The notes under the pieces are model-generated. The model saw only the letters and a list, made by a program, of their open reading frames with translations. It was not told the DNA's origin and did no database searches. A stretch of DNA of 64,000 bases, taken from assembly GCF_056712565.1 (NCBI RefSeq), contig NZ_CM160072.1. One strand, written 5' to 3'. Positions 1 to 64,000 of this stretch are shown in pieces. The position numbers and the translations under genes are program-made. How positions within the stretch are numbered: the stretch's first letter is position 1; every line of letters begins with the position of its first letter.

Positions 1-206
1 CACTGTCATGGAGCACTATCGACCGTATGGAGCGCGCAGGGGAATTTCCTAAACGCTGGTATATCACTGACAAACGCTGCGCATGGAACCGTGACGAAGT
101 TGAGCGTTGGCTTGATGAACGTCAGGCAGCAAGCCCGGCAGAGTTCCAGGGTAAAAAACCTCCTGTTCAGCAACGTGTATATCGTCCCGTGAGCAACGCT
201 GCATGA
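1..206 (+). CDS. AlpA-family phage transcriptional regulator / excisionase-like HTH protein, 5'-partial (runs off window start)
   Basis: Frame from nt 3 translates ...LSWSTIDRMERAGEFPKRWYITDKRCAWNRDEVERWLDERQ...VSNAA, stop TGA at 204-206. The GEFPK...W...DEVE.WL pattern is typical of AlpA-type regulators of P4-like elements. Not in the ORF track because the start lies outside the window. Confidence 0.5.
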   Translation, partial: LSWSTIDRMERAGEFPKRWYITDKRCAWNRDEVERWLDERQAASPAEFQGKKPPVQQRVYRPVSNAA

Positions 207-315
207 GTGCGCTGCTAAGGCACTGGAGCAAATGGTCAGGATGGTACTTATTCCTGGCCTCTGTTTCAGCATGGCTTTATCTGCTGGCATTAATTTTCAG
301 AGAGGGTTGGATTAA

Positions 316-615
316 GTGAGAAAGTTAAGCCGACTTGAAAAATATCACATGAATAAGGTTTCAATGCGCAGTCCGTCAAAGATTGTCGCCGTTACTCCTG
401 CGGCGATAGAGATCGAAAAACGCGCGATTGAAAGAGAGAAAAAAGGGCAATTCCGCATTGCCGCTCACCTTTGGCTTCAGTGTATGGATGTTGCTTCTGG
501 TGATGTTGAACGTGCAAGGATCGCGGTTCGCAGGGACCAATGTATCACAAAAGGTAACGGCCTTCGCCGTGGCGACTATAGCGGCATAGGATGTTGTGGG
601 GTGGTTTATGACTAA
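316..615 (+). CDS. hypothetical protein of integrative element
   Basis: 99-aa ORF from the track, GTG at 316 preceded by AGAGGG; internal ATGs at 349 and 364 are alternative starts. No recognisable motif. Sits between the AlpA-like gene and the methyltransferase, same strand. Confidence 0.3.
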   Translation: MRKLSRLEKYHMNKVSMRSPSKIVAVTPAAIEIEKRAIEREKKGQFRIAAHLWLQCMDVASGDVERARIAVRRDQCITKGNGLRRGDYSGIGCCGVVYD

Positions 616-1258
616 GAAATACACACTAATCTATGCAGATCCACCCTGGGTATACCGGGACAAAGCCGCAGATGGTAATCGCGGTGCCGGTTTTAAATAT
701 CCGGTTATGAGTGTGCTGGATATCTGCCGCCTTCCTGTGTGGGATTTGGCCGATGAAAACTGTCTGTTGGCCATGTGGTGGGTGCCAACACAACCACTCG
801 AAGCACTAAAAGTTGTTGAAGCCTGGGGATTCCGTCTGATGACGATGAAGGGCTTCACGTGGATAAAATGTGGTAGTCGACAACCAGATAAACTGGTTAT
901 GGGTATGGGACACATGACTCGCGCCAATAGTGAAGATTGCCTGTTTGCGGTAAAGGGAAAACTACCTACGCGCATTAATGCAGGGATCGTTCAGTCATTT
1001 ACCGCACCGCGGCTTGAGCATTCAAGAAAGCCAGATATCGTTCGTGAAAAACTTGTGCAATTATTAGGCGATGTTTCTCGCATTGAACTGTTCGCCCGCC
1101 AGACGTCTCATGGCTTCGATGTTTGGGGTAATCAGTGCGAAGACCCGGCAGTGCAACTACACCCTGGATACGCGTTGGATATTGGCGGATTAACAAATGC
1201 ATTCAGCAATGCTCCGCTGTCACCAACAGACATCCAGGGGCGGGAGCGTGCTGCATGA
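608..1258 (+). CDS. MT-A70 family DNA N6-adenine methyltransferase (phage-type orphan methylase)
   Basis: Translation MTKKYTLIYADPPW... contains the DPPW catalytic motif of MT-A70 adenine methyltransferases. ATG at 608 preceded by GGGGTGG; the track ORF starts 12 nt earlier at a GTG. Confidence 0.7.
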   Translation: MTKKYTLIYADPPWVYRDKAADGNRGAGFKYPVMSVLDICRLPVWDLADENCLLAMWWVPTQPLEALKVVEAWGFRLMTMKGFTWIKCGSRQPDKLVMGMGHMTRANSEDCLFAVKGKLPTRINAGIVQSFTAPRLEHSRKPDIVREKLVQLLGDVSRIELFARQTSHGFDVWGNQCEDPAVQLHPGYALDIGGLTNAFSNAPLSPTDIQGRERAA

Positions 1259-1449
1259 ACAGGGCATCACCAGCAGATTTAAGAAAATGCCTTGAAACTG
1301 CAAACATGCTTGCACACAGCGGGATCAGGTTTGTTCCAATTCCCGCTGTCACTGATGCTGAATTTGCAACACTGTCAGCAATATTCGAAAACAAAATTGA
1401 ATCACTGGCAGCAGAAGCAGAGATGGAAGAAAATCAGCAGAACTATTAA
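1255..1449 (+). CDS. small phage-associated hypothetical protein
   Basis: ATG overlaps the methyltransferase stop (ATGA, translational coupling). 64 aa, MNRASPADLRKCLETANMLAHSGIRFVPIPAVTDAEF...; lies between the methylase and the integrase. The 104-aa track ORF (1135..1449) is a longer in-frame form overlapping the methylase. Confidence 0.4.
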   Translation: MNRASPADLRKCLETANMLAHSGIRFVPIPAVTDAEFATLSAIFENKIESLAAEAEMEENQQNY

Positions 1450-1452
1450 ACG

Positions 1453-2703
1453 TTATTCCCCCGCCATCCACTTCTCAAACTTCGACGGGGAGAACGGAAT
1501 CAGATCCGTATGCTCCCCGTCAATCCATGAATCAATCATATCGGCCCACTGCTGCAACATGTAGGCGCGCTGTCTGGCGTATTCCGCTTTGTTATATACG
1601 GCGCTCACACCTTTCTGCTCATGTGCCAGAGCCTTTTCAATCCAGTCTGAAGGATAACCAGCCTCATGCAACAACGTACTGGCTGTACGGCGCATATCGT
1701 GTACGGTGAAGCCCTGAATATGCTCACCATCTTCATTTATTATTTTCACCGTTCTGTCGATCAGAGAGTTCAGCGCGGCATTAGATAATGGCTTCCGGAA
1801 ATTGTAACGACCAGGAACCAGATATTCACTTCCACCAGCGCACATCTGCAACCCAACCAATATATCCTGTGCCTGTTTAGGCAGGTAAATAACGTGCGCC
1901 CGGCTTCCCTTCATGCGGTCTGGAGGAATTGTCCATGTCCATTTTTTAAAATCTATTTCATCCCACGTTGCATTGGTGAATTCGCCCTTACGAACCATAG
2001 TGATAAGCACCAGTTTTAAAGCCATTTTCATAGTGCCCATAGCACCAATGGCATCCAGCGTGCGGAAGAACAGGCCAATTTCTTCTGGTGTCAGTGTTCG
2101 CTCTCGTGGTTTAAATATGGCGATAGACGAAGGTTTAATGTCAGCCGCAGGATTAAACAAACCATGACCACGGTCATTGGCGTGACGGTATACGCTACTG
2201 ATGATCTCCCTGGCCTGCACTGCTGTTGCCCGGCCACCGCGTTCGACAATCCGGTCACACAAATCACGAACCATTGATGTGGTAATTTCAGCCATCATTT
2301 TATTGCCAAGAACCGGAAGTATGTCACGGTCGATCACCGCCTGTTTCATTGCGCGGGTACTGTCAGCCAGGATGACGTGTTTCATATAACTGTCGGTATG
2401 TACCGCAAACGTCTCGGCACCACGAATCTTTTTGATACCGTCACGTTTAGCCGCAGCCGGTGACTGGCCTGCTTTAAGCAGCTTCTTTGCAGCAATCAGT
2501 TCTTCTCGCGCTTCTGCCAGGCTGATACCGTCACGCCCATACTGCCCGATTACCAGTGTTTCGCGGCGACCGTTGATACGGTAGTCATAGCGAAACGAGA
2601 CCGTGCCTGACGTAAGCACAGCTACATACAGCCCGTCACGATCGGAGACCTTGTACAGTTTGTCCTGCGGCTTGAGATTTTTTAATTTTGTATCGGTAAG
2701 CAC
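1453..2703 (-). CDS. int: tyrosine-type site-specific integrase (P4-like family)
   Basis: 416 aa, N-terminus (M)LTDTKLKNLKP..., C-terminal catalytic region ...HDMRRTASTLLHEAG...KALAHEQKGVSAVYNKAEY with the R..H..R..Y signature. Start codon is GTG. Positioned at the edge of the element next to guaA. Confidence 0.85.
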   Translation of the reverse strand: MLTDTKLKNLKPQDKLYKVSDRDGLYVAVLTSGTVSFRYDYRINGRRETLVIGQYGRDGISLAEAREELIAAKKLLKAGQSPAAAKRDGIKKIRGAETFAVHTDSYMKHVILADSTRAMKQAVIDRDILPVLGNKMMAEITTSMVRDLCDRIVERGGRATAVQAREIISSVYRHANDRGHGLFNPAADIKPSSIAIFKPRERTLTPEEIGLFFRTLDAIGAMGTMKMALKLVLITMVRKGEFTNATWDEIDFKKWTWTIPPDRMKGSRAHVIYLPKQAQDILVGLQMCAGGSEYLVPGRYNFRKPLSNAALNSLIDRTVKIINEDGEHIQGFTVHDMRRTASTLLHEAGYPSDWIEKALAHEQKGVSAVYNKAEYARQRAYMLQQWADMIDSWIDGEHTDLIPFSPSKFEKWMAGE

Positions 2704-2811
2704 AATTCACCCGTATAGAAACCATTTTCATGACGGTATGAGAGTATACCTTTAAGGTAATACCGTCACCTGTACCGACGAAAAATATGGTGTAGAGTGA
2801 ATAGAAATGAA

Positions 2812-2848
2812 TACATAAAAACAAAAACCCTCTGTAAAAACAGAGGGT
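2812..2848 (-). terminator. Rho-independent terminator downstream of guaA
   Basis: Hairpin ccctctg-taaaaa-cagaggg, followed on the minus strand by TTTTTGTTTTT, about 50 nt past the guaA stop. Confidence 0.5.
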
Positions 2849-2895
2849 TAAATTAGTATCTGAATAGGAATGAGTTGCTATGAGTTAGCTGTTAA

Positions 2896-4473
2896 TCATT
2901 CCCACTCAATAGTTGCTGGTGGCTTGCCGCTGATGTCATACACCACGCGGGAAATACCATTCACTTCATTGATAATGCGGTTGGAAACGCGGCCGAGGAA
3001 GTCGTACGGCAGATGTGCCCAGTGTGCGGTCATAAAGTCGATGGTTTCGACAGCACGCAGAGAGACAACCCAGTCATACTTACGACCATCGCCCATTACG
3101 CCAACGGAACGTACTGGCAAGAAGACGGTGAACGCCTGGCTGACTTTGTCGTACAGGTCCGCTTTACGCAGTTCTTCAATGAAGATGGCGTCAGCACGGC
3201 GCAGCAGGTCACAATACTCTTTCTTCACTTCTCCCAGAACACGAACGCCAAGGCCTGGTCCCGGGAACGGGTGACGGTACAACATGTCATACGGTAGGCC
3301 CAGCTCCAGACCAATCTTACGCACTTCGTCTTTGAACAGCTCTTTCAGCGGTTCAACCAGGCCCATCTTCATCTCTTTCGGCAGGCCACCCACGTTGTGG
3401 TGAGATTTGATGACGTGTGCTTTACCGGTTGCAGAAGCAGCAGATTCGATAACGTCAGGGTAGATGGTGCCCTGCGCCAGCCACTTCACGTCTTCCAGTT
3501 TCAGCGCTTCTTCATCGAATACTTCAACGAAAACGCGACCGATAATTTTACGTTTTGCTTCCGGATCGTTTTCGCCAGCCAGCGCTGACAAGAAGCGATC
3601 TTCTGCCGGTACGTGAACAATGTTCAGACCAAAGTGATCGCCAAACATATCCAGAACCTGCTCTGCTTCGTTGAGACGCAGCAGGCCGTTGTCGACGAAT
3701 ACGCAAGTCAGGTTTTTACCGATAGCGCGGTGCAACAGCATTGCGGTAACGGAGGAATCCACGCCACCAGAGAGGCCGAGGATGACTTTATCGTCGCCCA
3801 CTTGCTCGCGGATGCGGGCTACAGCGTCGTCGATAATTTTCGCTGGCGTCCACAGGGCTTCACACTGGCAGATATCACGCACAAAACGCTCCAGCATGCG
3901 CATACCCTGGCGGGTGTGAGTCACTTCCGGGTGGAACTGTACGCCATAGAAGCGTTTTTCTTCGTTGGCCATGATGGCAAACGGGCAGCTTTCGGTGCTG
4001 GCTACGGTGACGAAGTCGGACGGGATAGCGGTAACTTTATCGCCGTGGCTCATCCAGACGTCCAGCAGCGGTTTACCATCTGCGGTCAGCGCATCTTCGA
4101 TACCGCGAACCAGTGCGCTGTCGTTTACGACTTCAACCTGCGCGTAGCCAAATTCACGTTCGTTAGAGGCTTCAACGTGACCGCCCAACTGCATTGCCAT
4201 GGTCTGCATGCCATAGCAAACGCCGAATACCGGTACGCCTGCTTCAAAGACATACTGCGGCGCACGCGGGCTGTTTTCTTCGGTGGTGCTTTCCGGGCCG
4301 CCGGAAAGAATAATGCCGCTTGGATTGAAGTCACGAATTTGTGCTTCTGTCACATCCCACGCCCACAGTTCGCAGTAAACACCCAGCTCACGCACGCGGC
4401 GCGCAACCAGTTGAGTGTACTGAGAACCGAAGTCCAGAATGAGGATGCGATGCTTATGAATGTTTTCCGTCAT
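2896..4473 (-). CDS. guaA: GMP synthase (glutamine-hydrolysing)
   Basis: 525 aa; [36 protein letters not shown]... through ...[11 protein letters not shown] start. Confidence 0.97.
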
Positions 4474-4541
4474 TGACGCTTATTCCGAGGCAAGTGAAAC
4501 AGATAATATAAATCGCCCGACATGAAGTCGGGCGAAGAGAA

Positions 4542-6008
4542 TCAGGAGCCCAGACGGTAGTTCGGGGACTCTTTAGTAATGGTCACGTCGTGAACGTGGC
4601 TTTCCTGAATGCCCGCACCGCTGATACGTACAAACTCCGCTTTAGTACGCAGTTCGTCGATAGTACCACAGCCGGTCAGGCCCATACAGGAGCGCAGGCC
4701 GCCCATCTGCTGGTGAATGATCTCTTTCAGGCGACCTTTATAGGCTACGCGGCCTTCGATACCTTCCGGCACCAGTTTGTCGGCAGCGTTGTCGCTCTGG
4801 AAGTAACGGTCAGAAGAACCTTTGGACATCGCGCCCAGGGAACCCATACCACGGTAAGATTTGTAAGAACGGCCCTGGTAGAGTTCGATTTCACCCGGAG
4901 ATTCTTCAGTACCTGCCAGCATGGAACCTACCATCACCGCGCTTGCGCCAGCGGCGATAGCTTTAGCGATATCGCCTGAGAAACGGATACCGCCGTCAGC
5001 GATAACCGGAATGCCGGTACCTTCCAGGGCTTCTACTGCATCAGCAACGGCGGTGATCTGCGGAACACCGACACCAGTCACGATACGCGTCGTACAGATA
5101 GAACCAGGGCCGATACCCACTTTAACGGCACTGCAACCGGCTTCTGCCAGCGCGCGGGCACCTGCAGCAGTTGCCACGTTGCCGCCGATGATTTGCAGGT
5201 CAGGATATTTAGCGCGAGTTTCACGGATACGCTGCAGAACACCTTCAGAGTGACCGTGAGAGGAGTCGATCAGCAGAACGTCAACGCCTGCGGCAACCAG
5301 CGCATCAACACGCTCTTCGTTACCAGCGCCCGCGCCAACCGCTGCACCTACACGCAGACGGCCTTGTTCGTCTTTACACGCGTTCGGTTTACGTTCCGCT
5401 TTCTGGAAGTCCTTCACAGTGATCATGCCGATCAGGTGGAATTCATCATCAACCACCAGCGCTTTTTCAACGCGTTTTTCGTGCATTTTTGCCAGCACCA
5501 CTTCACGGGCTTCGCCTTCACGCACGGTTACCAGACGCTCTTTCGGCGTCATGTAAACGCTAACCGGCTGGCTCAAGTCGGTCACAAAACGCACGTCACG
5601 ACCGGTGATAATGCCGACCAGTTCGTTTTCTTCGGTAACAACCGGGTAGCCAGCAAAGCCGTTACGCTCGGTCAGTTCTTTCACTTCACGCAGCGTCGTG
5701 GTTGGCAGTACGGTCTGTGGATCAGTCACCACGCCAGATTCGTGTTTTTTCACACGGCGAACTTCTTCTGCCTGGCGTTCAATGGACATGTTTTTGTGGA
5801 TAAAGCCGATACCGCCTTCCTGAGCCAGAGCAATAGCCAGGCGCGCTTCCGTTACGGTATCCATTGCTGCGGAAAGCATAGGGATATTCAGACGAATAGT
5901 TTTCGTCAGCTGGGTGCTGAGGTCAGCAGTATTCGGCAGAACGGTAGAATGAGCAGGAACGAGGAGAACGTCGTCAAACGTCAGAGCTTCTTTAGCGATA
6001 CGTAGCAT
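4542..6008 (-). CDS. guaB: IMP dehydrogenase
   Basis: Translation from [18 protein letters not shown]... (488 aa) with CBS pair and catalytic [11 protein letters not shown] loop. The track ORF extends 23 codons upstream; the ATG at 6006-6008 is taken as the start. Confidence 0.95.
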
Positions 6009-7544
<1,536 letters not shown>

Positions 7545-7546
<2 letters not shown>

Positions 7547-7578
7547 ACCGGATAAGAGGCGCCAGCATCGCATCCGGC
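7545..7578. repeat. REP (repetitive extragenic palindrome) element just after xseA
   Basis: ccggataagaggcgccagcatcgcatccgg: imperfect palindrome of the GCCGGATG...CTTATCCGG REP type. Confidence 0.5.
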
Positions 7579-7614
7579 AATAGCTCCCAGGCTACGCCAG
7601 ATCCGCCATGCTGG

Positions 7615-10170
7615 TTACTGGAAGCAGGTCACCAGACCCGGTTTATTTATTAGCGTGATACTACAATCCTGCGCTCCAGTACCTTCGTCCATCCCACACT
7701 GTTGAGAGGACAAATAAGGAAAACTGGGTGAAGACGGCCATCCCAGTGAATTAAAAACAGTATGCAACAACTCTAATTCATTGTATGTCGGTGCATTTTC
7801 TATGCTGCCACACTGCCTTGCGATATCCCATTTACTGGCATCAATGATATGTGCAGAAGCCCAGTTTTCGTAGTTAATAATCGGTGAGGATACGGGATTA
7901 GCCCCGGACGGCAATTCCGTCGTTAACAACGGTCGATGTAGCGATTTACTATTCACCACTACCGTGTCTGCCATATGTCCCCAAAAGTGCGCCGATGAAA
8001 CATTTGGGCTGGTTGGCACCGTAAAAATAGCATCCAGCGTGTCTGTCGCGGAAGCGTAATTAGCCAGAGTAACCGTCAGTGGCATTTTATAACCAGGGGT
8101 ATTATCCTGGCGGAGCGTAAAACTTGCCGTCCCATCCGCGCCTGTCATGCCACTAATGGTATTACCGCTTTCACTCAGCGTAACAGCCGAACCTGATAAC
8201 GGCTGAACGACGAGATCGTCCATCGCCACTACATTGCCATACAACGTTGCCCCAGCGTTACGCGGCGATGCCTCACCACGTTTCAAAGTAAATTCAACAT
8301 TCGGCACCGTATTCCCGGCGCTGTCTTTCACCGTCACGGTAACGGACATGGCTTCGCCTTTTTTCACTTTCGCCGCCTGAGTGGCTGCATCAAACGCTGT
8401 TGAGGTAAGTGTGACGCTGGAAACCGTTGAACGCGCGTTAGCCAGGCAAGGCTGAAATGATTTTGTTGAACCCGTATACAGCGTGCCATTTCTCAAATCA
8501 ACCGACTGGTCTTTACCATCGGCGGATTTATCCTCTGCCCACCAGGTGTAATACGCAGGCCAGCCAGTTTCAGTGACAAACGTGTTATTCGGATAACGCG
8601 CAGACAACGAACTTAAATCATTGAATAGTGGCTGCCTTGCTACTTCACAAGGGCTCACACTCGCATCTGATTTCTGTGTTGGGGTAAAGTACGGCCAGTC
8701 TTCATTATTGTTATTGATCTTGCCGACGCCAGAAGTCGATGTCAGTTCACTCCACAATTTCGGGCGTTCAAATACCGCACCATTCACTGCCGTCAAGGTT
8801 GCTGGCATATGCCCCCAGTAGTTAGCCTTCGCAGAATCCGGGCTGGTCACTACCGTGAATATCAGGTCCTGATTAGCCGTAACCTGCGGATTTCGCGCCA
8901 ATGAAGCTGTAAACGGCGTTACCAGACCAACGGTGTTATTTTGGGTAACGTTGAACGTTATCGTGCCATCACTGCCGGTGAAGCCGCTCCATGCCGACGT
9001 ATTCTGGTTGAAGGAGATACGCGCCGATGTCGGGGTGACTTCATCTAAAATGAGATCATCTACGGTATTGGAGGATACAGAGATCCCTGAACGGCTTTTC
9101 GCCTGCACGCGCTTGAGCGTAACACCTTCGCCGCCAACAGGATTACCATTGGCATCTTTGATCGTCACCACGATGGGAAGCATCTCACCTTTTTTCACAG
9201 ATGACGTGGGGGTACCACCATTGCTGGCAGTTCGGCCCTCATCATAGGCAGTCGATGACAGCGTAAGGCTTGCTGGTGCCGAATGTGGCTGCGTCAGACA
9301 GAGCATTAAAGCGTATCCATTAATAGTCGTCGTCGATTGTCCCGTTTTCAAATTAATGACGCCGTAATACCACGTCAACGCGTCAGTGGTGCTCATTTCA
9401 TAAGTCCACCAATTTCCACTTCCGGCAGTTATAGGCAACCCCAAATCTGTCAGTATTGTCCCGCCTGGATGATCATTATATAGCCCCTGTAACTCATTGA
9501 GACGCGGCTGATACTCAACCGGGCAATCCGGCGTAACTTTATTGGTATAAAAAAGGTATGACCACGACTCATTATTATTACTTACCGAGGACCCCAAGGT
9601 CGCTTCTGCTGCCAGTAGCGGTCGTTTAAAGGTCACCCCCGCCCTACTGGTAAACGTGTCGGGCATATGACCCCAGTATTTTGCTTTCGGTGAGTTCGGA
9701 CTGGTTATCACAGTGAAAATAACATCCATCGTGGCACTTTTTGTGGTGTCGCGCATCAATGTTGCAGTGAGCGGAGTTGCCAGCCCATAAGTCTCGTTTT
9801 GCGTCACATCAAAAGTCGCTTTACCATCACTTCCTGTCGTCAGAAGTGCCTGTGCCCCATTATTATAGAGTGACATGTTTACTCCGGCAGGGGTGACCGG
9901 CACGATAGTAAGATCATCATACGTAGAATCTAGCCTGTTTTTTGCACGATCCAACGCAGTCCCGCGTATGAGATTAAAGTTTGCGCCTGGCAACAGATTT
10001 CCTCCGCTATCCCGCACAATCACCGTCATCCGGATCGCCGTACCTTTCGCCGCCGTTGCACTAGGGCGACCATCGTTGCTGGCCGTTTTCTCCGCATCCA
10101 GTGCCGTGGAGGTCATCTCTATAGAAGCTGCCACTGCATGAGGGTTTACCAGACAGGACACAAATGCCAC
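7615..10170 (-). CDS. ratA: C-terminal segment of the giant RatA-like Ig-like repeat protein; not an independent gene (no signal peptide, frame stays open upstream to about 10308)
   Basis: 851-aa track ORF beginning at an internal GTG. It carries 3 further copies of the repeat module (KYWGHMPDTFTSRAGVTFKRPLLAAE, NYWGHMPATLTAVNGAVFERPKLWSE, HFWGHMADTVVVNSKSLHRPLL). Its frame is open for 46 more codons upstream and that extension aligns with the repeat consensus. Confidence 0.7.
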   Translation of the reverse strand: MAFVSCLVNPHAVAASIEMTSTALDAEKTASNDGRPSATAAKGTAIRMTVIVRDSGGNLLPGANFNLIRGTALDRAKNRLDSTYDDLTIVPVTPAGVNMSLYNNGAQALLTTGSDGKATFDVTQNETYGLATPLTATLMRDTTKSATMDVIFTVITSPNSPKAKYWGHMPDTFTSRAGVTFKRPLLAAEATLGSSVSNNNESWSYLFYTNKVTPDCPVEYQPRLNELQGLYNDHPGGTILTDLGLPITAGSGNWWTYEMSTTDALTWYYGVINLKTGQSTTTINGYALMLCLTQPHSAPASLTLSSTAYDEGRTASNGGTPTSSVKKGEMLPIVVTIKDANGNPVGGEGVTLKRVQAKSRSGISVSSNTVDDLILDEVTPTSARISFNQNTSAWSGFTGSDGTITFNVTQNNTVGLVTPFTASLARNPQVTANQDLIFTVVTSPDSAKANYWGHMPATLTAVNGAVFERPKLWSELTSTSGVGKINNNNEDWPYFTPTQKSDASVSPCEVARQPLFNDLSSLSARYPNNTFVTETGWPAYYTWWAEDKSADGKDQSVDLRNGTLYTGSTKSFQPCLANARSTVSSVTLTSTAFDAATQAAKVKKGEAMSVTVTVKDSAGNTVPNVEFTLKRGEASPRNAGATLYGNVVAMDDLVVQPLSGSAVTLSESGNTISGMTGADGTASFTLRQDNTPGYKMPLTVTLANYASATDTLDAIFTVPTSPNVSSAHFWGHMADTVVVNSKSLHRPLLTTELPSGANPVSSPIINYENWASAHIIDASKWDIARQCGSIENAPTYNELELLHTVFNSLGWPSSPSFPYLSSQQCGMDEGTGAQDCSITLINKPGLVTCFQ

Positions 10171-10286
10171 GGTGTTTGATAATGCCCTGGAGCTTGATCC
10201 ATTCGATAAATTAATAGACTGATCGTACCAGACGTTCGCGTAGGCAATTTTATCGTAAGCCCACCAGGTGTTAGTCAGCGGAAGGC

Positions 10287-19481: not shown

Positions 19482-20954
19482 TTACTTACTTTTCTTGATA
19501 TGCTTCATCAGACGCTTACGTTTACGCATCTGGGTTGGCGTCAGGGTGTTACGCTTGTTCGCATACGGGTTTTCCCCTTCTTTGAACTGAATACGAATCG
19601 GCGATCCCATTACGTCCAGCGATTTGCGGAAGTAGTTCATCAGGTAACGCTTGTAGGAATCAGGCAGGTCTTTCACCTGATTGCCGTGAATCACCACAAT
19701 CGGCGGGTTATAACCCCCGGCGTGGGCGTATTTCAGCTTCACACGACGACCGCGTACCAGCGGTGGTTGGTGATCTTCAACAGCCATCGTCATGATGCGC
19801 GTCAGCATAGAGGTCCCCACACGACGGGTGGAGCTGTCATACGCTTCACGTACTGATTCAAACAAGTTACCAACACCACTGCCGTGCAAGGCAGAGATAA
19901 AGTGCACACGAGCAAAATCGATAAAGCCCAGACGGAAGTCCAGCGTCTCTTTCACCTGCTCTTTCACTTCCTGGCTCAGGCCGTCCCACTTGTTCACTAC
20001 AATCACAAGTGAGCGCCCACTATTGAGAATAAAGCCCAGCAAGGAGAGATCCTGATCGGAAATACCTTCACGCGCATCAATCACCAACATCACCACGTTG
20101 GCATCTTCAATGGCCTGCAACGTTTTGATTACCGAGAATTTCTCTACCGCATCGGTGATTTTGCCGCGTTTACGTACGCCAGCGGTGTCAATGAGCACAT
20201 ACTCACGTCCGTCGCGTTCCATTGGAATGTAGATACTGTCACGCGTCGTGCCAGGCATGTCGTAAACAACAACGCGCTCTTCACCAAGAATACGGTTAGT
20301 GAGTGTAGACTTACCTACGTTCGGGCGACCCACAATCGCCAGTTTGATCGGCAGACTTTGCGGGTCGAAGTCGTCTTCCTCTTCTTCTTCGCCGTTCTCT
20401 TCCGCTTCAAATTGCGCCCAGTATTCGGCGTCTTCGTCGACTTCTTCTTGCGGTGCGAGATCTTCCATCCACGGCAGCAGCACGTGCTCCAGCAGACTTA
20501 ATACGCCACGACCGTGAGACGCGGCGATCGGGTAGATTTCACCTAAACCAAGCGCGTAGAAATCAACCACTGCCTGATCGGGATCCAGACCGTCAGTTTT
20601 GTTTGCCACCAGGAAGGTCGGTTTTTCACGGGAGCGCAGATGTTTAGCAATCGCTTCATCCGCCGGCATCAGGCCCGAGCGCGCATCCACCATAAACAGT
20701 ACGACGTCCGCTTCTTCAATCGCCAGCAGCGACTGTTCCGCCATGCGGGTTTCTACACCGTCTTCTGTGCCATCAATCCCGCCGGTATCAATGCAGATAA
20801 ACTCACGGCCTTCAATTTCCGCACGACCGTACTTACGGTCACGAGTCAGACCCGGGAAATCCGCAACCAGCGCATCTCGGGTGCGAGTTAGACGGTTAAA
20901 TAACGTGGATTTTCCTACGTTAGGGCGCCCGACAAGCGCGACCACAGGTACCAT
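19482..20954 (-). CDS. der: Ribosome-associated GTPase Der (EngA), tandem GTP-binding domains
   Basis: Translation from [22 protein letters not shown]... with a second P-loop [13 protein letters not shown]. The track ORF has a 13-codon upstream extension; ATG at 20952-20954 with GAGG RBS is taken as the start. Confidence 0.95.
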
Positions 20955-21010
20955 GTTTAAAGCCTCATTTTTATAAATCATCAGACAACGCACGCTATAT
21001 TCGTGTCGTT

Positions 21011-21050
21011 GTTAAAAACAGGAAAACGGCCCCTGTCCAGGAGCCGTTTT
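21011..21050 (-). terminator. Hairpin plus T-run between bamB and der (possible intra-operon attenuator / terminator)
   Basis: On the minus strand: aaaacggctcctggacaggggccgtttt followed by cctgttttt. Confidence 0.35.
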
Positions 21051-21071
21051 CAAAGTGAACGACAGAGACGA

Positions 21072-22250
21072 TTAACGTGTAATAGAGTACACGGTTCCGT
21101 CTTTTGCCTGGATCAGCAGTTTGCCGTCAGCGGCAACCGGTTCAGTCTGGAAACCAGAACTATCAACTTTTTGCTGGGCAACGAAACGACCATCTTCGAC
21201 GTTAATCCAGTGCAGATAACCTTCGCTGTCACCTACCACCAGGTTGCCATTATACAGCACCGGAGAAGTCAGCAGGCGATGCAGCAGATCGCTTTGTGTC
21301 CACAGCGTAACGCCGCCATCAATGGTCAACGCCATCACCCGGTCATTTTGATCGACCAGATAGATGCGATTGCCGTCGACGATGAAATCATTCACCGAAC
21401 CCAGTTCGCGTTTCCACATAATCTGACCGCTGCGCAGATCAAGCGCCGTCAGGTTACCATTATAGGCCAGCGCGAAAACAACGCCGTTAACAACGACGGG
21501 AGTCGTGTCAACATCGCTCAGACGGTCAATTTCGGTAGAACCGGTCGCCTGGGAAATACGCTGCTGCCAAATCATCTGGCCCTGTTCCATCAGCACTGCG
21601 CTGACGCGACCATTATCGCCACCCACGACGGCCGCACCAAAAGCCGTTGCCGGCGCAGACTCGCCACGCAAAGAGAGCGAAGGCATATCGAGGTTAACTG
21701 TCCATTTGACAGCGCCGTCAGCTTCGTTCAGCGCTTGTAACTGACCGTTACTGGTGTGGATTAACACCAGACCGTCGCTGACCACCGGGCGCGAAAGTGC
21801 TTCACCCGCGACTTTAGTTTGCCATGCCACAGTACCATCGCTGGTATTCAGCGCGTAAACCTGCGCCTTTTCGGTGCCAATGTAGACATGCCCACCAGAC
21901 ACGGTCACGCCGCCAGAAAGTAATGCAGGATCTTTAGAGAACCAGCCATCTTTCTCGGCCAGGTTGACAGACCAGATTTCTTTGCCGTCATCCGCATTCA
22001 GCGCTTTTACTAAACCAGCGCGGTCCGCTGCATAGACAACGTTGTCCGCCAGTGCCGGATGAAGATTGGAATAGAAGTTGCCAATGCCGCTACCAACGGA
22101 AGTGCTCCACGCAGTAGTCGGCGTAAACTGGTTTTCAACGGTTGGCAATGGGGACATCTTTACCACATCTTCTTCGCTGTTAAACAGCGAACAGCCGCTT
22201 AAAAGGGTAACGGAAAGCAGTCCTGGCAGCAGTAATTTACGCAATTGCAT
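21072..22250 (-). CDS. bamB: Outer membrane protein assembly factor BamB (PQQ-like beta-propeller lipoprotein)
   Basis: 392 aa, MQLRKLLLPGLLSVTLLSGC lipobox, repeated propeller blades. Confidence 0.95.
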   Translation of the reverse strand: MQLRKLLLPGLLSVTLLSGCSLFNSEEDVVKMSPLPTVENQFTPTTAWSTSVGSGIGNFYSNLHPALADNVVYAADRAGLVKALNADDGKEIWSVNLAEKDGWFSKDPALLSGGVTVSGGHVYIGTEKAQVYALNTSDGTVAWQTKVAGEALSRPVVSDGLVLIHTSNGQLQALNEADGAVKWTVNLDMPSLSLRGESAPATAFGAAVVGGDNGRVSAVLMEQGQMIWQQRISQATGSTEIDRLSDVDTTPVVVNGVVFALAYNGNLTALDLRSGQIMWKRELGSVNDFIVDGNRIYLVDQNDRVMALTIDGGVTLWTQSDLLHRLLTSPVLYNGNLVVGDSEGYLHWINVEDGRFVAQQKVDSSGFQTEPVAADGKLLIQAKDGTVYSITR

Positions 22251-22260
22251 CGGGTCCCTC

Positions 22261-22881
22261 TCAGATGGACAAATTATTAATTTTCATCTGCATCATTTCG
22301 CTCAGTGCCGGGGTAACATCGCTTTTCACGCCTGCTTCCCATGCACTACGCGCACCTTGCTTATCACCTTTGCTCAGCAATGCTTCACCACGCAGGTCGG
22401 CAACAATGGCAGCCCACCCTTCACCTTTGATAGCATCAAGGGTTTTTAGCGCGGCATCAGCCTGCTTGAGCTGTACCTGAACGCGAGCAAGACGCAGATT
22501 TATCACGGCTTTGAGATTTTCATCGCTCGTGTCTGCCAGCCCCTGTTGTAACTGGGCGGCAGCTTTCTCTAGTTCATTTTTGTCAACAAATTGCTGCGCA
22601 AGTTCCAAAGAAGCCAGCGCACCATAAGTATTTTTATTTTCAGCAGCAAATTTTTCCGCCGCTGGGATGCTATCCGGTTTGCCTTCGCTCACTGCGGTAA
22701 CCGCATTTTGATAGGCAAGAGAAGCGGAGCGTGCAGAATCAACCTGATGGCTGTTCCAGTAGCGCCAGCCAATCAGTGCGCCAACGCCCAAAATCACCCC
22801 AACAGCCAGTGCTTTGCCATTTTCAGCAAAAAAGCGTTTAACCGCTTCAACCTGGTCGTTTTCGTTCTCGTAAATTTCCAC
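22261..22881 (-). CDS. yfgM: Membrane-anchored TPR-like protein YfgM
   Basis: 206 aa, (M)EIYENENDQVEAVKRFFAENGKALAVGVILGVGALIGW...; GTG start. Confidence 0.9.
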   Translation of the reverse strand: MEIYENENDQVEAVKRFFAENGKALAVGVILGVGALIGWRYWNSHQVDSARSASLAYQNAVTAVSEGKPDSIPAAEKFAAENKNTYGALASLELAQQFVDKNELEKAAAQLQQGLADTSDENLKAVINLRLARVQVQLKQADAALKTLDAIKGEGWAAIVADLRGEALLSKGDKQGARSAWEAGVKSDVTPALSEMMQMKINNLSI

Positions 22882-22898
22882 GCTGTCCTTCTCCTTCC

Positions 22899-24173
22899 TT
22901 AACCCAGTAACGTGCGCAAATGCGCGGCTACGCTATCCTGCGCAACTGCAGTTTGCTCACCAGAGCGCAAATCCTTCACTACTGCTGTGCCGTTAGCCAC
23001 TTCAGACTCACCCAGCACCACAGCAACGCGGGCACCCCATTTATCAGCACGGGCAAACTGTTTCTTAAAGTTGCCGCCGCCGTGGTTGGTCATCAGTTTC
23101 ACGCCCGGTAATTCATCACGCAGACGCTCTGCTAATGCCATAGCCGCAGATTGTGTGTCAGCACCTGAAGCCACCAGGTATATATCGACAACAGGATCGG
23201 CTTTAAATTCCGGATTAACGGCCTGAACTAACAATACAAGACGTTCGAGGCCCATCGCAAAACCGACTGCCGGTGTTGCACGACCACCCAGTTGTTCCAC
23301 CAGACCGTCATAACGACCACCTGCACACACGGTGCCCTGGGAACCGAGGCTGTTAGTCACCCACTCGAAAACGGTACGGTTATAGTAATCCAGACCGCGC
23401 ACCAGACGCTGGTTTACGGTGTAAGCGATCCCCGCGCTCTCAAGCAGTTTGCACAGACCGGCAAAGTGCTCACGAGATTCCTCGTCCAGATAATCGCCTA
23501 ATGCCGGAGCGTCGTTGAGAAGCGCCTGCACTTCCGGATTTTTTGAATCCAGTACGCGCAACGGGTTAGTGTACATGCGGCGTTTGCAGTCTTCGTCCAG
23601 CTTTTCTTTATGCTGCTCAAGGAATGCCACCAGCGCATCGCGGTAATTCGCACGAGCTTCCAGCGAACCGATAGAGTTCAGCTCAAGAGTTACGTGCTCG
23701 GAAATACCCAGCGCGCGCCACCAGCGGGCAGTGAGCATAATCAGTTCGGCGTCGATATCCGGACCTTGCAGACCGAAAACTTCGCAGCCCAACTGATGGA
23801 ACTGACGATAACGCCCTTTCTGCGGACGCTCGTGACGGAACATAGGCCCGATATACCACAGACGCTGTTCCTGATTGTACAGAAGACCATGCTCGATGCC
23901 GGCGCGTACACAGCCCGCCGTCCCTTCAGGGCGCAGAGTCAGGCTGTCGCCATTGCGATCCTCAAAGGTGTACATCTCTTTTTCAACCACGTCGGTGACT
24001 TCACCAATCGCACGTTTGAATAGCGGGGTCTGCTCTACAATCGGCAAGCGGATTTCACTGTAACCGTAGCTGCCGAGCACGTTTTTCAGTGTGCCTTCAA
24101 TGCGCTGCCAGATGGCCGTTTCGCCAGGCAGGTAATCGTTCATGCCGCGAATGGCTTGAATGTTTTTTGCCAC
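22899..24173 (-). CDS. hisS: Histidine--tRNA ligase
   Basis: 424 aa, (M)[26 protein letters not shown]...; class II aaRS motifs; GTG start. Confidence 0.95.
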
Positions 24174-24283
24174 GTTTATTCTCTTTCTGAATATAAAAAT
24201 GAACCCTCAACGCTTCCCTCAATGTTTCGGGAGCCATGCGGGTTCAATCATACACGGGAAGCGAGGCGCTTCCCATCACGTTA

Positions 24284-25402
24284 TTATTTTTCAACCTGCT
24301 GAACGTCAATTCGACGCGCTTCGTCCAGCTGACTGGCTTTCGCACGAATGCGCGCTTCCAGCTGATCGATCATATCGTTGTTGTCCAGACGGTCTTTGCG
24401 CACGCCATCTTCATAGAGGCCGCTTTTCTTGTTGCCGCCAGTGACGCCGAGTGTAGAAACCAGCGCCTCACCAGGGCCATTCACCACGCAGCCGATAATC
24501 GAAACGTCCATCGGAGTGATGATATCTTCCAGGCGTTGCTCCAGCGCGTTAACCGTACCGATAACATCAAATTCCTGACGCGAACAGGTCGGGCAGGCGA
24601 TGAAGTTGATCCCGCGCGAACGGATACGCAGCGATTTCAAAATATCGAAACCGACTTTGATCTCTTCGACCGGATCGGCCGCCAGCGATACGCGCAGCGT
24701 GTCGCCGATGCCTTCAGACAGCAGCAGACCTAAACCAATAGCGGATTTTACTGCCCCGCTACGCGCACCACCGGCTTCGGTGATCCCCAGATGCAGCGGC
24801 TGATCGATTTGTTTTGCCAGCAAACGATAAGACTCAACAGCGAGGAAGACGTCAGACGCTTTCACGCTGACTTTGAACTGATCGAAGTTCAGGCGATCGA
24901 GATGATCAACATGACGCATGGCAGATTCCAGCAACGCCTGCGGCGTCGGTTCGCCATACTTTTCTTGCAGATCTTTTTCCAACGATCCGGCATTAACGCC
25001 AATACGGATCGGAATGTTTTTATCGCGCGCACAGTCAACCACCATGCGAATACGCTCTTCATTACCGATATTGCCAGGGTTAATACGCAGACAATCGACG
25101 CCGTATTCCGCTACTTTCAGCGCAATGCGATAGTCGAAGTGGATGTCAGCCACCAGCGGCACGTTAACCTGCTGTTTGATGAGTTTGAACGCTTCTGCCG
25201 CGTCCATCGTCGGTACGGAGACACGGACGATATCAGCGCCAACACGTTCCAGCGCCTTGATTTGATTGACCGTTGCTTCGACGTCTGTCGTACGCGTATT
25301 GGTCATGGACTGTACGGCGATGGGAGCACCATCGCCAATCGGCACATTCCCAACGTAAATACGTGTTGATTTTCTACGTTGAATTGGAGCCTGGTTATGC
25401 AT
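24284..25402 (-). CDS. ispG: 4-hydroxy-3-methylbut-2-en-1-yl diphosphate synthase (IspG/GcpE)
   Basis: 372 aa, [36 protein letters not shown]...; Cys ligands CPTCSR...C....C. Confidence 0.95.
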
Positions 25403-25428
25403 GAAAAATCTCCCGCGTTACCCGTCTG

Positions 25429-26436
25429 TTACTGCGCCGGTGATTGTTCGGCATTGAGGGTCAGACGCGCAACCTGGTTAGTTCTGATAAAACGACTCAG
25501 ATCGACAGGTTTCCCTTGATACTGGATCTGTACTGCGGCTGGCGCACCAATTTTCAGTTTGTACGGTGCCTGGCCGGTTAAGTTCAAATTACCGTCTTTA
25601 CGCTGCATACCGCTAAACAGTTTTTTACCGGTAGCATCGGTGACTTCCAGCCAGCAATCGGCAGTAAAGTTCATCACCAGCGCATTCGGGTCAACCGCCG
25701 GCGTGGTCACGCCAGCCTGATCGGTTGGCAACGGCGCAGCGCCATCTGGTGTTGTTGTTGCCGCTGGTGCCGGAGTCGCAGCGGTATCAACATTTGCCTG
25801 CGAAGGTGGAACAACCGCATTCTGTTGCGGATCAACAGCTGGTGCTGGCGCAGTTACGGCAGGTGTTTGCGTGTTGGTTGCGGTGGTATCCACAGGTGAT
25901 GTCGGCGTGGTCGCCATAGCCTGATCTGTGGTTGTCGACGTATCTAACGGTACACTCTGGCTTTGATTATTATTCAGTTCCGCAGAAGATTGATCGGCCA
26001 TAGTGGTGATCTCTTCCTGCTGAGCTTTGTGGTCTTGCCACCACCAGGCACCGCTCAGGCCAATAACCACAAACAACACCAGCCAGGTGAAGGTCATCAG
26101 CCAGCCGTCACGTTTTTTGCGGCGTTTACCGAGGGAAAAACTCTGCATCGGCGCAACTTTTGCAGCCCGTAGTGGAGCCTGCTTTTCCAGCCCTGGCAGC
26201 AGTTCTTCTTCTGGAATATGTACCAGACGCGCATAAGAGCGGATATATCCGCGCAGGAATGTTGAAGCAAGATCGGCAGGTGCCTTATCTTCTTCAATGT
26301 CGCGTACCGTGGAAACCTTCAGGCAAAGTCGCTCGGCAACGGCCTGTTGACTAAGTCCTAGTTGTTCGCGAGCATTACGCAGGCGAGCGCCGGTAGTAAG
26401 TGCTTCATTTTGGTCGTGCGTGGCTTCAGTATTCAT
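25429..26436 (-). CDS. rodZ: Cytoskeleton protein RodZ (HTH plus transmembrane plus periplasmic domain)
   Basis: 335 aa; N-terminal HTH ([23 protein letters not shown]), TM segment, Pro/Thr-rich linker. Confidence 0.9.
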
Positions 26437-26671
26437 TCGCTGCAGGTACGTTTAAATGAGAATTGAGATGCCGGTGAACCATCATGCCCACCCACACCGC
26501 GAAACATCCGTTAAGTTAACCGTTATCATACAGTATAAGACCGTCTGTGTGCTCGTGACAAAGCCCACATTCGCTAAGGCTAACTTACTGTTGCATCGTT
26601 ACATACTGCCTTAAAGTCAGCAAAAACGCACCGTTAATATTGACCAGACAATTGCAACTTAATACTTCATT

Positions 26672-26714
26672 CATAAAAGATTACGCCACGGTACATAAAG
26701 TAACCGTGGCGTAA
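26672..26714 (-). terminator. Stem-loop immediately downstream of rlmN (putative terminator / attenuator)
   Basis: 12-bp perfect stem ttacgccacggt / accgtggcgtaa with a 10-nt loop, followed on the minus strand by tctttta. Confidence 0.35.
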
Positions 26715-26720
26715 TGGCTA

Positions 26721-27875
26721 TCAGACCGCTTTAATGTCGATGGCTTCACCCTGCATCCGCTTACGCAGAGTACGTTTCGTACGGTCGATAACATCGCCCG
26801 CCAACTGACCACAAGCAGCATCGATATCATCACCACGAGTTTTACGCACAATAGTGGTGAAACCGTAGCTCATCAGCACTTTTGAGAAACGGTCGATACG
26901 GCTGTTCGAACTGCGTCCATACGGCGCGCCCGGGAACGGGTTCCACGGGATCAGGTTGATCTTACACGGCGTATCTTTCAGTAGTTCCGCCAGTTGGTGC
27001 GCGTGTTCAGTGCCGTCGTTAACGTGGTCAAGCATCACGTATTCAATAGTGACTCGGCCCTGATTGGCGTTGGATTTCTCCAGATAACGGCGCACCGCCG
27101 CAAGGAACGTTTCGATATTGTACTTTTTGTTGATCGGCACAATCTCGTCACGAATTTCGTCGTTCGGCGCGTGCAGGGAAATTGCCAGCGCTACGTCGAT
27201 CATATCGCCCAGTTTATCCAGCGCCGGAACCACACCGGAAGTGGAAAGCGTGACGCGACGTTTTGACAGGCCAAAACCGAAATCATCAAGCATGATTTCC
27301 ATCGCCGGAACGACGTTGTTCAGGTTGAGCAGCGGCTCGCCCATACCCATCATCACTACGTTAGTGATTGGGCGCTGACCGGTGACTTTTGCTGCGCCGA
27401 CAATTTTCGCCGCACGCCACACCTGGCCGATAATTTCCGATACCCGCAGGTTGCGGTTAAAGCCCTGCTGGGCGGTGGAACAGAATTTACACTCCAGCGC
27501 ACACCCCACCTGCGAAGAGACGCAGAGCGTGGCACGGTCGTCTTCCGGGATATATACCGTTTCAACGCGCTGATCGCCAACGGCGATCGCCCATTTAATG
27601 GTGCCGTCAGATGAACGCTGTTCTTCAACCACTTCCGGTGCACGGATTTCCGCCACCTCTTTCAGTTTGCCGCGCAACACTTTATTGATGTCGGTCATCT
27701 CATCAAAGTTGTCGCAGCAATAGTGATACATCCACTTCATCACCTGATCGGCGCGGAAGGGTTTTTCACCTAAATCTTTAAAAAACTCCCGCATCTGCTG
27801 ACGGTTGAGATCCAGCAGGTTGATTTTTCCATCTTTCGTGGTGACGTTTTCAGGTGTGACTAATTGTTCAGACAT
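26721..27875 (-). CDS. rlmN: Dual-specificity RNA methyltransferase RlmN (radical SAM)
   Basis: 384 aa, [23 protein letters not shown]...; radical-SAM Cys cluster CALECKFC. Confidence 0.95.
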
Positions 27876-28024
27876 ATGCTATTCCGGCCTCGTTATTACA
27901 CGTTATGGCCCCTGGAGGGTTGAAAAAAGAAACGCCCCGGTGAGCGGCTGCTCGTCCGGGGGCGCTGCATTGTACAAATTCTGGCGCACGGATGCCACGT
28001 TTGCACGCGGCATTTACGAAATTA

Positions 28025-28456
28025 TTAACGGGTGCGCGGGCACACTTCGCCTTCGCCGAAGAAATAAGCGATTTCGCGAGCGGCAGATTCGACGGAATCA
28101 GAACCGTGGGTACCATTTTCGGTCAGGCTGTCAGCGTAATCAGCACGCAGAGTACCGGCCAGTGCGTTTGCCGGATTGGTCGCGCCCAGCAGATCGCGGT
28201 GACGCTGAACAGCATTTTCACCTTCCAGCACGGAAACAACGATCGGGCCAGAAGTCATGAATTCAACCAGACCATCAAAGAACGGTTTTCCATCGTGTTC
28301 AGCATAAAAGCCACGAGCCTGTTCAACGGTCAGGTGCAGCATTTTGGTGCCGACAATTTTGAACCCTGCAGCTTCAAAGCGCGCAAAGATACTACCAATC
28401 ACGTTTTTTGCTACCGCGTTCGGTTTGATGATGGAAAAAGTACGTTCAATAGCCAT
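28025..28456 (-). CDS. ndk: Nucleoside diphosphate kinase
   Basis: 143 aa, [36 protein letters not shown]...; active-site NGTHGSDS. Confidence 0.96.
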
Positions 28457-28604
28457 TTTTACCTCTGTAAATTGTTCTGTTGTTGTCTGTACCAGCGTAC
28501 GAGATGGCGCGGATTATAATGAGCAACAGGGCCGTTGACTATTGATGAAGGTAACATTTTTTTAAAATAAACCCAGTTTAAGCAACAATCAGGGACAAAA
28601 CAGA

Positions 28605-30917
28605 CTATTGCATGACAAATTTCACTGTCGCTATTTGCCCCACGTCATCCATCACCAGCAATTGATAATCGCCTTTATCCGTCAAATGCAGGGTCACGTT
28701 GCGCCCACGTTCAGTTAACGGTTCGCCATTCAGAAACCACCAGCGTTCACCTGCCCCTCCACTTGATTGCAACGGCAAAGTCGCTTCCGCTGCGCCCGGT
28801 AAACGTTTAATAATCGCGCCATCGCGCACACCTGTTAGCTGCAGCGGGAGTTGTGCATCGTGACCGTATGGCGGGCAAATTGTCGAGGCCGGTGGCAAGC
28901 GCACAGCGCGACGTTCTGATGCGGGCAGCCAGGGTTCCAGCGGTAGCGGCCAGACATTTATCATTTCTTGTCGCGCCTGAGGGCAATCAGCGGCAACACG
29001 TTTGCCGTTTTCATCCAGCCAGATGGGGAAACGAATGCCATTAATGCCTTCCTGCTCCGGCAGTAATAGAGTTGGCGGCTGGCTCCCGTCCAGCAGCCAG
29101 GTTGCCAGGCGGCGGCGACAGTTACCGTCACCTTCCGGCAAAGACTGTCCGCCCGGCCAGCAGATAACGCCACGACTTACAGAGTCAGGACGTGGGTCTT
29201 CCGGCAAATTCACACTGCGCGACAGTAAGATATTATTAACCTGATTCAACAGCGGTACGGCACTGGCAAAGCCAAACTGACCAACAACGGGCGTGCCGTC
29301 CGGTCTGCCAGTCCAGATCCCAATGACATAGCGAGCGTTAACCCCAATCGCCCAGGCATCACGATAGCCATAGCTGGTGCCCGTTTTCCATGCCAGTGGG
29401 GCGACGCGCGGCAAGGCACCATCCGGCAAGGGTTGCGCTTCATCAGCCATAATCCGGCGAATGATCCACGCAGCCCCCGACGACATTAAAGGCCGTTCAA
29501 GCAGCGGATCGTCAGGCTGTAAGCGCAATTTACCTGCCTTGCCGTGGCGAGCAAACGCGGTATAGGCCGCCGCCATATCTTCCAGTTTTGCACCAGCGCC
29601 GCCGAGAATGAGCGAAAGATTCGGCGCAGCACCGTTGGGCAGATACAACGGCAATCCAACATTGCGTAATTTTGCCGCAAACCGTTTCGGTCCATAGGCT
29701 TCCAGCACCTGCACAGCTGGTAAATTCAGCGAGCGCACCAGCGCCTCGCTCATGCTGATCGGGCCATGAAAACCGCTGTCAAAGTTGCCAGGTCGGTAAT
29801 CACCGGTGCGTCTGGGGACGTCTTGCAACAGCGATGCCGGGTGGATCAAGCCTTCATCCAGCGCCAGACCATAAACAAACGGTTTGAGCACCGATCCTGG
29901 CGATCGGATCGCATTGACCATATCAACATGACCAAAGCGTGAATCATCGTTGAGATCAACTGATCCCACCCAGCCGCGAACACGCATATCGGTATGATCA
30001 ACCACGATCATCGCCAGTGAGCTGCGCGGTGGCAATCGTCCTTTCCAGTTTTGCGCCAGTTCTTCCAGACGTCGTTGAAGACCGGCATCCAGCGTAGTAA
30101 CGATTTTGTCGCTTTTGCTTTTACCGAGCATCATGCGCGAAAACAGCGGTGCCAGTTGCGGCATTTGTCGGGGTGCCAGCCAGATGGGTTCTTCCCTTGA
30201 CTCTTTTACCCGCTCACGGGACCACACACCTTGCACGGCCATCCGTTCGAGCACTTTATTACGCGCGGCTTCGGCACGCTCCGGCCAACGATCCGGGCGA
30301 AGACGGCTGGGCGCTTGCGGCAAAACCGCCAGCATTGCCGCCTCGGAATAGCTTAAATTCGCAGGCGATTTCCCGAGGTAAGCCCAACTTGCCGCACCAA
30401 TCCCCTGCAACGTACCGCCAAACGGGGCACGGTTAAGATACAAGGTCAGAATTTCACGTTTAGACAGATGCCATTCCAGTTGCAACGCGCGCCAGAGCTG
30501 GCGAATTTTGCCGCCAAACGTTTTGGGGTGAGGATCAAGCAGGCGCGCCACCTGCATGGTGAGCGTGCTGCCGCCGGAAATGACCCGACCCGACGTGAGA
30601 TCTTGCCAGGCTGCACGCGCCACCGAGAACGGATTCACCCCCGGATGCTTCCAGAACCAGCGATCTTCATAATTGATCAGCGCTTCAAGGTAACGTGGAG
30701 AAACATCTTCGATTGTTACCGGATAACGCCAGATGCCGTCAGCATCGGCGAAACGCCAGAGTGGCGTACCATCCTGCGCCACCACCACGCGTGCAGGATT
30801 CACTTCTTGCAATGGCAGAGGCCAGAGTTTATCTGCTGCCCATGCTGCCAGAATGATGATAAAAGGCGCGGCTGCCAGCATTATCCAGCAGCCGCGTTTG
30901 GTTAACAGGCGAGGCAT
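28605..30917 (-). CDS. pbpC: Penicillin-binding protein 1C (glycosyltransferase / transpeptidase)
   Basis: 770 aa; N-terminal TM, GT51 motifs (EDRWFWKHPGVNP), transpeptidase SxxK region. Start overlaps the yfhM stop. Confidence 0.9.
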   Translation of the reverse strand: MPRLLTKRGCWIMLAAAPFIIILAAWAADKLWPLPLQEVNPARVVVAQDGTPLWRFADADGIWRYPVTIEDVSPRYLEALINYEDRWFWKHPGVNPFSVARAAWQDLTSGRVISGGSTLTMQVARLLDPHPKTFGGKIRQLWRALQLEWHLSKREILTLYLNRAPFGGTLQGIGAASWAYLGKSPANLSYSEAAMLAVLPQAPSRLRPDRWPERAEAARNKVLERMAVQGVWSRERVKESREEPIWLAPRQMPQLAPLFSRMMLGKSKSDKIVTTLDAGLQRRLEELAQNWKGRLPPRSSLAMIVVDHTDMRVRGWVGSVDLNDDSRFGHVDMVNAIRSPGSVLKPFVYGLALDEGLIHPASLLQDVPRRTGDYRPGNFDSGFHGPISMSEALVRSLNLPAVQVLEAYGPKRFAAKLRNVGLPLYLPNGAAPNLSLILGGAGAKLEDMAAAYTAFARHGKAGKLRLQPDDPLLERPLMSSGAAWIIRRIMADEAQPLPDGALPRVAPLAWKTGTSYGYRDAWAIGVNARYVIGIWTGRPDGTPVVGQFGFASAVPLLNQVNNILLSRSVNLPEDPRPDSVSRGVICWPGGQSLPEGDGNCRRRLATWLLDGSQPPTLLLPEQEGINGIRFPIWLDENGKRVAADCPQARQEMINVWPLPLEPWLPASERRAVRLPPASTICPPYGHDAQLPLQLTGVRDGAIIKRLPGAAEATLPLQSSGGAGERWWFLNGEPLTERGRNVTLHLTDKGDYQLLVMDDVGQIATVKFVMQ

Positions 30918-33900
30918 TTACGGTCTGACTATCAACAGATCGTCAGCCGCACCAGTCGCCCGCCATTGAGGAACATACATTGATTCCACCATAGGCTGCG
31001 GCACCTGATACGTTCCCGGCGTCACCGCCCGCGCCAGATACACCAGCGTTACCGGTTGATATTCATCAACGGCAACCGCCGCCACAAAGCGATCGTCACG
31101 GAACTCTATGTGCTTAATGCTCGCCTGCTGCATCTGGTTCAGCAAGTTCTGCACTTCACCACCACTTTGCTCCAGGCTGGCGCTGCCGTTCGCCAGATTC
31201 TGGTTTTCCAGTTCCAGCCCCGCAGGCAACAGATCCACGACTAACGCATCCGGTACACTGTTACTGGCTTTAACCTGCAACCACACCAGCACCAGATCGC
31301 CGCTACGTAACGAGTCCAGCGATTTGCTCTTACCGTCAGTACCCAGAATATGACGCTCAATTTGCAGCACATTGCTCGCCGGTAAAGGTGCGGATTGCGG
31401 ATAACCGCTGGCATCCACACGCAGCCATAACGGCTGATCGCCACTGTTGGTCACCTGCAAGGTGGCAAGTTGATCGCTATTCAGATTGCTGGTTTGCGCT
31501 TTCTCGCCTGTCAGCGGCTCAGCAGAGAAAGTGGTTTGCGCCTGCCATTTGCCCGGTAAATCCTGAAGAGTACGGGCAGCCAGGAACAACGCGTTACTTT
31601 CCTGCGTCGATAGCCAGCGTTCACCGAACGCCTGCTGCGAAAGTGTGTTCAACAGGGAGTACTGCTCATCGGGTAGCAGTTTGTTCTCTTCCAGCAATGA
31701 GAGCATCAACGCGCTGTCGCGCAGTGGACTACCGTAATCACCCAGCCATATCCGCTCATCACTATTACGCGGCGTTTTCAGCGCCAGCACAATCGCTTCT
31801 TCACCACGCATTGCATCACCCATGGTTTTCAGCGCAACGCCAAGTTGCAGCAGCGGTAAACCAGAAGCGGCATCTGCACGATGCTCCCAGATTTCACGCA
31901 GCGCACCCAGTGGTGCTTTTTGCTGACGGGCCAACACCAGCGCAGCGTAAGACTGTACGGCGAATTTACTGGCTTTGAGATTATCAGCGTACGGGATCGA
32001 CATCATGCCCGGATCTTGTAAATAGCGCAGCAGACGCTCATTACCCCGGTTAATGGCGTCTGTCGGCACGCTGTAACCCTGTTCGCCTGCGCGGACCAGG
32101 AAATCCATCACGTAAGCCGTCAGCCAGTACTCTTCGTCACCGTTTTTATCCCACAACGCAAAGCCGCCGTTATCACGTTGCATTTGCAGCAAACGGGAAA
32201 TGCCGATATCGACCGATGCACGGCGTTTCTCATCACTGTCGCCTTTGATGCCCAACGCCTGCAGTTGGGCTGCATTGGTATAAAGTGACGGGAACAGGCC
32301 GCTGGCGGTTTGCTCGAGACAGCCGTACGGATACGCTTTTAACTCTTTGATATAACGTGCGATGTTCAGCGGTGGTTTGCCACTCAACAACAATTGCCCT
32401 TCCAGCGTAACAGGCGAGAAGTTTTGCAATCCATCAGCCGGGAGCGCCCAGGTTTCACCAGGCTGTAACGCCGTACCGTAATTGACCGTTTGTGCCGGGA
32501 ATGCCGGACGGACGCCGATTTTCCACTGCTTATGCTGATCGGCAACGGTTTCCCCCGGTAACGCTAACCCGCTAATGGTGGCCTGAATGTCTCCATCGCC
32601 ATAACCCGGCAATGCACGCACCGGGATAAACAGCGTAGTACGCACCCCTGGCGCTAATTCAACAGGTGCGGGGGAATTACTCACCAGTTCAAGCAAGCCA
32701 CTGGCGGTCAGAGCAACATTAAGTTTTTGCGGTTTATCGGTAAGATTAGTGATATCCAGCGTCAGGCGCGAGGTATCGCCACTCGCCATAAAGCGCGGCA
32801 TGTTCAGTTCAGCAATCACCGGTGCGGCAACAATCACTTTGCTTTCGTTGCTTCCGAAGTCATCTGCCGTCCAGGCTTGCGCCATGACGCGCAATTCACC
32901 GTTAAAATCGCCAATTGGCAGTGTAACCGAGCCTTCGCCCTGTTCATTGAGCGTTACCGGCAGCGCCTGCTGCGCGACAATATTGACGTGATTGACCGGC
33001 GGTTTACCACCACGTTTCAGCTCATCACCATCGCCACCAAAACGCAGAGCTGCCAGACGCCCCTGACCTTCAATGACCTGACCGTAAATATCGTAAATGT
33101 CTGCGCCATAGCGTTTCTGACCAAAGAACGCCTGCCACGGATCTGGCGTGACGTAATCAGTAATATTCAGCACACCGCTATCAACCGCAGACACCAGCAC
33201 ATTCACCTGTTTTGGCATCTCACCATTTTTATTGCTGGCTTTAATTTTCACGGTTAATGGCTGATTGGGGCGCATTTTGGTGGGGGTTTCCAGCGCCAGA
33301 TCGAGGCGACGGTTTTCATCACCAAGCGGCAGATGCAACACCCCAACCGCGCGTTTTGGCGTCGCGGAGCGAGATTTATCGCCAGGACGTACCACCAGCG
33401 TACTTAAATACAGATCATGACGATTCCAGGTTTTATCGACCGGAATCGTCAGATCCAGCCCTTGAGCCGGAACATCAATCTCTTGCCACCACAGCGGCCC
33501 TTCACTGGACTCGACCATCGCATAACCTTTACCCGCCGTTGGCGCGGCAATATGCAACTTAATGGTATCGCCAGGGCAATAGCTGGCTTTATCCAGTTTC
33601 AGCGTGACACGGTCGGGTCGCACTGCACCACCCCCGTCGCTGTTATCCTGCCAGCTATACCCAGCCCAGAAACGCACACTACTGACCGCTTCATTCGGCG
33701 CTTTAACTTCCAGACGATAAGCGCCCCACTCTACCGGGAAACTGACCTTACCGGTTTCGTCCGCTTTCAGATCCAGAGTTTGTTCATTTTCGATCAGATC
33801 TTTTTGATCAAACTGTGACTGCCAGCCTTCATATTCCGACCAGTTCCAGTAGTAATCGCGGCGTTCGCGAATCAAGCGCACCTGCAAGCCCGACACGGCT

Positions 33901-35879
33901 TTTTTCACGCCTTGCGCATCGCTATAAACGATGTCAAAAGCGGCGTTACTACCTTCATCAACAATGGGCTGTTTCACCGTGCTGTCGGTGCGATAATCGT
34001 AAACCGATTTCGAGGCGAACTGCGGACGGATCCCTGGCAATGCATCAGCAGGCCAGATAGCCTGCTCAGCACGGCGCGTCACCGGGCGACCGCCCGATTC
34101 CAGCAAACTACCCTGGAAAATAACCTGTAATGGGGAATGTGTTTCCTTCCACTGGCTTTCTGTAGAAACTTCGCCGCGCCCTTTATCATCCAGCGTCAAC
34201 TGAACTTCATCCAGCGTGCGGGAAAGATTTTCGGCAGCTATATCGCCGAATTCAAAACCAGGTAAGGCTGACACAGCTTCACGCAGTGGGCGCAGGAAAA
34301 GTTGCCCTTGCAAAGTATTACCATTAGCAGGTGCACCATACAGGTAGTACCCCACCACGGAGAATTTCACTTCATCTTTCGGCGTTAGCGGGGTTTTCTC
34401 ACCGGTCAGATTCAGCGCCATACGCTCTGGCATAAAATCTTCGACGTGGAAATCCCACATCCGATACTGGTTATCGCCCGTGTTAGCGCGAATATGCCAC
34501 ATACCGGTTGCCGCATTGCTATCGAGTGGCCAGGTAAAGTGGTAGAGGCCATTCTCCGGCTGACTAACGACGCTCCTGAGTACCTGCCCGTCGGGTTTAA
34601 TCACGTCTAACTTGATGGGTTGATCGGGCAATGCTTTACCGTCTGCATCACGCAGCAAACCATTGAGGATGACCGTTTCACCCGGGCGATAAAGATCGCG
34701 CGGGCCAAACATGAAAAACTGTTTGCTATAGCCCGGCGCGCCAGCAATGTTAAATTCCGCTAAGTCCAGCGCCGGGAGTTTTAAATCGAGCAGCGTTGTC
34801 CGACCGTTTTTACGCGCCAGCAGTAATGCCGCGTTTTTATCATTTTCCAGCTGCACATGCCCCTGAGCGTCACTGGTTGCCTGAGTCAGAGTCTGCCCTT
34901 TCTCATTTAATAAAGAGACTTCAATTCCTTGCTGGGCCGCGCCGTTTTCCAGACTTTGGGTAAAGATATCCAGACGATTGTGATAACGGTGAGCTGAAAC
35001 GCCAATATCACTTAACGTAAACAGCGTCGCGGGATTACTGTAATCGTAACGTCCAGCCTGATTCATCACAGCCAGATACACGCCCGCCTGCTGAAGCGGT
35101 TTGATATCGCCCAGCGGCAGCAATAATTTTTCACGGGTGTTACGCGCAGGATTGAGATCAAACCGTCCGGTGTAGACCAGATCCGCCATCTGCAGCAGTT
35201 TATCTGACTGCCAGTTCGCCAGCGAATTGCGGTATTCCCACTGGCTAATGAAAGCGGGCAGTGATTCTGGTTTCACACGGAAGAAGTTAACATCGACATT
35301 GTTAACGTTAAGCGCCATTACCGGCAGCCCTTCAACGACCTTACCAGGAAGCAACGAACCACGACTGGCAAAACCGACGCTGGGTTGGATATCGCGGGTA
35401 GTTATAGTTTTTTCGTCATCTTTACTAAAGGTTGCGTTATTGAGCGCTTTGACCTCCTTGCCAATAGTGACGATCAAATCACGTTTCGGTTCGAGGTGGC
35501 GTAAACGCAGCTCTTTAAGATTATGTGACAGCTCCCAGGCACCATCCACTTTGCCGCTTTTTTTATCGACGACATGAATAACGCGTGAGAAATCCTGATC
35601 CGGGTCGAGAGGGATGGAGAACGTCAGCACCAGCGTGGCTGCGCCATCGAGTTGAACTTCAGAGAGATCCAGCAATGTCAGCGCCTTACCGGCACTCTGT
35701 TGGGCCAGTTTTTGTCGCTCCGGCGCGGAAAGTTTTGCTGAACTCACGTTTTCTGAAGAGGCCGCTTTAGTAACTTCAGAAGGCGCATCTTTTTTCACCG
35801 CTGTTGGCGCGTTATCGTTGTTGTCGCACCCTGCCAGCGCCAGCATTAGCATGCAGGCGGCTACGCGTAACTTTTTCAT
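30918..35879 (-). CDS. yfhM: Alpha-2-macroglobulin family lipoprotein (thioester-containing)
   Basis: 1653 aa; lipoprotein signal MKKLRVAACMLMLALAGC; thioester motif GCLEQ (YPYGCLEQTASG). Confidence 0.9.
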   Translation of the reverse strand: MKKLRVAACMLMLALAGCDNNDNAPTAVKKDAPSEVTKAASSENVSSAKLSAPERQKLAQQSAGKALTLLDLSEVQLDGAATLVLTFSIPLDPDQDFSRVIHVVDKKSGKVDGAWELSHNLKELRLRHLEPKRDLIVTIGKEVKALNNATFSKDDEKTITTRDIQPSVGFASRGSLLPGKVVEGLPVMALNVNNVDVNFFRVKPESLPAFISQWEYRNSLANWQSDKLLQMADLVYTGRFDLNPARNTREKLLLPLGDIKPLQQAGVYLAVMNQAGRYDYSNPATLFTLSDIGVSAHRYHNRLDIFTQSLENGAAQQGIEVSLLNEKGQTLTQATSDAQGHVQLENDKNAALLLARKNGRTTLLDLKLPALDLAEFNIAGAPGYSKQFFMFGPRDLYRPGETVILNGLLRDADGKALPDQPIKLDVIKPDGQVLRSVVSQPENGLYHFTWPLDSNAATGMWHIRANTGDNQYRMWDFHVEDFMPERMALNLTGEKTPLTPKDEVKFSVVGYYLYGAPANGNTLQGQLFLRPLREAVSALPGFEFGDIAAENLSRTLDEVQLTLDDKGRGEVSTESQWKETHSPLQVIFQGSLLESGGRPVTRRAEQAIWPADALPGIRPQFASKSVYDYRTDSTVKQPIVDEGSNAAFDIVYSDAQGVKKAVSGLQVRLIRERRDYYWNWSEYEGWQSQFDQKDLIENEQTLDLKADETGKVSFPVEWGAYRLEVKAPNEAVSSVRFWAGYSWQDNSDGGGAVRPDRVTLKLDKASYCPGDTIKLHIAAPTAGKGYAMVESSEGPLWWQEIDVPAQGLDLTIPVDKTWNRHDLYLSTLVVRPGDKSRSATPKRAVGVLHLPLGDENRRLDLALETPTKMRPNQPLTVKIKASNKNGEMPKQVNVLVSAVDSGVLNITDYVTPDPWQAFFGQKRYGADIYDIYGQVIEGQGRLAALRFGGDGDELKRGGKPPVNHVNIVAQQALPVTLNEQGEGSVTLPIGDFNGELRVMAQAWTADDFGSNESKVIVAAPVIAELNMPRFMASGDTSRLTLDITNLTDKPQKLNVALTASGLLELVSNSPAPVELAPGVRTTLFIPVRALPGYGDGDIQATISGLALPGETVADQHKQWKIGVRPAFPAQTVNYGTALQPGETWALPADGLQNFSPVTLEGQLLLSGKPPLNIARYIKELKAYPYGCLEQTASGLFPSLYTNAAQLQALGIKGDSDEKRRASVDIGISRLLQMQRDNGGFALWDKNGDEEYWLTAYVMDFLVRAGEQGYSVPTDAINRGNERLLRYLQDPGMMSIPYADNLKASKFAVQSYAALVLARQQKAPLGALREIWEHRADAASGLPLLQLGVALKTMGDAMRGEEAIVLALKTPRNSDERIWLGDYGSPLRDSALMLSLLEENKLLPDEQYSLLNTLSQQAFGERWLSTQESNALFLAARTLQDLPGKWQAQTTFSAEPLTGEKAQTSNLNSDQLATLQVTNSGDQPLWLRVDASGYPQSAPLPASNVLQIERHILGTDGKSKSLDSLRSGDLVLVWLQVKASNSVPDALVVDLLPAGLELENQNLANGSASLEQSGGEVQNLLNQMQQASIKHIEFRDDRFVAAVAVDEYQPVTLVYLARAVTPGTYQVPQPMVESMYVPQWRATGAADDLLIVRP

Positions 35880-36085
35880 TTTTCATCCCTGCCACAATGG
35901 CCCGTTAGCAACGTCGAATAATTATTATGCGTGAGAATTTACGTTATGTAATTCAGTATCACGCCCATACAATCCGAATTTTAGTGAGAATTGTGGCTCA
36001 GACAGCCAAATCAGCCTCTTTTGCTTGTCGCTTTTCACTAAACATCCGACAATTTAGCCTAACCCCGGCAAAAATGGAGATGCCT

Positions 36086-36931
36086 ATGTCCACGACATGG
36101 TTTGTAGGAGCCGACTGGCTCGCCGAACATATTGATGACCCGGAAATTCAGATTATCGATGCCCGCATGGCGTCGCCTGGACAGGAAGATCGTAACGTTG
36201 CTCAGGAGTATCTGAATGGACATATTCCAGGCGCAGTGTTTTTTGATATCGAAGCGCTTTCTGATCACACTTCCCCGCTTCCGCACATGCTGCCGCGCCC
36301 GGAAACGTTCGCCGTGGCGATGCGTGAATTAGGCGTTAACCAGGATAAGCACCTGATTGTCTATGACGAAGGTAATCTTTTCTCAGCCCCACGAGCATGG
36401 TGGATGCTGCGCACCTTTGGTGTAGAGAAAGTGTCGATTCTGGGTGGTGGACTTGCAGGCTGGCAGCGTGATGATCTGCTATTAGAGGAAGGCGCAGTAG
36501 AGCTGCCGGAAGGAGAGTTTAACGCCGCGTTTAATCCTGAAGCCGTGGTGAAAGTAACCGATGTATTATTGGCAAGCCATGAAAATACGGCGCAAATTAT
36601 TGATGCCCGCCCGGCTACACGTTTTAACGCAGAAGTTGATGAACCTCGCCCAGGTTTACGTCGCGGACATATTCCCGGTGCATTGAACGTTCCGTGGACG
36701 GAACTGGTACGTGAAGGCGAACTAAAAACGACCGATGAACTGGATGCGATATTTTTTGGTCGCGGTGTCAGCTACGACAAACCAATTATCGTCAGCTGCG
36801 GTTCTGGTGTAACAGCAGCCGTGGTTTTGTTGGCACTTGCGACGCTGGATGTGACAAACGTGAAACTGTACGACGGCGCATGGAGTGAATGGGGCGCACG
36901 GGCAGATTTACCGGTTGAGCCCGTAAAATAA
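36086..36931 (+). CDS. sseA: 3-mercaptopyruvate sulfurtransferase (tandem rhodanese domains)
   Basis: Translation from MSTTWFVGADWLAEHIDDPEIQIIDARM... with catalytic CGSGVTA. ATG at 36086 with GGAG RBS; the track ORF has a 53-codon upstream extension. Confidence 0.9.
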   Translation: MSTTWFVGADWLAEHIDDPEIQIIDARMASPGQEDRNVAQEYLNGHIPGAVFFDIEALSDHTSPLPHMLPRPETFAVAMRELGVNQDKHLIVYDEGNLFSAPRAWWMLRTFGVEKVSILGGGLAGWQRDDLLLEEGAVELPEGEFNAAFNPEAVVKVTDVLLASHENTAQIIDARPATRFNAEVDEPRPGLRRGHIPGALNVPWTELVREGELKTTDELDAIFFGRGVSYDKPIIVSCGSGVTAAVVLLALATLDVTNVKLYDGAWSEWGARADLPVEPVK

Positions 36932-36945
36932 GCTTTTTACAGGCA

Positions 36946-36978
36946 ATAAAAAACCGCCGAATCTGGCGGTTTTTTATT
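36946..36978 (+). terminator. Rho-independent terminator of sseA
   Basis: aaaaaaccgccgaatctggcggttttttatt: GC stem plus T6. Confidence 0.6.
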
Positions 36979-37109
36979 GCTGGTCTGGTTCGCGGCCTTT
37001 CCAGCAGGTTGTATTACCGTAGTAATGCAAGCGCGTCTCAGCGGACACAATACTCGCCAGTAACTCTCTTTTTGTCAAGTAAAAGAGAGTTATTATTGTT
37101 CTGTTAGTG

Positions 37110-37425
37110 TATTATCCACTGCGGCCCTTTCCGCCGTCTCGCAAGCGGGCGCTGGCTTAAGGAAAGGATGTTCCGCGACCGTTAGGGCAAGCGCGTCTCA
37201 GCGCTTGCTATCGCGGCAATATCGCCAGTGGTGCTGTCGTGATGCGGTCTTCGCATGGACCGCACAATGAAGATACGGTGCTTTTGTATCGTACTTATTG
37301 TTTCTGGTGCGCTGTTAACCGAGGTAAATAATAACCGGAGTCTCTCCGGCAACAATTTACTGGTGGTTAACAACCTTCAGAACAGCAAGTAAGCCCGAAT
37401 GCCGCCCTTTGGGGCGGCATGTTTT
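37110..37425 (+). ncRNA. ryfA: Candidate RyfA-type small RNA locus in the sseA-sseB spacer (boundaries approximate)
   Basis: About 450 bp with no ORF of 60 aa or more. Possible promoter TTGTCA-N16-TATTGT near 37073-37101. Terminates in a strong plus-strand hairpin with T-run at 37397-37425. From memory, ryfA occupies the sseA-sseB spacer in E. coli; the 5' end is a guess. Confidence 0.3.
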
Positions 37426-37426
37426 A
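37397..37426 (+). terminator. Intrinsic terminator at the 3' end of the ryfA-like locus, overlapping the sseB stop
   Basis: atgccgccc-tttg-gggcggcat followed by gtttt. Confidence 0.5.
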
Positions 37427-38200
37427 AATTATCCGGTTCTGTTTAAAGTCACGCAAAAAACCACCCCAGCGACGTTCATAGAATGGCGCAATATGTTCGG
37501 TAATAAAGTGGCTAATACCTTTTTCCCCTTTTTTCACCTGACAAATATCGATGGGTTCATCGCCAGGTAATGTATCGGTCGCTACACTTCCCGCCGCCTG
37601 AATAATTTCTTCGATATCACCATCGGCTTCAATGCCAATAAGTAAATTAGGCTGTGCCTCTTCGTTCTCTTTAATTGAACAAATAAAAGCACGCTTCACC
37701 GGCTTAATGGTTTTAAATAAGGTGGTAAGTGAATCAATCATTTGCGCTGGCGGCTCTGCGACCTCCGATAATATCAGCGATTCACCGCCTTCCAGTACTT
37801 CCTGGCTACTCAGCGGATTCCCTTCTTCACCAATCAACAAACTGATTTCACGCGGCATAAACTCTTTACCGGTTGGCAGTTTGGCATTAAGGAAGAGCGT
37901 TTCGCCAAGGGTCATCTCAAACAATGTGCGAACGGGCATTACGACAAATGCCTGTTCGTCTTCAACCGCCTGTTGAAGTGCTTCTAACGAGGTAAAAAAA
38001 GGAATGACGCTGGTGCCGTCTTCTTTTTCCCAGTGCTGTAAATCAAGCGCGCTATCTTCAACTACTGCCTCGCCCTGCGCCGCCGTACCAGGCACCCAGA
38101 CGGTGGATTCCAGTAGAGTACGGAAAAAGGCCGGGCGGTGAGCCGGTTCGGTTGCTGCTTTTTCCAGCAGGTCTTCAAGTTCGTTTTTTGTTTCGGACAT
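37424..38200 (-). CDS. sseB: Serine sensitivity enhancing protein SseB
   Basis: Translation from MSETKNELEDLLEKAATEPAHRPAFFRTL... (258 aa). The track ORF starts 3 codons upstream at GTG; ATG at 38198-38200 is used. Confidence 0.88.
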   Translation of the reverse strand: MSETKNELEDLLEKAATEPAHRPAFFRTLLESTVWVPGTAAQGEAVVEDSALDLQHWEKEDGTSVIPFFTSLEALQQAVEDEQAFVVMPVRTLFEMTLGETLFLNAKLPTGKEFMPREISLLIGEEGNPLSSQEVLEGGESLILSEVAEPPAQMIDSLTTLFKTIKPVKRAFICSIKENEEAQPNLLIGIEADGDIEEIIQAAGSVATDTLPGDEPIDICQVKKGEKGISHFITEHIAPFYERRWGGFLRDFKQNRII

Positions 38201-38235
38201 AAGAACCACAATTCATTCAACGTTCGGGGAGCAAG

Positions 38236-38335
<100 letters not shown>

Positions 38336-38341
38336 ATTAGT

Positions 38342-39625
38342 TTACGCCGTTAACAGATTAGCAATCGTGCGCACACCAAGTCCCGTAGCACCCGCAGACC
38401 ACTGTTCAACCGGCGCTTTACGGTAAGTCGCCGAGCAGTCGATATGCAGCCAGCCTTGCTGATAGTTCTCAACAAAGTGCGACAGGAAGCCCGCCGCTGT
38501 GCTCGCGCCTGCCGGATACGCCGCGCTTCCGGTGTTGTTCAGTTCGGCAAAGTTAGACGGCAATTGATTGCGGTGGAACTCCGCCAGCGGCAGACGCCAG
38601 AACGGTTCATTCTCCTGCGCGGCACTCGCCAACAAGCGACCGGCAAGCGCATCGTCAAAACTGAACAGCGCGTGATAATCATTACCCAGCGCGGTTTTCG
38701 CCGCCCCGGTGAGGGTCGCCGCATCAATGATCAGTTCCGGTTTCTGCGCACTGGCATCAATCAGGCCATCGGCCAGCACCAGACGCCCTTCGGCATCAGT
38801 GTTCATCACTTCAACTTTTTTACCGTTGCGATAGGTAATAATATCGCCCAGTTTGAACGCGTTGCCGCTGATCAGGTTATCCGCACAACAGAGGAACAGC
38901 TTCACGCGCTTGTTCAGTCCGCGCGTAATGGCAAATGCCAGCGCCCCGGTAACCGTTGCCGCGCCGCCCATGTCCGACTTCATCGAGTCCATAAACGCAG
39001 TCTGTTTGATGCTGTAGCCGCCGGAATCAAAAGTGATGCCTTTACCAACCAGGCACGCGTACACTGGAGCTTCTTTATCGCCAGTTGGGTTGTAATCCAG
39101 CGCCAGCAATACCGGAGAACGTTCTGAACCGCGCCCGACCGTGTGCAGCCCCATATAACCTTGCTCACGCAGATCTTCGCCTTTGGTGATCCGGTAAGTC
39201 ACACGATCCCCTGCGACGTTGCTGATCAGATCAACAGCACGCTGTGCCAGTTGCGATGGCCCCAGCTCTTCTGCCGGTGCGTTGATGGTGTCACGCACCC
39301 AGTCGATGATCATCAGGCGGTTATCCAGTTCCTGACGCTGGGCATCGTCCAGATCCGGCCACTCCACTTTACGTATGCCTTTCGGGGCTTTGTAACCTTG
39401 CCAGAATGCCCAGCAGCGATCCGCATCCCAGCCTTCACCGCTTAACTGAACATGCTTGATGCCCAGACCGTCAATCTTGCGCGCCGCACGCTGGATCAAC
39501 CCCAGATCGTCTGCCCCGTTCAAATGCAGGGTAATGCCATCATTATTAATGCTGTAAGTCGCTTTTTCTCCCCAACGTGCGTCGGCAGGTTGGGTCGAGA
39601 GGGTAATCTTCATCGCTTCTGTCAT
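38342..39625 (-). CDS. pepB: Peptidase B (M17 aminopeptidase)
   Basis: 427 aa, [35 protein letters not shown]...; M17 signature [12 protein letters not shown]. Confidence 0.95.
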
Positions 39626-39683
39626 TTTAGTTATCCTTATTCGTTTAACAGCAAAACGGGCTACCCCCAGGCAGCCCGTTCAT

Positions 39684-39884
39684 TTACTCGGCCTCGTCAA
39701 GCCAGACCAACAAAATCGCTTCGAGGATTTTCTCGTTGGATGCCTGCGGGTCGTCGTCGAAATCTTCCAGATCGCAAATCCACTGATGCATATCGGTGAA
39801 TCGAACCGTTTTCGGATCAAGATCGGGATACGCATCGTACAGTGCTTCGCCAATTTCGCGGCTATCCGTCCACTTAAGTCCCAT
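39684..39884 (-). CDS. iscX: Fe-S assembly protein IscX
   Basis: 66 aa, [36 protein letters not shown]... Confidence 0.9.
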
Positions 39885-39895
39885 ACTAACCTCTG

Positions 39896-40231
39896 TTAAT
39901 GCTCACGCGCATGGTTGATAGTGTAACGCGGGATTTCGACCACTAAATCTTCGTCGGTAACGCGCGCCTGGCAGCTTAAACGGCTTTCCGGCTCCAGTCC
40001 CCAGGCTTTGTCCAGCATGTCGTCTTCCTGCTCTGAGCTTTCCGGCAGCGAGTCAAAACCTTCACGAACGATGCAGTGGCAGGTGGTGCAAGCACAGGAT
40101 TTTTCACAGGCGTGTTCAATCTCGATACCGTTACGCAGCGCAACGTCGAGAATGGTTTCACCACTATTCGCTTCCAGAACAGCGCCATCAGGGCAGAGAT
40201 CCTGATGAGGCAAAATAACAATCTTTGGCAT
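39896..40231 (-). CDS. fdx: [2Fe-2S] ferredoxin of the isc cluster
   Basis: 111 aa, [53 protein letters not shown]... Confidence 0.95.
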
Positions 40232-40232
40232 A

Positions 40233-42083
40233 TTAAACCTCGTCCACGGAATGGCCTTTCAGCGCACGACGAACCGACTGGTCCATGCGGCGAGCGGCGA
40301 AATCCTGGGTTTGTTTGTCTACGTTTTTAATCGCTTGTTCGATGGCGTCAACATCATCGCCCTGCGCCACTTCACTCAGGTGAGCGGCAGCATCGTCAAT
40401 GACCTGACGCTCTGCGGCGCTTAACAGCGCGGCATCAGCAGCCAGCGCGCCGTGCAGACTTTCCAGCACACGCGCCGCTTCTACTTTTTGTTCTGCCAGC
40501 ATTCGGGCTTTTACGTCCTGCTCGGCATAGCTCATTGAGTCTTTAATCATCGAGGCGATTTCGCTGTCGGTCAGGCCATAAGAAGGTTTGACCTGAATAG
40601 ACGCCTCAACGCCGGTGGATTTCTCCATCGCCGTCACGCTCAAAAGACCGTCGGCATCGACCTGGAACGTCACGCGAATATGCGCGCCGCCAGCCGGTAG
40701 CGCCGGGATACCACGCAGTGCAAAACGCGCCAGCGAGCGGCAGTCCTGCACCAGTTCACGCTCACCCTGCATTACATGGATAGACATCGCCGTCTGACCA
40801 TCTTTAAAGGTGGTGAAATCCTGGGCGCGAGCCACCGGAATCGTGGTATTACGCGGAATCACTTTCTCCACCAGGCCGCCCATCGTTTCGAGGCCCAGCG
40901 ACAGTGGGATCACATCAAGCAGCAGCATTTCGCTGTCTGGCTTGTTACCCACCAGAATATCCGCCTGAATCGCCGCGCCAATAGCGACGACTTTATCCGG
41001 GTCGATGGAAGTCAGCGGTGGACGACCGAAAAATTCGCCTACCCGTTCACGCACCAGCGGCACGCGAGTAGAACCGCCCACCATCACCACTTCCAGCACT
41101 TCATCAGCTTCTACACCCGCGTCTTTCAGCGCGCGACGACAAGCCAGTAAGGTTCGTTTTACCAGTGGCGCGATCAGTTCATTGAATTGTTCACGGCTGA
41201 TTTCGCCCTGCCAGCCCGCAACGTTAACGGTCACGGAGTCCGCATCACTCAGCGCGATTTTGGCCGCAATGGCGGCATCCAGCAGTTCACGCTGAACGCG
41301 GTTATCGCTACGATCAGGAATGCCCGCCTGCTCGCGAATATAATCCGCCAGCAGATGGTCGAAATCATCGCCGCCGAGCGCGGAATCACCGCCGGTTGCC
41401 AGCACTTCAAACACGCCGCGACTTAAGCGCAGAATGGAAATATCAAACGTCCCGCCGCCGAGGTCATAAACGGCGATCACGCCTTCCTGACCGGAATCCA
41501 GCCCGTAGGCGATAGCCGCAGCGGTCGGTTCGTTAAGTAAGCGCAGAACATGCAACCCCGCCAGACGCGCCGCGTCTTTGGTGCCCTGACGCTGGGCATC
41601 GTCAAAGTACGCCGGAACGGTGATAACTACACCATCCAGCTCGCCTGCCAGGGCTTCAGTTGCCCGCGCCGCCAGTGCTTTGAGGATGTCCGCAGAAACG
41701 CGCACCGGGTTCAGCAGCCCCGCCGCCGTTTCAATCATCGGCAGGCCATTTTCGCTGGCCTGGAATTGATAAGGCAGATGCGGATAGCGTTGCTGGATAT
41801 CAGCCAGCGAGCGCCCCATCAGGCGTTTAACAGAACTAATGGTGTTGGCGGTGTCGAGCGCTGCGTTAGTACGCGCGTCATAACCCACCGAATGCCCTTG
41901 CTGTTGATAGTGAACAACAGATGGCAACAGGTGACGGCCTTCATGGTCAGCTAACGTTTCGGCCTGACCGCTGCGCACTGTCGCCACCAGCGAGTTGGTT
42001 GTGCCCAGGTCAATACCGGCCGCCAGACGACGCTGATGCGGCGCAGCACTCAAACCAGGTTCACTAATTTGTAATAAGGCCAT
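40233..42083 (-). CDS. hscA: Fe-S cluster chaperone HscA (Hsp70 family)
   Basis: Translation from [34 protein letters not shown]... (616 aa). ATG at 42081-42083; the track ORF has an 18-codon extension. Confidence 0.95.
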
Positions 42084-42099
42084 GTTTAGCTTCCAGAAA

Positions 42100-42615
42100 T
42101 TAAAAATCGAGCAGTTTTTCTTCGAGTTGTTCGGCACTGCTTCGCAGTTTATCGAGAAAACGCAGCTTACGCACGGTATCCGCCGCCGCGTCCCACGTCT
42201 CGTTGTCTAACTGTTCAACCATCAACTGATGGCGGGTATCAAACATCTTTTTCACACGTTTGATAAAGCTTTCCAGCCGCGCTTCATCTTTCGCCTGTTC
42301 GATCTCGTCCAGTTCTTCGCGCAGCTCCAGCTGTTCCATCAGGAACGCGGTGTCGCGCACAGTATGCTGCTCACTGGCGAGATCAAAACCGTGCAAAGAA
42401 AGCAAATATTCCGCGCGCATTAACGGATGACGCAGCGTTTGCCAGGCCTGGTTAATGGTTGCAGATTGCTGTACGGCGGCGAGTTGTTCCGCCTGGCTTC
42501 CGCTGGCGAATTTATCAGGATGATACTGACGTTGTAGATCCTGAAAACGCAGGCTCAGCGCCTGGGTATCGAGTTGATAACGGGCAGGCAAGCCAAAGAG
42601 GGTGAAGTAATCCAT
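42100..42615 (-). CDS. hscB: Co-chaperone HscB (J-domain)
   Basis: 171 aa, [36 protein letters not shown] (J-domain HPD motif). Confidence 0.95.
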
Positions 42616-42710
42616 AACATTCTCAGGGCTGCGATCCGCCGCGATAACGGCGAATCAGGTAAAACAAACCCCACGCGCAGGCGACCACGGTGGGGTTATC
42701 GGTATGCGCA

Positions 42711-43034
42711 TCAAACGTGGAAGCTTTCGCCGCAACCACACTCATCTTTGACGTTCGGGTTGGTGAATTTAAACCCTTCGTTAAGGCCTTCTTTGACGAA
42801 GTCCAGCTGCGTACCGTCCAGAAATTGCAGGCTTTTGCCATCGACCACGACTTTCACGCCTTTGTCTTCAAACACGATGTCTTCCGGCGTCGGTTCGTCA
42901 ACAAATTCCAGTACATAAGCCATACCTGAACACCCGGAGGTTCTCACGCCCAGACGCAGGCCAAACCCTTTACCGCGGTTAGCCAGAAAGGTATTTACTC
43001 GCGCTGCTGCACTGTCGCTCAGTGTAATCGACAT
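42711..43034 (-). CDS. iscA: Fe-S cluster insertion protein IscA (A-type carrier)
   Basis: 107 aa from [30 protein letters not shown]...[13 protein letters not shown] at 43032-43034. Confidence 0.95.
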
Positions 43035-43050
43035 AACCAAACCTCAACTC

Positions 43051-43437
43051 TTATTTTGCTTCACGTTTGCTTTTATAGTCCGCAATGGCGGCTTTGATCG
43101 CGTCTTCTGCCAGAATAGAACAGTGAATTTTCACCGGCGGCAGTTCAAGTTCTTCAGCAATATCGGTGTTTTTGATCGCCTGTGCTTCGTCGAGAGACTT
43201 CCCTTTCACCCATTCGGTGACCAGGGAGCTGGAAGCGATAGCGGAACCGCAGCCGTAAGTTTTAAAACGCGCGTCTTCAATGATACCTTCATCGTTGACT
43301 TTAATCTGCAACTTCATCACGTCGCCACAGGCCGGTGCACCCACCATGCCGCTGCCGACGTTCTCGTCGTTGTTGTCAAAGGAACCCACGTTACGCGGAT
43401 TCTCGTAATGGTCGATAACTTTTTCGCTGTAAGCCAT
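43051..43437 (-). CDS. iscU: Fe-S cluster scaffold IscU
   Basis: 128 aa, MAYSEKVIDHYENPRNVGSFDNNDENVGSGMVGAPACGDVMKLQI... Confidence 0.97.
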   Translation of the reverse strand: MAYSEKVIDHYENPRNVGSFDNNDENVGSGMVGAPACGDVMKLQIKVNDEGIIEDARFKTYGCGSAIASSSLVTEWVKGKSLDEAQAIKNTDIAEELELPPVKIHCSILAEDAIKAAIADYKSKREAK

Positions 43438-43464
43438 TATAAATTCTCCTGATTCCGATACCGA

Positions 43465-44679
43465 TTAATGATGAGCCCATTCGATGCTGTTCAGATCCAC
43501 GCCCTGCTTGTACATTTCCCACAGCGGAGAAAGGTCACGCAGACGACCGATGGATTTACGAACTAACTCGATGGTGTAGTCGATCTCTTCTTCAGTAGTA
43601 AAACGACCTAAAGAGAAACGGATAGAGCTATGTGCCAGCTCGTCGTTCAGCCCCAGCGCGCGCAGCACGTAGGACGGTTCGAGGCTTGCTGACGTACAGG
43701 CGGAACCTGAAGAAACCGCGAGGTCTTTCAGCGCCATAATCAGCGACTCACCTTCAACGTAGTTGAAGCTGACGTTGAGAATGTTCGGCGCACCGTGTTC
43801 CAGGTCACCGTTCAGGTAAACTTCTTCGATATCTTTGATGCCGTTCCACAGACGGTTACGCAGGCCGCGCAGACGTTCCATCTCGGTCGCCATCTCTTCT
43901 TTTGCGATGCGATAGGCTTCGCCCATACCGACGATCTGGTGAACAGGCAGAGTGCCGGAACGCATACCGCGCTCGTGACCGCCGCCATGCATTTGTGCTT
44001 CGATACGTACGCGCGGTTTACGACGCACATACAGCGCACCAATACCTTTCGGGCCATAGATTTTGTGACCGGAGAAAGACATCAGGTCAACTTTCAACTG
44101 GCTCAGGTCGATAGGCAGTTTGCCCACGCTCTGGGTTGCATCAACGTGATAGATAATGCCACGAGCACGGCACATTTCGCCGATAGCCGCGATATCCTGC
44201 ACCACGCCGATTTCGTTATTTACGTGCATGATGGAAACAAGGATGGTGTCGTCACGCATCGCTGCTTCGAGTTCTTTCAGGTCGATAATGCCATTACGCT
44301 GCGGTGCCAGGTAAGTGACTTCAAAACCTTCGCGCTCCAGCTGACGGCAGGTATCCAGTACCGCTTTATGTTCGGTTTTACTGGTGATGATGTGCTTGCC
44401 TTTTTTCTGATAAAAGTTGGCTGCACCTTTGATCGCCAGGTTGTCAGATTCGGTTGCACCAGAGGTAAAGACGATTTCACGCGGATCAGCGCCGACCAGA
44501 TCGGCAATCTGATTACGGGCGATATCTACCGCTTCTTCAGCCTGCCAGCCGAAACGGTGAGAACGGGAGGCCGGGTTACCAAAGGTTCCGTCCATCGTCA
44601 TAAACTGCATCATTTTCTCGGCAACACGCGGGTCCACCGGCGTGGTTGCGGAGTAGTCGAGATAAATCGGTAATTTCAT
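43465..44679 (-). CDS. iscS: Cysteine desulfurase IscS
   Basis: 404 aa from [26 protein letters not shown]...; PLP Lys in [12 protein letters not shown], catalytic SSGSACTS. The track ORF has an 8-codon extension. Confidence 0.97.
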
Positions 44680-44790
44680 TGCTCTATAAACTCCGTACAT
44701 CACTCAATGCAAGGAACCAGGCTACCGGCTGGATGTACGACCGTGTTTACGGAGTGTTTAGCACTCCGGCCTGATTCTGAATTCTTTTTA

Positions 44791-45279
44791 TTAAGCGCGT
44801 AACTTAACGTCGATCGCGTCTTGTGTGCGGGTGCGTGGCGCGTCGTGAGTATGCTGACGACCAGACACATCCAGCACTTCCTGGTTATTAACCAGTTCGC
44901 CTAAAGTAATGTTATTGAGAAAACCGGTAAGACGGTCGCTCAAATCACGCCACAGCGCGTGGGTCAGGCATTTATCGCCGCCCTGGCAGCCGCCTTTACC
45001 CTGACAACGGGTGGCATCTACAGATTCGTCAACGGCGCTAATCACTTCGCCAACGGCGATGCTGCTGGCATCTTTGCCTAACAGATAACCACCGCCTGGT
45101 CCACGTACGCTGGAAACCAGACCATTTTTACGCAGACGGGAAAACAGTTGTTCCAGATAAGAAAGGGAAATTCCCTGACGTTCGGAAATATCAGCCAACG
45201 GTACCGGGCCCGCTTCAGAGTTGAGCGCAACGTCAAGCATTGCGGTCACGGCATAGCGCCCTTTAGATGTCAGTCTCAT
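44791..45279 (-). CDS. iscR: Fe-S cluster regulator IscR (Rrf2 family)
   Basis: 162 aa, [55 protein letters not shown]...; cluster-ligand cysteines present. Confidence 0.95.
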
Positions 45280-45362
45280 GTCTTACTTCACCTCAAACTC
45301 GCCCCTGCCCGGGGTTTTTTATTGTAAAAGTGGGGGTATTGCATAGCAGGGTCAAGTCTGAC

Positions 45363-45412
45363 ATTCCCGAGTAAATTGGTCAACTATTTACTTGACTGAT
45401 TTAGTCGGGTAT
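45363..45412 (-). promoter_or_regulatory. Tandem IscR type-1 operator sites in the iscR promoter
   Basis: Minus strand reads AAATAGTTGACCAATTTACTCGGGAAT and ATACCCGACTAAATCAGTCAAGTA, matching my recollection of the ATASYYGACTRwwwYAGTCRRSTAT IscR motif, located about 85-135 nt upstream of the iscR ATG. Confidence 0.5.
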
Positions 45413-45455
45413 TTAACCTTCAGTGCCATTTTTTATCGTGGCGTTTGTACCTGTT

Positions 45456-45541
45456 GTCGGATGCGGTGTGAACACCTTATCCGACCTGGGATTCCGTGCA
45501 CTTACAGGCCTGATAAGACGCGTTAAGCATCGCATCAGGCA
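45456..45541. repeat. BIME / REP pair between trmJ and the iscR promoter
   Basis: gtcggatgcggtgtgaacaccttatccgac and aggcctgataagacgcgttaagcatcgcatcaggc. Confidence 0.55.
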
Positions 45542-45548
45542 ACCACTG

Positions 45549-46289
45549 TTATTCGGCCTTGTTACCTTTATTCTGCTGCTCAATAGAAGCCAGAATCCCG
45601 CGCAGGATATTCAATTCCTGGCTTTCCGGGCGTGCACGGGTAAACAGACGGCGCAATTTATTCATCACCTGCCCCGGATGGTTTTCACGGATAAAACCGG
45701 TTGCCAGCAGCGTTTGCTCCAGATGACCATAAAAACGCTCCAGATCATCGACCAGCGGATACGGCGTCTCTTCATGCTCGACCTGCTCGCCATTTTCCTG
45801 AGTTGCCAGCCAGGCCATGCGCACTTCATAGGCAATAACCTGAACCGCCATCGCCAGGTTCAGCGAACTGTATTCCGGGTTAGCCGCAATCGCGACATGA
45901 TAATGGCATTTCTGCAACTCTTCATTGGTCAAGCCGACGCGCTCGCGACCAAACACCAGCGCCACCGGGGTATTTGCCGCTTCAGCGACGCTTTTCAGAC
46001 CGCATTCGCGCGGGTCGAGCATCGGCCACGGCAGCGTGCGGGAGCGAGCGCTGGTGCCCACCACCAGACTACAACCGGCTAACGCTTCGTCGAGCGTATC
46101 GACGATGTGAGCATTACCAATCACATCGCTGGCCCCTGCTGCCAGGGCAATCGCCTGGGAGTCTGGTTTCACTAGTGGATTAACCAGCCACAGATTGGTT
46201 AATCCCATTGTTTTCATGGCACGGGCAACAGAACCCATATTGCCGGTGTGTGACGTCTCCACCAGCACAATTCGAATATTTTGCAGCAT
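45549..46289 (-). CDS. trmJ: tRNA (cytidine/uridine-2'-O)-methyltransferase TrmJ (SPOUT family)
   Basis: 246 aa, [30 protein letters not shown]... Confidence 0.9.
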
Positions 46290-46407
46290 TGTCTTTCTTC
46301 ATCTAAAGATTATTCACGCATCTTATCATAAAACGAAGACAGATGCCGATCTCGCTGCTATACTCTGCGCCGTTTTCCCGTTCTTTAACATCCAGTGAGA
46401 GAGACCG

Positions 46408-47211
46408 ATGCATCCGATGCTGAACATCGCCGTGCGCGCAGCGCGCAAGGCGGGTAATTTAATTGCCAAAAACTATGAAACCCCGGACGCTGTAGAAGCG
46501 AGCCAGAAAGGCAGTAACGATTTCGTGACCAACGTAGATAAAGCTGCCGAAGCGGTGATTATCGACACGATTCGTAAATCTTACCCACAGCACACCATCA
46601 TCACCGAAGAAAGCGGTGAACTTGAAGGTACTGATCAGGATGTTCAATGGGTTATCGATCCACTGGATGGCACTACCAACTTTATCAAACGTCTGCCGCA
46701 CTTCGCGGTATCTATCGCCGTTCGTATCAAAGGCCGCACCGAAGTTGCTGTGGTATACGATCCTATGCGTAACGAACTGTTCACCGCCACTCGCGGTCAG
46801 GGCGCACAGCTGAACGGCTACCGTCTGCGCGGCAGCACCGCTCGCGATCTCGACGGTACTATTCTGGCGACCGGCTTCCCGTTCAAAGCAAAACAGTACG
46901 CCACTACCTACATCAACATCGTCGGCAAACTGTTCAACGAATGTGCAGACTTCCGTCGTACCGGTTCTGCGGCGCTGGATCTGGCTTACGTCGCTGCGGG
47001 TCGTGTTGACGGTTTCTTTGAAATCGGTCTGCGCCCGTGGGATTTCGCGGCAGGCGAGCTGCTGGTTCGTGAAGCAGGCGGCATCGTCAGCGACTTCACC
47101 GGTGGTCATAACTATATGCTGACCGGTAACATCGTTGCTGGTAACCCGCGCGTTGTTAAAGCCATGCTGGCGAACATGCGTGACGAGTTAAGCGACGCTC
47201 TGAAGCGTTAA
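46408..47211 (+). CDS. suhB: Inositol monophosphatase SuhB
   Basis: 267 aa, MHPMLNIAVRAARKAGNLIAKNYE...; IMPase motifs DPLDGT, WDFAAG. Confidence 0.95.
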   Translation: MHPMLNIAVRAARKAGNLIAKNYETPDAVEASQKGSNDFVTNVDKAAEAVIIDTIRKSYPQHTIITEESGELEGTDQDVQWVIDPLDGTTNFIKRLPHFAVSIAVRIKGRTEVAVVYDPMRNELFTATRGQGAQLNGYRLRGSTARDLDGTILATGFPFKAKQYATTYINIVGKLFNECADFRRTGSAALDLAYVAAGRVDGFFEIGLRPWDFAAGELLVREAGGIVSDFTGGHNYMLTGNIVAGNPRVVKAMLANMRDELSDALKR

Positions 47212-47218
47212 TGACTCA

Positions 47219-47252
47219 GGCGGGTGATATCACTCACCCGCCCTCGCCTTTC
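47219..47252 (+). terminator. Stem-loop downstream of suhB (putative terminator)
   Basis: ggcgggtga-tatcac-tcacccgcc (9-bp stem) followed by ctcgcctttc. Confidence 0.35.
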
Positions 47253-47355
47253 AGGCGCTATTCCGAAATACTTCCTCACCGCTTTACTTTCTTTCGTCAC
47301 TCTCCCACCATCTTTCCCCGATTAATGGATGATAAAGAAGTCGCAAGGAAAGGTT

Positions 47356-48210
47356 ATGGCGCTGCCAGTGAACAAACGCGTTCTCAAAATTCTGTTTATT
47401 CTCTTTGTTGTTGCCTTCTGCGTTTATTTAGTGCCGCGCGTCGCCATCAACTTCTTCTATTATCCTGACGATAAAATATACGGTCCCGACCCCTGGTCGG
47501 CGGAATCCGTCGAATTTACGGCTAAGGACGGTACTCGTCTGCAAGGCTGGTTTATTCCTTCTTCGACGGGCCCTGCTGACAACGCCATCGCAACCATCAT
47601 TCATGCTCACGGCAATGCCGGAAATATGTCCGCCCACTGGCCGCTGGTCAGTTGGTTACCCGAGCGTAATTTCAACGTTTTTATGTTTGATTATCGCGGG
47701 TTTGGTAAATCAAAAGGCACGCCGTCCCAGGCCGGATTGCTGGACGATACGCAAAGTGCCATCAATGTGGTGCGCCATCGCAGTGATGTAAACCCACAAC
47801 GGCTGGTGCTGTTCGGGCAGAGTATTGGCGGGGCGAATATTCTGGATGTTATTGGTCAGGGTGATCGTGAAGGCATACGTGCGGTGATCCTCGACTCCAC
47901 CTTTGCCTCTTATGCGACCATTGCCAACCAGATGATCCCCGGCAGTGGCTACTTACTTGATGAGAGTTACAGCGGCGAAAATTACATCGCCAGCGTCAGC
48001 CCGATCCCGCTTTTACTCATTCACGGTAAAGCTGATCACGTTATCCCATGGCAGCACAGTGAAAAGTTGTATAGCCTGGCAAAAGAACCAAAACGGTTGA
48101 TCCTAATCCCGGATGGCGAACACATTGATGCTTTTTCCGATCGTCACGGCGATGTTTATCGCGAACAGATGGTGGATTTTATTCTTAGCGCGTTGAATCC
48201 GCAGAACTAA
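47356..48210 (+). CDS. yfhR: Alpha/beta-hydrolase (S9-like peptidase) YfhR
   Basis: ATG at 47356 with AGGAAAGG RBS (MALPVNKRVLKILFILFVVAF..., TM anchor, GQSIGG nucleophile elbow). An in-frame ATG 27 nt upstream (47329) is the alternative start. Confidence 0.8.
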   Translation: MALPVNKRVLKILFILFVVAFCVYLVPRVAINFFYYPDDKIYGPDPWSAESVEFTAKDGTRLQGWFIPSSTGPADNAIATIIHAHGNAGNMSAHWPLVSWLPERNFNVFMFDYRGFGKSKGTPSQAGLLDDTQSAINVVRHRSDVNPQRLVLFGQSIGGANILDVIGQGDREGIRAVILDSTFASYATIANQMIPGSGYLLDESYSGENYIASVSPIPLLLIHGKADHVIPWQHSEKLYSLAKEPKRLILIPDGEHIDAFSDRHGDVYREQMVDFILSALNPQN

Positions 48211-48400
48211 CCCATGATCGCTAGCACGATAATCATTCACAAAACCACCTTAAGACATGCTAATCCACTGGTCAGAACAGTTTAAAATGAGAAAAATTCT
48301 GTGATGCTTGCCAACATTTCTGATGATTAGCATTCCCTTCGCCATTTCCCTGAGCAAACTTTAGCTATTCTTATCAATTATGCTTATGGGAGATCTACAG

Positions 48401-49681
48401 ATGATGCCTACGCTTGCTCCACCATCTGTCCTTTCGGCTCCCCAGCGCCGCTGCCAGATCTTGCTGACGCTCTTTCAGCCGGGGTTGACCGCCACCACGG
48501 CAACTTTCAGCGAGCTTAATGGTGTGGATGATGATATTGCCAGTCTTGATATCAGCGAAACAGGACGGGAGATCCTGCGCTATCATCAACTCACACTGAC
48601 TACTGGTTATGACGGTAGCTACCGGGTTGAAGGTACAGTGCTTAACCAACGTTTGTGTTTATTTCACTGGCTACGACGTGGTTTCCGTCTGTGTCCGTCA
48701 TTTATTACCAGCCATTTCACCCCCGCCCTGAAGAGTGAACTGAAGCGGCGCGGAATTGCGCGTAACTTTTACGACGATACCAATCTACAAGCGTTAGTGA
48801 ATCTCTGCTCCCGACGGCTGCAAAAACGCTTTGAAACGCGCGATATTCATTTCCTGTGTCTGTATCTGCAATATTGTTTGCTGCAACACCACGCTGGAAT
48901 TACGCCTCAGTTTAATCCGCTCCAACGTCGCTGGGCGGAATCCTGCCTTGAATTTCAGGTAGCGCAGGAAATTGGACGCCACTGGCAGCGTCGGGCGCTC
49001 CAGCCTGTACCGCCTGATGAGCCACTGTTTATGGCATTACTTTTTTCCATGTTGCGGGTTCCCGATCCACTGCGGGATGCGCATCAGCGGGACAGGCAAC
49101 TGCGTAAGTCTATCAAACGTCTGGTAAACCACTTTCGTGAGCTGGGAAATGTTCGTTTTTATGATGAACAGGGGTTATGCGATCAGCTTTATACCCACCT
49201 CGCCCAGGCGTTAAATCGCAGTTTGTTTGCCATCGGTATTGATAACACCCTGCCGGAAGAGTTCGCCCGCCTGTATCCACGCCTGGTGCGCACCACCCGC
49301 GCGGCGCTGGCTGGATTTGAAAGTGAATACGGCGTCCATCTTTCTGATGAGGAAAGCGGTCTGGTCGCGGTGATTTTTGGTGCCTGGCTAATGCAGGAAA
49401 ACGACCTGCATGAGAAACAGATTATTCTACTGACCGGGAATGATAGCGAGCGAGAAGCGCAGATTGAGCAGCAGCTACGCGAACTAACGTTACTGCCGCT
49501 CAACATTAAACATATGTCGGTAAAGGTATTTTTGCAGACAGGCGCTCCGCGCGGCGCGGCACTGATTATTGCTCCTTATACCATGCCGTTACCGCTCTTT
49601 TCACCACCGCTGATCTATACGGACCTGACGCTGACAACACATCAACAGGAGCAGATCCGCAAAATGCTCGAATCAGCATGA
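48401..49681 (+). CDS. csiE: Stationary-phase inducible protein CsiE
   Basis: 426 aa from MMPTLAPPSVLSAPQRRCQILLTLF...; ATG at 48401 with GGGAGA RBS. The 3' end overlaps the hcaT 3' end by 9 nt (convergent). Confidence 0.85.
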   Translation: MMPTLAPPSVLSAPQRRCQILLTLFQPGLTATTATFSELNGVDDDIASLDISETGREILRYHQLTLTTGYDGSYRVEGTVLNQRLCLFHWLRRGFRLCPSFITSHFTPALKSELKRRGIARNFYDDTNLQALVNLCSRRLQKRFETRDIHFLCLYLQYCLLQHHAGITPQFNPLQRRWAESCLEFQVAQEIGRHWQRRALQPVPPDEPLFMALLFSMLRVPDPLRDAHQRDRQLRKSIKRLVNHFRELGNVRFYDEQGLCDQLYTHLAQALNRSLFAIGIDNTLPEEFARLYPRLVRTTRAALAGFESEYGVHLSDEESGLVAVIFGAWLMQENDLHEKQIILLTGNDSEREAQIEQQLRELTLLPLNIKHMSVKVFLQTGAPRGAALIIAPYTMPLPLFSPPLIYTDLTLTTHQQEQIRKMLESA

Positions 49682-50812
49682 GGGAACAACTTTCGGGCGC
49701 AAAAACATTGCCGGAAGCGCCACCAGCGCCATCACCCAGAACACGCCGTGGCCGAGATATTGATACAGGAAACCGGCGAAAACGGTCATGATGGCGATAC
49801 TGCCGCCCATCGCGACGGCAGAGTAAACCGCCTGTAAACGGATGACTTCGCTACCCTGGCGAGCAGCAATATAGCGCATGGCAGCCAGGTGGCAGACCGT
49901 GAAGGTACCGCAATGCAGAATTTGCACCACTATCAACCACGGCAACGCCGTAGTTGCTCCCATAATGCCCCAGCGCACTACGCCGCAAATCGCCGAGATC
50001 AACAGCATATCGCGTGCACTACAACGGCGGAAAAGTTTATTACTCAGCGCAAAGATAATGACTTCCGCCACCACGCCCAGCGACCACAAATACCCCACCG
50101 CCGAGGCCGAGTAGCCAGCTGCCTGCCAGTAAATGGCGCTAAAACCGTAATAGGCCGCATGTGCCCCCTGCAATAAACAAACGCAGGCCAGAAAGCGCCA
50201 GTTCTGGCGAACCAACGCCAACCACGCAGACCAGCCGGTGCTCTCCTGCTGGCGGCTTGCCCCTTGTGGCTGAATCGTCGGACGGATGAGAAAGCCGAGC
50301 AGCATGGATGCCACGCCCAACGTCAACAGCGCGAGGATCACCCGATAATCAAACATACTGACCAGTTTGCCCGTCAGCGCCGAGCCAATGACAAACGCCA
50401 CCGAGCCCCACAGTCTCACTTTGCCGTAATCAAGCGGGAACTGCTTTTGCCACGTATTCGCCAGTGCATCGGTCAACGGTACCAGCGGTGAGAAAAAGAG
50501 GTTAAAGCCAATCATCACCAGCATCAGCCACGCTACGTGCGCCCCCGCCCAGAAGGCGACAGCAAAGAGAAGTGTCAGCAGTGCCAGCACGCGCAAGGCG
50601 GAAATCAGGCGGGAAGGATCGCTGACGCGGGGCGCGATGAGCAAACTCCCGAGGAAACGGGCAACCAGACCCGCCCCCAATAACAGGCCGATGGTTTCTG
50701 GCGTTAAACCAATCCCTTTAAGCCAGACGCTCCAGAAAGGTAGAAAAATGCCGTAACTAAAAAAGTATGTGAAATAGCCGAGCGCCAACCAGCGCGTGGA
50801 TTGCAAAACCAT
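49673..50812 (-). CDS. hcaT: MFS transporter HcaT (putative 3-phenylpropionate permease)
   Basis: 379 aa, 12 predicted TM segments, MVLQSTRWLALGYFTYFFSYGIFLPFWSVWLKG... Confidence 0.85.
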   Translation of the reverse strand: MVLQSTRWLALGYFTYFFSYGIFLPFWSVWLKGIGLTPETIGLLLGAGLVARFLGSLLIAPRVSDPSRLISALRVLALLTLLFAVAFWAGAHVAWLMLVMIGFNLFFSPLVPLTDALANTWQKQFPLDYGKVRLWGSVAFVIGSALTGKLVSMFDYRVILALLTLGVASMLLGFLIRPTIQPQGASRQQESTGWSAWLALVRQNWRFLACVCLLQGAHAAYYGFSAIYWQAAGYSASAVGYLWSLGVVAEVIIFALSNKLFRRCSARDMLLISAICGVVRWGIMGATTALPWLIVVQILHCGTFTVCHLAAMRYIAARQGSEVIRLQAVYSAVAMGGSIAIMTVFAGFLYQYLGHGVFWVMALVALPAMFLRPKVVPSC

Positions 50813-51015
50813 GAGTCCCTCCCGTCAGGAGGCGTTAGTCTGAGGTTAATCGAATGTTGGTGCAAGTTGAAAAATAAGAATATTCGAGCCTGCTTCCTGA
50901 CGGTTATCCTGCATATCAGGAAATGACAAAAAAGAGCGGCCCACAACACAACATGTAAAAAAGAACGATGAAACAGGTGAAAATCGCAATTTATTGAACT
51001 GACAAACTCATGTGA

Positions 51016-51048
51016 GACGGATAAGGCGTGCATGTCGCATCCGGCAGG
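51016..51048. repeat. REP element in the hcaT-yphA spacer
   Basis: gacggataaggcgtgcatgtcgcatccggcagg. Confidence 0.5.
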
Positions 51049-51180
51049 AAACAATAAGCACATTGTCAGCCATCTGCGTTATGCCGTTATACCAGAAACG
51101 AATATCTCAACGCCTGGGCGTGGCGAGGTACCAGAGTGTGTATTACGTTTAAATCACATCATCTTGCAAAGGGATTGGTT

Positions 51181-51603
51181 ATGAACTCACTACGTTATTT
51201 TGATTTTGGCACTGCCCGCCCCGTTTTATTATTAATTGCCCGTATCGCCGTGGTCTTAATTTTCATTATTTTTGGTTTTCCCAAAATGATGGGCTTTGGC
51301 GGTACGGTCCAATATATGGCCTCGCTGGGCGCACCAATGCCGATGCTGGCAGCGATTATTGCGGTAGTTATGGAAGTGCCCGCCGCGATATTAATCGTGC
51401 TTGGCTTTTTCACCCGTCCGCTGGCGGTGCTGTTTATTTTCTACACGCTGGGTACGGCGGTGATTGGCCACCATTACTGGGATATGACCGGCGATGCGGT
51501 TGGGCCAAATATGATTAATTTCTGGAAGAATGTCAGTATCGCTGGCGCATTCCTGCTGTTGGCAATTACCGGGCCGGGGGCGATTTCTCTCGATCGGCGT
51601 TAG
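51181..51603 (+). CDS. yphA: DoxX-family inner membrane protein YphA
   Basis: 140 aa from [28 protein letters not shown]...; ATG at 51181 with AGGGATTGG RBS. The track ORF has a 15-codon extension. Confidence 0.85.
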
Positions 51604-51607
51604 GAAA

Positions 51608-51755
<148 letters not shown>

Positions 51756-51762
51756 TTATAAA

Positions 51763-52635
51763 TTACAGCAACGCAACCCGCAACGACATCTCTGAAATTG
51801 TTGATTCCCCTGGTGCAAGCGCAATGAGGTCACCACCTTCCGGACGATGATGGTCATCCGGCGCATGGCTCATCGGTTCCAGACAGAAGAAATCAAACGC
51901 ATATCCTTTATCAAACGCCGGGTCGGAAACAAAGATGAAATAACACGGTGCAGGCGGCGTCGTTTCCATGATGATGGCATAACCCTCCTGCGGCTGCTCG
52001 ATGCGGGCCTGACCATTCCATCCGGCAAAACCATTGTTTACCCACTGGCGCGGTAACGGCGCGAGCTGGTTAAAATCCAGTTCCTGCGGTAGCTGCTCGC
52101 AAAACTCACCCGCCAGCCACTGCTCCTGCTCCCGCCAGTAACAGCTCGCCTGCGCCTGAATCCGCGTTTGTGGTGACAACGGAAAATAAGGATGCCAGCC
52201 GGTACCAAATGGCAGCGTCTCTGCCCCTTTATTGGTGACAGAGAGCGTCACCGTCAGCGTATCTGCCGTTAAATGAAACGCCTGACTTACCCGATAGTGA
52301 TAAACACCGCTGCGATGTTCATACACCAGACACAAGCTATCTTCGCTGCGCGAGACACATTGCCACTGCCCCAGCCAGGCATCACCGTGTAGATAGTGCG
52401 CATCCCACTCAACATTCGGTTGTAGTTGATATTCACGTCCCTGCCAGACAAAACGATTACCGCTCACCCGGTTTGCAAACGGCACCAGCGGAAAACAAGA
52501 GGCATCGGTTGCCACACCGCTTTTTTTACCAGGACGTAGCAGCGGCGTCGTATCGCGCCAGAAGCCTTCGATTACGCCGCCCTGATCAGAAACGTCCAGC
52601 TTTAGCGGCCCGTGAGATAAGGTATAGATGGTCAT
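51763..52635 (-). CDS. yphB: Aldose 1-epimerase family protein YphB
   Basis: 290 aa, MTIYTLSHGPLKLDVSDQGGVIEGFWRD... Confidence 0.85.
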   Translation of the reverse strand: MTIYTLSHGPLKLDVSDQGGVIEGFWRDTTPLLRPGKKSGVATDASCFPLVPFANRVSGNRFVWQGREYQLQPNVEWDAHYLHGDAWLGQWQCVSRSEDSLCLVYEHRSGVYHYRVSQAFHLTADTLTVTLSVTNKGAETLPFGTGWHPYFPLSPQTRIQAQASCYWREQEQWLAGEFCEQLPQELDFNQLAPLPRQWVNNGFAGWNGQARIEQPQEGYAIIMETTPPAPCYFIFVSDPAFDKGYAFDFFCLEPMSHAPDDHHRPEGGDLIALAPGESTISEMSLRVALL

Positions 52636-52646
52636 CCGCAGACTCC

Positions 52647-53708
52647 TTAATCCGGGAAATTAATCACAACTTTCCCGCATTTGCCGCTTGCCATCAGTGC
52701 ATAAGCATCTCCCGCCTGTTCCAGCGAGAAGCGGTGGGTAATGGCATTACGCGGCCACAGTTTCCAGTCCGTTAAATCGTGGGCGCATTTTTCCATATGG
52801 AACAGACTGGTCACCCAGGAGCCGATAATCCGCCGTTGATGGTGCATCAGGTCAGCGCTAACCTCGAACTCGACTTTTCCGGTTTCACCAATGTAAACCA
52901 CGCGTCCCCAGTCAGCGGTGGATTGCAGTGCCAGTAAGCGACCTGCGGCATTACCGGAACAATCAAGCGCAACATCCGCGCCGCCGTGAGTGAGTTCGGC
53001 GATTATCTGCGGCAGACCTTCGGTGGTCGCTAAATAGCCGTGATCCATCACTCCTAACTGTTTCGCCATCGCCAGACGTTCCGGCAACATATCAACGCCG
53101 ATGATCCTTTTTGCACCGCGACCTTTCGCCAGCATCATCGCCATCATGCCGACCGGCCCCAGACCGACCACCAGTACGTTATCACTGCCGGAAACTTCGC
53201 CGCGCAAAATCCCTTCATACGCTGTACCAACGCCGCAACTGATAAACGCACCATCTTCGTAACTCAGTGCATCCGGCAGGAGGATCAGATCTTTTTCTTC
53301 CGCCAGCAGGTATTCAGCATGGCCGCCGTCACGCTGCCAGCCGTAAGCGGCTTTTCCTTCACCGGTGCAGGAGATAGGAAAACCGCGACGGCAGTTCGGG
53401 CAAAAGCCACAACCGGAAATGTGATACACCAGCACGCGGTCGCCCTCTTTAAAATGGCGACAGCCTTGCCCCATCGCCACAATCTGCCCGCACGGTTCAT
53501 GACCGTTGATAAATCCCTGGTATAACGGTTTATCGGGTGCCGCCGCCGTAGCGCGGTGCTGGTGGTAGATATAGTGGACATCGCTTCCGCAAATCCCGGA
53601 GGATTTCATTTTGATCAGTACCTGGTTAATCCCCGGCGTCGGCACCGCAACTTCCCGCAGATCGACGGTCGAATTTCCTGGTAAATAAGCTGCCAGCATC
53701 GTTTTCAT
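52647..53708 (-). CDS. yphC: Zinc-dependent alcohol/polyol dehydrogenase YphC (MDR family)
   Basis: 353 aa from MKTMLAAYLPGNSTVDLREVAV...; GICGSDVH zinc-binding signature. The track ORF has an 11-codon extension. Confidence 0.85.
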   Translation of the reverse strand: MKTMLAAYLPGNSTVDLREVAVPTPGINQVLIKMKSSGICGSDVHYIYHQHRATAAAPDKPLYQGFINGHEPCGQIVAMGQGCRHFKEGDRVLVYHISGCGFCPNCRRGFPISCTGEGKAAYGWQRDGGHAEYLLAEEKDLILLPDALSYEDGAFISCGVGTAYEGILRGEVSGSDNVLVVGLGPVGMMAMMLAKGRGAKRIIGVDMLPERLAMAKQLGVMDHGYLATTEGLPQIIAELTHGGADVALDCSGNAAGRLLALQSTADWGRVVYIGETGKVEFEVSADLMHHQRRIIGSWVTSLFHMEKCAHDLTDWKLWPRNAITHRFSLEQAGDAYALMASGKCGKVVINFPD

Positions 53709-53773
53709 AAATCCCTCATTAACAATACGATTAATTTTCATCCCTGCCGCACCTGCGCCAGGGGCGTTAAGGT

Positions 53774-54772
53774 TTAGCGTTTCGCTTTACTGCTACGCTG
53801 GGTCAGCAAGATATTCGCCAGCACCGCCACCACGATGATGACGCCGCGCACCACCTGCTGGAAAAAGGAGTTAATCCCGAGCAGCACCAGACCGTTACCG
53901 ATTAGCGTAATCACCAGTACGCCAAGCAGCGTACCGAACAACGAGCCGCGACCGCCGGAAAGCGCCGTACCGCCGACAACGACCGCGGCGATGACGTCAA
54001 ACTCCAGACCGTTTGCGGCACCTGCGTTACCGGAACCGAGGCGCGCCGCCAACAAAATGCCGGTCACCGCCGCTAATAATCCCGAAAGGGTAAAAATAAG
54101 AATGCGTACCCGACGAACGTTAATACCGCACAACTGCGCTGCAGTGGCATTACCGCCAACAGCAAAAACCGAGCGCCCGAAGGCGGTTTTGCGGCTAATG
54201 AACACAAACAGCGCAAATAACACCATCATGATCAGCGCGGATACCGGCACCCCGAGAAATTGTCCGCCCAGCCAGTCCAGCACTTCGTTTTCGTTAATTG
54301 GCACTGGCAAGGCGTTCGTCATAAACAGCCCCATTCCGCGCAGGGCGCTCCATAAACCCAGCGTGGCAACAAAACTTGGCACGTTAAACACGCCGCGCAG
54401 CACCCCGGCGAGCGTTCCCATCAGCGCACCTAACAGCAACACCAGCAGACAAGCAATCGCCAGCGGAACGTCAAATTGCAGCAAAAACGCCAGGCACACT
54501 GAAACAAAAGCCACCATCGGCCCAACGCTGACATCAATTTCACCGGAGATAATAATCAGCGTCATCGCCCAGGCGGCGATCCCAATGGTGGCGGCATCGC
54601 GCAGCACGTTCATCTGGTTATTCAATGAGATAAAGCCAGGCGCATTCAGGGAGAAGACCAGATAAAGAATGGCAATCACCACCAGCAAACCGATCTCATT
54701 AATATGGCGACTGACAAATTGTTTGAGCGAGACGCTCTTGCCCTGCGGCAATGGTAATGACGAAGCAGACAT
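53774..54772 (-). CDS. yphD: ABC transporter permease YphD (RbsC-like sugar permease)
   Basis: 332 aa, multi-TM, branched-chain/sugar-type permease sequence. Confidence 0.85.
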   Translation of the reverse strand: MSASSLPLPQGKSVSLKQFVSRHINEIGLLVVIAILYLVFSLNAPGFISLNNQMNVLRDAATIGIAAWAMTLIIISGEIDVSVGPMVAFVSVCLAFLLQFDVPLAIACLLVLLLGALMGTLAGVLRGVFNVPSFVATLGLWSALRGMGLFMTNALPVPINENEVLDWLGGQFLGVPVSALIMMVLFALFVFISRKTAFGRSVFAVGGNATAAQLCGINVRRVRILIFTLSGLLAAVTGILLAARLGSGNAGAANGLEFDVIAAVVVGGTALSGGRGSLFGTLLGVLVITLIGNGLVLLGINSFFQQVVRGVIIVVAVLANILLTQRSSKAKR

Positions 54773-54796
54773 CTTCAGGTTCCTCGGTAAAATTCA

Positions 54797-56308
54797 TCAG
54801 TGCACAGACAGAATGGCGGACATCAGCTCATCCACATTGACCGGAGAGTGAAACTCCTGCGAGAACGTACCGTGCTGTAACAACAGAATGCGGTCGCACA
54901 CCAACGGTAACTCCTCCACTTCACTGGAGATAAACACCACGCTTTTTCCTTCGGCAGCCAGCTCGCGGACAATACGGTAAATCTGCTGTTTGGCTTCGAT
55001 ATCGACGCCGCGCGTTGGCTCGTCGAGCAACAAAATCTGGCTGGCGGCATAGACCCAACGACCGATCACCACTTTTTGCTGATTGCCGCCAGAAAGCGTG
55101 CCGATGGGCGTTTCGCTACTGGCGGCCTTGACCGTCATCCGCTGCATCACCTCTTCGGTCAGGCGGCGGATGGTGGACCATTGCAGCACACCGTTGGCGC
55201 TGATTTTTTGCCGATTGGTCAGCACTGTATTTTCGTCAACGCCCAACCAGGGAATGATCCCCGCTTCTTTGCGGTTTTCTGGCGTATAGCCAATGCCGCG
55301 TTTCAGCATGTCGCCGTAATCGGGGCGCGTGATTTTCTCGCCGTTGATAACAATTTCGCCCTGTTCATACGTCTCCAGCCCAACAATCGCCTTCAGCAAT
55401 TCACTGCGCCCTGCCCCCAGCAGACCAGCAATGCCGAGCACTTCGCCACAACGTAGCGTAAAACTGATATCCTCCAGCTTGGGCTTATGGCGTAACGCAC
55501 GGACTTCCAGCACGGCTTGATCCATAATTTCCTGAGGGGCAACCGGCGCAATATCAACGTGATCGCGCCCGAGCATTAGCGACACAATATGATGCGTAGA
55601 GGTGTTTTCGAGCATCACATCGCCCGCCACCTGACCATCGCGCATAACGGTGGCACAGGAGGCAATGCGGCGAATTTCTTCCATCCGGTGGCTGACATAA
55701 ATCACCGCCACGCCCAGTGCCGACATCTTTTTCACCGCGCTGATCACCAGTTCAACTTCCGCACTGGCAAGCGAGCTGGTGGGTTCATCAAGAATGACCA
55801 CGCGCGGCTCGCCCTTCATCACCCGCGCAATTTCCACCAGTTGCTTTTGCGCCGGGCTTAGTGTTGAAACAAGTTGTTCAGGACTAACGTCAACGCCCAA
55901 CGCCTGCAAGCAACGTTGGGCGTCCTGCGCCATTTGCAGGTAATCAATCATGCCGTTGCGGCGGGGCCACTGACCGAGGCAGAGGTTTTCCGCCACTGTC
56001 AGCCCTTCCACCAGACTTAACTCCTGATAAACCGCACGAACCCCCAGTTCAGCGGCACGGCGAGTCAGCGTAGCTTCGTCACCTTCCAGTCGCGTCTCGC
56101 CAATCCAGATATCACCGCTATCCGGACGTTCGCTACCGGTCAGCATTCGAATGAGGGTCGATTTTCCCGCACCGTTTTTGCCTAACAGCGCGCGAACTTC
56201 GCCTTTATTGAGCGTGAAGTTAACGTTATCCAGCGCAACGACGCCGGGGTAACGCTTATTTCCTGCCACCACTTTTGCTACCGGGACTGCCTCTGTTGCC
56301 GTGAACAT
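54797..56308 (-). CDS. yphE: ABC transporter ATP-binding protein YphE (duplicated ATPase, RbsA-like)
   Basis: 503 aa; two Walker A sites (GKNGAGKST and a second in the C-terminal half) and the LSGGNQQKV signature. Confidence 0.9.
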   Translation of the reverse strand: MFTATEAVPVAKVVAGNKRYPGVVALDNVNFTLNKGEVRALLGKNGAGKSTLIRMLTGSERPDSGDIWIGETRLEGDEATLTRRAAELGVRAVYQELSLVEGLTVAENLCLGQWPRRNGMIDYLQMAQDAQRCLQALGVDVSPEQLVSTLSPAQKQLVEIARVMKGEPRVVILDEPTSSLASAEVELVISAVKKMSALGVAVIYVSHRMEEIRRIASCATVMRDGQVAGDVMLENTSTHHIVSLMLGRDHVDIAPVAPQEIMDQAVLEVRALRHKPKLEDISFTLRCGEVLGIAGLLGAGRSELLKAIVGLETYEQGEIVINGEKITRPDYGDMLKRGIGYTPENRKEAGIIPWLGVDENTVLTNRQKISANGVLQWSTIRRLTEEVMQRMTVKAASSETPIGTLSGGNQQKVVIGRWVYAASQILLLDEPTRGVDIEAKQQIYRIVRELAAEGKSVVFISSEVEELPLVCDRILLLQHGTFSQEFHSPVNVDELMSAILSVH

Positions 56309-56330
56309 AGGGACCTCTGCGAATCAGCGA

Positions 56331-57314
56331 TTAGGGCAGACCATCAACGTGCGTTGCCAGCCACTGTTTACCGTCTTCCGTTTTGGTATAGAGATCGATT
56401 GGCACCTGAATCACTTTTTCACCGTCGGCTTGTTTATTGATAACCTTCAATGTTTGCGCGAAAACAGCATTGCCCATTTTCTTACCGGAAATATCCACCA
56501 CCGCTTTCAGCACCTGGTTGTTTTCCAGCTCCTGAGCAATTTCAGTGGTCATATCAGAACCGAAAACAGCAATTTTTCCGGCCTGATTTTGATTACGTAC
56601 CGCTTTTACCGCGCCGAGTGTCGCTCCGCCCGATTCCCCCATAATGGCGTTGAGATCCGGCGTGGAGATAATCAGTTTTTCACCGACAGAAATCGCTTTA
56701 TCTAAAACAGTCCCTTCCTGATTAGCGACAATTTGCGCGCCGGGAACGCGGGTTTTTAATACTTCTTCAAACCCTTTACGACGTTGCACACAAACTTCAA
56801 AGGCTTCGCAATTGATGACGGCAATTTTCGGCTGGTCAATTTTGTTGGCAATAAAATAATCGGCGGCTGCGTTACCCAGTTTTTTACCAAATTCCAGCGG
56901 GTCACCAACCAGATATGCCGAGACATATTTATCGACACCCTTTTGATTAATACAGGTGTTGTAGCAAATCACCGGAATACCCGCTTCACTGGCGCGACGA
57001 ACGGTACGGCTACTGCCATTTTCAGACACTGCCGATAAAATAATGGCATCGACATTACGCTCCACGAGGGTATCAACAAAGGTACTTTCTTTCGAAATAT
57101 CGCCCTGAGCGTTAGTTTCAATTAATTGTACCTGTACTGAAGAATCTTTTGCCGCATCCTGAACGCCCTGACGCACTCCGGCGTAATATCCCTGGGTATC
57201 AAGGTATATTGCGCCAATAGTCATTTCTTTATCAGAAGCCCTGGCAAATAGTGCGCTACCCAATAGCGTAGCCATTAATAATAAATTACGGGTTCTTGTC
57301 ATTTTTTTAGGCAT
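56331..57314 (-). CDS. yphF: Periplasmic sugar-binding protein YphF
   Basis: 327 aa; signal peptide MPKKMTRTRNLLLMATLLGSALFARA; type-I periplasmic binding fold. Confidence 0.85.
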   Translation of the reverse strand: MPKKMTRTRNLLLMATLLGSALFARASDKEMTIGAIYLDTQGYYAGVRQGVQDAAKDSSVQVQLIETNAQGDISKESTFVDTLVERNVDAIILSAVSENGSSRTVRRASEAGIPVICYNTCINQKGVDKYVSAYLVGDPLEFGKKLGNAAADYFIANKIDQPKIAVINCEAFEVCVQRRKGFEEVLKTRVPGAQIVANQEGTVLDKAISVGEKLIISTPDLNAIMGESGGATLGAVKAVRNQNQAGKIAVFGSDMTTEIAQELENNQVLKAVVDISGKKMGNAVFAQTLKVINKQADGEKVIQVPIDLYTKTEDGKQWLATHVDGLP

Positions 57315-57410
57315 AGTGCCTCCTGTAGGGTTTTTATTTACAACGGCTTATTTTAATTATTTGAGCGTGAGCGGCAGCGCGTGCCGCTCAAATATTACAG
57401 TTAATAGGGT

Positions 57411-60400
57411 TTAGTGAACGTAGCTAAAAATAAAAGGCATCACGGTGGTGAATAATGCCGCTTTCGGCCAGGCTGGATTAATCGCCATCAATTCAGCGCG
57501 AGCAGATTCATAGTGCGCAACCTCCCCTAATCCCGCGGCCGCCAGCATCGCCACCATCAGGCATTTTTCTTTATGCTGCTGTTGTAAATCGCTATACAGC
57601 GACAACAAGTCAGGCTGCGAGACGGCAAAGAAATCCGCTTCGATACTGGTTTTCGCCATCTCTTTCGCCCACTGTTTCATTTCACTAAACAGTTGCTGTG
57701 CGGTGTGTTGTTCGCCCAGCAGTCGCAGCGCCATTCCTTGCCAGAAGAGATAATCAACCGGCTGATCGTTGTAATAACTGTGGATGTTAATGGTGCGATC
57801 GCCGGTCGCCGCCAGACGTAAACAACGCATCGCTTCAGTTTCATCGCCCTGCGCGTTGGCGCATACTGCCTGCCAGAACCAGATGTCGTTGTCAGTTTGC
57901 CCCGGTAAACGGCCTTCGCTTAAATTCTCCGGATAATGCAGCGCGGCATGAAGCAGTTCGCTGGCCTGCTGCGGCTCTCTGGCATCAAGATGCTGCCAGG
58001 CGCGTAATAACTGGTTGAGGATAAACTGGCTGGTGACCTTCCCTTCCCCACCTTCCCACGGGTGGAATTTGCGCGTGGCGAGAATGTCCGCCGCTTTGTC
58101 TGCCTGACCAGTGAGATGCCACAAATTGAGCAGTTCTGCGGTCATGTCGTCGCGTTTCAGCGCAATTTCCAGATTATTTTCCAGACGCGCCAGTCGTTTC
58201 TCCGGTGTGACACCGCTTAACTTATCCAGCAAATCCCGTTCGAAAAGCAGACGTGCATCCTGCGGCGCAAGCTGATAAGCATTATCAAGATAACGCGCGG
58301 CCAGCTCATAATCGTGCTGCTTATTCCACGCATGGATCGCCAACCCGCGCCAGCCGTCGGCAAACTCCGGCGACATCTCTACGCAACGCTGCCATAAGGC
58401 AATGGCTTTACCGTAGCTACGCTTGTTGTAGTAGAAGCAGGCCAGTAAATGCCGGGCAAACCAGCACTCTTCGATACTCTCCAGCGCCGCCACTTCTTCC
58501 AGCGTATTCGGGAAACGGACAAACTGCGGGAAGGCATCAATAGCTTTTACGACCAGTTCTCCGCGTTCAGCTTTTGGTAGCAAACTGGCTTGCAGGTAAA
58601 GCGGTAGCGTGCGCTGACAGTCCAGTGCGTTCAGCATATCTGCCGCCAGGGCGGGCATGCCCCAGTTAATCAGTTGCCCGGCGGTCATCAGGGCGTTAAC
58701 GTCGCGTCCCTGACAAAGACCTCGCCACTGTACGAGGGCAGATTCGCTACGACCATCGAACCAGTTCAGCCACCACAGAGTAGCGTTCAGCGGATAATCA
58801 CGCAGCAGTTTCTCGCGCTGCAAACGCGCGTTGTCCTGACGACCACTTAACACCAGTAGCAGGTTATGCAGGCAAAGCACTTCCTGATTGGTTGGGCAGG
58901 CGCGAAGACTTTGTTGGCAAAAATCCAGACCAGCGTCAAAGTTACCATTACGCGCCGCCAGCCGTGCCAGACCATAATAGCCGCCTGCTTTACTGTTGCC
59001 GCTCCAGACCGCACGCCAGAAATCCTCTTCGGCTTGTTGATATTGCCCCTGACGTTCGTAAGCACTGGCGCGAATCAAACTCGCCTGTCCGCACTGCGGA
59101 TTTTTGTTCAGCGCATGTGCGCGTTTCAGCGCCTGAGTGGCATACGCCACCGCTTGCGGGAAATCGGCACGGTTATATTCCAGCATCGCCAGCGCCAGGT
59201 TACAGCGATAATCCAGCGGATCCAGCGCCACGCCGCGCAGGTAGTAATCGAACGGTGAACGGCTCGCGTGATGATATTGCTCCAGATGTTGACCGATAAA
59301 CCAGGCTTCATCTGTACTGGTAATGTCTTGTGCTGCCAGTGGCGCTTTGGCGACGTCCGGCAACGGCAACGCTTGCGACTGATGTTCATGATAACTCAGT
59401 ACAATATTGCCGTCGGCATCGGAGAGCTCAATGGTCAGCCTTTCAGGATTGATACCGTGCAACACGCCCTGGATGGCGGTCGCTGGTGTCAGGGCCACGG
59501 CATCATCGAGCAACGCGTTGCATTTGCCGATTTCGCGGATCGCCAGGCGGTATCCGTTCAACGGAGAGATGGCATACAGCCCCCACTCAATCCCCCGCTC
59601 ACTACGCTGGAGTTTTATCACCGCATCGCGGGAGGCATTTTGCACCATGCCCAGAGAATGATAAGGCAGGAAATACTGCTCGAAACGCTTCTCCTCGTAA
59701 GCATCAAGCCAGGTAAAATCAGGCTGGTTATCGGCAAAAATACCGGTCATCAGTTCGATATACGGGCCGTTATTGTCAGTCAGGCTCTTATCCCACGCCT
59801 GGCCAAATTCACTGTGTCCCCAGCTCCACTGTTTTTTACCTGGCGCAATATGGTGGTTGGCAACGTGTAGCAAACCACCATCTTCATCGTGACACCACGC
59901 GCCAACAAAATCGTACTGTGATTTTTCAGCCATATATGAGGTTGGAACGGGCACATTTTTATAGCGAGAAATGTCCACTCCGGCGGAGTAGTCCACTTTG
60001 TAGTAAGTGCCGGTGGCGATGGGGAAAGCGGAGACGGCCCGTTTACCGTGATCAAACACCGCAGTCACATCCGGTGGGAAAACGCTCTGATGCCCTTCAC
60101 CCCCTTTCACTGCCGGGTTGGCCCACCACAAGAAATGACGCGGCGTGGCGTTGCCGTTATAGACGCGACTGGCGATTTCCAGCGCCGCCCGGTCAGGGCG
60201 CAGGGTGAAACCTGTCATCACCTGTAAACCGTGCATCGGCTCCGTTTCGCCGACCCACACCGTCTGTGCGCCGTCGTCATGGGCTTCGAGGGTGAAATCA
60301 ACGGGCATAAAGGTGGTCGGGCGATGGTGTTGCGGCCAGTTAAACTCAATCCCGCCGGAGATCCACGGCCCCAGCAGTCCCACCAGCGCCGGTTTAATGA

Positions 60401-60692
60401 CTTCATTGTGATAAACAAAATCGCGCTGTTTCACTTTATCCCACGCGCGATGCACCCGACCGCCCAGTTCCGGCAGGATCATCACTTTGATGTAGTCGTT
60501 TTCCAGCCACACCGCCTGCCAGGATTTCAGGGTTTTCTGCTCGCTCAGCGTATCGGTCACGCCGTAGGGATAAACCGCGCCGGACGATCCCTGATAAACG
60601 CGATTTTCCAGGAACATGGGATGTATATCCTGCGGCCCGGTTTCATAGGTCGGGATCTCAACGCGCTCTTGCCACACTTTTACTGGAGTCAT
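57411..60692 (-). CDS. yphG: Large TPR-containing protein YphG
   Basis: 1093 aa from MTPVKVWQERVEIPTYETGPQD...; ATG at 60690-60692 with GAGGG RBS. The track ORF has a 31-codon extension. Confidence 0.8.
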   Translation of the reverse strand: MTPVKVWQERVEIPTYETGPQDIHPMFLENRVYQGSSGAVYPYGVTDTLSEQKTLKSWQAVWLENDYIKVMILPELGGRVHRAWDKVKQRDFVYHNEVIKPALVGLLGPWISGGIEFNWPQHHRPTTFMPVDFTLEAHDDGAQTVWVGETEPMHGLQVMTGFTLRPDRAALEIASRVYNGNATPRHFLWWANPAVKGGEGHQSVFPPDVTAVFDHGKRAVSAFPIATGTYYKVDYSAGVDISRYKNVPVPTSYMAEKSQYDFVGAWCHDEDGGLLHVANHHIAPGKKQWSWGHSEFGQAWDKSLTDNNGPYIELMTGIFADNQPDFTWLDAYEEKRFEQYFLPYHSLGMVQNASRDAVIKLQRSERGIEWGLYAISPLNGYRLAIREIGKCNALLDDAVALTPATAIQGVLHGINPERLTIELSDADGNIVLSYHEHQSQALPLPDVAKAPLAAQDITSTDEAWFIGQHLEQYHHASRSPFDYYLRGVALDPLDYRCNLALAMLEYNRADFPQAVAYATQALKRAHALNKNPQCGQASLIRASAYERQGQYQQAEEDFWRAVWSGNSKAGGYYGLARLAARNGNFDAGLDFCQQSLRACPTNQEVLCLHNLLLVLSGRQDNARLQREKLLRDYPLNATLWWLNWFDGRSESALVQWRGLCQGRDVNALMTAGQLINWGMPALAADMLNALDCQRTLPLYLQASLLPKAERGELVVKAIDAFPQFVRFPNTLEEVAALESIEECWFARHLLACFYYNKRSYGKAIALWQRCVEMSPEFADGWRGLAIHAWNKQHDYELAARYLDNAYQLAPQDARLLFERDLLDKLSGVTPEKRLARLENNLEIALKRDDMTAELLNLWHLTGQADKAADILATRKFHPWEGGEGKVTSQFILNQLLRAWQHLDAREPQQASELLHAALHYPENLSEGRLPGQTDNDIWFWQAVCANAQGDETEAMRCLRLAATGDRTINIHSYYNDQPVDYLFWQGMALRLLGEQHTAQQLFSEMKQWAKEMAKTSIEADFFAVSQPDLLSLYSDLQQQHKEKCLMVAMLAAAGLGEVAHYESARAELMAINPAWPKAALFTTVMPFIFSYVH

Positions 60693-60809
60693 GGTGCCCT
60701 CAATATTAACAAGACATACTGAATTAAAAGATTTGTGGCAGTGTATTGAACAATCTGGCAATGTTTTCGCGGAATAATCACGCAATTAACTAAACAAGGT
60801 TTAGTAAAG

Positions 60810-62003
60810 ATGAGAGCCTGCATTAACAATCAACAGATTCGCCACCATAACAAATGCGTGATTCTGGAACTGCTGTACCGGCAAAAGCGCGCCAATAAAT
60901 CAACGCTGGCCCGGCTGGCGCAAATTTCGATTCCGGCGGTCAGTAATATTTTGCAGGAACTGGAAAGCGAAAAACGGGTGGTGAATATCGACGATGAAAG
61001 CCAGACGCGCGGGCATAGTAGCGGTACATGGCTGATTGCGCCGGAAGGAGACTGGACGCTGTGCCTGAACGTGACGCCCACCAGCATTGAGTGTCAGGTC
61101 GCTAATGCCTGTTTAAGTCCGAAAGGCGAATTTGAGTATTTACAGATTGATGCACCGACGCCGCAGGCGCTGCTGTCCGAAATCGAAAAATGCTGGCATC
61201 GCCACCGTAAATTGTGGCCGGACCGCACCATCAATCTGGCTCTGGCAATCCACGGTCAGGTTGATCCAGTGACCGGCGTGTCGCAAACCATGCCGCAAGC
61301 GCCGTGGGCAACACCGATTGAGGTGAAGTACCTGCTGGAAGAGAAGCTGGGCATTCGGGTAATGGTCGATAATGACTGCGTGATGCTGGCGCTGGCGGAG
61401 AAATGGCAAAATAATTCACAAGTGCGTGATTTCTGCGTAATCAACGTTGATTACGGCATTGGCTCGTCGTTCGTGATTAACGAGCAAATTTATCGCGGCA
61501 GTTTGTATGGCAGTGGACAGATTGGTCACACCATCGTTAATCCGGATGGCGTCGTCTGCGACTGCGGGCGTTATGGCTGCCTGGAAACCGTCGCCTCGTT
61601 AAGCGCATTAAAAAAACAGGCGCGGGTATGGCTAAAATCACAACCGGTTAATACTCAGCTTGATCCTGAAAAATTGACTACCGCGCAGTTAATCGCTGCC
61701 TGGCAGAGTGGAGAACCGTGGATCACCAGTTGGGTTGACCACAGTGCCAACGCCATTGGTTTGAGTCTGTATAACTTCCTCAACATCCTCAATATTAATC
61801 AGATTTGGTTGTACGGTCGCAGTTGTGCCTTTGGTGAGAACTGGCTTAATACCATTATTCGCCAGACGGGATTTAACCCGTTCGACCGCGACGAAGGACC
61901 GAGCGTGAAAGCGACACAGATTGGCTTTGGGCAATTAAGCCGCGCACAACAGGTACTGGGAATTGGCTATTTGTATGTTGAGGCGCAGTTACGGCAGATT
62001 TGA
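60810..62003 (+). CDS. yphH: ROK-family regulator / sugar kinase homologue YphH
   Basis: 397 aa; N-terminal HTH, ROK core with the C.CG..GC zinc motif (CDCGRYGCLE). Confidence 0.85.
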   Translation: MRACINNQQIRHHNKCVILELLYRQKRANKSTLARLAQISIPAVSNILQELESEKRVVNIDDESQTRGHSSGTWLIAPEGDWTLCLNVTPTSIECQVANACLSPKGEFEYLQIDAPTPQALLSEIEKCWHRHRKLWPDRTINLALAIHGQVDPVTGVSQTMPQAPWATPIEVKYLLEEKLGIRVMVDNDCVMLALAEKWQNNSQVRDFCVINVDYGIGSSFVINEQIYRGSLYGSGQIGHTIVNPDGVVCDCGRYGCLETVASLSALKKQARVWLKSQPVNTQLDPEKLTTAQLIAAWQSGEPWITSWVDHSANAIGLSLYNFLNILNINQIWLYGRSCAFGENWLNTIIRQTGFNPFDRDEGPSVKATQIGFGQLSRAQQVLGIGYLYVEAQLRQI

Positions 62004-62016
62004 TGGCGCGATAACG

Positions 62017-62047
62017 TAGAAAGGCTTCCCGAAGGAAGCCTTTTTTC
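62017..62047. terminator. Bidirectional intrinsic terminator between yphH and glyA
   Basis: gtagaaa-ggcttcc-cgaa-ggaagcc-tttttt: perfect 7-bp GC-rich stem flanked by an A-run and a T-run. Confidence 0.6.
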
Positions 62048-62066
62048 AACAGATTAACCGTTTCGC

Positions 62067-63320
62067 TTATGCGTAAACCGGGTAACGTGCGCAGATGTCG
62101 AGAACTTTACCTTTGATGCGCTCGATAACGGCTTCATCATTGATGCTGTCCAGCACGTCACACATCCAGCCAGCCAGTTCTTTCGCTTCGGCTTCTTTAA
62201 AGCCACGACGGGTAATCGCCGGAGTACCTACACGAATACCGGAAGTCACAAACGGGCTCTTCGGATCGTTCGGTACGCTGTTTTTGTTCACGGTGATGTT
62301 AGCACGGCCCAGAGCGGCGTCTGCTTCTTTACCGGTCAGGTTTTTATCAACCAGATCAACCAGGAACAGGTGGTTATCAGTACCACCAGAAACCACTTTG
62401 TAGCCACGTTCGAGGAACACTTCTACCATCGCTTTGGCGTTTTTCGCGACCTGCTGCTGGTAAGTTTTGAACTCAGGTTCCATTGCTTCTTTCAGAGCAA
62501 CCGCTTTACCGGCGATTACGTGCATCAACGGACCGCCCTGACCACCAGGGAAAACGGCAGAGTTCAGTTTTTTGTACAGCTCTTCGCTACCACCTTTCGC
62601 CAGGATCAGGCCGCCGCGCGGACCCGCCAGGGTTTTGTGAGTGGTGGTAGTAACAACGTGAGCATGAGGAACCGGGTTAGGGTAGACACCAGCGGCAACC
62701 AGGCCCGCAACGTGCGCCATATCAACGAACAGGTAAGCACCGATGCTGTCAGCGATTTCACGCATTTTCGCCCAGTCCACCACGCCGGAATATGCAGAGA
62801 AGCCACCGATAATCATTTTCGGTTTGTGTTCTTTGGCTTGTTTTTCCAGATCGGCGTAGTCGATATGACCGGTAGCATCGATACCGTAAGGAACGATGTT
62901 GTACAGTTTACCGGAGAAGTTAACCGGAGAACCGTGAGTCAGGTGACCGCCATGCGCCAGATTCATACCCAGAACGGTATCGCCTGGTTCCAGCAACGCG
63001 GTGTAGACCGCAAAGTTAGCCTGGGAGCCGGAGTGCGGCTGGACGTTAGCGTAGTCAGCGCCGAACAGTTCTTTCGCACGATCGATCGCCAGTTGTTCAA
63101 CGATATCAACATACTCGCAACCGCCGTAGTAGCGTTTGCCCGGATAACCTTCAGCATATTTGTTGGTCAGCTGAGAACCCTGCGCCTGCATTACGCGCGG
63201 GCTGGTGTAGTTTTCGGAGGCGATCAGTTCGATGTGCTCTTCCTGACGTACTTTTTCCTGCTCCATAGCCTGCCACAGTTCGGCATCATAATCGGCAATG
63301 TTCATTTCACGCTTTAACAT
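62067..63320 (-). CDS. glyA: Serine hydroxymethyltransferase
   Basis: 417 aa from [43 protein letters not shown]...; PLP site [14 protein letters not shown]. Confidence 0.97.
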
Positions 63321-63598
63321 CCGCATCTCCTGACTCAGCTAACAATAAAATTTTTGGCCTTTATAGGCGGTCCTGTTGGACAACGGCGAACAGTATAACC
63401 GAATCATTGTGCGATAACAGGTCTTGACAAAGGAATTTACGCAAACGATTACCTTCAGGCTACGCAAGGCTTTGGAGAATAAAGAGCTTGCAACCGGAAA
63501 CGGATTTCTTTTCAGGTTTGTGATGCAAATTTTTCACTTCATCACATTCTTTCTGAAAAACACCAAAGAACCATTTACATTGCAGGGCTATTTTTTAT

Positions 63599-63621
63599 AA
63601 GATGTATTTGAGATACATCAA
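63599..63621. promoter_or_regulatory. NsrR-type operator (11-1-11 inverted repeat) in the hmp promoter
   Basis: AAGATGTATTT-G-AGATACATCAA about 30 nt upstream of the hmp ATG, matching my recollection of the AAGATGYATTT-N-AAATRCATCTT NsrR consensus. Confidence 0.45.
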
Positions 63622-63648
63622 TTAAGATGCAAAAAAAAGGAAGACCAT

Positions 63649-64000
63649 ATGCTTGACGCTCAAACCATCGCTACAGTAAAAGCCACCATCCCTTTACTGG
63701 TGGAAACGGGACCAAAGTTAACCGCCCATTTCTACGACCGTATGTTTACTCATAACCCAGAACTCAAAGAAATTTTTAACATGAGTAACCAGCGTAATGG
63801 CGATCAACGTGAAGCCCTGTTTAACGCTATTGCCGCCTACGCCAGCAATATTGAAAACCTGCCTGCGCTGCTGCCAGCGGTAGAAAAAATCGCGCAGAAG
63901 CACACCAGTTTCCAGATCAAACCGGAACAGTACAACATCGTCGGTGAACACCTGTTGGCAACGCTGGACGAAATGTTCAGCCCGGGGCAGGAAGTGCTGG
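63649..64000 (+). CDS. hmp: Flavohemoglobin (NO dioxygenase), 3'-partial (runs off window end)
   Basis: [65 protein letters not shown]...: globin domain N-terminus, ATG with GGAAG RBS. Confidence 0.9.

What the first reader, a model, noticed from the sequence alone, without database searches (positions are those of the whole stretch)
1..2895. Integrative element with a P4-type integrase abutting the 3' end of guaA
The integrase gene ends 192 bp from the guaA stop codon and is followed, going into the element, by a small ORF, an MT-A70 adenine methyltransferase, another small ORF and an AlpA-like regulator. No tRNA is present, so the attachment site is probably within or just past the guaA 3' end or terminator. 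I have a vague recollection that some enterobacterial phages integrate at guaA, but cannot confirm it. Cargo beyond the window start is unknown and could include defence or anti-defence genes, as is typical near P4-like integrases.
Basis: partly seen in the sequence, partly recalled or inferred. Interest (0 to 1): 0.6.

Follow-up and report, generated by a model that had tools for sequence, protein, structure and literature searches.

The report
phiV10-like prophage end at guaA
The first 2.9 kb of the window is the integrase end of a well-known kind of temperate E. coli phage (phiV10/epsilon15 type) sitting in its published attachment site at the last codons of guaA, so it is real but ordinary.

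Summary
Window 1-2910 holds an AlpA-like gene, a PerC-like gene, an MT-A70 methyltransferase, a DUF1382 gene and a tyrosine integrase, ending 192 bp from the guaA stop. There is no tRNA.

It is not a P4-like satellite or defence island. It is the integrase-proximal end of a Uetakevirus prophage. It is 98.5% identical over all 2895 bp to phage phiV10 and 98-99% identical to phiv142-3 and vB_EcoP_ZX5.

The junction is the 17-bp core AATCATTCCCACTCAAT (2894-2910). This is the published attP/attB of phiV10, epsilon15 and ZX5. It covers the last four guaA codons, the stop codon and two more bases. A near-isogenic strain with an empty site (S88) aligns at 99.97% starting exactly at base 2894.

The rest of the element lies outside the window. 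In TUM13773 the same end belongs to a 40,038-bp prophage flanked by exact 17-bp direct repeats.

The int-guaA junction occurs in 567 of 5426 complete E. coli genomes.

The phage also supplies a replacement terminator for guaA (2826-2849) and 10-bp integrase arm-site repeats.

Verdict: already known, low interest.

The parts
1..206 (+). 3' part of an AlpA/Vis-family winged-helix gene (82 aa when complete; first 43 nt lie before the window). Candidate excisionase/regulator.
   Evidence: RefSeq CDS in the 100%-identical GPEC1337 copy is L001 19958-20206. Pfam Phage_AlpA E 4e-5. PHROG 66 'excisionase and transcriptional regulator' E 2e-16. 38% identity to P4 Vis/ORF88 over 50 aa.
203..319 (+). 38-aa small hydrophobic ORF at the position of phiV10p35 (annotated 'membrane protein').
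   Evidence: Translation. phiV10 annotation at the corresponding position.
364..615 (+). PerC-family small transcriptional activator gene.
   Evidence: PHROG 868 'transcriptional activator' E 1e-51. RefSeq name 'PerC family transcriptional regulator'.
608..1258 (+). MT-A70-family (N6-adenine) DNA methyltransferase gene.
   Evidence: Pfam MT-A70, full-length model match, E 3e-22. PHROG 359 'DNA methyltransferase' E 3e-120.
1255..1449 (+). DUF1382 small ORF, last gene of the leftward early operon, ending 3 bp from the integrase stop codon.
   Evidence: PHROG 292 E 5e-30. RefSeq and phiV10 annotation.
1453..2703 (-). Tyrosine integrase (416 aa) with arm-binding, central and catalytic domains; epsilon15 type.
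   Evidence: Pfam Arm-DNA-bind_3, Phage_int_M and Phage_integrase. 87% identity to epsilon15 Int. 28% identity, full length, to P4 Int.
2182..2769 (.). Cluster of 10-bp repeats ATACCGTCAC (2182-2191 on the - strand; 2435-2444, 2525-2534 and 2760-2769 on the + strand; a 9/10 inverted copy at 2730-2739). Candidate arm-type integrase-binding sites of the int-side att arm.
   Evidence: 4 exact copies against 0.07 expected in the 64-kb window. Three of them (2435-2444, 2525-2534, 2760-2769) have the same sequence and the same positions as sites annotated 'integrase' protein_bind in epsilon15. Binding was not tested.
2826..2849 (-). Phage-borne rho-independent terminator that now follows guaA. It is 25/27 identical to the native guaA terminator and lies between guaA and int.
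   Evidence: Terminator scan: 10-bp stem with a T tract. RNA fold -19.9 kcal/mol, z = -3.5. Aligned with the K-12 terminator. Annotated as a terminator in phiV10 and epsilon15.
2894..2910 (.). 17-bp attachment-site core AATCATTCCCACTCAAT (int-proximal prophage/chromosome junction). It covers the last four guaA codons (I-E-W-E), the stop codon and 2 nt beyond.
   Evidence: It is the only stretch shared by window, phiV10 attP and K-12 attB. Unique in the window. Identical to the published core attgagtgggaatgatt (PMC9782041). The S88 empty-site alignment begins exactly at 2894.
2896..4473 (-). guaA (GMP synthase), the target gene; left intact by the insertion.
   Evidence: 525-aa ORF. RefSeq guaA in all matching genomes.

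Best explanation
Window 1-2910 is the integrase-proximal end of a phiV10/epsilon15-type (genus Uetakevirus) temperate podovirus prophage, integrated at its canonical site, the 3' end of guaA.

Mechanism:
- The phage tyrosine integrase, helped by arm-type sites (ATACCGTCAC repeats) and probably IHF, recombines a 17-bp core in attP with the identical 17 bp at the end of guaA.
- Phage and host cores are the same, so guaA keeps its last four codons and its stop codon.
- The phage DNA that now follows guaA carries a near-copy of the native guaA terminator. This should keep the guaBA operon terminated. By inference it also shields int from read-through.
- The displaced native terminator ends up behind the phage lysis genes at the far junction.
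- The AlpA/Vis-like protein is the likely excision directionality factor.
- PerC-like, MT-A70 and DUF1382 are genes of the leftward early operon.

Shown here: identity to the phages, the exact junction, the direct repeats in proxy genomes and the domain content.

Inferred: the roles of the terminator, of the arm sites and of AlpA, and that the prophage is complete in this particular strain.
For: - Identity to phages over 1-2895: 98.5% to phiV10, 99.0% to phiv142-3, 98.2% to vB_EcoP_ZX5. Gene order is the same as in phiV10.
- Integrase: 87% identical to epsilon15 Int.
- Core: the three-way alignment of window, phiV10 attP and K-12 attB shares only the 17-bp core plus the terminator. The core equals the attP/attB demonstrated by PCR and sequencing for ZX5 and cited there for phiV10 and epsilon15 (PMC9782041).
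- Empty site: S88 aligns at 99.97% from base 2894 onward.
- Proxy lysogen: TUM13773 has exact 17-bp direct repeats 40,038 bp apart. They enclose portal, capsid, tail, lysis, replication and repressor genes.
- Prevalence: the int-guaA junction is in 567 of 5426 complete E. coli genomes.
- Arm-site repeats. Terminator.
- Crossover position: a natural attB allele (C at core position 6) occurs in unoccupied sites. In GPEC1337 this C is kept only at the far junction. That places strand exchange within 2900-2910, which includes the 8-bp GAGTGGGA core (2900-2907) reported for GIsul2 (PMC9376610).
Against: - The window starts inside the prophage, so its completeness, size and cargo in this strain cannot be seen.
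- The exact source genome is not in the collection. The only 100% match, GPEC1337, has a different chromosomal background, with flanks about 97% identical.
- Only 362 genomes show the TUM13773-type far junction, against 567 with the int junction. Some carriers therefore have divergent or truncated far ends.
- The simple consensus scan found no sigma-70-like promoter for int.
- The functions of AlpA, the arm repeats and the terminator are inferred, not tested.
Confidence: 0.95

Rival explanations
1. The element is only a defective remnant: the int end of a once-complete phiV10-like prophage that has been truncated or rearranged upstream of the window and can no longer form phage.
For: The window shows only 2.9 kb of the element. 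567 genomes carry the int-guaA junction, but only 362 carry a far junction of the TUM13773 type.
Against: All six ORFs in the window are intact. The segment is 100% identical to the GPEC1337 prophage copies and 98-99% identical to isolated, plaque-forming phages. Both proxy genomes examined hold full-length prophages. The shortfall in far junctions can equally reflect mosaic lysis modules.
Confidence: 0.15
2. One reading: a P4-like satellite or small integrative island that uses a P4-type integrase and carries defence or anti-defence cargo.
For: The integrase has P4-family architecture and is 28% identical to P4 Int. The AlpA-like protein resembles P4 Vis.
Against: There is no tRNA target. The whole module is nearly identical and syntenic to complete 39-40-kb podoviruses. 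The examined proxies contain portal, capsid, tail and lysis genes. The P4 genes alpha, sid, delta and psu are not among their annotated products.
Confidence: 0.02
3. A GIsul2/CMGI-3-type genomic island. These are non-phage islands that also insert at the guaA 3' end and carry int and alpA next to guaA.
For: It uses the same chromosomal site, and the GIsul2 core GAGTGGGA lies inside the 17-bp core. These integrases are reported in the same epsilon15 cluster.
Against: Gene content and nucleotide identity are those of phiV10. No rep, tra, ars or sul2 genes occur in any proxy.
Confidence: 0.01

Closest known systems
Escherichia phage phiV10 (Uetakevirus phiV10, NC_007804) and its close relatives phiv142-3, vB_EcoP_ZX5 and O157 typing phages 9/10
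   Same: 98-99% nucleotide identity over all of 1-2895. Same gene order: alpA, small membrane ORF, perC, MT-A70, DUF1382, int, terminator, attP core. Same 17-bp core and same guaA target.
   Different: phiV10 carries an O-acetyltransferase (oac) and is annotated with host E. coli O157:H7. The closest prophage relatives of this window (GPEC1337, TUM13773) instead carry an endosialidase-type tailspike gene. The tailspike and morons of the window's own prophage are outside the window.
Salmonella phage epsilon15 (type Uetakevirus)
   Same: Integrase 87% identical. About 81% DNA identity over int and attP. Same core, the same 10-bp ATACCGTCAC sites annotated as integrase-binding, a terminator at the same place, and the guaA target.
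   Different: The left early genes differ. epsilon15 has serotype-conversion genes next to int, and DNA similarity stops at the int stop codon.
Satellite phage P4 integrase/Vis system
   Same: Same three-domain integrase architecture. attP sits just upstream of int, with arm repeats partly inside the int gene. Both have an AlpA/Vis-type small DNA-binding protein.
   Different: Only 28% identity. P4 targets a tRNA gene (PMC8138268) and this one targets a protein-coding gene. P4 is an 11.6-kb satellite and this is the end of a ~40-kb autonomous phage. In the published tyrosine-recombinase classification the epsilon15 cluster is separate from the P4 cluster.
GIsul2 / CMGI-3-type genomic islands at guaA
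   Same: Same attB at the 3' end of guaA. The 8-bp GAGTGGGA crossover core lies within the 17-bp phage core. int and alpA are present. They fall in the same integrase cluster.
   Different: These are mobilizable resistance or metal islands without virion genes. No sequence of that kind occurs here or in the proxies.

Membership tests
Uetakevirus (epsilon15/phiV10-like) prophage | High nucleotide identity and synteny with type members over the int-attP-early-left module | tested here: met
   98.5% to phiV10 over 2895 bp with identical gene order. Int is 87% identical to epsilon15 Int.
Uetakevirus (epsilon15/phiV10-like) prophage | attP core ATTGAGTGGGAATGATT about 190 bp upstream of int, recombining with the identical sequence at the guaA 3' end | tested here: met
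   Core at 2894-2910, 190 bp from the int start at 2703. Published core in PMC9782041. The empty-site strain S88 aligns from 2894.
Uetakevirus (epsilon15/phiV10-like) prophage | Podovirus structural module (portal, major capsid, Bbp16-type cement protein, tail/tailspike), lysis cassette, CI-like repressor | not testable with these tools
   These lie upstream of window position 1. They are present in the proxies GPEC1337 and TUM13773, which share this end at 100% and 99.7%.
Uetakevirus (epsilon15/phiV10-like) prophage | Second copy of the core as a direct repeat at the far (yfgI-side) junction | not testable with these tools
   Outside the window. Exact repeat 40,038 bp away in TUM13773. A 16/17 repeat in GPEC1337, where the mismatch is a natural host attB allele.
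P4-type integrase (broad family: arm-binding tyrosine integrases, CDD INT_P4 / IntSXT subgroup) | Arm-DNA-binding N-terminal domain + central domain + tyrosine-recombinase catalytic domain; detectable full-length homology to P4 Int | tested here: met
   Pfam PF13356, PF22022 and PF00589. 28% identity and E 1e-39 over 410 aa to P4 Int.
P4 cluster of integrases in the strict sense | Integration downstream of or within a tRNA gene | tested here: not met
   No tRNA in the window. The target is guaA. The literature places epsilon15-type integrases in a separate guaA-targeting cluster (PMC8138268).
P4-like satellite / phage-inducible island | Small (about 10-15 kb) element with primase-helicase and helper-exploitation genes, lacking virion genes | tested here: not met
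   The two proxy genomes examined that carry this end (GPEC1337, TUM13773) hold ~40-kb prophages with virion genes. None of the P4 genes is among their annotated products.
GIsul2-type guaA island | Insertion at guaA 3' end through the core GAGTGGGA | tested here: met
   GAGTGGGA is the reverse complement of window 2900-2907, inside the core.
GIsul2-type guaA island | Backbone with rep/transfer-related genes, toxin-antitoxin, ars operon and the CR2-sul2 unit | tested here: not met
   No such genes in the window or in the proxies. The backbone is phage.

The most novel reading that the evidence does not exclude
The guaA 3' end may be a shared hotspot where unrelated elements compete or pile up. 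The elements would be Uetakevirus prophages and GIsul2-type resistance islands, whose integrases are reported in the same cluster and whose 8-bp core lies inside the phage's 17-bp core. Each integration regenerates a core at both ends. A resident phiV10-like prophage, present in about 10% of complete E. coli genomes, could therefore be a landing pad for a second element. The apparent tandem double prophage in GPEC1337 is an example. The phage-borne copy of the guaA terminator would keep guaBA and int transcriptionally insulated each time.
Probability: 0.3. Interest if true: 0.3.

Novelty: already known. Interest (0 to 1): 0.08.

Why it matters
It matters little as a discovery. The phage genus, its integrase, the 17-bp attachment core and the guaA target have all been published, and integration was shown experimentally for a 98%-identical phage.

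The check is useful for annotation:
- It fixes the prophage/chromosome boundary to the base (2894).
- It shows guaA is intact and followed by a phage-supplied terminator.
- It warns that the region left of the window is about 37 kb of ordinary temperate-phage genes, not a defence island.

Two minor by-products:
- A natural attB polymorphism places the crossover within 2900-2910.
- About one in ten complete E. coli genomes carries this junction.

Tried and rejected
- NCBIfam gave nothing for the four small proteins or the methyltransferase. For the integrase it gave only a below-cutoff PRK09692 hit. PHROGs and Pfam were informative instead.
- GPEC1337 was first assumed to be the source genome because it is 100% identical over 1-2895. 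This was rejected: its flanking chromosome is only about 97% identical and lacks the 12-kb adhesin island. Its prophage copies are used only as proxies.
- The chromosome matches ST95-type strains such as S88, but those with a prophage at guaA match the phage part at only about 99.3%. The true source is therefore not in the collection.
- The simple sigma-70 scan found no promoter in 1-3100, so the int promoter could not be located.
- The epsilon15 genome paper (PMC2698709) is not held. Its attP and guaA statements are cited second-hand through PMC9782041 and PMC8138268 and through the epsilon15 GenBank features.
- A first family search failed on a wrong reading frame for the cut alpA gene.
- No deep protein-database, structure-prediction or metagenome searches were run. 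Near-identity to characterised phages made them unnecessary.
Full report
**1. Observation**

- guaA is 2896-4473 on the minus strand.
- A 416-aa ORF is 1453-2703 on the minus strand.
- Converging on it from the left, on the plus strand, are DUF1382 (1255-1449), an MT-A70 methyltransferase (608-1258), a PerC-like ORF (364-615) and the 3' part of an AlpA-like gene ending at 206.
- A 38-codon ORF at 203-319 was overlooked.

The 192-bp gap is correct, but it separates the guaA stop codon from the START of the integrase gene. guaA and int are co-directional. ARAGORN finds no tRNA in the 64-kb window.

Domain assignments hold:

| Gene | Evidence |
|---|---|
| Integrase | Arm-DNA-bind_3 + Phage_int_M + Phage_integrase |
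| Methyltransferase | MT-A70, full-length model match |
| AlpA-like | Phage_AlpA |
| All five | PHROG families for integrase, DNA methyltransferase, excisionase/regulator, transcriptional activator, and an unknown-function family for DUF1382 |

**2. What it is**

A megablast of 1-2895 against the phage collection returns complete temperate podoviruses of the genus Uetakevirus over the full query length:
- phiv142-3 at 99.0%
- phiV10 at 98.5%
- O157 typing phages 9 and 10 at 98.5%
- vB_EcoP_ZX5 at 98.2%
- TL-2011b at 96.9%

Salmonella phage epsilon15 and its relatives match the integrase/attP half at about 81%.

The phiV10 annotation shows the same gene order: AlpA family, small membrane protein, PerC-type activator, DNA methyltransferase, DUF1382, integrase, terminator, then the Rz spanin and lysis genes on the other side of attP. 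The integrase is 87% identical to epsilon15 Int and 28% identical over its full length to P4 Int.

In complete E. coli genomes the segment occurs in 553 of 5426 genomes.

**3. The junction**

I aligned the window with phiV10 attP and the K-12 guaA-yfgI region.
- The window follows the phage to the left and the chromosome to the right.
- The only stretch common to all three at the switch point is AATCATTCCCACTCAAT, window 2894-2910.
- Its reverse complement, ATTGAGTGGGAATGATT, encodes I-E-W-E-stop, the end of guaA.
- The 17-mer is unique in the window, with 0.01 expected by chance.
- It is exactly the core reported as attP/attB for vB_EcoP_ZX5. That site was verified by PCR and Sanger sequencing of attB, attL and attR. 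The same paper states it for phiV10 and epsilon15 (PMC9782041).

The best control is strain S88. Its chromosome is 99.97-99.98% identical to window 2894-40427, and it has yfgI directly next to guaA. The alignment begins exactly at base 2894.

**4. The far end**

The far end lies outside the window, so I used proxies.

TUM13773 is 99.7% identical over 1-2895.
- The element runs from guaA to yfgI.
- It is bounded by exact 17-bp direct repeats 40,038 bp apart.
- It contains a CI-like repressor, RecT and a nuclease, replication genes and terminase.
- It also has portal, major capsid, a Bbp16-type cement protein and tail and internal virion proteins.
- An endosialidase-type tailspike, holins, endolysin and spanin complete the set.

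GPEC1337 is 100% identical over 1-2910.
- The assembly shows two head-to-tail copies of the prophage, with an attP-like internal junction.
- Its far-end core differs at one base: AATCACTCCCACTCAAT.

I rebuilt the hypothetical unoccupied attB carrying that C. It occurs at 100% identity in many genomes with an empty site. The C is therefore a host allele, with GAG instead of GAA as the last guaA codon. It was retained on the host side of the far junction, while the guaA-proximal junction carries the phage's T. This places strand exchange to the guaA side of position 2899, within 2900-2910. That interval includes the 8-bp core GAGTGGGA (2900-2907) defined for the GIsul2 island, which uses the same site (PMC9376610).

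**5. How it works**

Shown:
- attP and attB share the 17-bp core, so integration regenerates the guaA reading frame and stop codon.
- Downstream of guaA the phage supplies AAAAACCCTCTGTAAAAACAGAGGGTT. This is 25/27 identical to the native guaA terminator.
- It scores as an intrinsic terminator on the guaA strand at 2849-2826. It folds at -19.9 kcal/mol, z = -3.5.
- It is annotated as a terminator in both phiV10 and epsilon15.

Inferred:
- In the free phage this hairpin ends the lysis operon just before int.
- In the lysogen it terminates guaBA and shields int from read-through.
- The displaced host terminator then follows the lysis genes at the far junction.

The 10-mer ATACCGTCAC occurs four times between 2182 and 2769, against 0.07 expected in the whole window, plus a 9/10 inverted copy at 2730-2739. 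Three of the exact copies (2435-2444, 2525-2534, 2760-2769) have the same sequence and positions as sites annotated as integrase-binding in epsilon15. A further copy lies across the core on the Rz side in phiV10. These are the probable arm-type sites for the N-terminal Arm-DNA-binding domain. As in P4, some lie inside the int gene.

The AlpA-like protein is 38% identical to P4 Vis and falls in the PHROG family 'excisionase and transcriptional regulator'. I infer it is the excision directionality factor. This is untested.

The MT-A70 enzyme, the PerC-like protein and DUF1382 are conserved early-left genes of the phage. Their roles are not established here.

**6. Comparison with the known**

The closest known entities are phiV10 and its relatives, with epsilon15 as type species. 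A published classification of tyrosine recombinases places epsilon15-type integrases in the IntSXT subgroup. [quoted passage not shown]

'P4-type' is therefore acceptable for architecture and broad family. It is not acceptable for the P4 cluster in the strict sense, and not for the element type: this is an autonomous phage, not a satellite. Phage TL-2011b was also reported inserted in guaA (PMC3293862).

**7. Prevalence**

- The int-guaA junction (window 2500-3100) is covered at 80% or more in 567 of 5426 complete genomes.
- A far junction of the TUM13773 type is found in 362.
- The reconstructed attB is contiguous in 4571 genomes.

So roughly 850 genomes have something at this site, and not all of it carries this integrase module. 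I did not examine the remainder.

**8. Verdict**

The feature is an already-described prophage end at an already-described attachment site.

Remaining uncertainties:
- Whether the prophage is complete in this strain.
- What tailspike and morons it carries. Close relatives carry an endosialidase-type tailspike, and the chromosome matches S88, SF-468 and MS7163, which I recall as K1, ST95-type strains.
- The untested roles of AlpA, the arm repeats and the terminator.

Noticed in passing
L001 20001-22910, L002 20937-23846 and L005 27352-27368 (E. coli GPEC1337, NZ_CM142779.1): The only genome 100% identical to window 1-2910 shows two complete head-to-tail copies of the prophage at guaA. They share an attP-like internal junction and are annotated with identical protein accessions in both copies. 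This is either a tandem double lysogen or an assembly artefact.
   Followed up: partly
window 7615-19025: A 12-kb block between xseA and yfgJ/der is absent from K-12 and GPEC1337. It carries a giant adhesion-domain protein gene, a SinI-family gene and the intimin-like inverse autotransporter gene SinH. Here the adhesin is split into two ORFs (851 aa at 7615-10170 and 1792 aa at 10287-15665), whereas S88 has one 8052-bp CDS. sinI (15786-16763) is intact here but frameshifted in S88.
   Followed up: partly
window about 50900-51750: Relative to GPEC1337, the window lacks about 5.3 kb holding hcaR and hcaEFCBD (the 3-phenylpropionate dioxygenase cluster). hcaT is retained. The window also lacks the IS1397 copy next to yphA.
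   Followed up: no
attB at the guaA 3' end across 5426 E. coli genomes (window 2894-2910 equivalent): The unoccupied attB is contiguous in 4571 genomes, but only 567 carry this integrase junction. A few hundred genomes therefore seem to have a different or more divergent element at the same site, possibly other epsilon15-cluster integrase elements such as GIsul2-like islands.
   Followed up: no
window 2899; L005 27352-27368: There is a natural synonymous polymorphism in the last guaA codon (GAA/GAG) inside the att core. Integration of the phage replaces the host allele at the guaA-proximal junction and leaves it at the far junction. This maps the crossover to 2900-2910.
   Followed up: yes
L007 15671-16320, 35381-36320 and 36798-39917; L002 15383-18502: Close prophage relatives carry a tRNA-Arg gene and a 3.1-kb endosialidase-type tailspike gene, which I read as K1-capsule specific. 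Their small accessory genes vary: TUM13773 has a YafO-family toxin and a Gp49-family protein, and GPEC1337 has neither. phiV10's O-acetyltransferase is not among their annotated products.
   Followed up: no

Follow-up and report, generated by a model that had tools for sequence, protein, structure and literature searches.

An orphan MT-A70 family methyltransferase in the early-left operon of an epsilon15-like Escherichia coli prophage, likely a DNA adenine methyltransferase

We analysed a window of 64,000 nucleotides (NCBI RefSeq assembly GCF_056712565.1, contig NZ_CM160072.1), and its first part contains an orphan MT-A70 family methyltransferase gene that belongs to the early-left operon of a prophage (Table 1). 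The open reading frame is confirmed as real, since the evidence for it exceeds chance by far, and the gene is already known under the RefSeq name 'MT-A70 family methyltransferase' (WP_024187597.1), where it starts at ATG 608; the earliest possible start is GTG 596. On balance, and with a confidence slightly above even, we suggest that it encodes a stand-alone phage DNA N6-adenine methyltransferase of the beta class (MT-A70 clade), probably specific for GATC, which would act as a mimic of Dam. The gene is an ordinary, widespread and annotated prophage gene, its phage methyltransferase family has characterised members, and it therefore carries little weight as a discovery. It bears on a dispute over its closest relative, which has been described as a GATC DNA methyltransferase and, in combination with the protein PNB-2, as the first rRNA methyltransferase from a prophage. 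The common allele found here comes without PNB-2 and without the tail of the STEC type, and is thus a natural control for the catalytic subunit alone in this dispute.

Table 1. Features at the start of the window
Feature	Position	Strand	Details
AlpA-like HTH gene, 3' part (excisionase-type regulator)	1..206	+	cut by window start
PerC-like small regulator	316..615	+	99 aa from GTG 316; RefSeq form 83 aa from ATG 364
MT-A70 family (beta-class) N6-adenine methyltransferase	608..1258	+	216 aa, intact ORF
DPPW catalytic motif IV codons	638..649	+	residues 11-14; GAT CCA CCC TGG read from sequence
DUF1382 small ORF	1255..1449	+	64 aa; Pfam PF07131 E 1.8e-30
Prophage tyrosine integrase	1453..2703	-	Pfam Arm-DNA-bind_3, Phage_int_M, Phage_integrase; convergent with methyltransferase operon
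Right attachment region	2704..2910		phage-borne terminator hairpin 2826-2849 and last five guaA codons 2896-2910

The preliminary description had called the gene a methylase of the MT-A70 type with a DPPW motif, and homology searches upheld this family call. The protein matched all 172 positions of the Pfam MT-A70 profile (PF05063; E 2.6e-22; score 80 bits, curated cut-off 23.9 bits) and PHROG 359 'DNA methyltransferase' at E 3e-120, and PADLOC classified it as a Type II methyltransferase (MTase_II, E 2.7e-77); among the NCBIfam profiles, there was no model covering the protein. The order of the motifs is that of the beta class, with DPPW at residues 11-14 followed by SRKP at 139-142, ELFAR at 160-164 and WGNQ at 173-176, and DPPW, S-x-K-P, ELFAR and WGNQ align with those of Tetrahymena MTA1. 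When the PDB was searched by sequence, MTA1 was the best match (E 4e-13), followed by METTL3 (E 6e-6) and then METTL4. The AlphaFold model, which rests on a shallow alignment and is of moderate quality only (pLDDT 66, pTM 0.69), gave METTL3, MTA1 and METTL4 as the top PDB matches in Foldseek with probability 1.00 and TM of about 0.6, at an identity of only 18-25% in the fold alignments. Based on the whole-profile match, the motif order and the METTL3/MTA1-type Rossmann-like fold of this moderate-quality model, the protein is a member of the MT-A70 family, whose relatives form 12,100 clusters (50% identity, E up to 1e-3) and whose homologs occur in 516 phage records.

The protein consists of a conserved catalytic core (residues 1-187) and a variable tail (residues 188-216) that is modelled with low confidence. 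In an alignment of 15 homologs, P12 and W14 were invariant and D11 was nearly so, and the DPPW, KGFTW, SEDCLFA, SRKP, ELFAR and WGNQ blocks were all invariant or nearly so. The pN/pS value of the core was 0.16 among 52 unique alleles from related loci, indicating that the gene is kept by selection, whereas that of the tail was 0.875. The last 29 residues, for which the pLDDT is below 50, could not be aligned with the Stx-phage form. Prophages at guaA in Salmonella and Enterobacter have the same type of tail; we considered it as a conserved interaction motif, but claim no function for it in view of its near-neutral pN/pS and low pLDDT. We also considered that the gene might be a decaying, non-functional passenger, as lysogens often do not transcribe their prophage methyltransferase genes and the tail evolves almost neutrally. 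However, the ORF was intact in 87 of the 89 loci examined, the catalytic motifs and the core are under the constraint described above, and the segment (window 1-2900) is carried by 553 (about 10%) of the 5426 complete genomes of E. coli, with at least 80% of its length covered in 531 of these 553, so that this explanation is very unlikely.

No restriction endonuclease accompanies the methyltransferase. An orphan status had been proposed from the 1.4 kb visible at first, where no restriction-enzyme candidate was noticed, and it held when the search was extended: window 1-2900 contains no nuclease gene, and no restriction endonuclease is annotated in the whole 41.6-kb prophage of E. coli GPEC1337, to which window bases 1-2900 are 100% identical. 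Upstream of the methyltransferase, GPEC1337 carries the PerC-like, AlpA-like, RecT and DUF3799 genes, and the sole nearby nuclease is the DUF3799 PD-(D/E)XK protein, whose gene overlaps RecT. Together with RecT, this protein makes up an exonuclease/annealase pair of the kind usual in phage recombination, and we therefore ruled it out as the missing restriction enzyme. Neither of the two ORFs flanking the methyltransferase gave a match in PADLOC. These results support that the methyltransferase is a solitary enzyme with no cognate nuclease in the prophage.

A different arrangement is seen elsewhere in the family. In an Enterobacter hormaechei prophage at guaA (L007 3498-4025) and in Klebsiella phage KO-TP1 (L092 1983-2510), the MT-A70 gene overlaps at its start with a PDDEXK_5 nuclease-like gene, and the two could form a nuclease-methyltransferase couple there. 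This overlap, together with the Type II class given by PADLOC, speaks for the gene as the methyltransferase component of a restriction-modification system with its nuclease elsewhere in the element. However, a PDDEXK_5 homolog was not found in the window or in the upstream prophage stretch, and the annotation of the whole prophage offers no candidate besides the DUF3799 protein overlapping RecT. A restriction-modification pair is thus effectively refuted at the present locus, and we give it almost no chance.

The preliminary description had also placed the methylase in a phage context, and the GPEC1337 match bears this out, since the counterpart of the window start falls within the 41.6-kb prophage, which has epsilon15-like (Uetakevirus-type) structural genes. 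Its early-left operon encodes, in order, a cI-like HTH protein, two small ORFs, the DUF3799 PD-(D/E)XK protein, RecT, the AlpA-like HTH protein, the PerC-like protein, the MT-A70 methyltransferase and DUF1382, so that the methyltransferase is the second-to-last gene. At the right end, window 2704-2900 is identical to the junction of tandem prophage copies in GPEC1337, and by direct reading the identity extends to about position 2910. The last five guaA codons read IEWE-stop, and guaA and guaB lie beyond the integrase. Since the phage DNA carries these codons and the terminator hairpin, it integrates at the 3' end of guaA, where it restores both the gene end and the terminator. In the GPEC1337 record, a second integrase-DUF1382-MT-A70 set (1350143-1352238; L090 20144-22001) lies behind the first copy's lysis genes, and the assembly thus holds two tandem prophage copies at guaA with their junction at L090 19780-20157, either as a true double lysogen or as an assembly effect. 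For the prophage tailspike, which lies outside the window (L090 14383-17502), the annotation as an endosialidase suggests K1 (polysialic acid) capsule specificity of the phage.

The genes around the methyltransferase are densely packed. The full-length AlpA-like protein of 82 aa, taken from the upstream prophage sequence, matched Pfam Phage_AlpA at E 3.1e-5, in agreement with the RefSeq annotation. The PerC-like ORF matched Pfam PerC at E 6e-7 and PHROG 868 'transcriptional activator' at E 5.7e-62 over residues 1-99, and RefSeq labels it 'PerC family transcriptional regulator'; this protein, whose prophage comes from an E. coli isolate of a chicken, also matched the ANR family below the threshold. 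Its stop codon (TAA 613-615) and the methyltransferase start (ATG 608-610) overlap by 8 nt, a feature absent from the preliminary description. In one assembly, the PerC and MT-A70 domains lie in a single predicted protein of 297 aa (P0003), which, given the 8-nt overlap, is probably a frameshift or gene-calling artefact. On the other side, the stop codons of DUF1382 and the integrase are separated by 3 nt (window 1447-1455), and no terminator was predicted between these convergent genes. Early-left transcription would therefore enter the integrase gene antisense, and this read-through could cause transcriptional interference.

The methylase had further been described as translationally coupled to the small downstream ORF through an ATGA overlap. 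The overlap itself is exact (ATG 1255-1257 of DUF1382, TGA 1256-1258 of the methyltransferase), but a specific partnership with DUF1382 did not stand when we compared the neighbours of the gene in 86 related loci. The downstream junction is nearly always ATGA, and it leads to DUF1382 in 42 loci, to a Ser/Thr phosphatase in 24, to a 59-aa coiled-coil protein in seven and to other genes in 13, and DUF1382 was therefore rejected as a dedicated partner. The upstream neighbour was PerC-like in 64 of the 86 loci and DndB-like in four; DUF1317-type and DUF1382 genes occurred in three loci each, PNB-2, phiTE_015 and a 220-aa protein of unknown function in two each, and PDDEXK_5, a 75-aa winged-helix protein, a methyltransferase-like protein of 160 aa and a ParB-HTH protein in one each, with other unknowns in the remaining two. 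Since the neighbours vary on both sides, the overlaps reflect tight phage operon packing and not a DUF1382 partnership.

The genes inserted beside the methyltransferase in its relatives are mostly of DNA-binding or DNA-modification types, and ParB_N-MT-A70 fusions were found in three of the ten long relatives scanned, and both observations favour a DNA role of the family. Based on the same neighbours, one may ask whether the bare MT-A70 protein is a plug-in module, for which the directly upstream nucleic-acid-binding gene sets the substrate and is swapped by cassette exchange; this we regard as rather improbable. The candidate partners, put forward with as much reserve, would be PNB-2, the 75-aa winged-helix protein, the DndB-like protein, the ParB-HTH protein and PDDEXK_5, as well as ParB_N in cis. 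If the module reading were true, phages would retarget one enzyme among GATC in DNA, other DNA and 16S rRNA, and the locus analysed here would be the ground state without a partner.

Some individual relatives show further arrangements. In Salmonella phage SPN1S (L004 2009-3004), the gene directly 5' of MT-A70 is DndB-like (Pfam E 1.3e-42; also by the PADLOC DndB model), and the same is seen in loci L037, L062 and L069, with no other dnd genes nearby. The order in KO-TP1 is an annotated queuine tRNA-ribosyltransferase, PDDEXK_5, MT-A70 and a second DNA methyltransferase. In a distant relative of 564 aa (P0153), a LAGLIDADG domain splits the MT-A70 match and looks like an intein or a homing-endonuclease insertion.

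The specificity of the enzyme, which the preliminary description had left open, can be narrowed by reports on relatives, from which GATC is the probable target of the present protein by homology. When BZS1 p32 of Serratia phage vB_SspM_BZS1 was expressed alone in a dam- strain, the DNA became resistant to MboI and sensitive to DpnI, indicating GATC methylation, and was still cut by HinfI and Hin1II (PMC7556043). The same paper cites M.EfaBMDam of Tn1549 as GATC-specific (PMC7556043). For M.EcoGV of E. coli O104:H4 (Fang et al. 2012), GATC methylation on overproduction is cited second-hand (PMC10810198); it is also entered as a Dam homolog, with GATC as its predicted specificity, and described as highly similar to M.EcoPA8orf6770P. 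Several points count against a GATC-DNA reading. First, purified M.EcoPA8orf6770P alone was almost inactive on dam- DNA in vitro, and in combination with PNB-2 its preference was for 16S rRNA. Second, the GATC result for M.EcoGV, as cited, comes from overproduction. Third, for a protein of 216 aa without an obvious target-recognition domain, sequence specificity is not self-evident. Finally, E. coli is already Dam+, and a GATC enzyme thus looks redundant in this host. The ratio of observed to expected GATC was 0.71 in the prophage and 0.75 in the flanking chromosome; there is no avoidance, and GATC avoidance or enrichment was set aside as uninformative on specificity.

The bare catalytic domain would also suit an adenine methyltransferase of relaxed sequence specificity, which, like M.EcoGII, would modify DNA and possibly RNA in many contexts and give broad anti-restriction cover. 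Non-specific phage or prophage adenine methyltransferases do occur in E. coli and Serratia, and the Stx-phage homolog alone shows weak, substrate-unspecific use of SAM on both DNA and RNA. However, the non-specific enzymes M.EcoGII/GI and OS31 p25 have been described as distinct from the MT-A70 enzymes, and the MT-A70 relatives that were tested methylate GATC only, as the sensitivity of BZS1 p32-modified DNA to HinfI and Hin1II illustrates (PMC7556043). Taking both sides together, we consider relaxed specificity unlikely.

The closest studied relative is M.EcoPA8orf6770P, gp5 of the Stx2a phage phiPA8 (Gong, Chakraborty & Koudelka, NAR 2023, PMC10810198). The purified protein alone gave near-background activity in vitro on DNA, including dam- DNA, and its weak use of SAM on DNA and RNA was not specific for the substrate (PMC10810198). 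Together with PNB-2, its preference was for 16S rRNA (more than 13-fold) and for 30S subunits, and the spontaneous induction of the prophage increased (PMC10810198). A change of DPPW to APPA in the Stx-phage homolog abolished complementation, and the authors suggest that the C-terminal 27 residues of the STEC type may be required for PNB-2 binding and the holoenzyme, and state that non-STEC variants lack PNB-2 (PMC10810198). A follow-up preprint gives candidate sites in 16S rRNA and terms the two-subunit enzyme unique to Stx2 phages. In a Stx2a-type phage, we found the terminator sequence of the authors at L003 2531-2561, just 5' of a 143-aa ORF that precedes the Stx methyltransferase, and this ORF is therefore PNB-2. 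The published mutagenic primer had no exact match in the fetched loci, which is explained by one synonymous flank difference and the designed mutations.

When we compared the present protein with those of Stx2a-type phages, the identity was 83-84% over residues 1-187, and the alignment failed after residue 187. By tblastn, PNB-2 occurs neither in the window nor in the 20 kb of prophage that precede it. The PerC-like protein gave no BLASTP alignment with PNB-2 and belongs to a different Pfam family, and it was ruled out as an equivalent of PNB-2. The locus thus has the related catalytic subunit of the two-subunit rRNA enzyme, but neither the upstream PNB-2 nor the STEC-type tail, and for this reason we do not assign the gene to that enzyme.

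It may still be asked whether the protein is the catalytic subunit of a 16S rRNA methyltransferase that, by itself or together with an unrecognised partner such as the PerC-like protein or DUF1382, tunes host ribosomes and prophage induction. The high identity of the core to an enzyme that with PNB-2 favours 16S rRNA and 30S subunits and increases induction (PMC10810198), the 16S rRNA sites proposed in the preprint, and the RNA enzymes METTL3 and METTL4 among the nearest solved structures are in line with this possibility, as is the overlap of both small flanking ORFs with the methyltransferase gene. On the contrary, the flanking genes are interchangeable on both sides among close relatives, the C-terminal 27 residues suggested for PNB-2 binding are replaced by an unrelated and almost neutrally evolving tail, and the best sequence match in the PDB is the DNA enzyme MTA1 and not METTL3. 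Considering also the absence of PNB-2 and its reported restriction to Stx2 phages, an rRNA substrate seems improbable for this allele. Given the rRNA claim for its closest studied relative, the term 'DNA methylase' is likely, but not settled, for the gene.

Based on these observations, we return to a solitary DNA methyltransferase of probable GATC specificity, a specificity borrowed from published homologs. The present analysis itself establishes the gene with its motifs and fold family, the purifying selection on it, the lack of a partner nuclease and the place in the operon, whereas we infer its timing and role as follows. The gene would stay silent during lysogeny and be expressed upon induction or infection, with transcription coming from the early-left promoter by read-through. 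A crude consensus scan found no sigma-70-like promoter in window 1-2900, which fits such read-through, and an internal promoter for lysogenic expression was rejected on the same scan, although as a weak negative. Once made, the enzyme would methylate the replicating phage DNA, and incidentally the host DNA, faster or more fully than host Dam does, and the progeny genomes would thereby be shielded from restriction enzymes that cut unmethylated sites. Beta-class enzymes are thought to work as dimers, and a homodimer is therefore plausible.

The present enzyme can be compared with four known systems. First, M.EcoPA8orf6770P and M.EcoGV share with it the MT-A70 subfamily, the DPPW motif, the integrase-proximal early region, DUF1382 downstream and the lack of a nuclease partner. 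However, the Stx phage encodes PNB-2, an HTH protein of 143 aa, directly upstream of its enzyme, which has another C-terminal tail, where the present gene has the PerC-like gene upstream and an unrelated tail; the phage here has no annotated Stx gene and is of the epsilon15-like podovirus type, in contrast to a Stx2a phage. Second, BZS1 p32, which has homologs in HK639, phiES15 and Klebsiella prophages, is likewise a phage-borne solitary MT-A70 enzyme encoded in the integrase-proximal region. The two proteins are 40% identical, and p32 has an insertion of about 23 residues after the KGFTW block that has no counterpart here. In BZS1, a small gene annotated as ANR-family lies directly 5' of MT-A70, and the PerC-like protein here is a sub-threshold ANR match; BLASTP detected no similarity between these two small upstream proteins. 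Third, the ciliate DNA 6mA enzymes MTA1/AMT1, the mRNA m6A enzyme METTL3-METTL14 and METTL4 have the same fold and catalytic motifs. These eukaryotic enzymes work only as heteromers, in which a catalytically dead paralog and accessory DNA- or RNA-binding subunits take part, whereas no paralog is encoded here. Finally, E. coli Dam and the phage Dam enzymes of the T4, P1 and VT2/933W types are probable functional analogs, being solitary GATC m6A methyltransferases, also of phages of Dam+ hosts. They belong to the alpha class and have no sequence homology with the beta-class enzyme described here, so that a shared specificity would be convergent (PMC7556043).

Follow-up and report, generated by a model that had tools for sequence, protein, structure and literature searches.

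Genes and hairpin of the guaB-guaA spacer

The window, i.e., the whole 64-kb stretch of DNA analysed, carries guaB and guaA as neighbouring cistrons on the minus strand. The coding sequence of guaB, the gene of IMP dehydrogenase, occupies positions 4542..6008 (−), as supported by the NCBIfam equivalog TIGR01302 (667 bits) and by the RefSeq annotation of identical E. coli DNA; its translation ends in NYRLGS, followed by the stop codon UGA at 4544..4542 (−). The downstream cistron guaA (2896..4473, −) codes for the glutamine-hydrolysing GMP synthase (NCBIfam equivalog NF000848, 834 bits; RefSeq annotation). The two genes are separated by 4474-4541, a gap of 68 nt, exactly the length given in a first-pass annotation that had been made from the letters of the DNA. 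The window is E. coli DNA. Many RefSeq E. coli chromosomes match the 261 bases round the hairpin described below with 100 % identity, and their annotation has guaB ending and guaA starting within this stretch. In E. coli K-12 (NC_000913.3) guaA is located at 2630958-2632535 and guaB at 2632604-2634070. The spacers of K-12 and the window are identical, thus an MG1655 coordinate x corresponds to the window position x − 2628062. A program-made open reading frame for guaB extended over 4542-6077 (−), beginning with an ATG that precedes the annotated start by 69 nt and encoding 511 instead of 488 amino acids. The NCBIfam profile match starts at residue 31 of this long frame, and RefSeq annotates the shorter protein.

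The gap contains a hairpin that had been recognised earlier as an 8-bp palindrome. It was confirmed at 4514-4534 on the plus strand, cgcccgac-atgaa-gtcgggcg. On the transcribed minus strand the RNA of 4535..4513 reads UCGCCCGAC-UUCAU-GUCGGGCGA, with the 5' arm at 4535..4527, a loop of 5 nt at 4526..4522 and the 3' arm at 4521..4513. A flanking U-A pair extends the stem to 9 bp, seven of them G-C. The complete transcript from the guaB stop to the guaA start is UGA-UUCUCU-UCGCCCGAC-UUCAU-GUCGGGCGA-UUUAUAUUAU-CUGUUUCACUUGCCUCGGAAUAAGCGUCA-AUG. According to sequence and fold, the UUCUCU between stop codon and stem (4536..4541, −) is single-stranded. Past the stem lies the U-rich tail UUUAUAUUAU (4503..4512, −), seen in the sequence and by a terminator-like scan, which contains 6 U in 10 positions and is the AU-rich tract that the first-pass annotation had placed behind the hairpin. 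The interval assigned to the element at that time, 4505-4535, covers hairpin and tail, and its low end coincides with the position of a published 3' terminus. Three U adjoin the stem, then interruptions follow, with three A residues breaking the U-tract; the longest U run at this tail is listed as 3 in the TRS table (PMC10687069).

The 68-nt spacer folded with −20.2 kcal/mol (z −3.8) and the 23-nt hairpin alone with −17.7 kcal/mol (z −6.4); in both cases none of 200 shuffled sequences was as good. The hairpin was present in the minimum free energy structure as well as in the centroid structure of a 198-nt context. The terminator-like scan picked it up with 9 pairs, seven of them G-C. As a count, the scan is uninformative (6 hits versus 5.3 expected in 4.2 kb); the weight rests on the quality of this hit and on the z-scores from shuffling. 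Stem and loop lie within the range of G+C-rich stem-loops of intrinsic terminators on the transcribed strand (about 5-14 bp, loop of 3-8 nt). Where an intrinsic terminator has a U-rich tract with a length of about 7-9 nt, directly 3' of the stem, the interrupted tail was observed. A bidirectional terminator was considered and rejected: the plus strand continues with AAGAGAAUCAGG, which has no T tract, and a convergent gene is lacking.

Behind guaA, the same scan located an operon-end terminator, AACCCUCUGU-UUUU-ACAGAGGGUU followed by UUUGUUUUUA, at 2816..2849 (−) with −15.4 kcal/mol. Its K-12 counterpart has been reported as the primary guaA terminus at 2630899-2630908 (PMC10687069). The loop is UUUU in the window and UACU in K-12, and the tail differs too. 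Positions 1-2895, directly downstream of guaA, belong to an integrase-led element with the integrase frame at 1453-2703 (−); RefSeq matches to the element comprise the integrase, an MT-A70 methyltransferase, a PerC-family regulator, an HTH regulator and a DUF1382 protein. Of 5426 complete E. coli genomes, only about 553 contain the element; its place is taken by yfgI-yfgH-yfgG in K-12 and in the O157:H7 strain examined. The deviation of terminator loop and tail from K-12 suggests that the insertion point of the element may be in or just past the guaA terminator.

Conservation and covariation of the hairpin

A scan for GuaA with one genome per species yielded 80 loci; they range from Escherichia albertii to Aeromonas, Vibrionaceae and Alteromonadales. 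guaB was located directly upstream of guaA in 80 of the 80 loci, and every spacer, whether from Enterobacterales, Aeromonas, Vibrionaceae or Alteromonadales (80/80), held a stable hairpin with −11 to −27 kcal/mol. The median distance from the guaB stop codon to the hairpin was 10 nt (IQR 7-15), that from the hairpin end to the guaA start 40 nt (80 loci each). The 9 nt behind the hairpin consisted of 59 % T versus 33 % in the remaining spacer (80 loci; paired Wilcoxon p = 3e-13, a value that overstates the independence of phylogenetically related loci). The stem CGCCCGGC/GCCGGGCG was common to Enterobacteriaceae and Erwiniaceae, with freely varying loops. Unrelated stems were found in Photorhabdus, Xenorhabdus, Yersinia, Providencia, Aeromonas, Zobellella and the Alteromonadales. 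T tracts accompanied the unrelated stems of Yersinia, Zobellella, Aeromonas, Providencia and the Alteromonadales, and several of the unrelated stems resembled canonical terminators, e.g., TAGTCATCTGGTG...CATCAGATGACTA-TTTTTTATTTT in Yersinia artesiana. From these comparisons, the conserved unit is the hairpin together with a T-rich tail, i.e., the architecture of a terminator.

Thirty-five sequences of the CGCCCGGC group from Enterobacteriaceae and Erwiniaceae were aligned (alignment A1). In this alignment 95 % of the cells were in standard pairs and five of the nine pairs had changed on both sides, so that the conservation across Enterobacteriaceae, which the first-pass annotation had suggested looking for, was indeed found. 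None of 500 shuffles was as good, and no slid register matched. At the top of the stem, E. coli and Citrobacter have A-U for G-C; C-G was replaced by U-A in a Klebsiella species and by A-U in Cedecea neteri. Among 5425 E. coli genomes, 5413 had the 68-nt spacer with at least 99 % identity, versus 4819 for the 261-nt stretch including the coding flanks. Covariation and conservation within the species together indicate that the pairing is most probably maintained by selection.

One Enterobacteriaceae metagenome-assembled genome (L017:1931-2000) seems to carry the shared palindrome with its two arms exchanged, GCCGGGCGCC...GCGCCCGGT. A different hairpin, GCCGGGTGGGCGTAACGCTGCCCGGC, replaces the shared one in Escherichia sp. 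ESNIH1 and Pseudescherichia vulneris (L018, L022:1922-2000). These cases show a turnover of the sequence while a hairpin stays at the same place. Spacers of 190-300 nt with extra hairpins were observed in Vibrio, Psychrosphaera and other marine Gammaproteobacteria (L069, L081, L067, L073); in these loci guaA may have its own promoter or a further regulatory RNA.

The translation-initiation region of guaA (4474..4500, −) was delimited from alignment A1, in which the block GUUUCACUUGCCUCGGAAUAAGCGUCA was nearly invariant among the genera of Enterobacteriaceae. It includes a Shine-Dalgarno-like GGAA at 4486..4483 (−), which would serve guaA as ribosome binding site. The 27 nt before the guaA start, GUUUCACUUGCCUCGGAAUnAGCGUCA, were almost invariant across the Enterobacteriaceae genera (A1 columns about 66-107), a conservation that exceeds the apparent need of the short GGAA. 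In the fold of the E. coli spacer, UGUUUC can pair weakly with GGAAUA ahead of guaA.

RNA ends mapped in K-12

The usual point of RNA release at intrinsic terminators is 8-9 nt after the stem. In MG1655 a 3' terminus peak has been reported at 2632563-2632574 (−), corresponding to window positions 4501..4512 (TRS, PMC10687069). Its dominant position 2632567/8 is 4505-4506 in the window, 8-9 nt past the stem and hence at the distance of about 7-9 nt at which intrinsic terminators have their in vivo 3' ends. In the LB RNAtag-seq list the peak is entered with the dominant position 2632567, a signal of 0.66 and rank 1359; the adjusted p values in three LB RNAtag-seq libraries were 4e-53, 3e-45 and 9e-40. 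A second list has 2632568 as dominant position with a signal of 0.82. The table gives the peak the label 'Alternative primary in TU' (guaB) and prints a fold that is, base for base, the hairpin and tail of the window (PMC10687069). The rank of only 1359 marks it as a weak site.

In a Term-seq catalogue (PMC7815308), the only 3' end of the spacer is 2632596, window position 4534 (−), observed solely in LB at OD600 2.0. The 3' end in this catalogue is base 51 of the 61 printed, a convention that was checked against the sgrS and rpsT terminators; with it, 2632596 is the C at the 5' foot of the stem (position checked in locus L001). The catalogue has no 3' end past the U-tract in any of its conditions, LB OD 0.4, LB OD 2.0 and M63. 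The 3' end at the stem foot is accounted for neither by termination nor by 3' trimming.

A third study (PMC10667835) mapped an RNase E-dependent 5' end at 2632604, window position 4542 (−), which is the A of the guaB stop codon (UG/AUUCU); 7.4 % of the coverage started there in the wildtype versus 1.5 % in the rne strain (FDR 0.027). The SEnd-seq-based operon table of this study presents guaBA as one unit of 3204 nt (2630902-2634105) with a single TTS, spanning everything between the transcription start of guaB and the terminator past guaA. For the operon (row 327 of its Table 7), zero RNase E 3' ends and zero pnp, rnb or rnr stops are given, all for log phase only.

The three end-mapping studies of the same strain disagree at the spacer: the first has a 3' end past the U-tract, the second has just the stem-foot 3' end, in late growth, and the third has nothing but the RNase E 5' end at the stop codon. 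Mapped RNA ends, the absence of which the first-pass annotation had regarded as speaking against its view, were present in K-12 at 2632567/8 and 2632596 (3') and at 2632604 (5'). Its proposal of a partial terminator or a processing site was supported in part: three published ends are in or beside the spacer, but two catalogues are without a terminator here. The 3' end just past the hairpin is reproducible but modest and under the thresholds of these two catalogues, and any termination is therefore partial and modest. Ahead of the hairpin there is minor processing as well, in the adjoining single-stranded UUCUCUUC.

Probable partial termination between guaB and guaA and its alternatives

The element is probably a weak, leaky Rho-independent terminator inside the guaBA operon. 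RNA polymerase starting at the guaB promoter would pass the guaB stop codon and, 6-7 nt further on, transcribe the G+C-rich hairpin; a fraction of the polymerases would then release the transcript in the interrupted U-tract UUUAUAUUAU. The product would be a guaB-only mRNA, whose 3' hairpin should also shield it from 3'-to-5' exonucleases. The other polymerases would go on through guaA as far as the strong terminator at 2849..2816. Since guaBA is catalogued as one 3204-nt unit, read-through into guaA is substantial. Overall, transcription from the one promoter should then yield guaB message in excess of guaA message. We infer that termination, not trimming, generates the end at 2632567/8, and infer likewise the efficiency of termination and the effect on the ratio of GuaB to GuaA.

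The position of the 3' end, taken alone, fits both termination and exonucleolytic trimming back to the hairpin. The hairpin could thus be an exonuclease barrier and not a terminator, which we regard as possible but unlikely. An endonucleolytic cut in the AU-rich tract or in guaA, or a Rho-terminated species, would then be followed by trimming to the hairpin by PNPase or RNase II, and the guaB mRNA would be stabilised while the guaA segment decays faster. RNase E prefers single-stranded AU-rich sequences, and the downstream AUUUAUAUUAUCUGUUU is single-stranded and AU-rich. The upstream cistron carries a stable hairpin at its 3' end, trimmed ends likewise accumulate 8-9 nt past a stem and explain the observed end equally well, and the two catalogues without a terminator fit an origin by processing. 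However, in the one data set designed to find such events, from log phase only, guaBA has neither an RNase E 3' end nor a stop of PNPase, RNase II or RNase R at the 3' side of the hairpin, and the sole RNase E site of the operon is upstream of the hairpin instead of downstream (PMC10667835). The T-rich tail speaks for a terminator because a pure exonuclease barrier would need no U tract, yet the T-richness past the stem is conserved across the 80 loci.

A further proposal, which we consider doubtful, is that translation of guaB gates the terminator, the ratio of GuaA to GuaB then being set by the coupling of transcription and translation, possibly by the GTP/ppGpp status. Since the stem begins 6-7 nt past the UGA, a ribosome terminating there would cover the 5' arm and block folding; a polymerase with a ribosome close behind would read into guaA, and an uncoupled polymerase would terminate. 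The idea draws on ribosome footprints and on reporter studies in which termination was reduced by a stop codon near the hairpin. The short, conserved distance between stop codon and hairpin (median 10 nt, IQR 7-15) would be compatible with such a gating.

Less likely than a terminator or a barrier are a role in RNase E cleavage and the lack of any function. RNase E sites are common in single-stranded U-rich segments beside stem-loops and near stop codons. A processing site of this kind, separating the cistrons by a cut at UG/AUUCUCUUC/G, would yield a guaA mRNA starting with the hairpin, which would position the cut or modulate decay or translation of the guaA fragment. Such a role is improbable. 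It agrees with the RNase E-dependent 5' end at 2632604 and with the 3' end mapped to the 5' stem foot (2632596; LB, OD 2.0), but the former accounts for only about 7 % of the coverage, the two ends are 8 nt apart and therefore not the two products of one cut, and the stem-foot end was obtained in one condition of one study. In addition, an 8-nt single-stranded 5' leader would presumably not stop the 5'-end-dependent entry of RNase E, and the conserved T-rich tail is left unexplained. Similarly improbable is the absence of a selected function in present E. coli, i.e., a decayed ancestral terminator or a neutral palindrome tolerated on account of high read-through: the U-tract is degenerate with its three A interruptions, and the site is missing from two 3'-end catalogues and ranks low in a third, but compensatory changes keep the pairing across genera, the spacer hardly varies among 5425 E. 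coli genomes and none of the 80 spacers lacks a hairpin, not even those with a replaced sequence.

If the element acts as a leaky terminator, it would provide a fixed excess of the IMP dehydrogenase message over the GMP synthase message from a single promoter, a small hard-wired control of stoichiometry in purine nucleotide synthesis. This would be of practical use in the engineering of guaBA and for guaBA deletions in vaccine strains. For terminator prediction, the site is a benchmark case, being weak, operon-internal and inconsistently called across 3'-end methods. It opens no new question, as textbooks already cover both partial terminators inside operons and hairpins between cistrons. The element is of a known kind, and the site is a row in a published supplementary table without an assigned mechanism or function (PMC10687069); neither a dedicated functional study of the guaB-guaA spacer nor in vitro data on termination there were found in the literature searched.

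Among known RNA families, the Rfam covariance models gave no family at the gathering threshold for the hairpin region. The best scores, 24.7 bits for Hrs12 (RF02630; threshold 70) and 18.5 bits for NsiR1 (threshold 39), were driven by the terminator hairpin. Hrs12 shares a terminator stem, CGCCaGGC...GCCuGGCG, with a U-tract. An identity with Hrs12 was rejected: it is the MicF orthologue beside ompC in Erwinia amylovora and not linked to guaB, the resemblance being that of terminators in general. A REP/BIME element was rejected as well, the spacer occurring at one place per genome in 5425 genomes; the hairpin pattern had one match in the 64-kb window, even with 3 mismatches allowed.

The REP hairpins between malE and malF are intercistronic stabilising hairpins. 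Like these and other hairpins of processing and stabilisation, the stem-loop right after guaB could block 3'-to-5' exonucleases and raise the level of the upstream mRNA. In contrast to the malE-malF REP hairpins, it is present in a single copy and has a conserved T-rich tail. Other than for stabilising hairpins, neither an exonuclease stop nor a downstream RNase E cut has been reported for guaBA (PMC10667835).

Internal partial terminators of E. coli are the rplL-rpoB attenuator and T1 between rpsU and dnaG in the rpsU-dnaG-rpoD operon. For these two, efficiencies have been measured and genetic proof exists, whereas the terminator between guaB and guaA is predicted, has a weaker U-tract and is not called in two genome-wide catalogues. 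Like the rplL-rpoB attenuator and T1, it has a G+C-rich hairpin with a U-rich tract between cistrons of one transcription unit and a 3' end past the stem, with substantial read-through and an expected higher expression of the upstream gene.

Follow-up and report, generated by a model that had tools for sequence, protein, structure and literature searches.

One of the closest described systems to the yfhM-pbpC locus is the class 1 bacterial alpha-2-macroglobulin/PBP1C pair. Both the gene pair and the idea of a protease trap combined with cell-wall repair have already been published (Budd 2004, as cited in PMC4498604, PMC3328433, and PMC3735191). PMC4498604 and PMC3328433 deal with ECAM structures, and PMC3735191 with Salmonella and Pseudomonas comparisons. 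This literature describes adjacency or an operon, and neither the anatomy of the junction nor a hairpin appears in the papers examined. The locus analysed here has the same genes, in the same order and with the same proposed partnership as in this literature, and we found no difference at the protein level. The defence-and-repair pairing that the original prediction had offered is thus already in print.

The yfhM and pbpC genes and their junction

The stretch of DNA that we analysed (the window) comprises 64,000 nucleotides and matches E. coli ATCC 11775 at 100% identity; the RefSeq gene boundaries there are equally contiguous. Of 5426 complete E. coli genomes, 5425 carry the region. The yfhM gene (ECAM; 30918..35879, minus strand) encodes a lipoprotein alpha-2-macroglobulin of 1653 aa, as assigned from its ORF, translation, Pfam, and RefSeq annotation. 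Its product carries a lipobox, LAGC, at residues 15-18 (35826..35837, minus strand), the thioester motif CLEQ at residue 1187 (32310..32321, minus strand), and the Pfam domains bMG1/2/3/5/6/10, a bait-region domain, A2M, TED, and CUB. With its lipobox, CxEQ thioester, bait region, MG domains, and adjacent pbpC, YfhM is a class 1 bacterial alpha-2-macroglobulin. The pbpC gene (PBP1C; 28605..30917, minus strand) encodes a class A penicillin-binding protein of 770 aa (ORF, Pfam, RefSeq), in which we found the Transgly (PF00912), Transpeptidase (PF00905), and BiPBP_C (PF06832) domains as well as the motifs EDRWF, GGSTLTMQ, SVLK, SLN, and KTG. As the glycosyltransferase, transpeptidase, and PBP1C-specific C-terminal domains are all present, PbpC is PBP1C.

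It had been predicted that the pbpC start directly abuts the yfhM stop, and inspection of the junction confirmed this. Direct reading of the minus strand gave AGA CCG TAA ATG CCT CGC, where the yfhM stop codon TAA (30918..30920) is followed by the pbpC start codon ATG (30915..30917) with a spacer of 0 nt, without overlap and with both genes in one frame. E. coli K-12 has the same junction. The TAAATG hexamer by itself is statistically unremarkable, because 707 of 2987 co-directional gene pairs in E. coli (24%) lie at -8..+6 nt (PMC10666635), and the abutment of yfhM and pbpC is an ordinary, already known operon junction. With the gene pair and its proposed role already in the literature, the abutment contributes little by itself. 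Unlike the hexamer, the conservation of the spacing is beyond chance. In all 81 Enterobacteriaceae species, pbpC begins 0-13 nt behind yfhM, with spacers of 0 nt in 25, 1 nt in 43, and 6-13 nt in 13 species; the yfhM stop codon is TAA in 73, TAG in 7, and TGA in 1. Conservation of the pair across proteobacteria, which the original prediction had put forward as a check, was borne out in part: most Enterobacteriaceae keep a spacing of 0-1 nt, but the spacers of Yersinia, Serratia, Erwinia, Winslowiella, and Pseudomonas-type loci measure 37 to ~650 nt. Because of these wide spacers, the comparison does not support coupling as a trait of this gene pair across proteobacteria.

We then considered how translation of pbpC might start. 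There is no Shine-Dalgarno (SD) sequence upstream of the pbpC ATG; the anti-SD duplex energy is +0.4 kcal/mol, which ranks 45th among the 46 genes of the window (window median -5.95). In all 68 species with a spacer of 0-1 nt, pbpC likewise lacks an SD sequence, the energies being +0.4 to +1.2 kcal/mol in nearly all of them (full range +1.2 to -1.7), and the 13 species with a spacer of 6-13 nt have mostly weak SDs, the strongest at -7.0. A sigma-70 consensus scan of the gene strand revealed no promoter-like site in the ~5 kb preceding pbpC. The junction itself leaves no room for a promoter. The same type of scan identified a candidate operon promoter, a sigma-70-like match ATTACA-17-CATAAT (35924..35952, minus strand; 9/12 matches), 45 nt upstream of the yfhM ATG. 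Within yfhM, a sigma-E SELEX peak has been reported (PMC5493296) that could represent an internal promoter, whose transcripts would still cross the pbpC hairpin described below. Reporter assays in E. coli have indicated that reinitiation works at overlaps and very short gaps and is gone by ~+38 nt (PMC10666635). Since the spacing is 0-13 nt in 81/81 species and no SD is found at 0-1 nt, termination-reinitiation coupling would be the likeliest route by which PbpC is made. The abutment, the missing SD, the lack of a nearby sigma-70-like promoter, and the conserved 0-1 nt spacing make co-transcription of yfhM and pbpC together with reinitiation-type coupling the most plausible arrangement.

A conserved hairpin inside the pbpC coding sequence

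We identified a conserved 12-bp hairpin, absent from the original prediction, that begins 21 bases past the pbpC ATG (CGCGGCUGCUGG-AUAAUG-CUGGCAGCCGCG; 30867..30896, minus strand). It occupies pbpC +22..+51, which corresponds to codons 8-17 (RGCWIMLAAA), and has a folding energy (dG) of -22.3 kcal/mol; with 9 GC pairs among its 12 bp, it has the stable GC-rich stem-loop of an intrinsic terminator. RNAalifold analysis of the 81 species returned this hairpin as the sole conserved structure at the junction, and its covariance model matched the window at one place only (30851..30908, 42.4 bits, E 6e-10). Searching the Rfam covariance models assigned the hairpin to no family, the best E-value being 0.62, far under the gathering score. 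Its position relative to the start codon is fixed, with a mode of +22, over spacers of 0-13 nt. A hairpin at +22 is clear of the region that an initiating ribosome covers and need not affect initiation. In the single-sequence fold of E. coli (z = -4.64), helices involving the yfhM 3' end flank the pbpC start. Conserved sequestration of the start by the yfhM 3' end was rejected, as the RNAalifold consensus of the 81 species shows no pairing that precedes or spans the start. Met13 was also rejected as a downstream pbpC start, being located in the hairpin loop in this strain and replaced by Thr in K-12.

Stem pairing was rescored with the partners shifted (slid-partner control). In alignment A2, 89.6% of cells were paired versus 35-57% with slid partners, and double changes were observed in 10 of the 12 pairs. 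In alignment A4, 92.7% were paired versus 31-63%, with a covariation score of 0.539 versus at most 0.258. Paired codons covary as UCC/GGA, GGC/GCC, ACC/GGU, CCC/GGG, and AAA/UUU, and because the codons of the two arms pair, the amino acids they encode also co-vary (K/F, S/G, G/A, C/A, and T/G). The median hairpin dG was -22.6 kcal/mol versus -14.4 in control coding windows, and the native hairpin was more stable than synonymous recodings in all 21 species tested. On the covariation and synonymous-recoding evidence, we rejected the hairpin as a mere protein-coding artefact. These sequence comparisons demonstrate that the predicted hairpin exists and is under selection at the RNA level.

The hairpin is followed by the U-rich tail CCUUUUAUCAUCAUU (30852..30866, minus strand). 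As a U-tract this tail is weak, and its codons also specify the first residues of the PBP1C membrane helix (PFIII). The U-tract of this strain (CCUUUUAUCA) contains 5 U in the 8-nt window beginning 2 nt past the stem, and that of K-12 (CCCUUUCUCCUUUUUC) is weaker. In Klebsiella, Pantoea, and Rouxiella, an A-run and 7-8 consecutive U flank the hairpin, with the U-run after it. With such a U-run, the Klebsiella (AUAAAACGCCGC...GCGGCGUUUAUUUUUUUG) and Pantoea (GGAAAAAGCGGUGGC-ACUG-GCCGCCGCUUGUUUUUUUGG) sites have, as judged from their sequence, the shape of an intrinsic terminator inside a coding sequence. Terminator-like sites occurred at 62/81 and 36/39 tight loci versus 18% of control windows. 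Longer, stem-adjoining U-runs were found only in tight-junction lineages, with significance values that ignore shared ancestry. The excess of U lies mainly at the stem end, and much of the U-richness is 3-periodic, as expected of a sequence coding for a membrane helix. An E. coli 3'-end map (Adams 2021) lists neither pbpC nor yfhM, nor any coordinate close to them, in the supplements covered here; as the operon may be expressed poorly under laboratory conditions, this absence carries no information.

In the wide-spacer lineages, a stable hairpin is located in the spacer rather than in pbpC. The spacers of Yersinia, Serratia, Erwinia, and Winslowiella contain hairpins, those of Yersinia and Serratia being strong and without U-tracts; the Pseudomonas-type spacers contain REP-like palindromes, and the L085 spacer contains a clean terminator. 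The Yersinia and Serratia spacer hairpins include the sole purine-rich tract, which lies at least 13 nt from the ATG; at that distance, we do not take it for a functional SD, and SD sequestration was rejected.

Proposed control of pbpC expression and its alternatives

We propose that yfhM and pbpC form one operon in which pbpC is translated by reinitiation and its output is throttled by the hairpin, a model to which we assign roughly even chances. A single transcription unit would run from a promoter upstream of yfhM. Ribosomes finishing YfhM would restart on the touching pbpC ATG, and these would be the main source of PbpC, because pbpC lacks its own ribosome-binding site and its ATG touches the yfhM stop. 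Since a ribosome halted at the yfhM stop does not reach the hairpin, the stable hairpin and its U-rich stretch would be free to form in the mRNA within pbpC codons 8-17. The hairpin may be an attenuator or a leaky intrinsic terminator, it may obstruct reinitiation and so lower it, or it may do both; we infer termination or attenuation at this site. Only a fraction of yfhM expression would then continue into pbpC, giving abundant macroglobulin and scarce PBP1C, and the hairpin probably keeps PbpC much scarcer than YfhM.

The co-expression claimed in the original prediction therefore holds in part. The reading as a single operon fits the abutment, the lack of an SD, and the lack of a near promoter. 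A matched output does not, since the conserved, covarying, terminator-like hairpin 21 nt past the pbpC ATG argues for throttled, unequal expression. The prediction had also named an independent promoter and terminator between the genes as evidence against coupling. No sigma-70-like promoter lies near the junction, and the terminator-like hairpin comes close to such a terminator, yet it is located inside pbpC.

In a more specific form, which we regard as tentative and somewhat below even probability, a working intrinsic terminator or attenuator would sit wholly in the first 20 pbpC codons of Enterobacteriaceae, Pantoea, and relatives, with the RNA pairing partly dictating PBP1C membrane-anchor residues and the junction acting as a ratio-setter. 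If so, the extent of read-through may be set by the distance at which the reinitiating ribosome trails RNA polymerase, and the junction would possibly be a gate that responds to conditions, with a protease trap on one side and a cell-wall synthase on the other.

The hairpin might instead protect the upstream yfhM segment: once Rho-dependent termination or RNase cleavage has occurred in pbpC, it would stabilise this part of the mRNA, as a processing element or a 3'-exonuclease barrier. The malE/malF REP hairpins are a model for such differential mRNA decay. The hairpin is conserved everywhere and a good U-tract is not, which would suit a barrier of this kind, as would the REP-like palindromes of the Pseudomonas-type spacers and the strong Yersinia and Serratia spacer hairpins with their absent U-tracts. 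However, a stability element would not need the A-run and 7-8 U flanks of Klebsiella, Pantoea, and Rouxiella, and the concentration of U at the stem end also speaks against it; we consider this explanation unlikely. The A-run and U-run flanks of several lineages would be left equally unexplained by a hairpin acting purely on translation, whether by lowering or gating reinitiation or by pausing RNA polymerase so that a restarting ribosome catches up, with no transcription end. We find such a role quite unlikely, even though the hairpin holds its position relative to the start codon over spacers of 0-13 nt and a published screen (Chemla et al., summarised in PMC12548453) reported that structure just past the upstream stop correlates negatively with coupling and reduces it. 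At +22 the hairpin lies beyond the initiation footprint, and its constant distance to the start may merely reflect protein architecture, with a short cytoplasmic tail and then a membrane helix.

It is very unlikely, in our assessment, that nothing at this junction is regulatory, with the abutment due to genome compaction, pbpC translated slowly and independently without an SD, and the hairpin a by-product of an R-x-R-W...A-x-A motif with complementary CGC/GCG codons. Junctions of 0-6 nt are common in E. coli, as the 24% of co-directional pairs at -8..+6 nt indicates (PMC10666635), and the preferred codons CGC (Arg) and GCG (Ala) are complementary by nature. Yet the variable middle codons covary, native folding beats synonymous recodings in 21/21 species, and the pairing collapses in the slid-partner controls. 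Moreover, SD-less internal starts are poorly used without coupling.

Significance and comparison with known systems

What the present analysis adds to the known pair is a concrete, testable reason for unequal YfhM and PbpC amounts, which are expected because pbpC has no ribosome-binding site and carries a strongly selected hairpin near the beginning of its coding sequence. Should the hairpin terminate or attenuate transcription, it would be a clean natural regulatory RNA that overlaps a coding sequence and shapes a membrane-anchor peptide. Cloning, fusion, and knock-out of pbpC would be affected, in that dropping the yfhM 3' end or recoding the first 20 codons would alter expression. To our knowledge, PBP1C has no clear physiological role so far, and for this reason the conditions of read-through could point to when PBP1C matters.

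Like the termination-reinitiation pairs hyfH-hyfI, ydbH-ynbE, and menD-menH (Huber et al. 2019/2023, PMC6728339, PMC10666635), yfhM and pbpC are co-directional, belong to the -8..+6 nt class, and have a downstream gene without a good SD. In those pairs the genes overlap by 1 or 4 nt, and their products are often subunits required in fixed ratios, whereas yfhM and pbpC abut at 0 nt, their spacing among relatives varies (0, 1, 3, 6, or 13 nt), and a strong hairpin follows directly. The E. coli fold, with the pbpC start between helices, resembles coupling by RNA unfolding as in rpmI-rplT and MS2 coat-lysis (review PMC12548453). Pairing that covers the start is not conserved at pbpC, which places the junction outside that class.

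Intra-operon terminators and attenuators, such as the rpsU/dnaG terminator and the rplL-rpoB attenuator, lower the expression of the distal gene. The pbpC hairpin resembles these elements in having a GC-rich stem and a U-rich tail after a proximal gene that would be more highly expressed, and in that a low-abundance distal protein would need read-through. The rpsU/dnaG and rplL-rpoB elements lie in intergenic spacers, whereas the putative pbpC element lies wholly within the distal gene, in its first 20 codons; because it is inside these codons, the PBP1C membrane-anchor sequence would have to co-evolve with the RNA pairing.

The yfhM-pbpC junction and the pbpC start

The original prediction placed the pbpC start codon directly against the yfhM stop, and we confirmed this by direct reading of the minus strand. 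The text runs ...GUC AGA CCG UAA AUG CCU CGC CUG..., with the yfhM stop UAA at 30920..30918 and the pbpC start AUG at 30917..30915, giving a 0-nt spacer without overlap. In the ORF list, yfhM spans 30918..35879 (-, 1653 aa) and pbpC 28605..30917 (-, 770 aa). YfhM contained the full bacterial alpha-2-macroglobulin set of Pfam domains (bMG1, MG2, bMG3, bMG5, bMG6, bait region, A2M, TED, CUB, and bMG10), the lipobox LAGC and the thioester motif CLEQ, and PbpC contained Transgly, Transpeptidase, and BiPBP_C. E. coli ATCC 11775 was 100% identical to the window, with identical RefSeq boundaries of both genes, and the junction was identical in K-12. Among 5426 complete E. coli genomes, 5425 matched the junction stretch and one had no match at all. 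For E. coli NCTC9100 (NZ_LR134239.1), the match to the junction query covered the yfhM half alone, which suggests that pbpC is deleted or interrupted exactly at the junction. The two genes share one reading frame in the window, and read-through of the UAA (30915..30920, -) would, given the 0-nt spacer, yield a YfhM-PbpC fusion of ~2424 aa; this arrangement is probably incidental, because the genes of relatives with a 1-nt spacer stand in different frames.

ATCC 11775 and K-12 diverged by 3.6% in yfhM, 4.1% in pbpC, and 2.8% in ndk, the value rising to 7.2% across the opening 500 nt of pbpC. Within the 1-kb stretch around the junction, most complete E. coli genomes were just 90-95% identical to ATCC 11775. 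These patterns may stem from recombination, or from relaxed or diversifying selection. Further upstream, timP (37267..37392, +), encoding a small toxic inner-membrane protein, sits between sseA and sseB, two genes away from yfhM. The region at ~7587..18995 (-), between der/yfgJ and xseA, encodes the intimin-like inverse autotransporter SinH, SinI, and an adhesion-domain protein (gene 8052 nt). K-12 is not known to have these genes, so the region may represent an island of the ExPEC type.

The -8..+6 nt range takes in 707 of the 2987 co-directional gene pairs of E. coli (PMC10666635). The yfhM-pbpC junction is a member of this common class of very short gaps, and a 0-nt junction by itself is not unusual; the comparative evidence is the informative part. 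Within the window, yfhM-pbpC was the sole pair at 0 nt and hscA-fdx (~40231..40236, -) the sole pair at 1 nt, fdx having a Shine-Dalgarno (SD)-like tract (-6.6 kcal/mol), unlike pbpC. We then compared the window with one locus per species from 80 further Enterobacteriaceae, and full-length pbpC lay directly 3' of yfhM in 81/81 species. The two genes abutted with a 0-nt spacer in 25 species (Escherichia, Citrobacter, Salmonella, Klebsiella, Raoultella), were 1 nt apart in 43 (Enterobacter, Kluyvera, Kosakonia, and others), and were 6-13 nt apart in 13 (Buttiauxella, Cedecea, Franconibacter, Atlantibacter), and pbpC started with ATG in 52 species, GTG in 28, and TTG in 1.

No SD was found for pbpC: the best duplex with the 16S 3' end at -20..-4 was +0.4 kcal/mol, ranking 45th among the 46 annotated window genes (median -5.95). 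Nearly all species with 0-1 nt spacers gave +0.4 to +1.2 (most favourable -1.7), and those with 6-13 nt spacers mostly had weak SD-like tracts, down to -7.0. The scan of the window revealed no sigma-70-like promoter match near the junction on the gene strand, the nearest ones lying 45 nt upstream of yfhM and inside pbpC. Because E. coli reporters show that reinitiation works at overlaps or very short gaps and is mostly gone by +38 nt (PMC10666635), termination-reinitiation would be the most economical explanation, as far as the sequence goes, for PbpC translation. A genomic SELEX study placed a sigma-E holoenzyme peak inside yfhM at K-12 2649866, ~2.5 kb upstream of pbpC (PMC5493296); it corresponds approximately to window 33460 and might mark an envelope-stress promoter within yfhM that drives pbpC.

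A covarying hairpin within pbpC

The terminator scan detected a hairpin of 12 bp (9 GC) that the original prediction had not noted, followed by CCUUUUAUCA, at 30896..30867 (-), corresponding to pbpC +22..+51 and codons 8-17 (RGCWIMLAAA). The 141-nt fold spanning the junction was unusually stable (z = -4.64), and RNAalifold on the 81-species alignment returned the hairpin as the sole predicted structure. A start-sequestering structure of the E. coli fold was absent from this consensus and was set aside. The hairpin arms were wholly different between genera yet complementary, as in E. coli (CGCGGCUGC / GCAGCCGCG), Enterobacter (CGCUCCCGC / GCGGGAGCG), Klebsiella (AAACGCCGC / GCGGCGUUU), Superficieibacter (AAAACCCGC / GCGGGUUUU), and Kluyvera (CGCCCCG / CGGGGCG). 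In the 81-species alignment, 89.6% of cells were paired, compared with 35-57% when partners were slid by 1-3 columns, two-sided changes occurred in 10 of the 12 pairs, and the covariation score was 0.447 against at most 0.19 for slid partners. In the codon-anchored alignment, which adds Pantoea-type sequences, the corresponding values were 92.7% (31-63% for slid partners) and 0.539 (at most 0.258 for slid partners). The covariance model of the latter alignment matched the 64-kb window solely at the hairpin site (30851..30908, 42.4 bits, E 6e-10), and no Rfam family matched the hairpin.

The median hairpin energy was -22.6 kcal/mol; for the strongest hairpin of each control window, taken from the same genes, the value was -14.4, and only 2.4% of control windows reached the real median. 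Moreover, in 21/21 species tested the native sequence gave a better fold than did versions encoding the same peptide with synonymous codons (median z = -1.97). Because the arms are coding, changes at PBP1C residues 8-10 are matched by changes at residues 15-17 from genus to genus (K/F, S/G, G/A, C/A, T/G). No protein-level reason predicts this co-variation, and RNA pairing seems to limit which residues the juxtamembrane and membrane-anchor peptide of PBP1C can take. In Kluyvera genomosp. 3 YDC799 (locus L037), the 3' arm has lost 1 nt (~5590..5600), which shifts the pbpC frame, and the translation lacks the WPLPL motif; this pbpC is possibly a pseudogene or an assembly error.

Spacers and hairpins outside Enterobacteriaceae

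We collected 87 further loci by exact-protein look-ups and a single metagenome scan that used a Yersinia-first alignment as its anchor. A same-strand pbpC within 1.5 kb downstream was missing in 3 of the 87, and one of these contigs stops ~390 nt past the stop. The pair is thus widely conserved, in agreement with the literature. Spacing, taken from the yfhM-type stop to the conserved PbpC motif xPLPL, was measurable in 79 loci and was bimodal, with 39 tight (93-156 nt) and 40 long (190-1019 nt, Pseudomonas-like) loci; the E. coli distance was 93 nt. The original prediction had interpreted the junction as co-expression by translational coupling, which is partly supported. The missing SD and the lack of a nearby promoter favour this for the junction itself, but with a stop-to-motif distance of up to 1019 nt in the long loci, coupling does not hold for the gene pair in general.

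Within Enterobacterales, the hairpin lay in the pbpC coding sequence in Pantoea (spacer 3 or 6 nt), Hafnia (10 nt; different sequence, dG -23.7), and Rouxiella (18 nt), and within the spacer in Winslowiella (37 nt) and Erwinia billingiae (40 nt). Yersinia enterocolitica (52 nt) had a 12-bp spacer hairpin 9 nt past the stop, Serratia (60 nt) one of ~16 bp 2 nt past the stop, and relative L085 two hairpins in a 116-nt spacer, the second a clean intrinsic terminator by sequence. The element of the codon-anchored covariance model was found in 0 long-spacer loci. This comparison across lineages suggests that a stable hairpin between the macroglobulin gene end and the pbpC body is general in Enterobacterales, located inside pbpC where the spacer was lost.

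Several spacers carried repeats. The two Y. enterocolitica contigs (L083 and L092) had spacers of 325 nt and 52 nt, the longer one with ~270 nt inserted and an extra palindrome, GUGCCGCGCCAUAUAUGGCGCGGAC, possibly a small mobile repeat. In Pseudomonas, the spacer 3' of the macroglobulin gene contained a TTGGTTGA tandem repeat in P. syringae (L084, 4608..4680) and REP-like GGAGCCGGCCTTGCCGGCGAT palindromes in another locus (L087, 1320..1430).

Terminator-like features and possible roles

The full terminator shape was seen in several lineages, including Klebsiella/Raoultella-like sequences (AUAAAACGCCGCUGGCGCUGGCUGGCGGCGUUUAUUUUUUUGCUG), Pantoea (GGAAAAAGCGGUGGCACUGGCCGCCGCUUGUUUUUUUGG or AAAAAGCGGUGGCUCGCGCUGCCGCUUUUUUUUCUGG), and Rouxiella, where seven U follow the hairpin. 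A permissive cut-off applied to all loci (dG <= -9 kcal/mol and 5 or more U in 8) placed a terminator-like site no more than 110 nt past the stop in 62/81 Enterobacteriaceae loci and 36/39 other tight-junction loci, compared with 88/485 (18%) control coding windows. The median U-run was 4 in tight-junction lineages and 3 in the same part of pbpC in spacer lineages, and the best 8-nt window held 6 and 5 U, respectively; total U content was equal (0.27), and the best window clustered at the stem end. The P values of this comparison do not take shared ancestry into account. Counting against a terminator, U-richness was largely of period 3, as a membrane helix predicts, and the tail was weak in ATCC 11775 and weaker yet in K-12. 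The 5' arm begins 21 nt past the yfhM stop codon, too far for a terminating ribosome to reach, which leaves the hairpin able to form; this geometry does fit a gene-end terminator.

The account we favour is a chain in which yfhM and pbpC would form one operon, pbpC would be translated by reinitiation, and the hairpin would throttle pbpC output as a leaky terminator or attenuator, which a restarted ribosome would melt a few codons into pbpC. We give this whole chain an even chance. The hairpin might instead be an exonuclease barrier giving differential mRNA stability, which we regard as rather unlikely. A purely translational brake or an RNA polymerase pause seems unlikely, the brake being in line with a published screen in which structure just downstream of the upstream stop lowered coupling (PMC12548453). 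That the hairpin is a coding by-product without regulation is quite improbable, as both the covariation and the recoding tests speak against it.

The adjacency of class 1 bacterial macroglobulin genes and pbpC is established, and the periplasmic defence and wall repair pairing to which the original prediction referred is a published proposal, according to the statements citing Budd 2004 in PMC4498604, PMC3328433, and PMC3735191. The abutting junction as first noted is unremarkable and for the most part already described. The covarying hairpin embedded in pbpC is new, on a modest scale; we found no description of it in literature mentioning yfhM, nor in Rfam. The throttling hairpin proposed here would resemble known intra-operon attenuators, but differs from them in lying wholly within the distal coding sequence.

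Follow-up and report, generated by a model that had tools for sequence, protein, structure and literature searches.

The 492-bp spacer between sseA and sseB in the window (the whole 64-kb stretch of DNA analysed here) most probably holds the E. coli orthologue of the timPR (ryfA/ryfB) type I toxin-antitoxin locus, functional in the structural and regulatory sense, with a probability that we put at roughly 0.93. This reading is based on matches to the Rfam ryfA and NCBIfam TimP families, the RefSeq annotation, an exact direct repeat, covariation of the two repeat copies, conserved promoters and the structure of the mRNA leader. Family membership, the exact repeat, the covariation and the conservation of both promoters and of all published structural elements are established here, and the locus is in the simple single-module form. 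The locus, toxin, antitoxin RNA, pairing site and variable-region allele have all been published before, so none of these is new, and databases already cover the locus through RefSeq (timP), Rfam (ryfA), NCBIfam (TimP) and the K-12 reference (timR). What the analysis adds is a fixed set of coordinates for all functional parts, including the TimR gene, and a settled start codon. An earlier interpretation made from the letters without database searches (the sequence-only reading) had recognised both the type I module and the meaning of the short direct repeat.

The sseA-sseB spacer and the TimP protein

The spacer begins at the sseA stop (36931) and ends at the stop codon of the minus-strand gene sseB (37424-37426), and is thus slightly longer than the 490 bp first estimated. 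sseB is convergent with sseA, and the locus lies upstream of sseB, between sseA and sseB, where timPR is found in E. coli. A whole-window scan against Rfam matched RF00126 (ryfA) to positions 37121-37425 of the plus strand over the full length of the model (positions 1-296 of 296), with a score of 317.7 bits against a gathering score of 80 bits, in line with the RyfA-type sRNA that had been proposed. The interval originally outlined for it, 37020-37426, does hold ryfA but clips timR, which reaches down to ~36948 and falls mostly beyond that interval. The scan gave further Rfam matches as well. Positions 36930-37430 are 100% identical to E. coli ATCC 11775, in which the RefSeq timP annotation falls exactly on 37267-37392 of the identical sequence and timR is unannotated. 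Of 5426 complete E. coli genomes, all but one (5425) carry some version of the spacer region, in a chromosomal location every time, and the homologous spacer of the E. coli K-12 reference is annotated with timR (b4811), ryfA (b4440) and timP (b4812).

The timP coding sequence (37267-37392, plus strand) encodes a protein of 41 amino acids, MKIRCFCIVLIVSGALLTEVNNNRSLSGNNLLVVNNLQNSK. It matches NCBIfam NF040796 (toxic_TimP) at 84.2 bits (curated cutoff 45 bits), with ORF residues 1-39 aligned to profile positions 1-39 of 40, which together with the RefSeq annotation upholds the suggestion of a TimP-like type I toxin. Residues 3-18 (IRCFCIVLIVSGALLT) form a 16-residue hydrophobic segment with a mean Kyte-Doolittle value of +2.3, the hydrophobic core that had been noticed from the translation, and basic residues are found at positions 2 and 4. 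The C-terminal 23 residues have a mean Kyte-Doolittle value of -0.8 and make up a polar, Asn-rich tail. In each of the 11 loci examined the ORF is open, encodes 38-49 amino acids and keeps the hydrophobic N-terminus; the sequence-only reading had made its proposal depend on such conservation of the small ORF. Homologues from other genera retain the N-terminal pattern MK(I/R)R(C/Y)FCIVL(I/V)VSGAL and are fully divergent in the C-terminal half; the range of ORF lengths is as reported in 2020 (PMC7667032). Across the first 17 codons, the three codon positions have 7, 6 and 9 variable sites, but the RNA is also structured, so these counts are not a coding signature by themselves.

Homologous proteins were searched with the 41-amino acid query, requiring shared 5-mers, which returned only Escherichia, Shigella and a few mislabelled fragments. 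A scan of genome contigs with the pattern GATGCGGTCNNNGCANNGACCGCAC, taken from stem-loop 4 (SL4) of the timP leader, was too strict and yielded 6 loci; two of these, in a Phycisphaeraceae MAG and in Branchiibius, were rejected as chance matches with no ryfA. More distant TimP homologues were gathered by a profile search of a representative library. One timP homologue lies outside the sseA-sseB context.

The plus-strand ORF was originally described with two possible starts, ATG 37255 or ATG 37267, and a TAA stop at 37390-37392. Both ATG codons are present and in frame with the stop, giving 45 and 41 amino acids, respectively, and the comparison among loci supports ATG 37267 as the probable true start. 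This codon is invariant in the 11 loci and lies 7 nt after the Shine-Dalgarno sequence GGA, and mutation of the homologous ATG in Salmonella abolishes TimP (PMC7667032). A start at ATG 37255, which would give the longer protein (MDRT-MKIR...), is called in some records (P0002, P0068) and was predicted for CFT073 (PMC8205139), but we consider it very improbable, given that this ATG sits in the SL4 loop, before the Shine-Dalgarno GGA, and is replaced by AAG in two of the 11 loci (L014 and L016). The NCBIfam profile alignment likewise begins only at residue 5 of the 45-amino acid form, and the 41-amino acid form is the one annotated in RefSeq and K-12.

The timP mRNA leader

The RNA matched by Rfam corresponds to the timP mRNA, comprising 5'UTR, ORF and terminator (37121-37425, plus strand), with the Salmonella transcription start falling at ~37123. 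Its predicted fold has a minimum free energy (MFE) of -137.7 kcal/mol (z = -6.7). The -10 region of the timP/ryfA promoter, G-TATTAT (37109-37115, plus strand), reads GTATTAT in all 11 aligned loci and lies 6-8 nt upstream of the ryfA 5' end; no convincing conserved -35 hexamer was found for this promoter in the 11-locus alignment. At the 3' end, a terminator scan, the Rfam consensus and the fold all identify an intrinsic terminator, AUGCCGCCC-UUUG-GGGCGGCAU followed by GUUUU (37399-37425, plus strand). Its stem (37399-37420) has 9 pairs, 7 of them G-C, and is followed in the DNA by GTTTT, as had been anticipated from the strong terminator noted just after the ORF; the tail overlaps the sseB stop codon. 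A terminator-like hairpin is also present within the timP ORF.

Previous work has shown that the timP leader forms four stem-loops (SL1-SL4), that TimR binds SL2 and that the Shine-Dalgarno sequence is trapped in SL4 (PMC11228461, PMC13000454), the TimR site having been located in SL2 (PMC11228461). Translation of timP needs a 7-bp pseudoknot that joins SL1 to SL3 (sites 1 and 3) together with pairing of site 2 with site 4 over 6 bp, and pairing of sites 1 and 2 locks the leader in an inactive state (PMC11228461, PMC13000454). All of these helices (SL1-SL4, the site 1-3 pseudoknot and the site 2-4 pairing) are able to form in the window sequence. SL1 (37126-37167, plus strand) contains pseudoknot site 1 (37150-37156, CGCUGGC) and is 100% paired in the 11-locus alignment, with compensatory changes. 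Site 2 (37177-37182, plus strand, GACCGU), the partner of site 4 in the active state and of site 1 in the inactive state, has its 6-bp pairing with 37244-37249 confirmed in the sequence. SL2 (37187-37208, plus strand), which includes the TimR-binding site at 37187-37203, is a hairpin of the Rfam consensus with 8 pairs, 95.5% paired across loci. SL3 (37210-37243, plus strand) presents pseudoknot site 3 (37224-37230, GCCAGUG) in its loop, and the 7-bp pairing of sites 1 and 3 is kept at 100% in the 11 loci, with one pair varying between G.U, A-U and G-C. SL4 (37244-37263, plus strand) hides the Shine-Dalgarno GGA (37257-37259), has 6 pairs that are 100% paired, and carries site 4 as its 5' arm (37244-37249).

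Across the 11 loci, 98.7% of cells in the complete 5'UTR model, pseudoknot included, are paired and 9 pairs show compensatory changes, compared with 35-51% pairing in slid controls. The leader is 88% identical on average among these loci and SL2 is its single hypervariable segment. Residues that were mutated in Salmonella match the window bases at a single offset of 37122 (Salmonella +1 = 37123): G33 and C34 correspond to G37155 and C37156, G102 and C103 to G37224 and C37225, C57, C58 and G59 to C37179, C37180 and G37181, and G125 and C138 to G37247 and C37260 (the last two sets from PMC13000454). The window allele has A at 37178, and the predicted energies of its site 1-2 and site 2-4 pairings are only ~1 kcal/mol off those of K-12.

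Taken with the published work, these elements are consistent with the following mechanism. The timP promoter, with its -10 element TATTAT (37110-37115), would drive an mRNA of ~300 nt from 37121/37123 to 37425, consisting of a 146-nt leader with the four stem-loops, the 41-codon ORF and the terminator. With the Shine-Dalgarno sequence locked in SL4, translation would need the SL1-SL3 pseudoknot (37150-37156 with 37224-37230) and also the invasion of SL4 by site 2 (37177-37182 with 37244-37249). The product would be a small protein carrying positive charge at its N-terminus, together with the 16-residue hydrophobic segment. A divergent promoter (TTGACA-17-GAGTAT, 37078 to 37050) would produce the minus-strand TimR, which would end at the terminator common to it and sseA. 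Pairing of the first 17 nt of TimR with SL2 (37187-37203) would open SL2 and destabilise the pseudoknot, and would thereby block initiation from ~60 nt upstream of the ribosome-binding site. In Salmonella, ryfA is the mRNA of TimP, a 38-amino acid inner-membrane toxin (PMC7667032), whose hydrophobic segment is an uncleaved Sec-type signal-anchor, and the protein inserts in the inner membrane, which becomes leaky on TimP overproduction (PMC7667032). Toxicity of the E. coli TimP is expected by analogy with the Salmonella protein, and TimR is predicted to repress timP translation here by base pairing, for which the proof comes from Salmonella only. More generally, we infer the transcript ends, toxicity, membrane targeting and TimR repression at this locus from published experiments in Salmonella, Shigella and E. 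coli, and the ends given for the TimR and timP RNAs in this strain are predictions.

The predicted TimR RNA and its pairing with timP

The 64-kb window contains exactly two copies of the 17-nt sequence GCAAGCGCGTCTCAGCG, one at 37027-37043 and the other at 37187-37203; the sequence-only reading had seen both copies, although its positions (about 37029 and 37188) are 1-2 nt off. No third copy was found in the window when up to 2 mismatches were allowed. Only 0.03 matches are expected by chance and two copies arose in none of 100 shuffles; similarly, the longest direct repeat in the spacer is 17 nt, compared with at most 13 nt in 1000 shuffles of the 492-nt spacer. In the light of the published timP/TimR and RyfA1/RyfB1 pairings, the upstream copy, read on the minus strand, corresponds to the 5' end of the predicted TimR and the downstream copy to the TimR target in SL2. 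The pairing sequence at the TimR 5' end, CGCUGAGACGCGCUUGC (37027-37043, minus strand), is the reverse complement of the upstream 17-mer, which matches 37187-37203 exactly over 17 nt. All 17 nt are complementary to SL2, with a predicted duplex energy of -37.9 kcal/mol.

The predicted antitoxin sRNA TimR (formerly RyfB or STnc2070) spans ~96 nt of the minus strand (36948-37043), with ends inferred from an alignment to the K-12 timR-type module. In K-12, timR (b4811) is a 100-nt RNA whose 5' end is at the pairing sequence and whose 3' end is in the U-run of the sseA terminator. The predicted fold of a 104-nt stretch covering TimR includes a terminator hairpin at the 3' end (MFE -37.5 kcal/mol, z = -4.5), and the bidirectional intrinsic terminator common to sseA (plus strand) and timR (minus strand), AAAAAACCGCC-GAATCT-GGCGGTTTTTT, is located at 36948-36975, as indicated by the sequence, the TimR fold and the K-12 timR end. 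The timR promoter (37050-37078, minus strand) has a -35 element TTGACA (37078 to 37073), a 17-nt spacer and a -10 element GAGTAT (37055 to 37050), and is conserved in 11 loci. On the plus strand, GTCAAG (37074-79) and AATACTC (37049-55) are invariant or nearly so and have a fixed spacing in these 11 loci, which come from several genera. From the position of this conserved promoter, TimR is predicted to start at 37043/37042, the first base of the repeat, which matches both the annotated 5' end of K-12 timR and the published TimR 5' end. The spacer thus appears to carry a divergent sRNA gene with an SL2-complementary 5' end and an intrinsic terminator, the arrangement that characterises timPR. 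Northern blots of TimR have been reported for CFT073 and APEC CH138 (PMC13188913).

When the TimR region was scanned permissively against Rfam, every family stayed below threshold, the best matches being IS128 (31 bits against 80) and, on the TimR strand, AgrB (28.9 bits against 40). A 12-bp palindrome surrounds the TimR -35 element and is perfect in two E. coli loci of the window or K-12 type (the window and L010). In L004 it has decayed to 85% and carries a gap of 24 nt; it was undetected in E. whittamii and is absent or different in other genera.

The timR gene (37043 to 36948) and ryfA (37121-37425) do not overlap, and their complementarity is provided by the direct repeat, 160 nt apart. 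A cis-antisense overlapping type of the hok/sok kind was ruled out for this reason. The antisense sRNA repressor that had been proposed on general grounds needs refining, as it would be a divergent, non-overlapping sRNA with a short complementary 5' end and not a cis-overlapping one.

We compared the two copies across a covariation set of 13 loci, namely the window, K-12, three other E. coli, E. whittamii, Citrobacter, Superficieibacter and five loci found via the TimP profile search. Every locus of this set other than K-12 has a copy of its own SL2 region 91-110 nt upstream of the ryfA +1, over 17-20 nt; in K-12, the exception in position, the cognate copy lies 418 nt upstream of ryfA. In two E. 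coli loci (L004 and L009), the copy is interrupted by one C.A mismatch, leaving 4 + 12 nt. The pairing sequence differs between loci, with at least 8 variants among the 13. In a concatenated alignment of the timP site and TimR, 96.4% of cells are in standard pairs and 13 of the 20 pairs show compensatory (both-side) changes, values that were reached in none of 500 shuffles, and sliding the partner by 1-3 columns reduced pairing to 24-50%. The upstream copies were located via a search for complementarity, which biases these figures towards pairing; nonetheless, they are at the homologous position, beside promoter elements that are conserved independently. The register of the pairing site was set with a GCA[AG][GA] anchor, as a CCGT anchor was ambiguous in K-12-type sequences.

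Duplex energies were computed from 33-nt windows, together with an ungapped run scan permitting G.U pairs; pairing the entire UTR with 560 nt of the upstream antisense strand in RNAduplex had given meaningless full-length duplexes and was replaced by the 33-nt windows. Energies of the cognate timP/TimR duplexes lie between -36 and -44 kcal/mol, and each row of the cross-matrix has its cognate pair as the best, the one exception being the near-identical alleles of the window and E. whittamii.

These data agree with the published record. Pairing of TimR with timP in Salmonella has been proven by compensatory mutations, and the enterobacteria examined all have an upstream complementary sequence on the opposite strand followed by a terminator (PMC7667032). 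In Shigella, RyfA1 and RyfB1 share 17-18 nt of complementarity across a 5-nt variable region, and RyfB1 specifically lowers RyfA1 (PMC5333039). One could alternatively regard the 17-nt repeat as a neutral remnant of local duplication or a recombination scar with no pairing role. The locus does undergo duplication and repeat-mediated rearrangement, the K-12-type tandem module being an example, and a deletion in strain 06-00048 joins the two repeat copies. We give this view next to no probability, and it is already refuted by the covariation of both copies, which change together across genera while their flanks diverge, with the compensatory pairs described above. The upstream copy, moreover, is always at the predicted +1 of a conserved promoter, and the Salmonella experiments are direct proof of pairing. 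The suggestion in the sequence-only reading that the repeat is an sRNA-pairing sequence is thus borne out.

Alleles, RyfA function and related systems

The variable region of the window is CGCGT (37192-37196), within SL2. Four variable-region alleles have been listed, of which CACCC, CCCCC and CGCGT are RyfA1-like and TGTTT is RyfA2 (PMC5333039), and by this listing the window allele belongs to the RyfA1-like class. Allele-specific recognition between RyfB1 and RyfA1 has also been published (PMC5333039). Over at least 80% of its length, the extra module of the K-12 type was found in 1887 of the 5426 complete E. coli genomes. Because SL2 is the only hypervariable part of the leader, with so many pairing sequences among the loci, and given the frequency of the K-12-type module and the repeat-joining deletion in strain 06-00048, the SL2/TimR site could be a rapidly evolving specificity cassette, with recombination between the two direct copies reshuffling it. 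We regard this as speculative and rather unlikely. Were it true, several mutually orthogonal timPR alleles would be expected across E. coli populations, and in many genomes, such as those of the K-12 type, an orphan TimR, intact yet non-cognate, would persist, with alleles that might cross-talk or compete; only this population-level and orphan-antitoxin aspect would be new.

In E. coli, RyfA could be mainly a regulatory RNA, involved in stress resistance, fimbriae and virulence, with TimR as its partner or antagonist and the ORF dispensable or untranslated, a possibility that we consider doubtful but of some weight. In UPEC CFT073, ryfA alleles with a destroyed ORF complement all of the phenotypes of a ryfA deletion (PMC8205139), and in APEC CH138 a ryfA deletion is attenuated, whereas strains lacking timR or both genes resemble the wild type (PMC13188913). 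Overproduction of RyfA1 in Shigella removes ompC mRNA, and no ryfA1 protein was detected (PMC5333039). Against this stand the ORF, which is open in all 11 loci with its conserved hydrophobic N-terminus and matches a curated protein family, and the invariant start codon, SL4 and translation-switch elements, which make little sense in a purely non-coding RNA. In addition, the cited literature has established no RyfA trans target with a defined pairing site. As studies in E. coli report ryfA phenotypes that are independent of the ORF and see little change on deleting timR, a regulatory role may coexist with the coding role, RyfA then being a dual-function RNA, although we give this less than even odds.

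The closest characterised system is timP-timR of Salmonella Typhimurium (Andresen et al. 2020, PMC7667032; Eleftheraki & Holmqvist 2024, PMC11228461; Eleftheraki et al. 2026, PMC13000454). It belongs to the same Rfam and NCBIfam families and has the same divergent arrangement beside sseB, with SL1-SL4, the site 1-3 pseudoknot and the site 2-4 interaction as in the window and the mutated residues conserved base for base. TimP has 41 amino acids in E. coli compared with 38 in Salmonella, with a different C-terminal half, and the pairing sequence is 17 nt in the window compared with 18 nt of different sequence in Salmonella. Salmonella also has an extra gene, STM2534, between sseA and timR, which the window lacks.

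K-12 has an orthologous spacer, and its TimP (b4812) differs from that of the window at 2 of 41 residues. Outside SL2, its ryfA RNA is nearly identical to that of the window. However, K-12 has a TGTTT (RyfA2-type) variable region and an extra segment of ~325 bp, which sets its cognate timR (b4811) 418 nt upstream. Beside its ryfA is a second, unannotated timR-like copy of the window type, which is non-cognate (-26.3 compared with -35.8 kcal/mol for the cognate pair). The window has one module with a perfectly matched pair, whereas K-12 has a tandem module. The CGCGT of the window is among the three RyfA1-like alleles listed in the study of Shigella dysenteriae RyfA1/RyfB1, in which RyfB is a divergent RNA of ~100 nt whose 17-18 nt of pairing across the variable region gives allele specificity (Fris et al. 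2017, PMC5333039). The ryfA/ryfB pair is present twice in tandem in S. dysenteriae compared with once in the window, and the same authors read RyfA1 as a non-coding regulator of ompC.

The timPR locus is a divergent-class type I module, like tisB/istR-1 and zorO/orzO, and not a cis-overlapping antisense pair. The tisB/istR-1, zorO/orzO, shoB/ohsC and dinQ/agrB systems likewise combine a small hydrophobic toxin with a divergent, non-overlapping sRNA that has ~17-20 nt of complementarity to the toxin 5'UTR, and they likewise have a structured, occluded ribosome-binding site. Unlike in systems of the tisB/istR-1 type, the timP mRNA needs no nucleolytic processing according to the literature and uses a structural switch instead. 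TimP also has a signal-peptide-like N-terminus, unlike the toxins of those systems, with which it shares no sequence homology.

Variation in timR modules between sseA and sseB

Sequence comparison of the sseA-sseB spacer of E. coli K-12 (NC_000913.3, positions 1041-1555 of the compared locus) with window 36932-37120 revealed approximately 325 bp of extra sequence in K-12. The K-12 spacer carries two modules of the timR type, with a 16-nt remnant of the 5' end of ryfA between them. In K-12, the timR gene with an annotation (b4811) adjoins sseA and is cognate to the TGTTT-type SL2 (the TimR-binding stem-loop of the timP 5'UTR) of K-12 itself. The second copy is unannotated, adjoins ryfA, and is of the non-cognate window type (CGCGT), with both its promoter and its terminator retained. 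The predicted duplex energy in K-12 is -26.3 kcal/mol for this non-cognate, ryfA-proximal copy versus -35.8 kcal/mol for the cognate copy. The K-12-type extra segment was found over at least 80% of its length in 1,887 of 5,426 complete E. coli genomes.

A different rearrangement was identified in E. coli 06-00048 (NZ_CP015229.1, positions 1-1700 of the compared locus), where the loop of the sseA/timR terminator holds an IS3-family element (ISEcB1). To the right of this element, the timR body runs directly into timP SL2 at the repeat that the two share (in the window, 37027-37043 and 37187-37203). The stretch from one direct copy of the repeat to the other has thus been deleted. Both promoters and stem-loop SL1 are lost in the deletion, and the timP ORF is still annotated.

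A timP homologue outside the sseA-sseB context

A distant homologue of timP, encoding 39 aa, is located outside the sseA-sseB context in GCA_042851205.1 (DAXQHA010000014.1, positions 1-2520 of the compared locus) and has its own TimR-type upstream copy of 20 nt. Its neighbours are genes for an Hha-family protein and for a polymerase of the UmuC/ImpB type, a setting suggestive of carriage by an island or mobile element. Two copies of the palindrome ACTCCCTTTTAAGGGAGT are present in its promoter region.

Candidate regulatory elements and a leader variant in the window

A 12-bp perfect inverted repeat (TAACTCTCTTTT / AAAAGAGAGTTA, 8-nt gap) at window 37061-37092 has the TimR -35 box at its centre. 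Because the two start sites diverge from either side of it, neither transcript includes this repeat, which may be an operator. An identical copy is present in the other E. coli locus of the window/K-12 type (L010), and the repeat is degraded in the E. coli locus L004; E. whittamii and loci from other genera have either a degraded version or different inverted repeats in its place.

On the minus strand, a hairpin within the timP ORF (CCGGAGTCTCTCCGG, window 37334-37350) precedes a T-rich run, and the site has a terminator-like score. The sseB transcript may therefore end within timP, with an antisense overlap of the timP 3' end of up to ~90 nt.

Site 2 of the timP leader reads GACCGU in the window (variant position 37178), E. 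whittamii, and E. coli loci of the CACCC type, and GGCCGU in K-12 and every remaining compared locus. The window variant makes the inhibitory helix between sites 1 and 2 one pair shorter, with a predicted energy effect of only ~1 kcal/mol.

Annotation and other RNA elements

Window 36930-37430 corresponds to positions 1501-2001 of the compared locus from the identical strain, E. coli ATCC 11775 (NZ_CP033092.2). The RefSeq record of that strain annotates the timP CDS and has no annotation for ryfA RNA or timR. No Rfam family matched TimR above threshold, the best sub-threshold match on its strand being AgrB (28.9 bits versus a gathering score of 40). Elsewhere in the window, Rfam identified two known RNA elements, both on the minus strand: the iscR stability element (RF01517, 44681-44790, 136.5 bits) and sroE (RF00371, 24193-24284, 116.6 bits).

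What the first reader, a model, noticed from the sequence alone, without database searches (positions are those of the whole stretch)
45363..45412. Conserved tandem IscR operator sites upstream of iscR
Two adjacent matches to the type-1 IscR motif are present where autoregulation of the iscRSUA operon is known to occur, indicating the Fe-S homeostasis circuit is intact.
Basis: partly seen in the sequence, partly recalled or inferred. Interest (0 to 1): 0.25.

Follow-up and report, generated by a model that had tools for sequence, protein, structure and literature searches.

The report
Known IscR operator of E. coli iscR
The two adjacent 25-bp motifs are the well-known pair of binding sites through which the iron-sulfur sensor protein IscR shuts off its own operon in E. 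coli; they are real, strongly conserved and textbook-ordinary.

Summary
Confirmed and already known. The window is E. coli chromosome (iscRSUA-hscBA-fdx on the minus strand). Read on the minus strand, 45412-45388 is ATACCCGACTAAATCAGTCAAGTAA (1 mismatch to the published type-1 consensus). 45387-45363 is ATAGTTGACCAATTTACTCGGGAAT (3 mismatches). The next-best 25-mer among 127,952 positions has 7 mismatches, and 100 shuffles gave no match. A PWM built only from non-iscR type-1 sites ranks the two sites first and second (about 22 bits; next best 12.5). The 50-mer is identical in K-12. The surrounding 100 bp is at least 99% identical in 5,421 of 5,424 matching E. coli genomes. In 80 species found through the IscR protein, the proximal site is always present. 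The two best hits in each locus lie exactly 25 bp apart in 73 species. Conservation falls to background outside the sites, apart from an adjoining TGnCAnACT (extended -10). The -35 hexamer lies inside the proximal site, so bound IscR should block RNA polymerase; that step is inferred here and taken from the literature. IscR is intact (C92, C98, C104, H107, E43), as are the downstream genes and the iscRS RNA element. Nothing is novel in E. coli. Minor leads are the near-invariant 25-bp register and a third in-register site in a few other genera.

The parts
45388..45412 (-). Distal type-1 IscR site ('site A'): ATACCCGACTAAATCAGTCAAGTAA. Its outer half-site is of the CC kind and its inner half-site of the TT kind. 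Inferred position is about -65 to -41.
   Evidence: One mismatch to the consensus. It scores 22.2-22.5 bits with the non-iscR PWM, rank 1 in the window. Identical in K-12. A site in this register is present in about 76 of 80 species. Mean information content is 1.15 bits per column against 0.14 in the flank.
45363..45387 (-). Proximal type-1 IscR site ('site B'): ATAGTTGACCAATTTACTCGGGAAT. It contains the -35 hexamer, the whole spacer and the T of the extended -10 TG. Inferred position is about -40 to -16.
   Evidence: Three mismatches to the consensus. It scores 22.0-22.1 bits, rank 2 in the window. A proximal site is present in 80 of 80 species. Mean information content is 1.51 bits per column. 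Apart from one base, it matches the iscRB oligo used for [2Fe-2S]-IscR binding assays in PMC12594620.
45378..45383 (-). -35 hexamer TTGACC, embedded in the left half-site of site B.
   Evidence: Read directly from the sequence. These columns are near-invariant in 81 sequences. The same TTGACC was assigned as -35 from a primer-extension-mapped start site in P. aeruginosa (PMC3899308).
45355..45363 (-). Extended -10: TG (45363-45362), n, then the -10 hexamer CAGACT (45360-45355), 17 nt after the -35.
   Evidence: Counts in 81 sequences: T25 79, G26 79, A29 77, T33 80. Conservation then falls to about 0.1 bit. The element aligns with the P. aeruginosa -10 CATAAT (PMC3899308). The simple promoter scan missed it because the hexamer matches only 3 of 6 positions.
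45347..45348 (-). Inferred transcription start, 7-8 nt after the -10, giving a 5' UTR of about 68 nt.
   Evidence: Inference from the promoter geometry only.
44791..45279 (-). iscR coding sequence (162 aa), encoding the repressor that binds the sites.
   Evidence: ORF. RefSeq annotation of an identical region. The protein is identical to K-12 IscR, with E43, C92, C98, C104 and H107 present.
44681..44790 (-). iscRS intergenic 'iscR stability element', the RyhB-responsive structure.
   Evidence: Rfam RF01517, 136.5 bits (gathering score 40), full-length match.
39684..44679 (-). Downstream genes of the regulated operon: iscS 43465-44679, iscU 43051-43437, iscA 42711-43034, hscB 42100-42615, hscA within ORF 40233-42137, fdx-size ORF 39896-40231, iscX-size ORF 39684-39884.
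   Evidence: ORFs. iscS, iscU, iscA and hscB coordinates match the RefSeq annotation of an identical region. The hscA, fdx and iscX names rest on operon order and ORF size, not on an annotation or family search here.

Best explanation
This is the autoregulatory operator of the E. coli iscRSUA-hscBA-fdx operon. It consists of two abutting 25-bp imperfect palindromes, each of which binds one dimer of the Rrf2-family repressor IscR in its [2Fe-2S] form. The proximal site (45387-45363) contains the -35 hexamer, the spacer and the first base of the extended -10 TG. A bound dimer should therefore exclude sigma-70 RNA polymerase. The distal site (45412-45388) covers the region just upstream, about -65 to -41, where the alpha C-terminal domains normally dock, and it adds to repression. 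[quoted passage not shown] When clusters are scarce or oxidised, holo-IscR falls, the sites empty and the operon is derepressed. Shown here: the sites exist, they are far above chance, they are identical to those of the experimentally studied strain, and they are under strong purifying selection in a fixed register with the promoter elements. Taken from the literature: dependence of binding on holo-IscR, and repression in vivo. Inferred: the exact start site and the steric mechanism.
For: Motif significance: (1 and 3 mismatches against a next best of 7; about 22 bits against 12.5 with a PWM that uses no iscR-promoter site). Identity to K-12. Conservation in E. coli: at least 99% identity over 100 bp in 5,421 of 5,424 matching genomes. 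Conservation across species, with loci found through the protein and not the motif: 80 of 80 species have the proximal site. In 73 of 80 the two best hits in the whole 2.8-kb locus lie upstream of iscR and exactly 25 bp apart, and in 2 of 80 they lie 26 bp apart. Footprint: 0.14 bits per column in the flanks, 1.15 and 1.51 in the sites, then a conserved TGnCAnACT, then 0.10. The repressor gene is intact with all cluster ligands. Literature: type-1 sites at isc, erpA and nfuA bind holo-IscR and are all repressed (PMC8593673, PMC5040110, PMC8561392). [2Fe-2S]-IscR binds the iscRB site in vitro and represses PiscR-lacZ up to 32-fold (PMC12594620). Orthologous sites A and B in P. aeruginosa were footprinted at -67 to -43 and -42 to -18 from a mapped start site, and mutating site B abolishes repression (PMC6599224, PMC3899308). 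The erpA site has its GGG at -21 to -19, so it spans -40 to -16, the same geometry as inferred here (PMC5040110).
Against: Nothing contradicts it. The limits are as follows. No binding or expression data can be produced with these tools. The -10 hexamer is weak (CAGACT, 3 of 6), and the generic promoter scan called no promoter. A PWM built from only the two P. aeruginosa nfuA and tpx sites did not single the sites out (ranks 19 and 110). The published minor 'site C' could not be located: the best downstream candidate, 45315-45339, scores only 4.8 bits.
Confidence: 0.95

Rival explanations
1. The same operator works as one cooperative unit rather than as two independent sites. The two IscR dimers would contact each other or share the junction, so the abutting 25-bp register would itself be functional.
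For: The distal-to-proximal spacing is exactly 25 bp in 73 of 80 species and 26 bp in 2. In the same loci the flanks are randomised and the distance from the proximal site to the ATG ranges from 62 to 215 nt. In 7 of 79 species a third site sits in the same 25-bp register, against about 0.015 expected. The 50-mer is a quasi-palindrome about the junction: the reverse complement of the distal site matches the proximal site at 19 of 25 positions (sequence). In P. aeruginosa, binding at site B lowers the IscR concentration needed to protect site A (PMC6599224).
Against: PMC6599224, citing Giel 2013, states that E. coli IscR binds either site independently. With no linker, most indels would destroy one site, so a fixed spacing may reflect only selection on each site separately. 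A centre-to-centre distance of 25 bp is about 2.4 helical turns, which puts the dimers on different faces of the helix (inference). Rheinheimera tolerates 26 bp, and four species manage with the proximal site alone.
Confidence: 0.2
2. The two palindromes are chance matches, or generic AT-rich promoter sequence with no specific regulatory role.
For: None beyond the general fact that promoters are AT-rich and that the generic promoter scan called nothing here.
Against: No match in 100 shuffles. There is a gap from 1 and 3 mismatches to 7 in 127,952 positions. The margin over the next-best PWM hit is about 10 bits. The phylogenetic footprint has sharp edges at the site boundaries.
Confidence: 0.01
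3. The sites are used mainly by a different regulator, for example another Rrf2-family protein such as NsrR, or by cluster-less apo-IscR as at type-2 sites, rather than by holo-IscR.
For: Rrf2-family operators are all AT-rich palindromes of similar length, and the sequence alone cannot show which protein form binds.
Against: The sites match the type-1 consensus and not the type-2 consensus, which has no match at 3 or fewer mismatches anywhere in the window. Each site carries a TT half-site, the feature reported to disfavour apo-IscR through E43 (PMC8561392). The same motif lies upstream of the other holo-IscR targets erpA and nfuA. The motif stays linked to iscR in 80 of 80 species. The published assays use holo-IscR on this site (PMC12594620).
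Confidence: 0.02

Closest known systems
E. coli K-12 PiscR type-1 IscR sites A and B (Giel et al. 2006, 2013; Schwartz et al. 2001)
   Same: The 50-bp sequence is identical, and so is the promoter and 5' UTR down to the ATG. The IscR protein and the operon order are also identical.
   Different: Nothing differs inside the operator. Upstream of it, this strain has one A fewer in an A-run (near 45427-45433) and fewer REP copies, so the iscR-trmJ intergenic region is 269 bp against 451 bp in K-12.
P. aeruginosa PAO1 iscR promoter sites A and B (PMC3899308, PMC6599224)
   Same: Two abutting 25-bp type-1 sites. Site B holds the -35 TTGACC, and its first ten bases, ATAGTTGACC, are identical. The spacing is also 25 bp, and the -10 lies just after site B.
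   Different: The -35 to -10 spacer is 18 nt and the -10 is CATAAT, against 17 nt, an extended TG and CAGACT here. Its site A is weaker (68% of consensus). Binding was reported as stepwise or cooperative, whereas E. coli binding is cited as independent. It has no site C and no RyhB site.
Single type-1 IscR sites of E. coli erpA and nfuA
   Same: Same consensus: ATACTTGAACGAAATACCAGGGTAT upstream of erpA and ATAACCAACTAAAATAGTCAACTAT upstream of nfuA. Both are repressed by holo-IscR (PMC5040110, PMC8593673). The erpA site spans about -40 to -16, like the proximal iscR site.
   Different: They are single sites rather than a tandem pair, and they do not control the repressor's own gene.
Type-2 IscR sites (hyaA, sufA, ydiU)
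   Same: Bound by the same protein, and they also overlap the -35 region.
   Different: They have a different consensus (AWARCCCYTSnGTTTGMnGKKKTKWA), which has no match in this window. They bind apo-IscR and can activate transcription. The -35 lies in the right half-site (PMC8561392), whereas here it lies in the left half-site of the proximal site.

Membership tests
Type-1 IscR binding site | Match to the 25-bp imperfect palindrome ATASYYGACTRWWWYAGTCRRSTAT, well above genomic background | tested here: met
   1 and 3 mismatches, with the next best at 7 and none in shuffles. About 22 bits against 12.5 with a PWM built only from non-iscR sites.
Type-1 IscR binding site | Located in the promoter of an Fe-S biogenesis gene and overlapping the core promoter elements, so that binding represses | tested here: met
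   The sites lie 84-133 nt upstream of the iscR ATG. The -35 TTGACC lies inside the proximal site, and the extended -10 adjoins it. This geometry is conserved in 81 sequences. The start site itself is inferred, not measured.
Type-1 IscR binding site | A TT dinucleotide in one half-site where type-2 sites have CC, which is the basis of holo-form specificity through E43 | tested here: met
   The proximal site has ATAGTTGAC. The inner half of the distal site reads TTACTTGAC on the other strand. The criterion comes from PMC8561392. IscR E43 is present.
Type-1 IscR binding site | Bound by [2Fe-2S]-IscR with much higher affinity than by apo-IscR | not testable with these tools
   Literature only. 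PMC12594620 measured holo-IscR binding to an iscRB oligo that matches the proximal site except for one base (Kd in the tens of nM). The window sequence is identical to K-12.
Type-1 IscR binding site | IscR-dependent repression of the downstream gene in vivo | not testable with these tools
   Literature only: PiscR-lacZ is repressed up to 32-fold (PMC12594620). Derepression in delta-iscR strains is reported for Yersinia (PMC4055776) and P. aeruginosa (PMC3899308).
Tandem A+B iscR autoregulatory operator | Two abutting sites upstream of iscR, conserved with the gene | tested here: met
   Loci were found through the IscR protein. 73 of 80 species have the pair at exactly 25 bp and 2 of 80 at 26 bp. 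L041 has its two best hits 50 bp apart with a weaker site between them. Four species have only the proximal site.
Type-2 IscR binding site | Match to AWARCCCYTSnGTTTGMnGKKKTKWA | tested here: not met
   No match at 3 or fewer mismatches anywhere in the window.

The most novel reading that the evidence does not exclude
The near-invariant 25-bp register of the sites across four gammaproteobacterial orders, together with a third site in exactly the same register in a few genera (Pantoea, Siccibacter, some Vibrio), could mean that IscR dimers assemble side by side as a phased array. The number of operator units (1, 2 or 3) would then tune the steepness or set-point of Fe-S feedback in each lineage. 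This would run against the view that the E. coli sites act independently.
Probability: 0.15. Interest if true: 0.3.

Novelty: already known. Interest (0 to 1): 0.08.

Why it matters
For this window it matters only as annotation. It marks the promoter and operator of the main Fe-S cluster assembly operon and shows that the feedback sensor and its DNA targets are unaltered in this strain. The cross-species tabulation adds little beyond that. It shows that the proximal site and its fixed relation to the -35 and the extended -10 are universal in the sample, and that the distal site is near-universal. It also shows that the number of operator units varies from one to three between lineages, which might interest people who model Fe-S homeostasis set-points.

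Tried and rejected
(1) The generic sigma-70 scan of 45200-45600 found no promoter. I do not take this as evidence against a promoter: the -10 (CAGACT) matches only 3 of 6 and fails the tool's threshold, while the conserved TG extension and the A2 and T6 positions support it.

(2) A PWM built from only the two P. aeruginosa nfuA and tpx sites did not discriminate (the sites rank 19 and 110). Two sites are too few. Adding E. coli erpA and nfuA gave a clean result.

(3) I tried to read Giel 2013, Mettert & Kiley 2024, Nesbit 2009, Rajagopalan 2013 and Schwartz 2001. None is held. A full-text search for the site sequences found nothing. The E. coli footprint limits and start site therefore rest on secondary citations and inference.

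(4) I looked for the published minor 'site C'. No type-1-like match lies in register downstream (45338-45362 scores -20.7). The best downstream candidate, 45315-45339, scores 4.8 bits. Site C was not located.

(5) I looked for a third site upstream in E. coli. 45413-45437 scores -13.3, so it is absent.

(6) 5' UTR hairpin as a structured RNA element: four conserved GC pairs but only one compensatory change, and the fold is no better than shuffles (z = +0.95). Not pursued further.

(7) Type-2 motif: no match in the window.

(8) Scores of 8 bits or more at offsets of 12-13 bp from the true sites are artefacts made by pairing the inner half-sites of neighbouring palindromes. They are not additional sites.

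Full report
**1. What is at the coordinates**

The window is E. coli chromosome. The 269-bp iscR-trmJ intergenic region (45280-45548) is 100% identical to strain ATCC 11775 and to other listed strains, and it matches 5,425 of 5,426 complete E. coli genomes. RefSeq annotation of the identical region gives hscB, iscA, iscU, iscS, iscR and trmJ on the minus strand and suhB on the plus strand, which agrees with the ORFs in the window. iscR is 44791-45279 on the minus strand, so the finding (45363-45412) lies 84-133 nt upstream of its ATG.

Read in the gene's orientation, the 50 bases are two abutting 25-mers:
- ATACCCGACTAAATCAGTCAAGTAA (45412-45388, the distal site, 'site A')
- ATAGTTGACCAATTTACTCGGGAAT (45387-45363, the proximal site, 'site B')

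**2. Is it more than chance?**

- Scanning with the published type-1 consensus ATASYYGACTRWWWYAGTCRRSTAT (quoted in PMC6599224 and PMC3899308) at up to 3 mismatches finds exactly these two positions in 64 kb. None appeared in 100 shuffles.
- Over all 127,952 25-mers on both strands, the two sites have 1 and 3 mismatches and the next best has 7.
To avoid circularity I built a PWM from four type-1 sites that do not come from any iscR promoter. Two are the DNase-footprinted P. aeruginosa nfuA and tpx sites (PMC6599224). Two are the best consensus matches directly upstream of E. coli K-12 erpA and nfuA. The erpA match contains the GGG whose mutation abolishes IscR control (PMC5040110).
- This PWM ranks the two sites first and second in the window at 22.1-22.5 bits (z about 5). 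The next position scores 12.5 bits.
- A PWM from the four P. aeruginosa sites gives 23.1 and 19.5 bits against 11.7.
- A PWM from only the two P. aeruginosa nfuA and tpx sites was too weak to discriminate (ranks 19 and 110). I record this as a failed variant.
- The stated refutation criterion, a poor PWM score relative to background, is therefore clearly not met.

**3. Conservation**

- The 50-mer is identical in K-12 MG1655. The alignment from just upstream of the distal site to the ATG shows one difference, a single A in an A-run upstream of that site.
- The 100 bp around the operator is at least 99% identical in 5,421 of the 5,424 genomes that match. The rest of the intergenic region is more variable: 1,704 genomes fall in the 90-95% band and only 3,989 cover at least 80% of it. 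Part of this is variable REP content.
- For an unbiased cross-species test I retrieved loci through the IscR protein, not the motif. This gave 80 species from Enterobacterales, Vibrionales, Alteromonadales and Aeromonadales.
- With the non-iscR PWM, the two best hits in each ~2.8-kb locus lie upstream of iscR and exactly 25 bp apart in 73 of 80 species, and 26 bp apart in the two Rheinheimera.
- In Candidatus Pantoea persica (L041) the two best hits are 50 bp apart with a weaker site between them.
- Four species (Tolumonas L070, Bowmanella L074, Ferrimonas L075, Aeromonas schubertii L080) have only a clear proximal site.
- The proximal site scores at least 8 bits in all 79 loci profiled. The eightieth, L038, scores 20.5 bits.

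**4. Footprint and promoter geometry**

- I anchored all loci on the proximal site without gaps. Mean information content is 0.14 bits per column in the upstream flank, 1.15 in the distal site and 1.51 in the proximal site.
- Immediately after the proximal site comes a conserved T-G-n-C-A-n-A-C-T. Counts in 81 sequences are T25 79, G26 79, A29 77 and T33 80. Conservation then drops to 0.10.
- That pattern is an extended -10 (TGn) followed by a -10 hexamer that keeps the diagnostic A2 and T6.
- In the window this gives: -35 TTGACC at 45383-45378, inside the left half of the proximal site; a 17-nt spacer; TG at 45363-45362; and -10 CAGACT at 45360-45355.
- The inferred start is near 45347-45348. 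That places the proximal site at about -40 to -16 and the distal site at about -65 to -41.
- Two external points fit. In P. aeruginosa, a primer-extension-mapped start gives -35 TTGACC and -10 CATAAT in the same columns, with sites at -42 to -18 and -67 to -43 (PMC3899308, PMC6599224). The E. coli erpA site, with GGG at -21 to -19 (PMC5040110), spans -40 to -16.
- The generic promoter scan called nothing because CAGACT matches only 3 of 6 positions.

**5. Mechanism**

- Literature: [2Fe-2S]1+-IscR binds the iscRB site with a Kd in the tens of nM and represses PiscR-lacZ up to 32-fold. Oxidation or loss of the cluster relieves this (PMC12594620).
- Literature: in P. aeruginosa, mutating site B abolishes repression and mutating site A has a minor effect (PMC6599224).
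- Shown here: both sites carry one TT-type and one CC-type half-site, in the order CC|TT||TT|CC. This is the feature reported to make type-1 sites unfavourable for apo-IscR through E43 (PMC8561392).
- Shown here: the repressor gene is intact and identical to K-12, with E43, C92, C98, C104 and H107.
- Inferred: a dimer centred near -28 occludes sigma region 4 and the extended -10 contact, and a second dimer centred near -53 occupies the alpha-CTD docking region.
- The rest of the local circuit is present: the isc, hsc and fdx ORFs and the full-length iscRS stability element RF01517.
- suf, fur and ryhB lie outside the window.

**6. Rivals**

- Chance is excluded.
- A type-2 or apo-IscR reading is excluded at the motif level.
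- The only live variant concerns how the two dimers relate. The near-invariant abutting register, in loci where every other distance drifts (proximal site to ATG is 62-215 nt), hints at a phased array. So does a third in-register site in 7 of 79 species, against about 0.015 expected.
- Against this, E. coli binding is cited as independent (PMC6599224, citing Giel 2013), and a zero-length linker makes most indels destructive anyway. I give the cooperative reading about 0.2.

**7. Verdict**

The feature is the already known, experimentally characterised IscR autoregulatory operator, unchanged from K-12. Interest is low. Side observations are listed separately.

Noticed in passing
window 45456-45485 and 45508-45540: Two REP-like inverted repeats (GTCGGATGCGGTGT/ACACCTTATCCGAC and GCCTGATAAGACGC/GCATCGCATCAGGC) lie between the trmJ stop and the operator. 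K-12 has extra copies, so its iscR-trmJ intergenic region is 451 bp against 269 bp here. The length variation lies entirely upstream of the operator.
   Followed up: partly
window 45301-45325: A GC hairpin (CCCC-GGGCA-GGGG) lies in the iscR 5' UTR. On the plus strand it is followed by a T-run, so it looks like an intrinsic terminator for antisense transcription. Its four GC pairs are conserved in 13 Enterobacteriaceae with one compensatory change, but the UTR fold is not better than shuffles (z = +0.95). Genera with shorter site-to-ATG distances (Yersinia, Serratia, Vibrio) have a UTR roughly 40 nt shorter, too short to hold it.
   Followed up: partly
window 45339-45347: The block GCTATGCAA starts at the inferred transcription start. 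It is nearly invariant in 13 Enterobacteriaceae although the bases just before it vary. It could be the published minor IscR 'site C' or a constraint on the initially transcribed sequence.
   Followed up: partly
L017 (Siccibacter), L037 and L041 (Pantoea), L062, L065, L066, L082 (Vibrio, Enterovibrio): the 25 bp immediately upstream of the distal site: A third type-1-like site lies exactly 25 bp upstream of the distal site, scoring 8.5-16.7 bits. It occurs in 7 of 79 species, against about 0.015 expected from the background rate of 1.9e-4 per position. It is absent in E. coli, where 45413-45437 scores -13.3.
   Followed up: partly
L070, L074, L075, L080; L077, L078: Tolumonas, Bowmanella, Ferrimonas and Aeromonas schubertii have only the proximal site. 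The two Rheinheimera species have the pair at 26 bp rather than 25 bp.
   Followed up: no
window 45363-45387 compared with the oligo printed in PMC12594620: The paper prints the iscRB oligo as AAATAGTTGACCATTTTACTCGGGAATGTC. The window and K-12 both read ...GACCAATTTACTC..., a one-base difference in the degenerate W core. This is either a misprint or a deliberate variant. Pseudocitrobacter carries that variant naturally.
   Followed up: no
window 37121-37425 (+) and 24193-24284 (-): Rfam finds the small RNAs ryfA (317.7 bits) and sroE (116.6 bits) elsewhere in the window.
   Followed up: no
window 45422-45433: An A-run (GATAAAAAATGG on the minus strand) lies just upstream of the distal site. 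It differs from K-12 by one A and is the only difference between the two strains from here to the iscR ATG.
   Followed up: no
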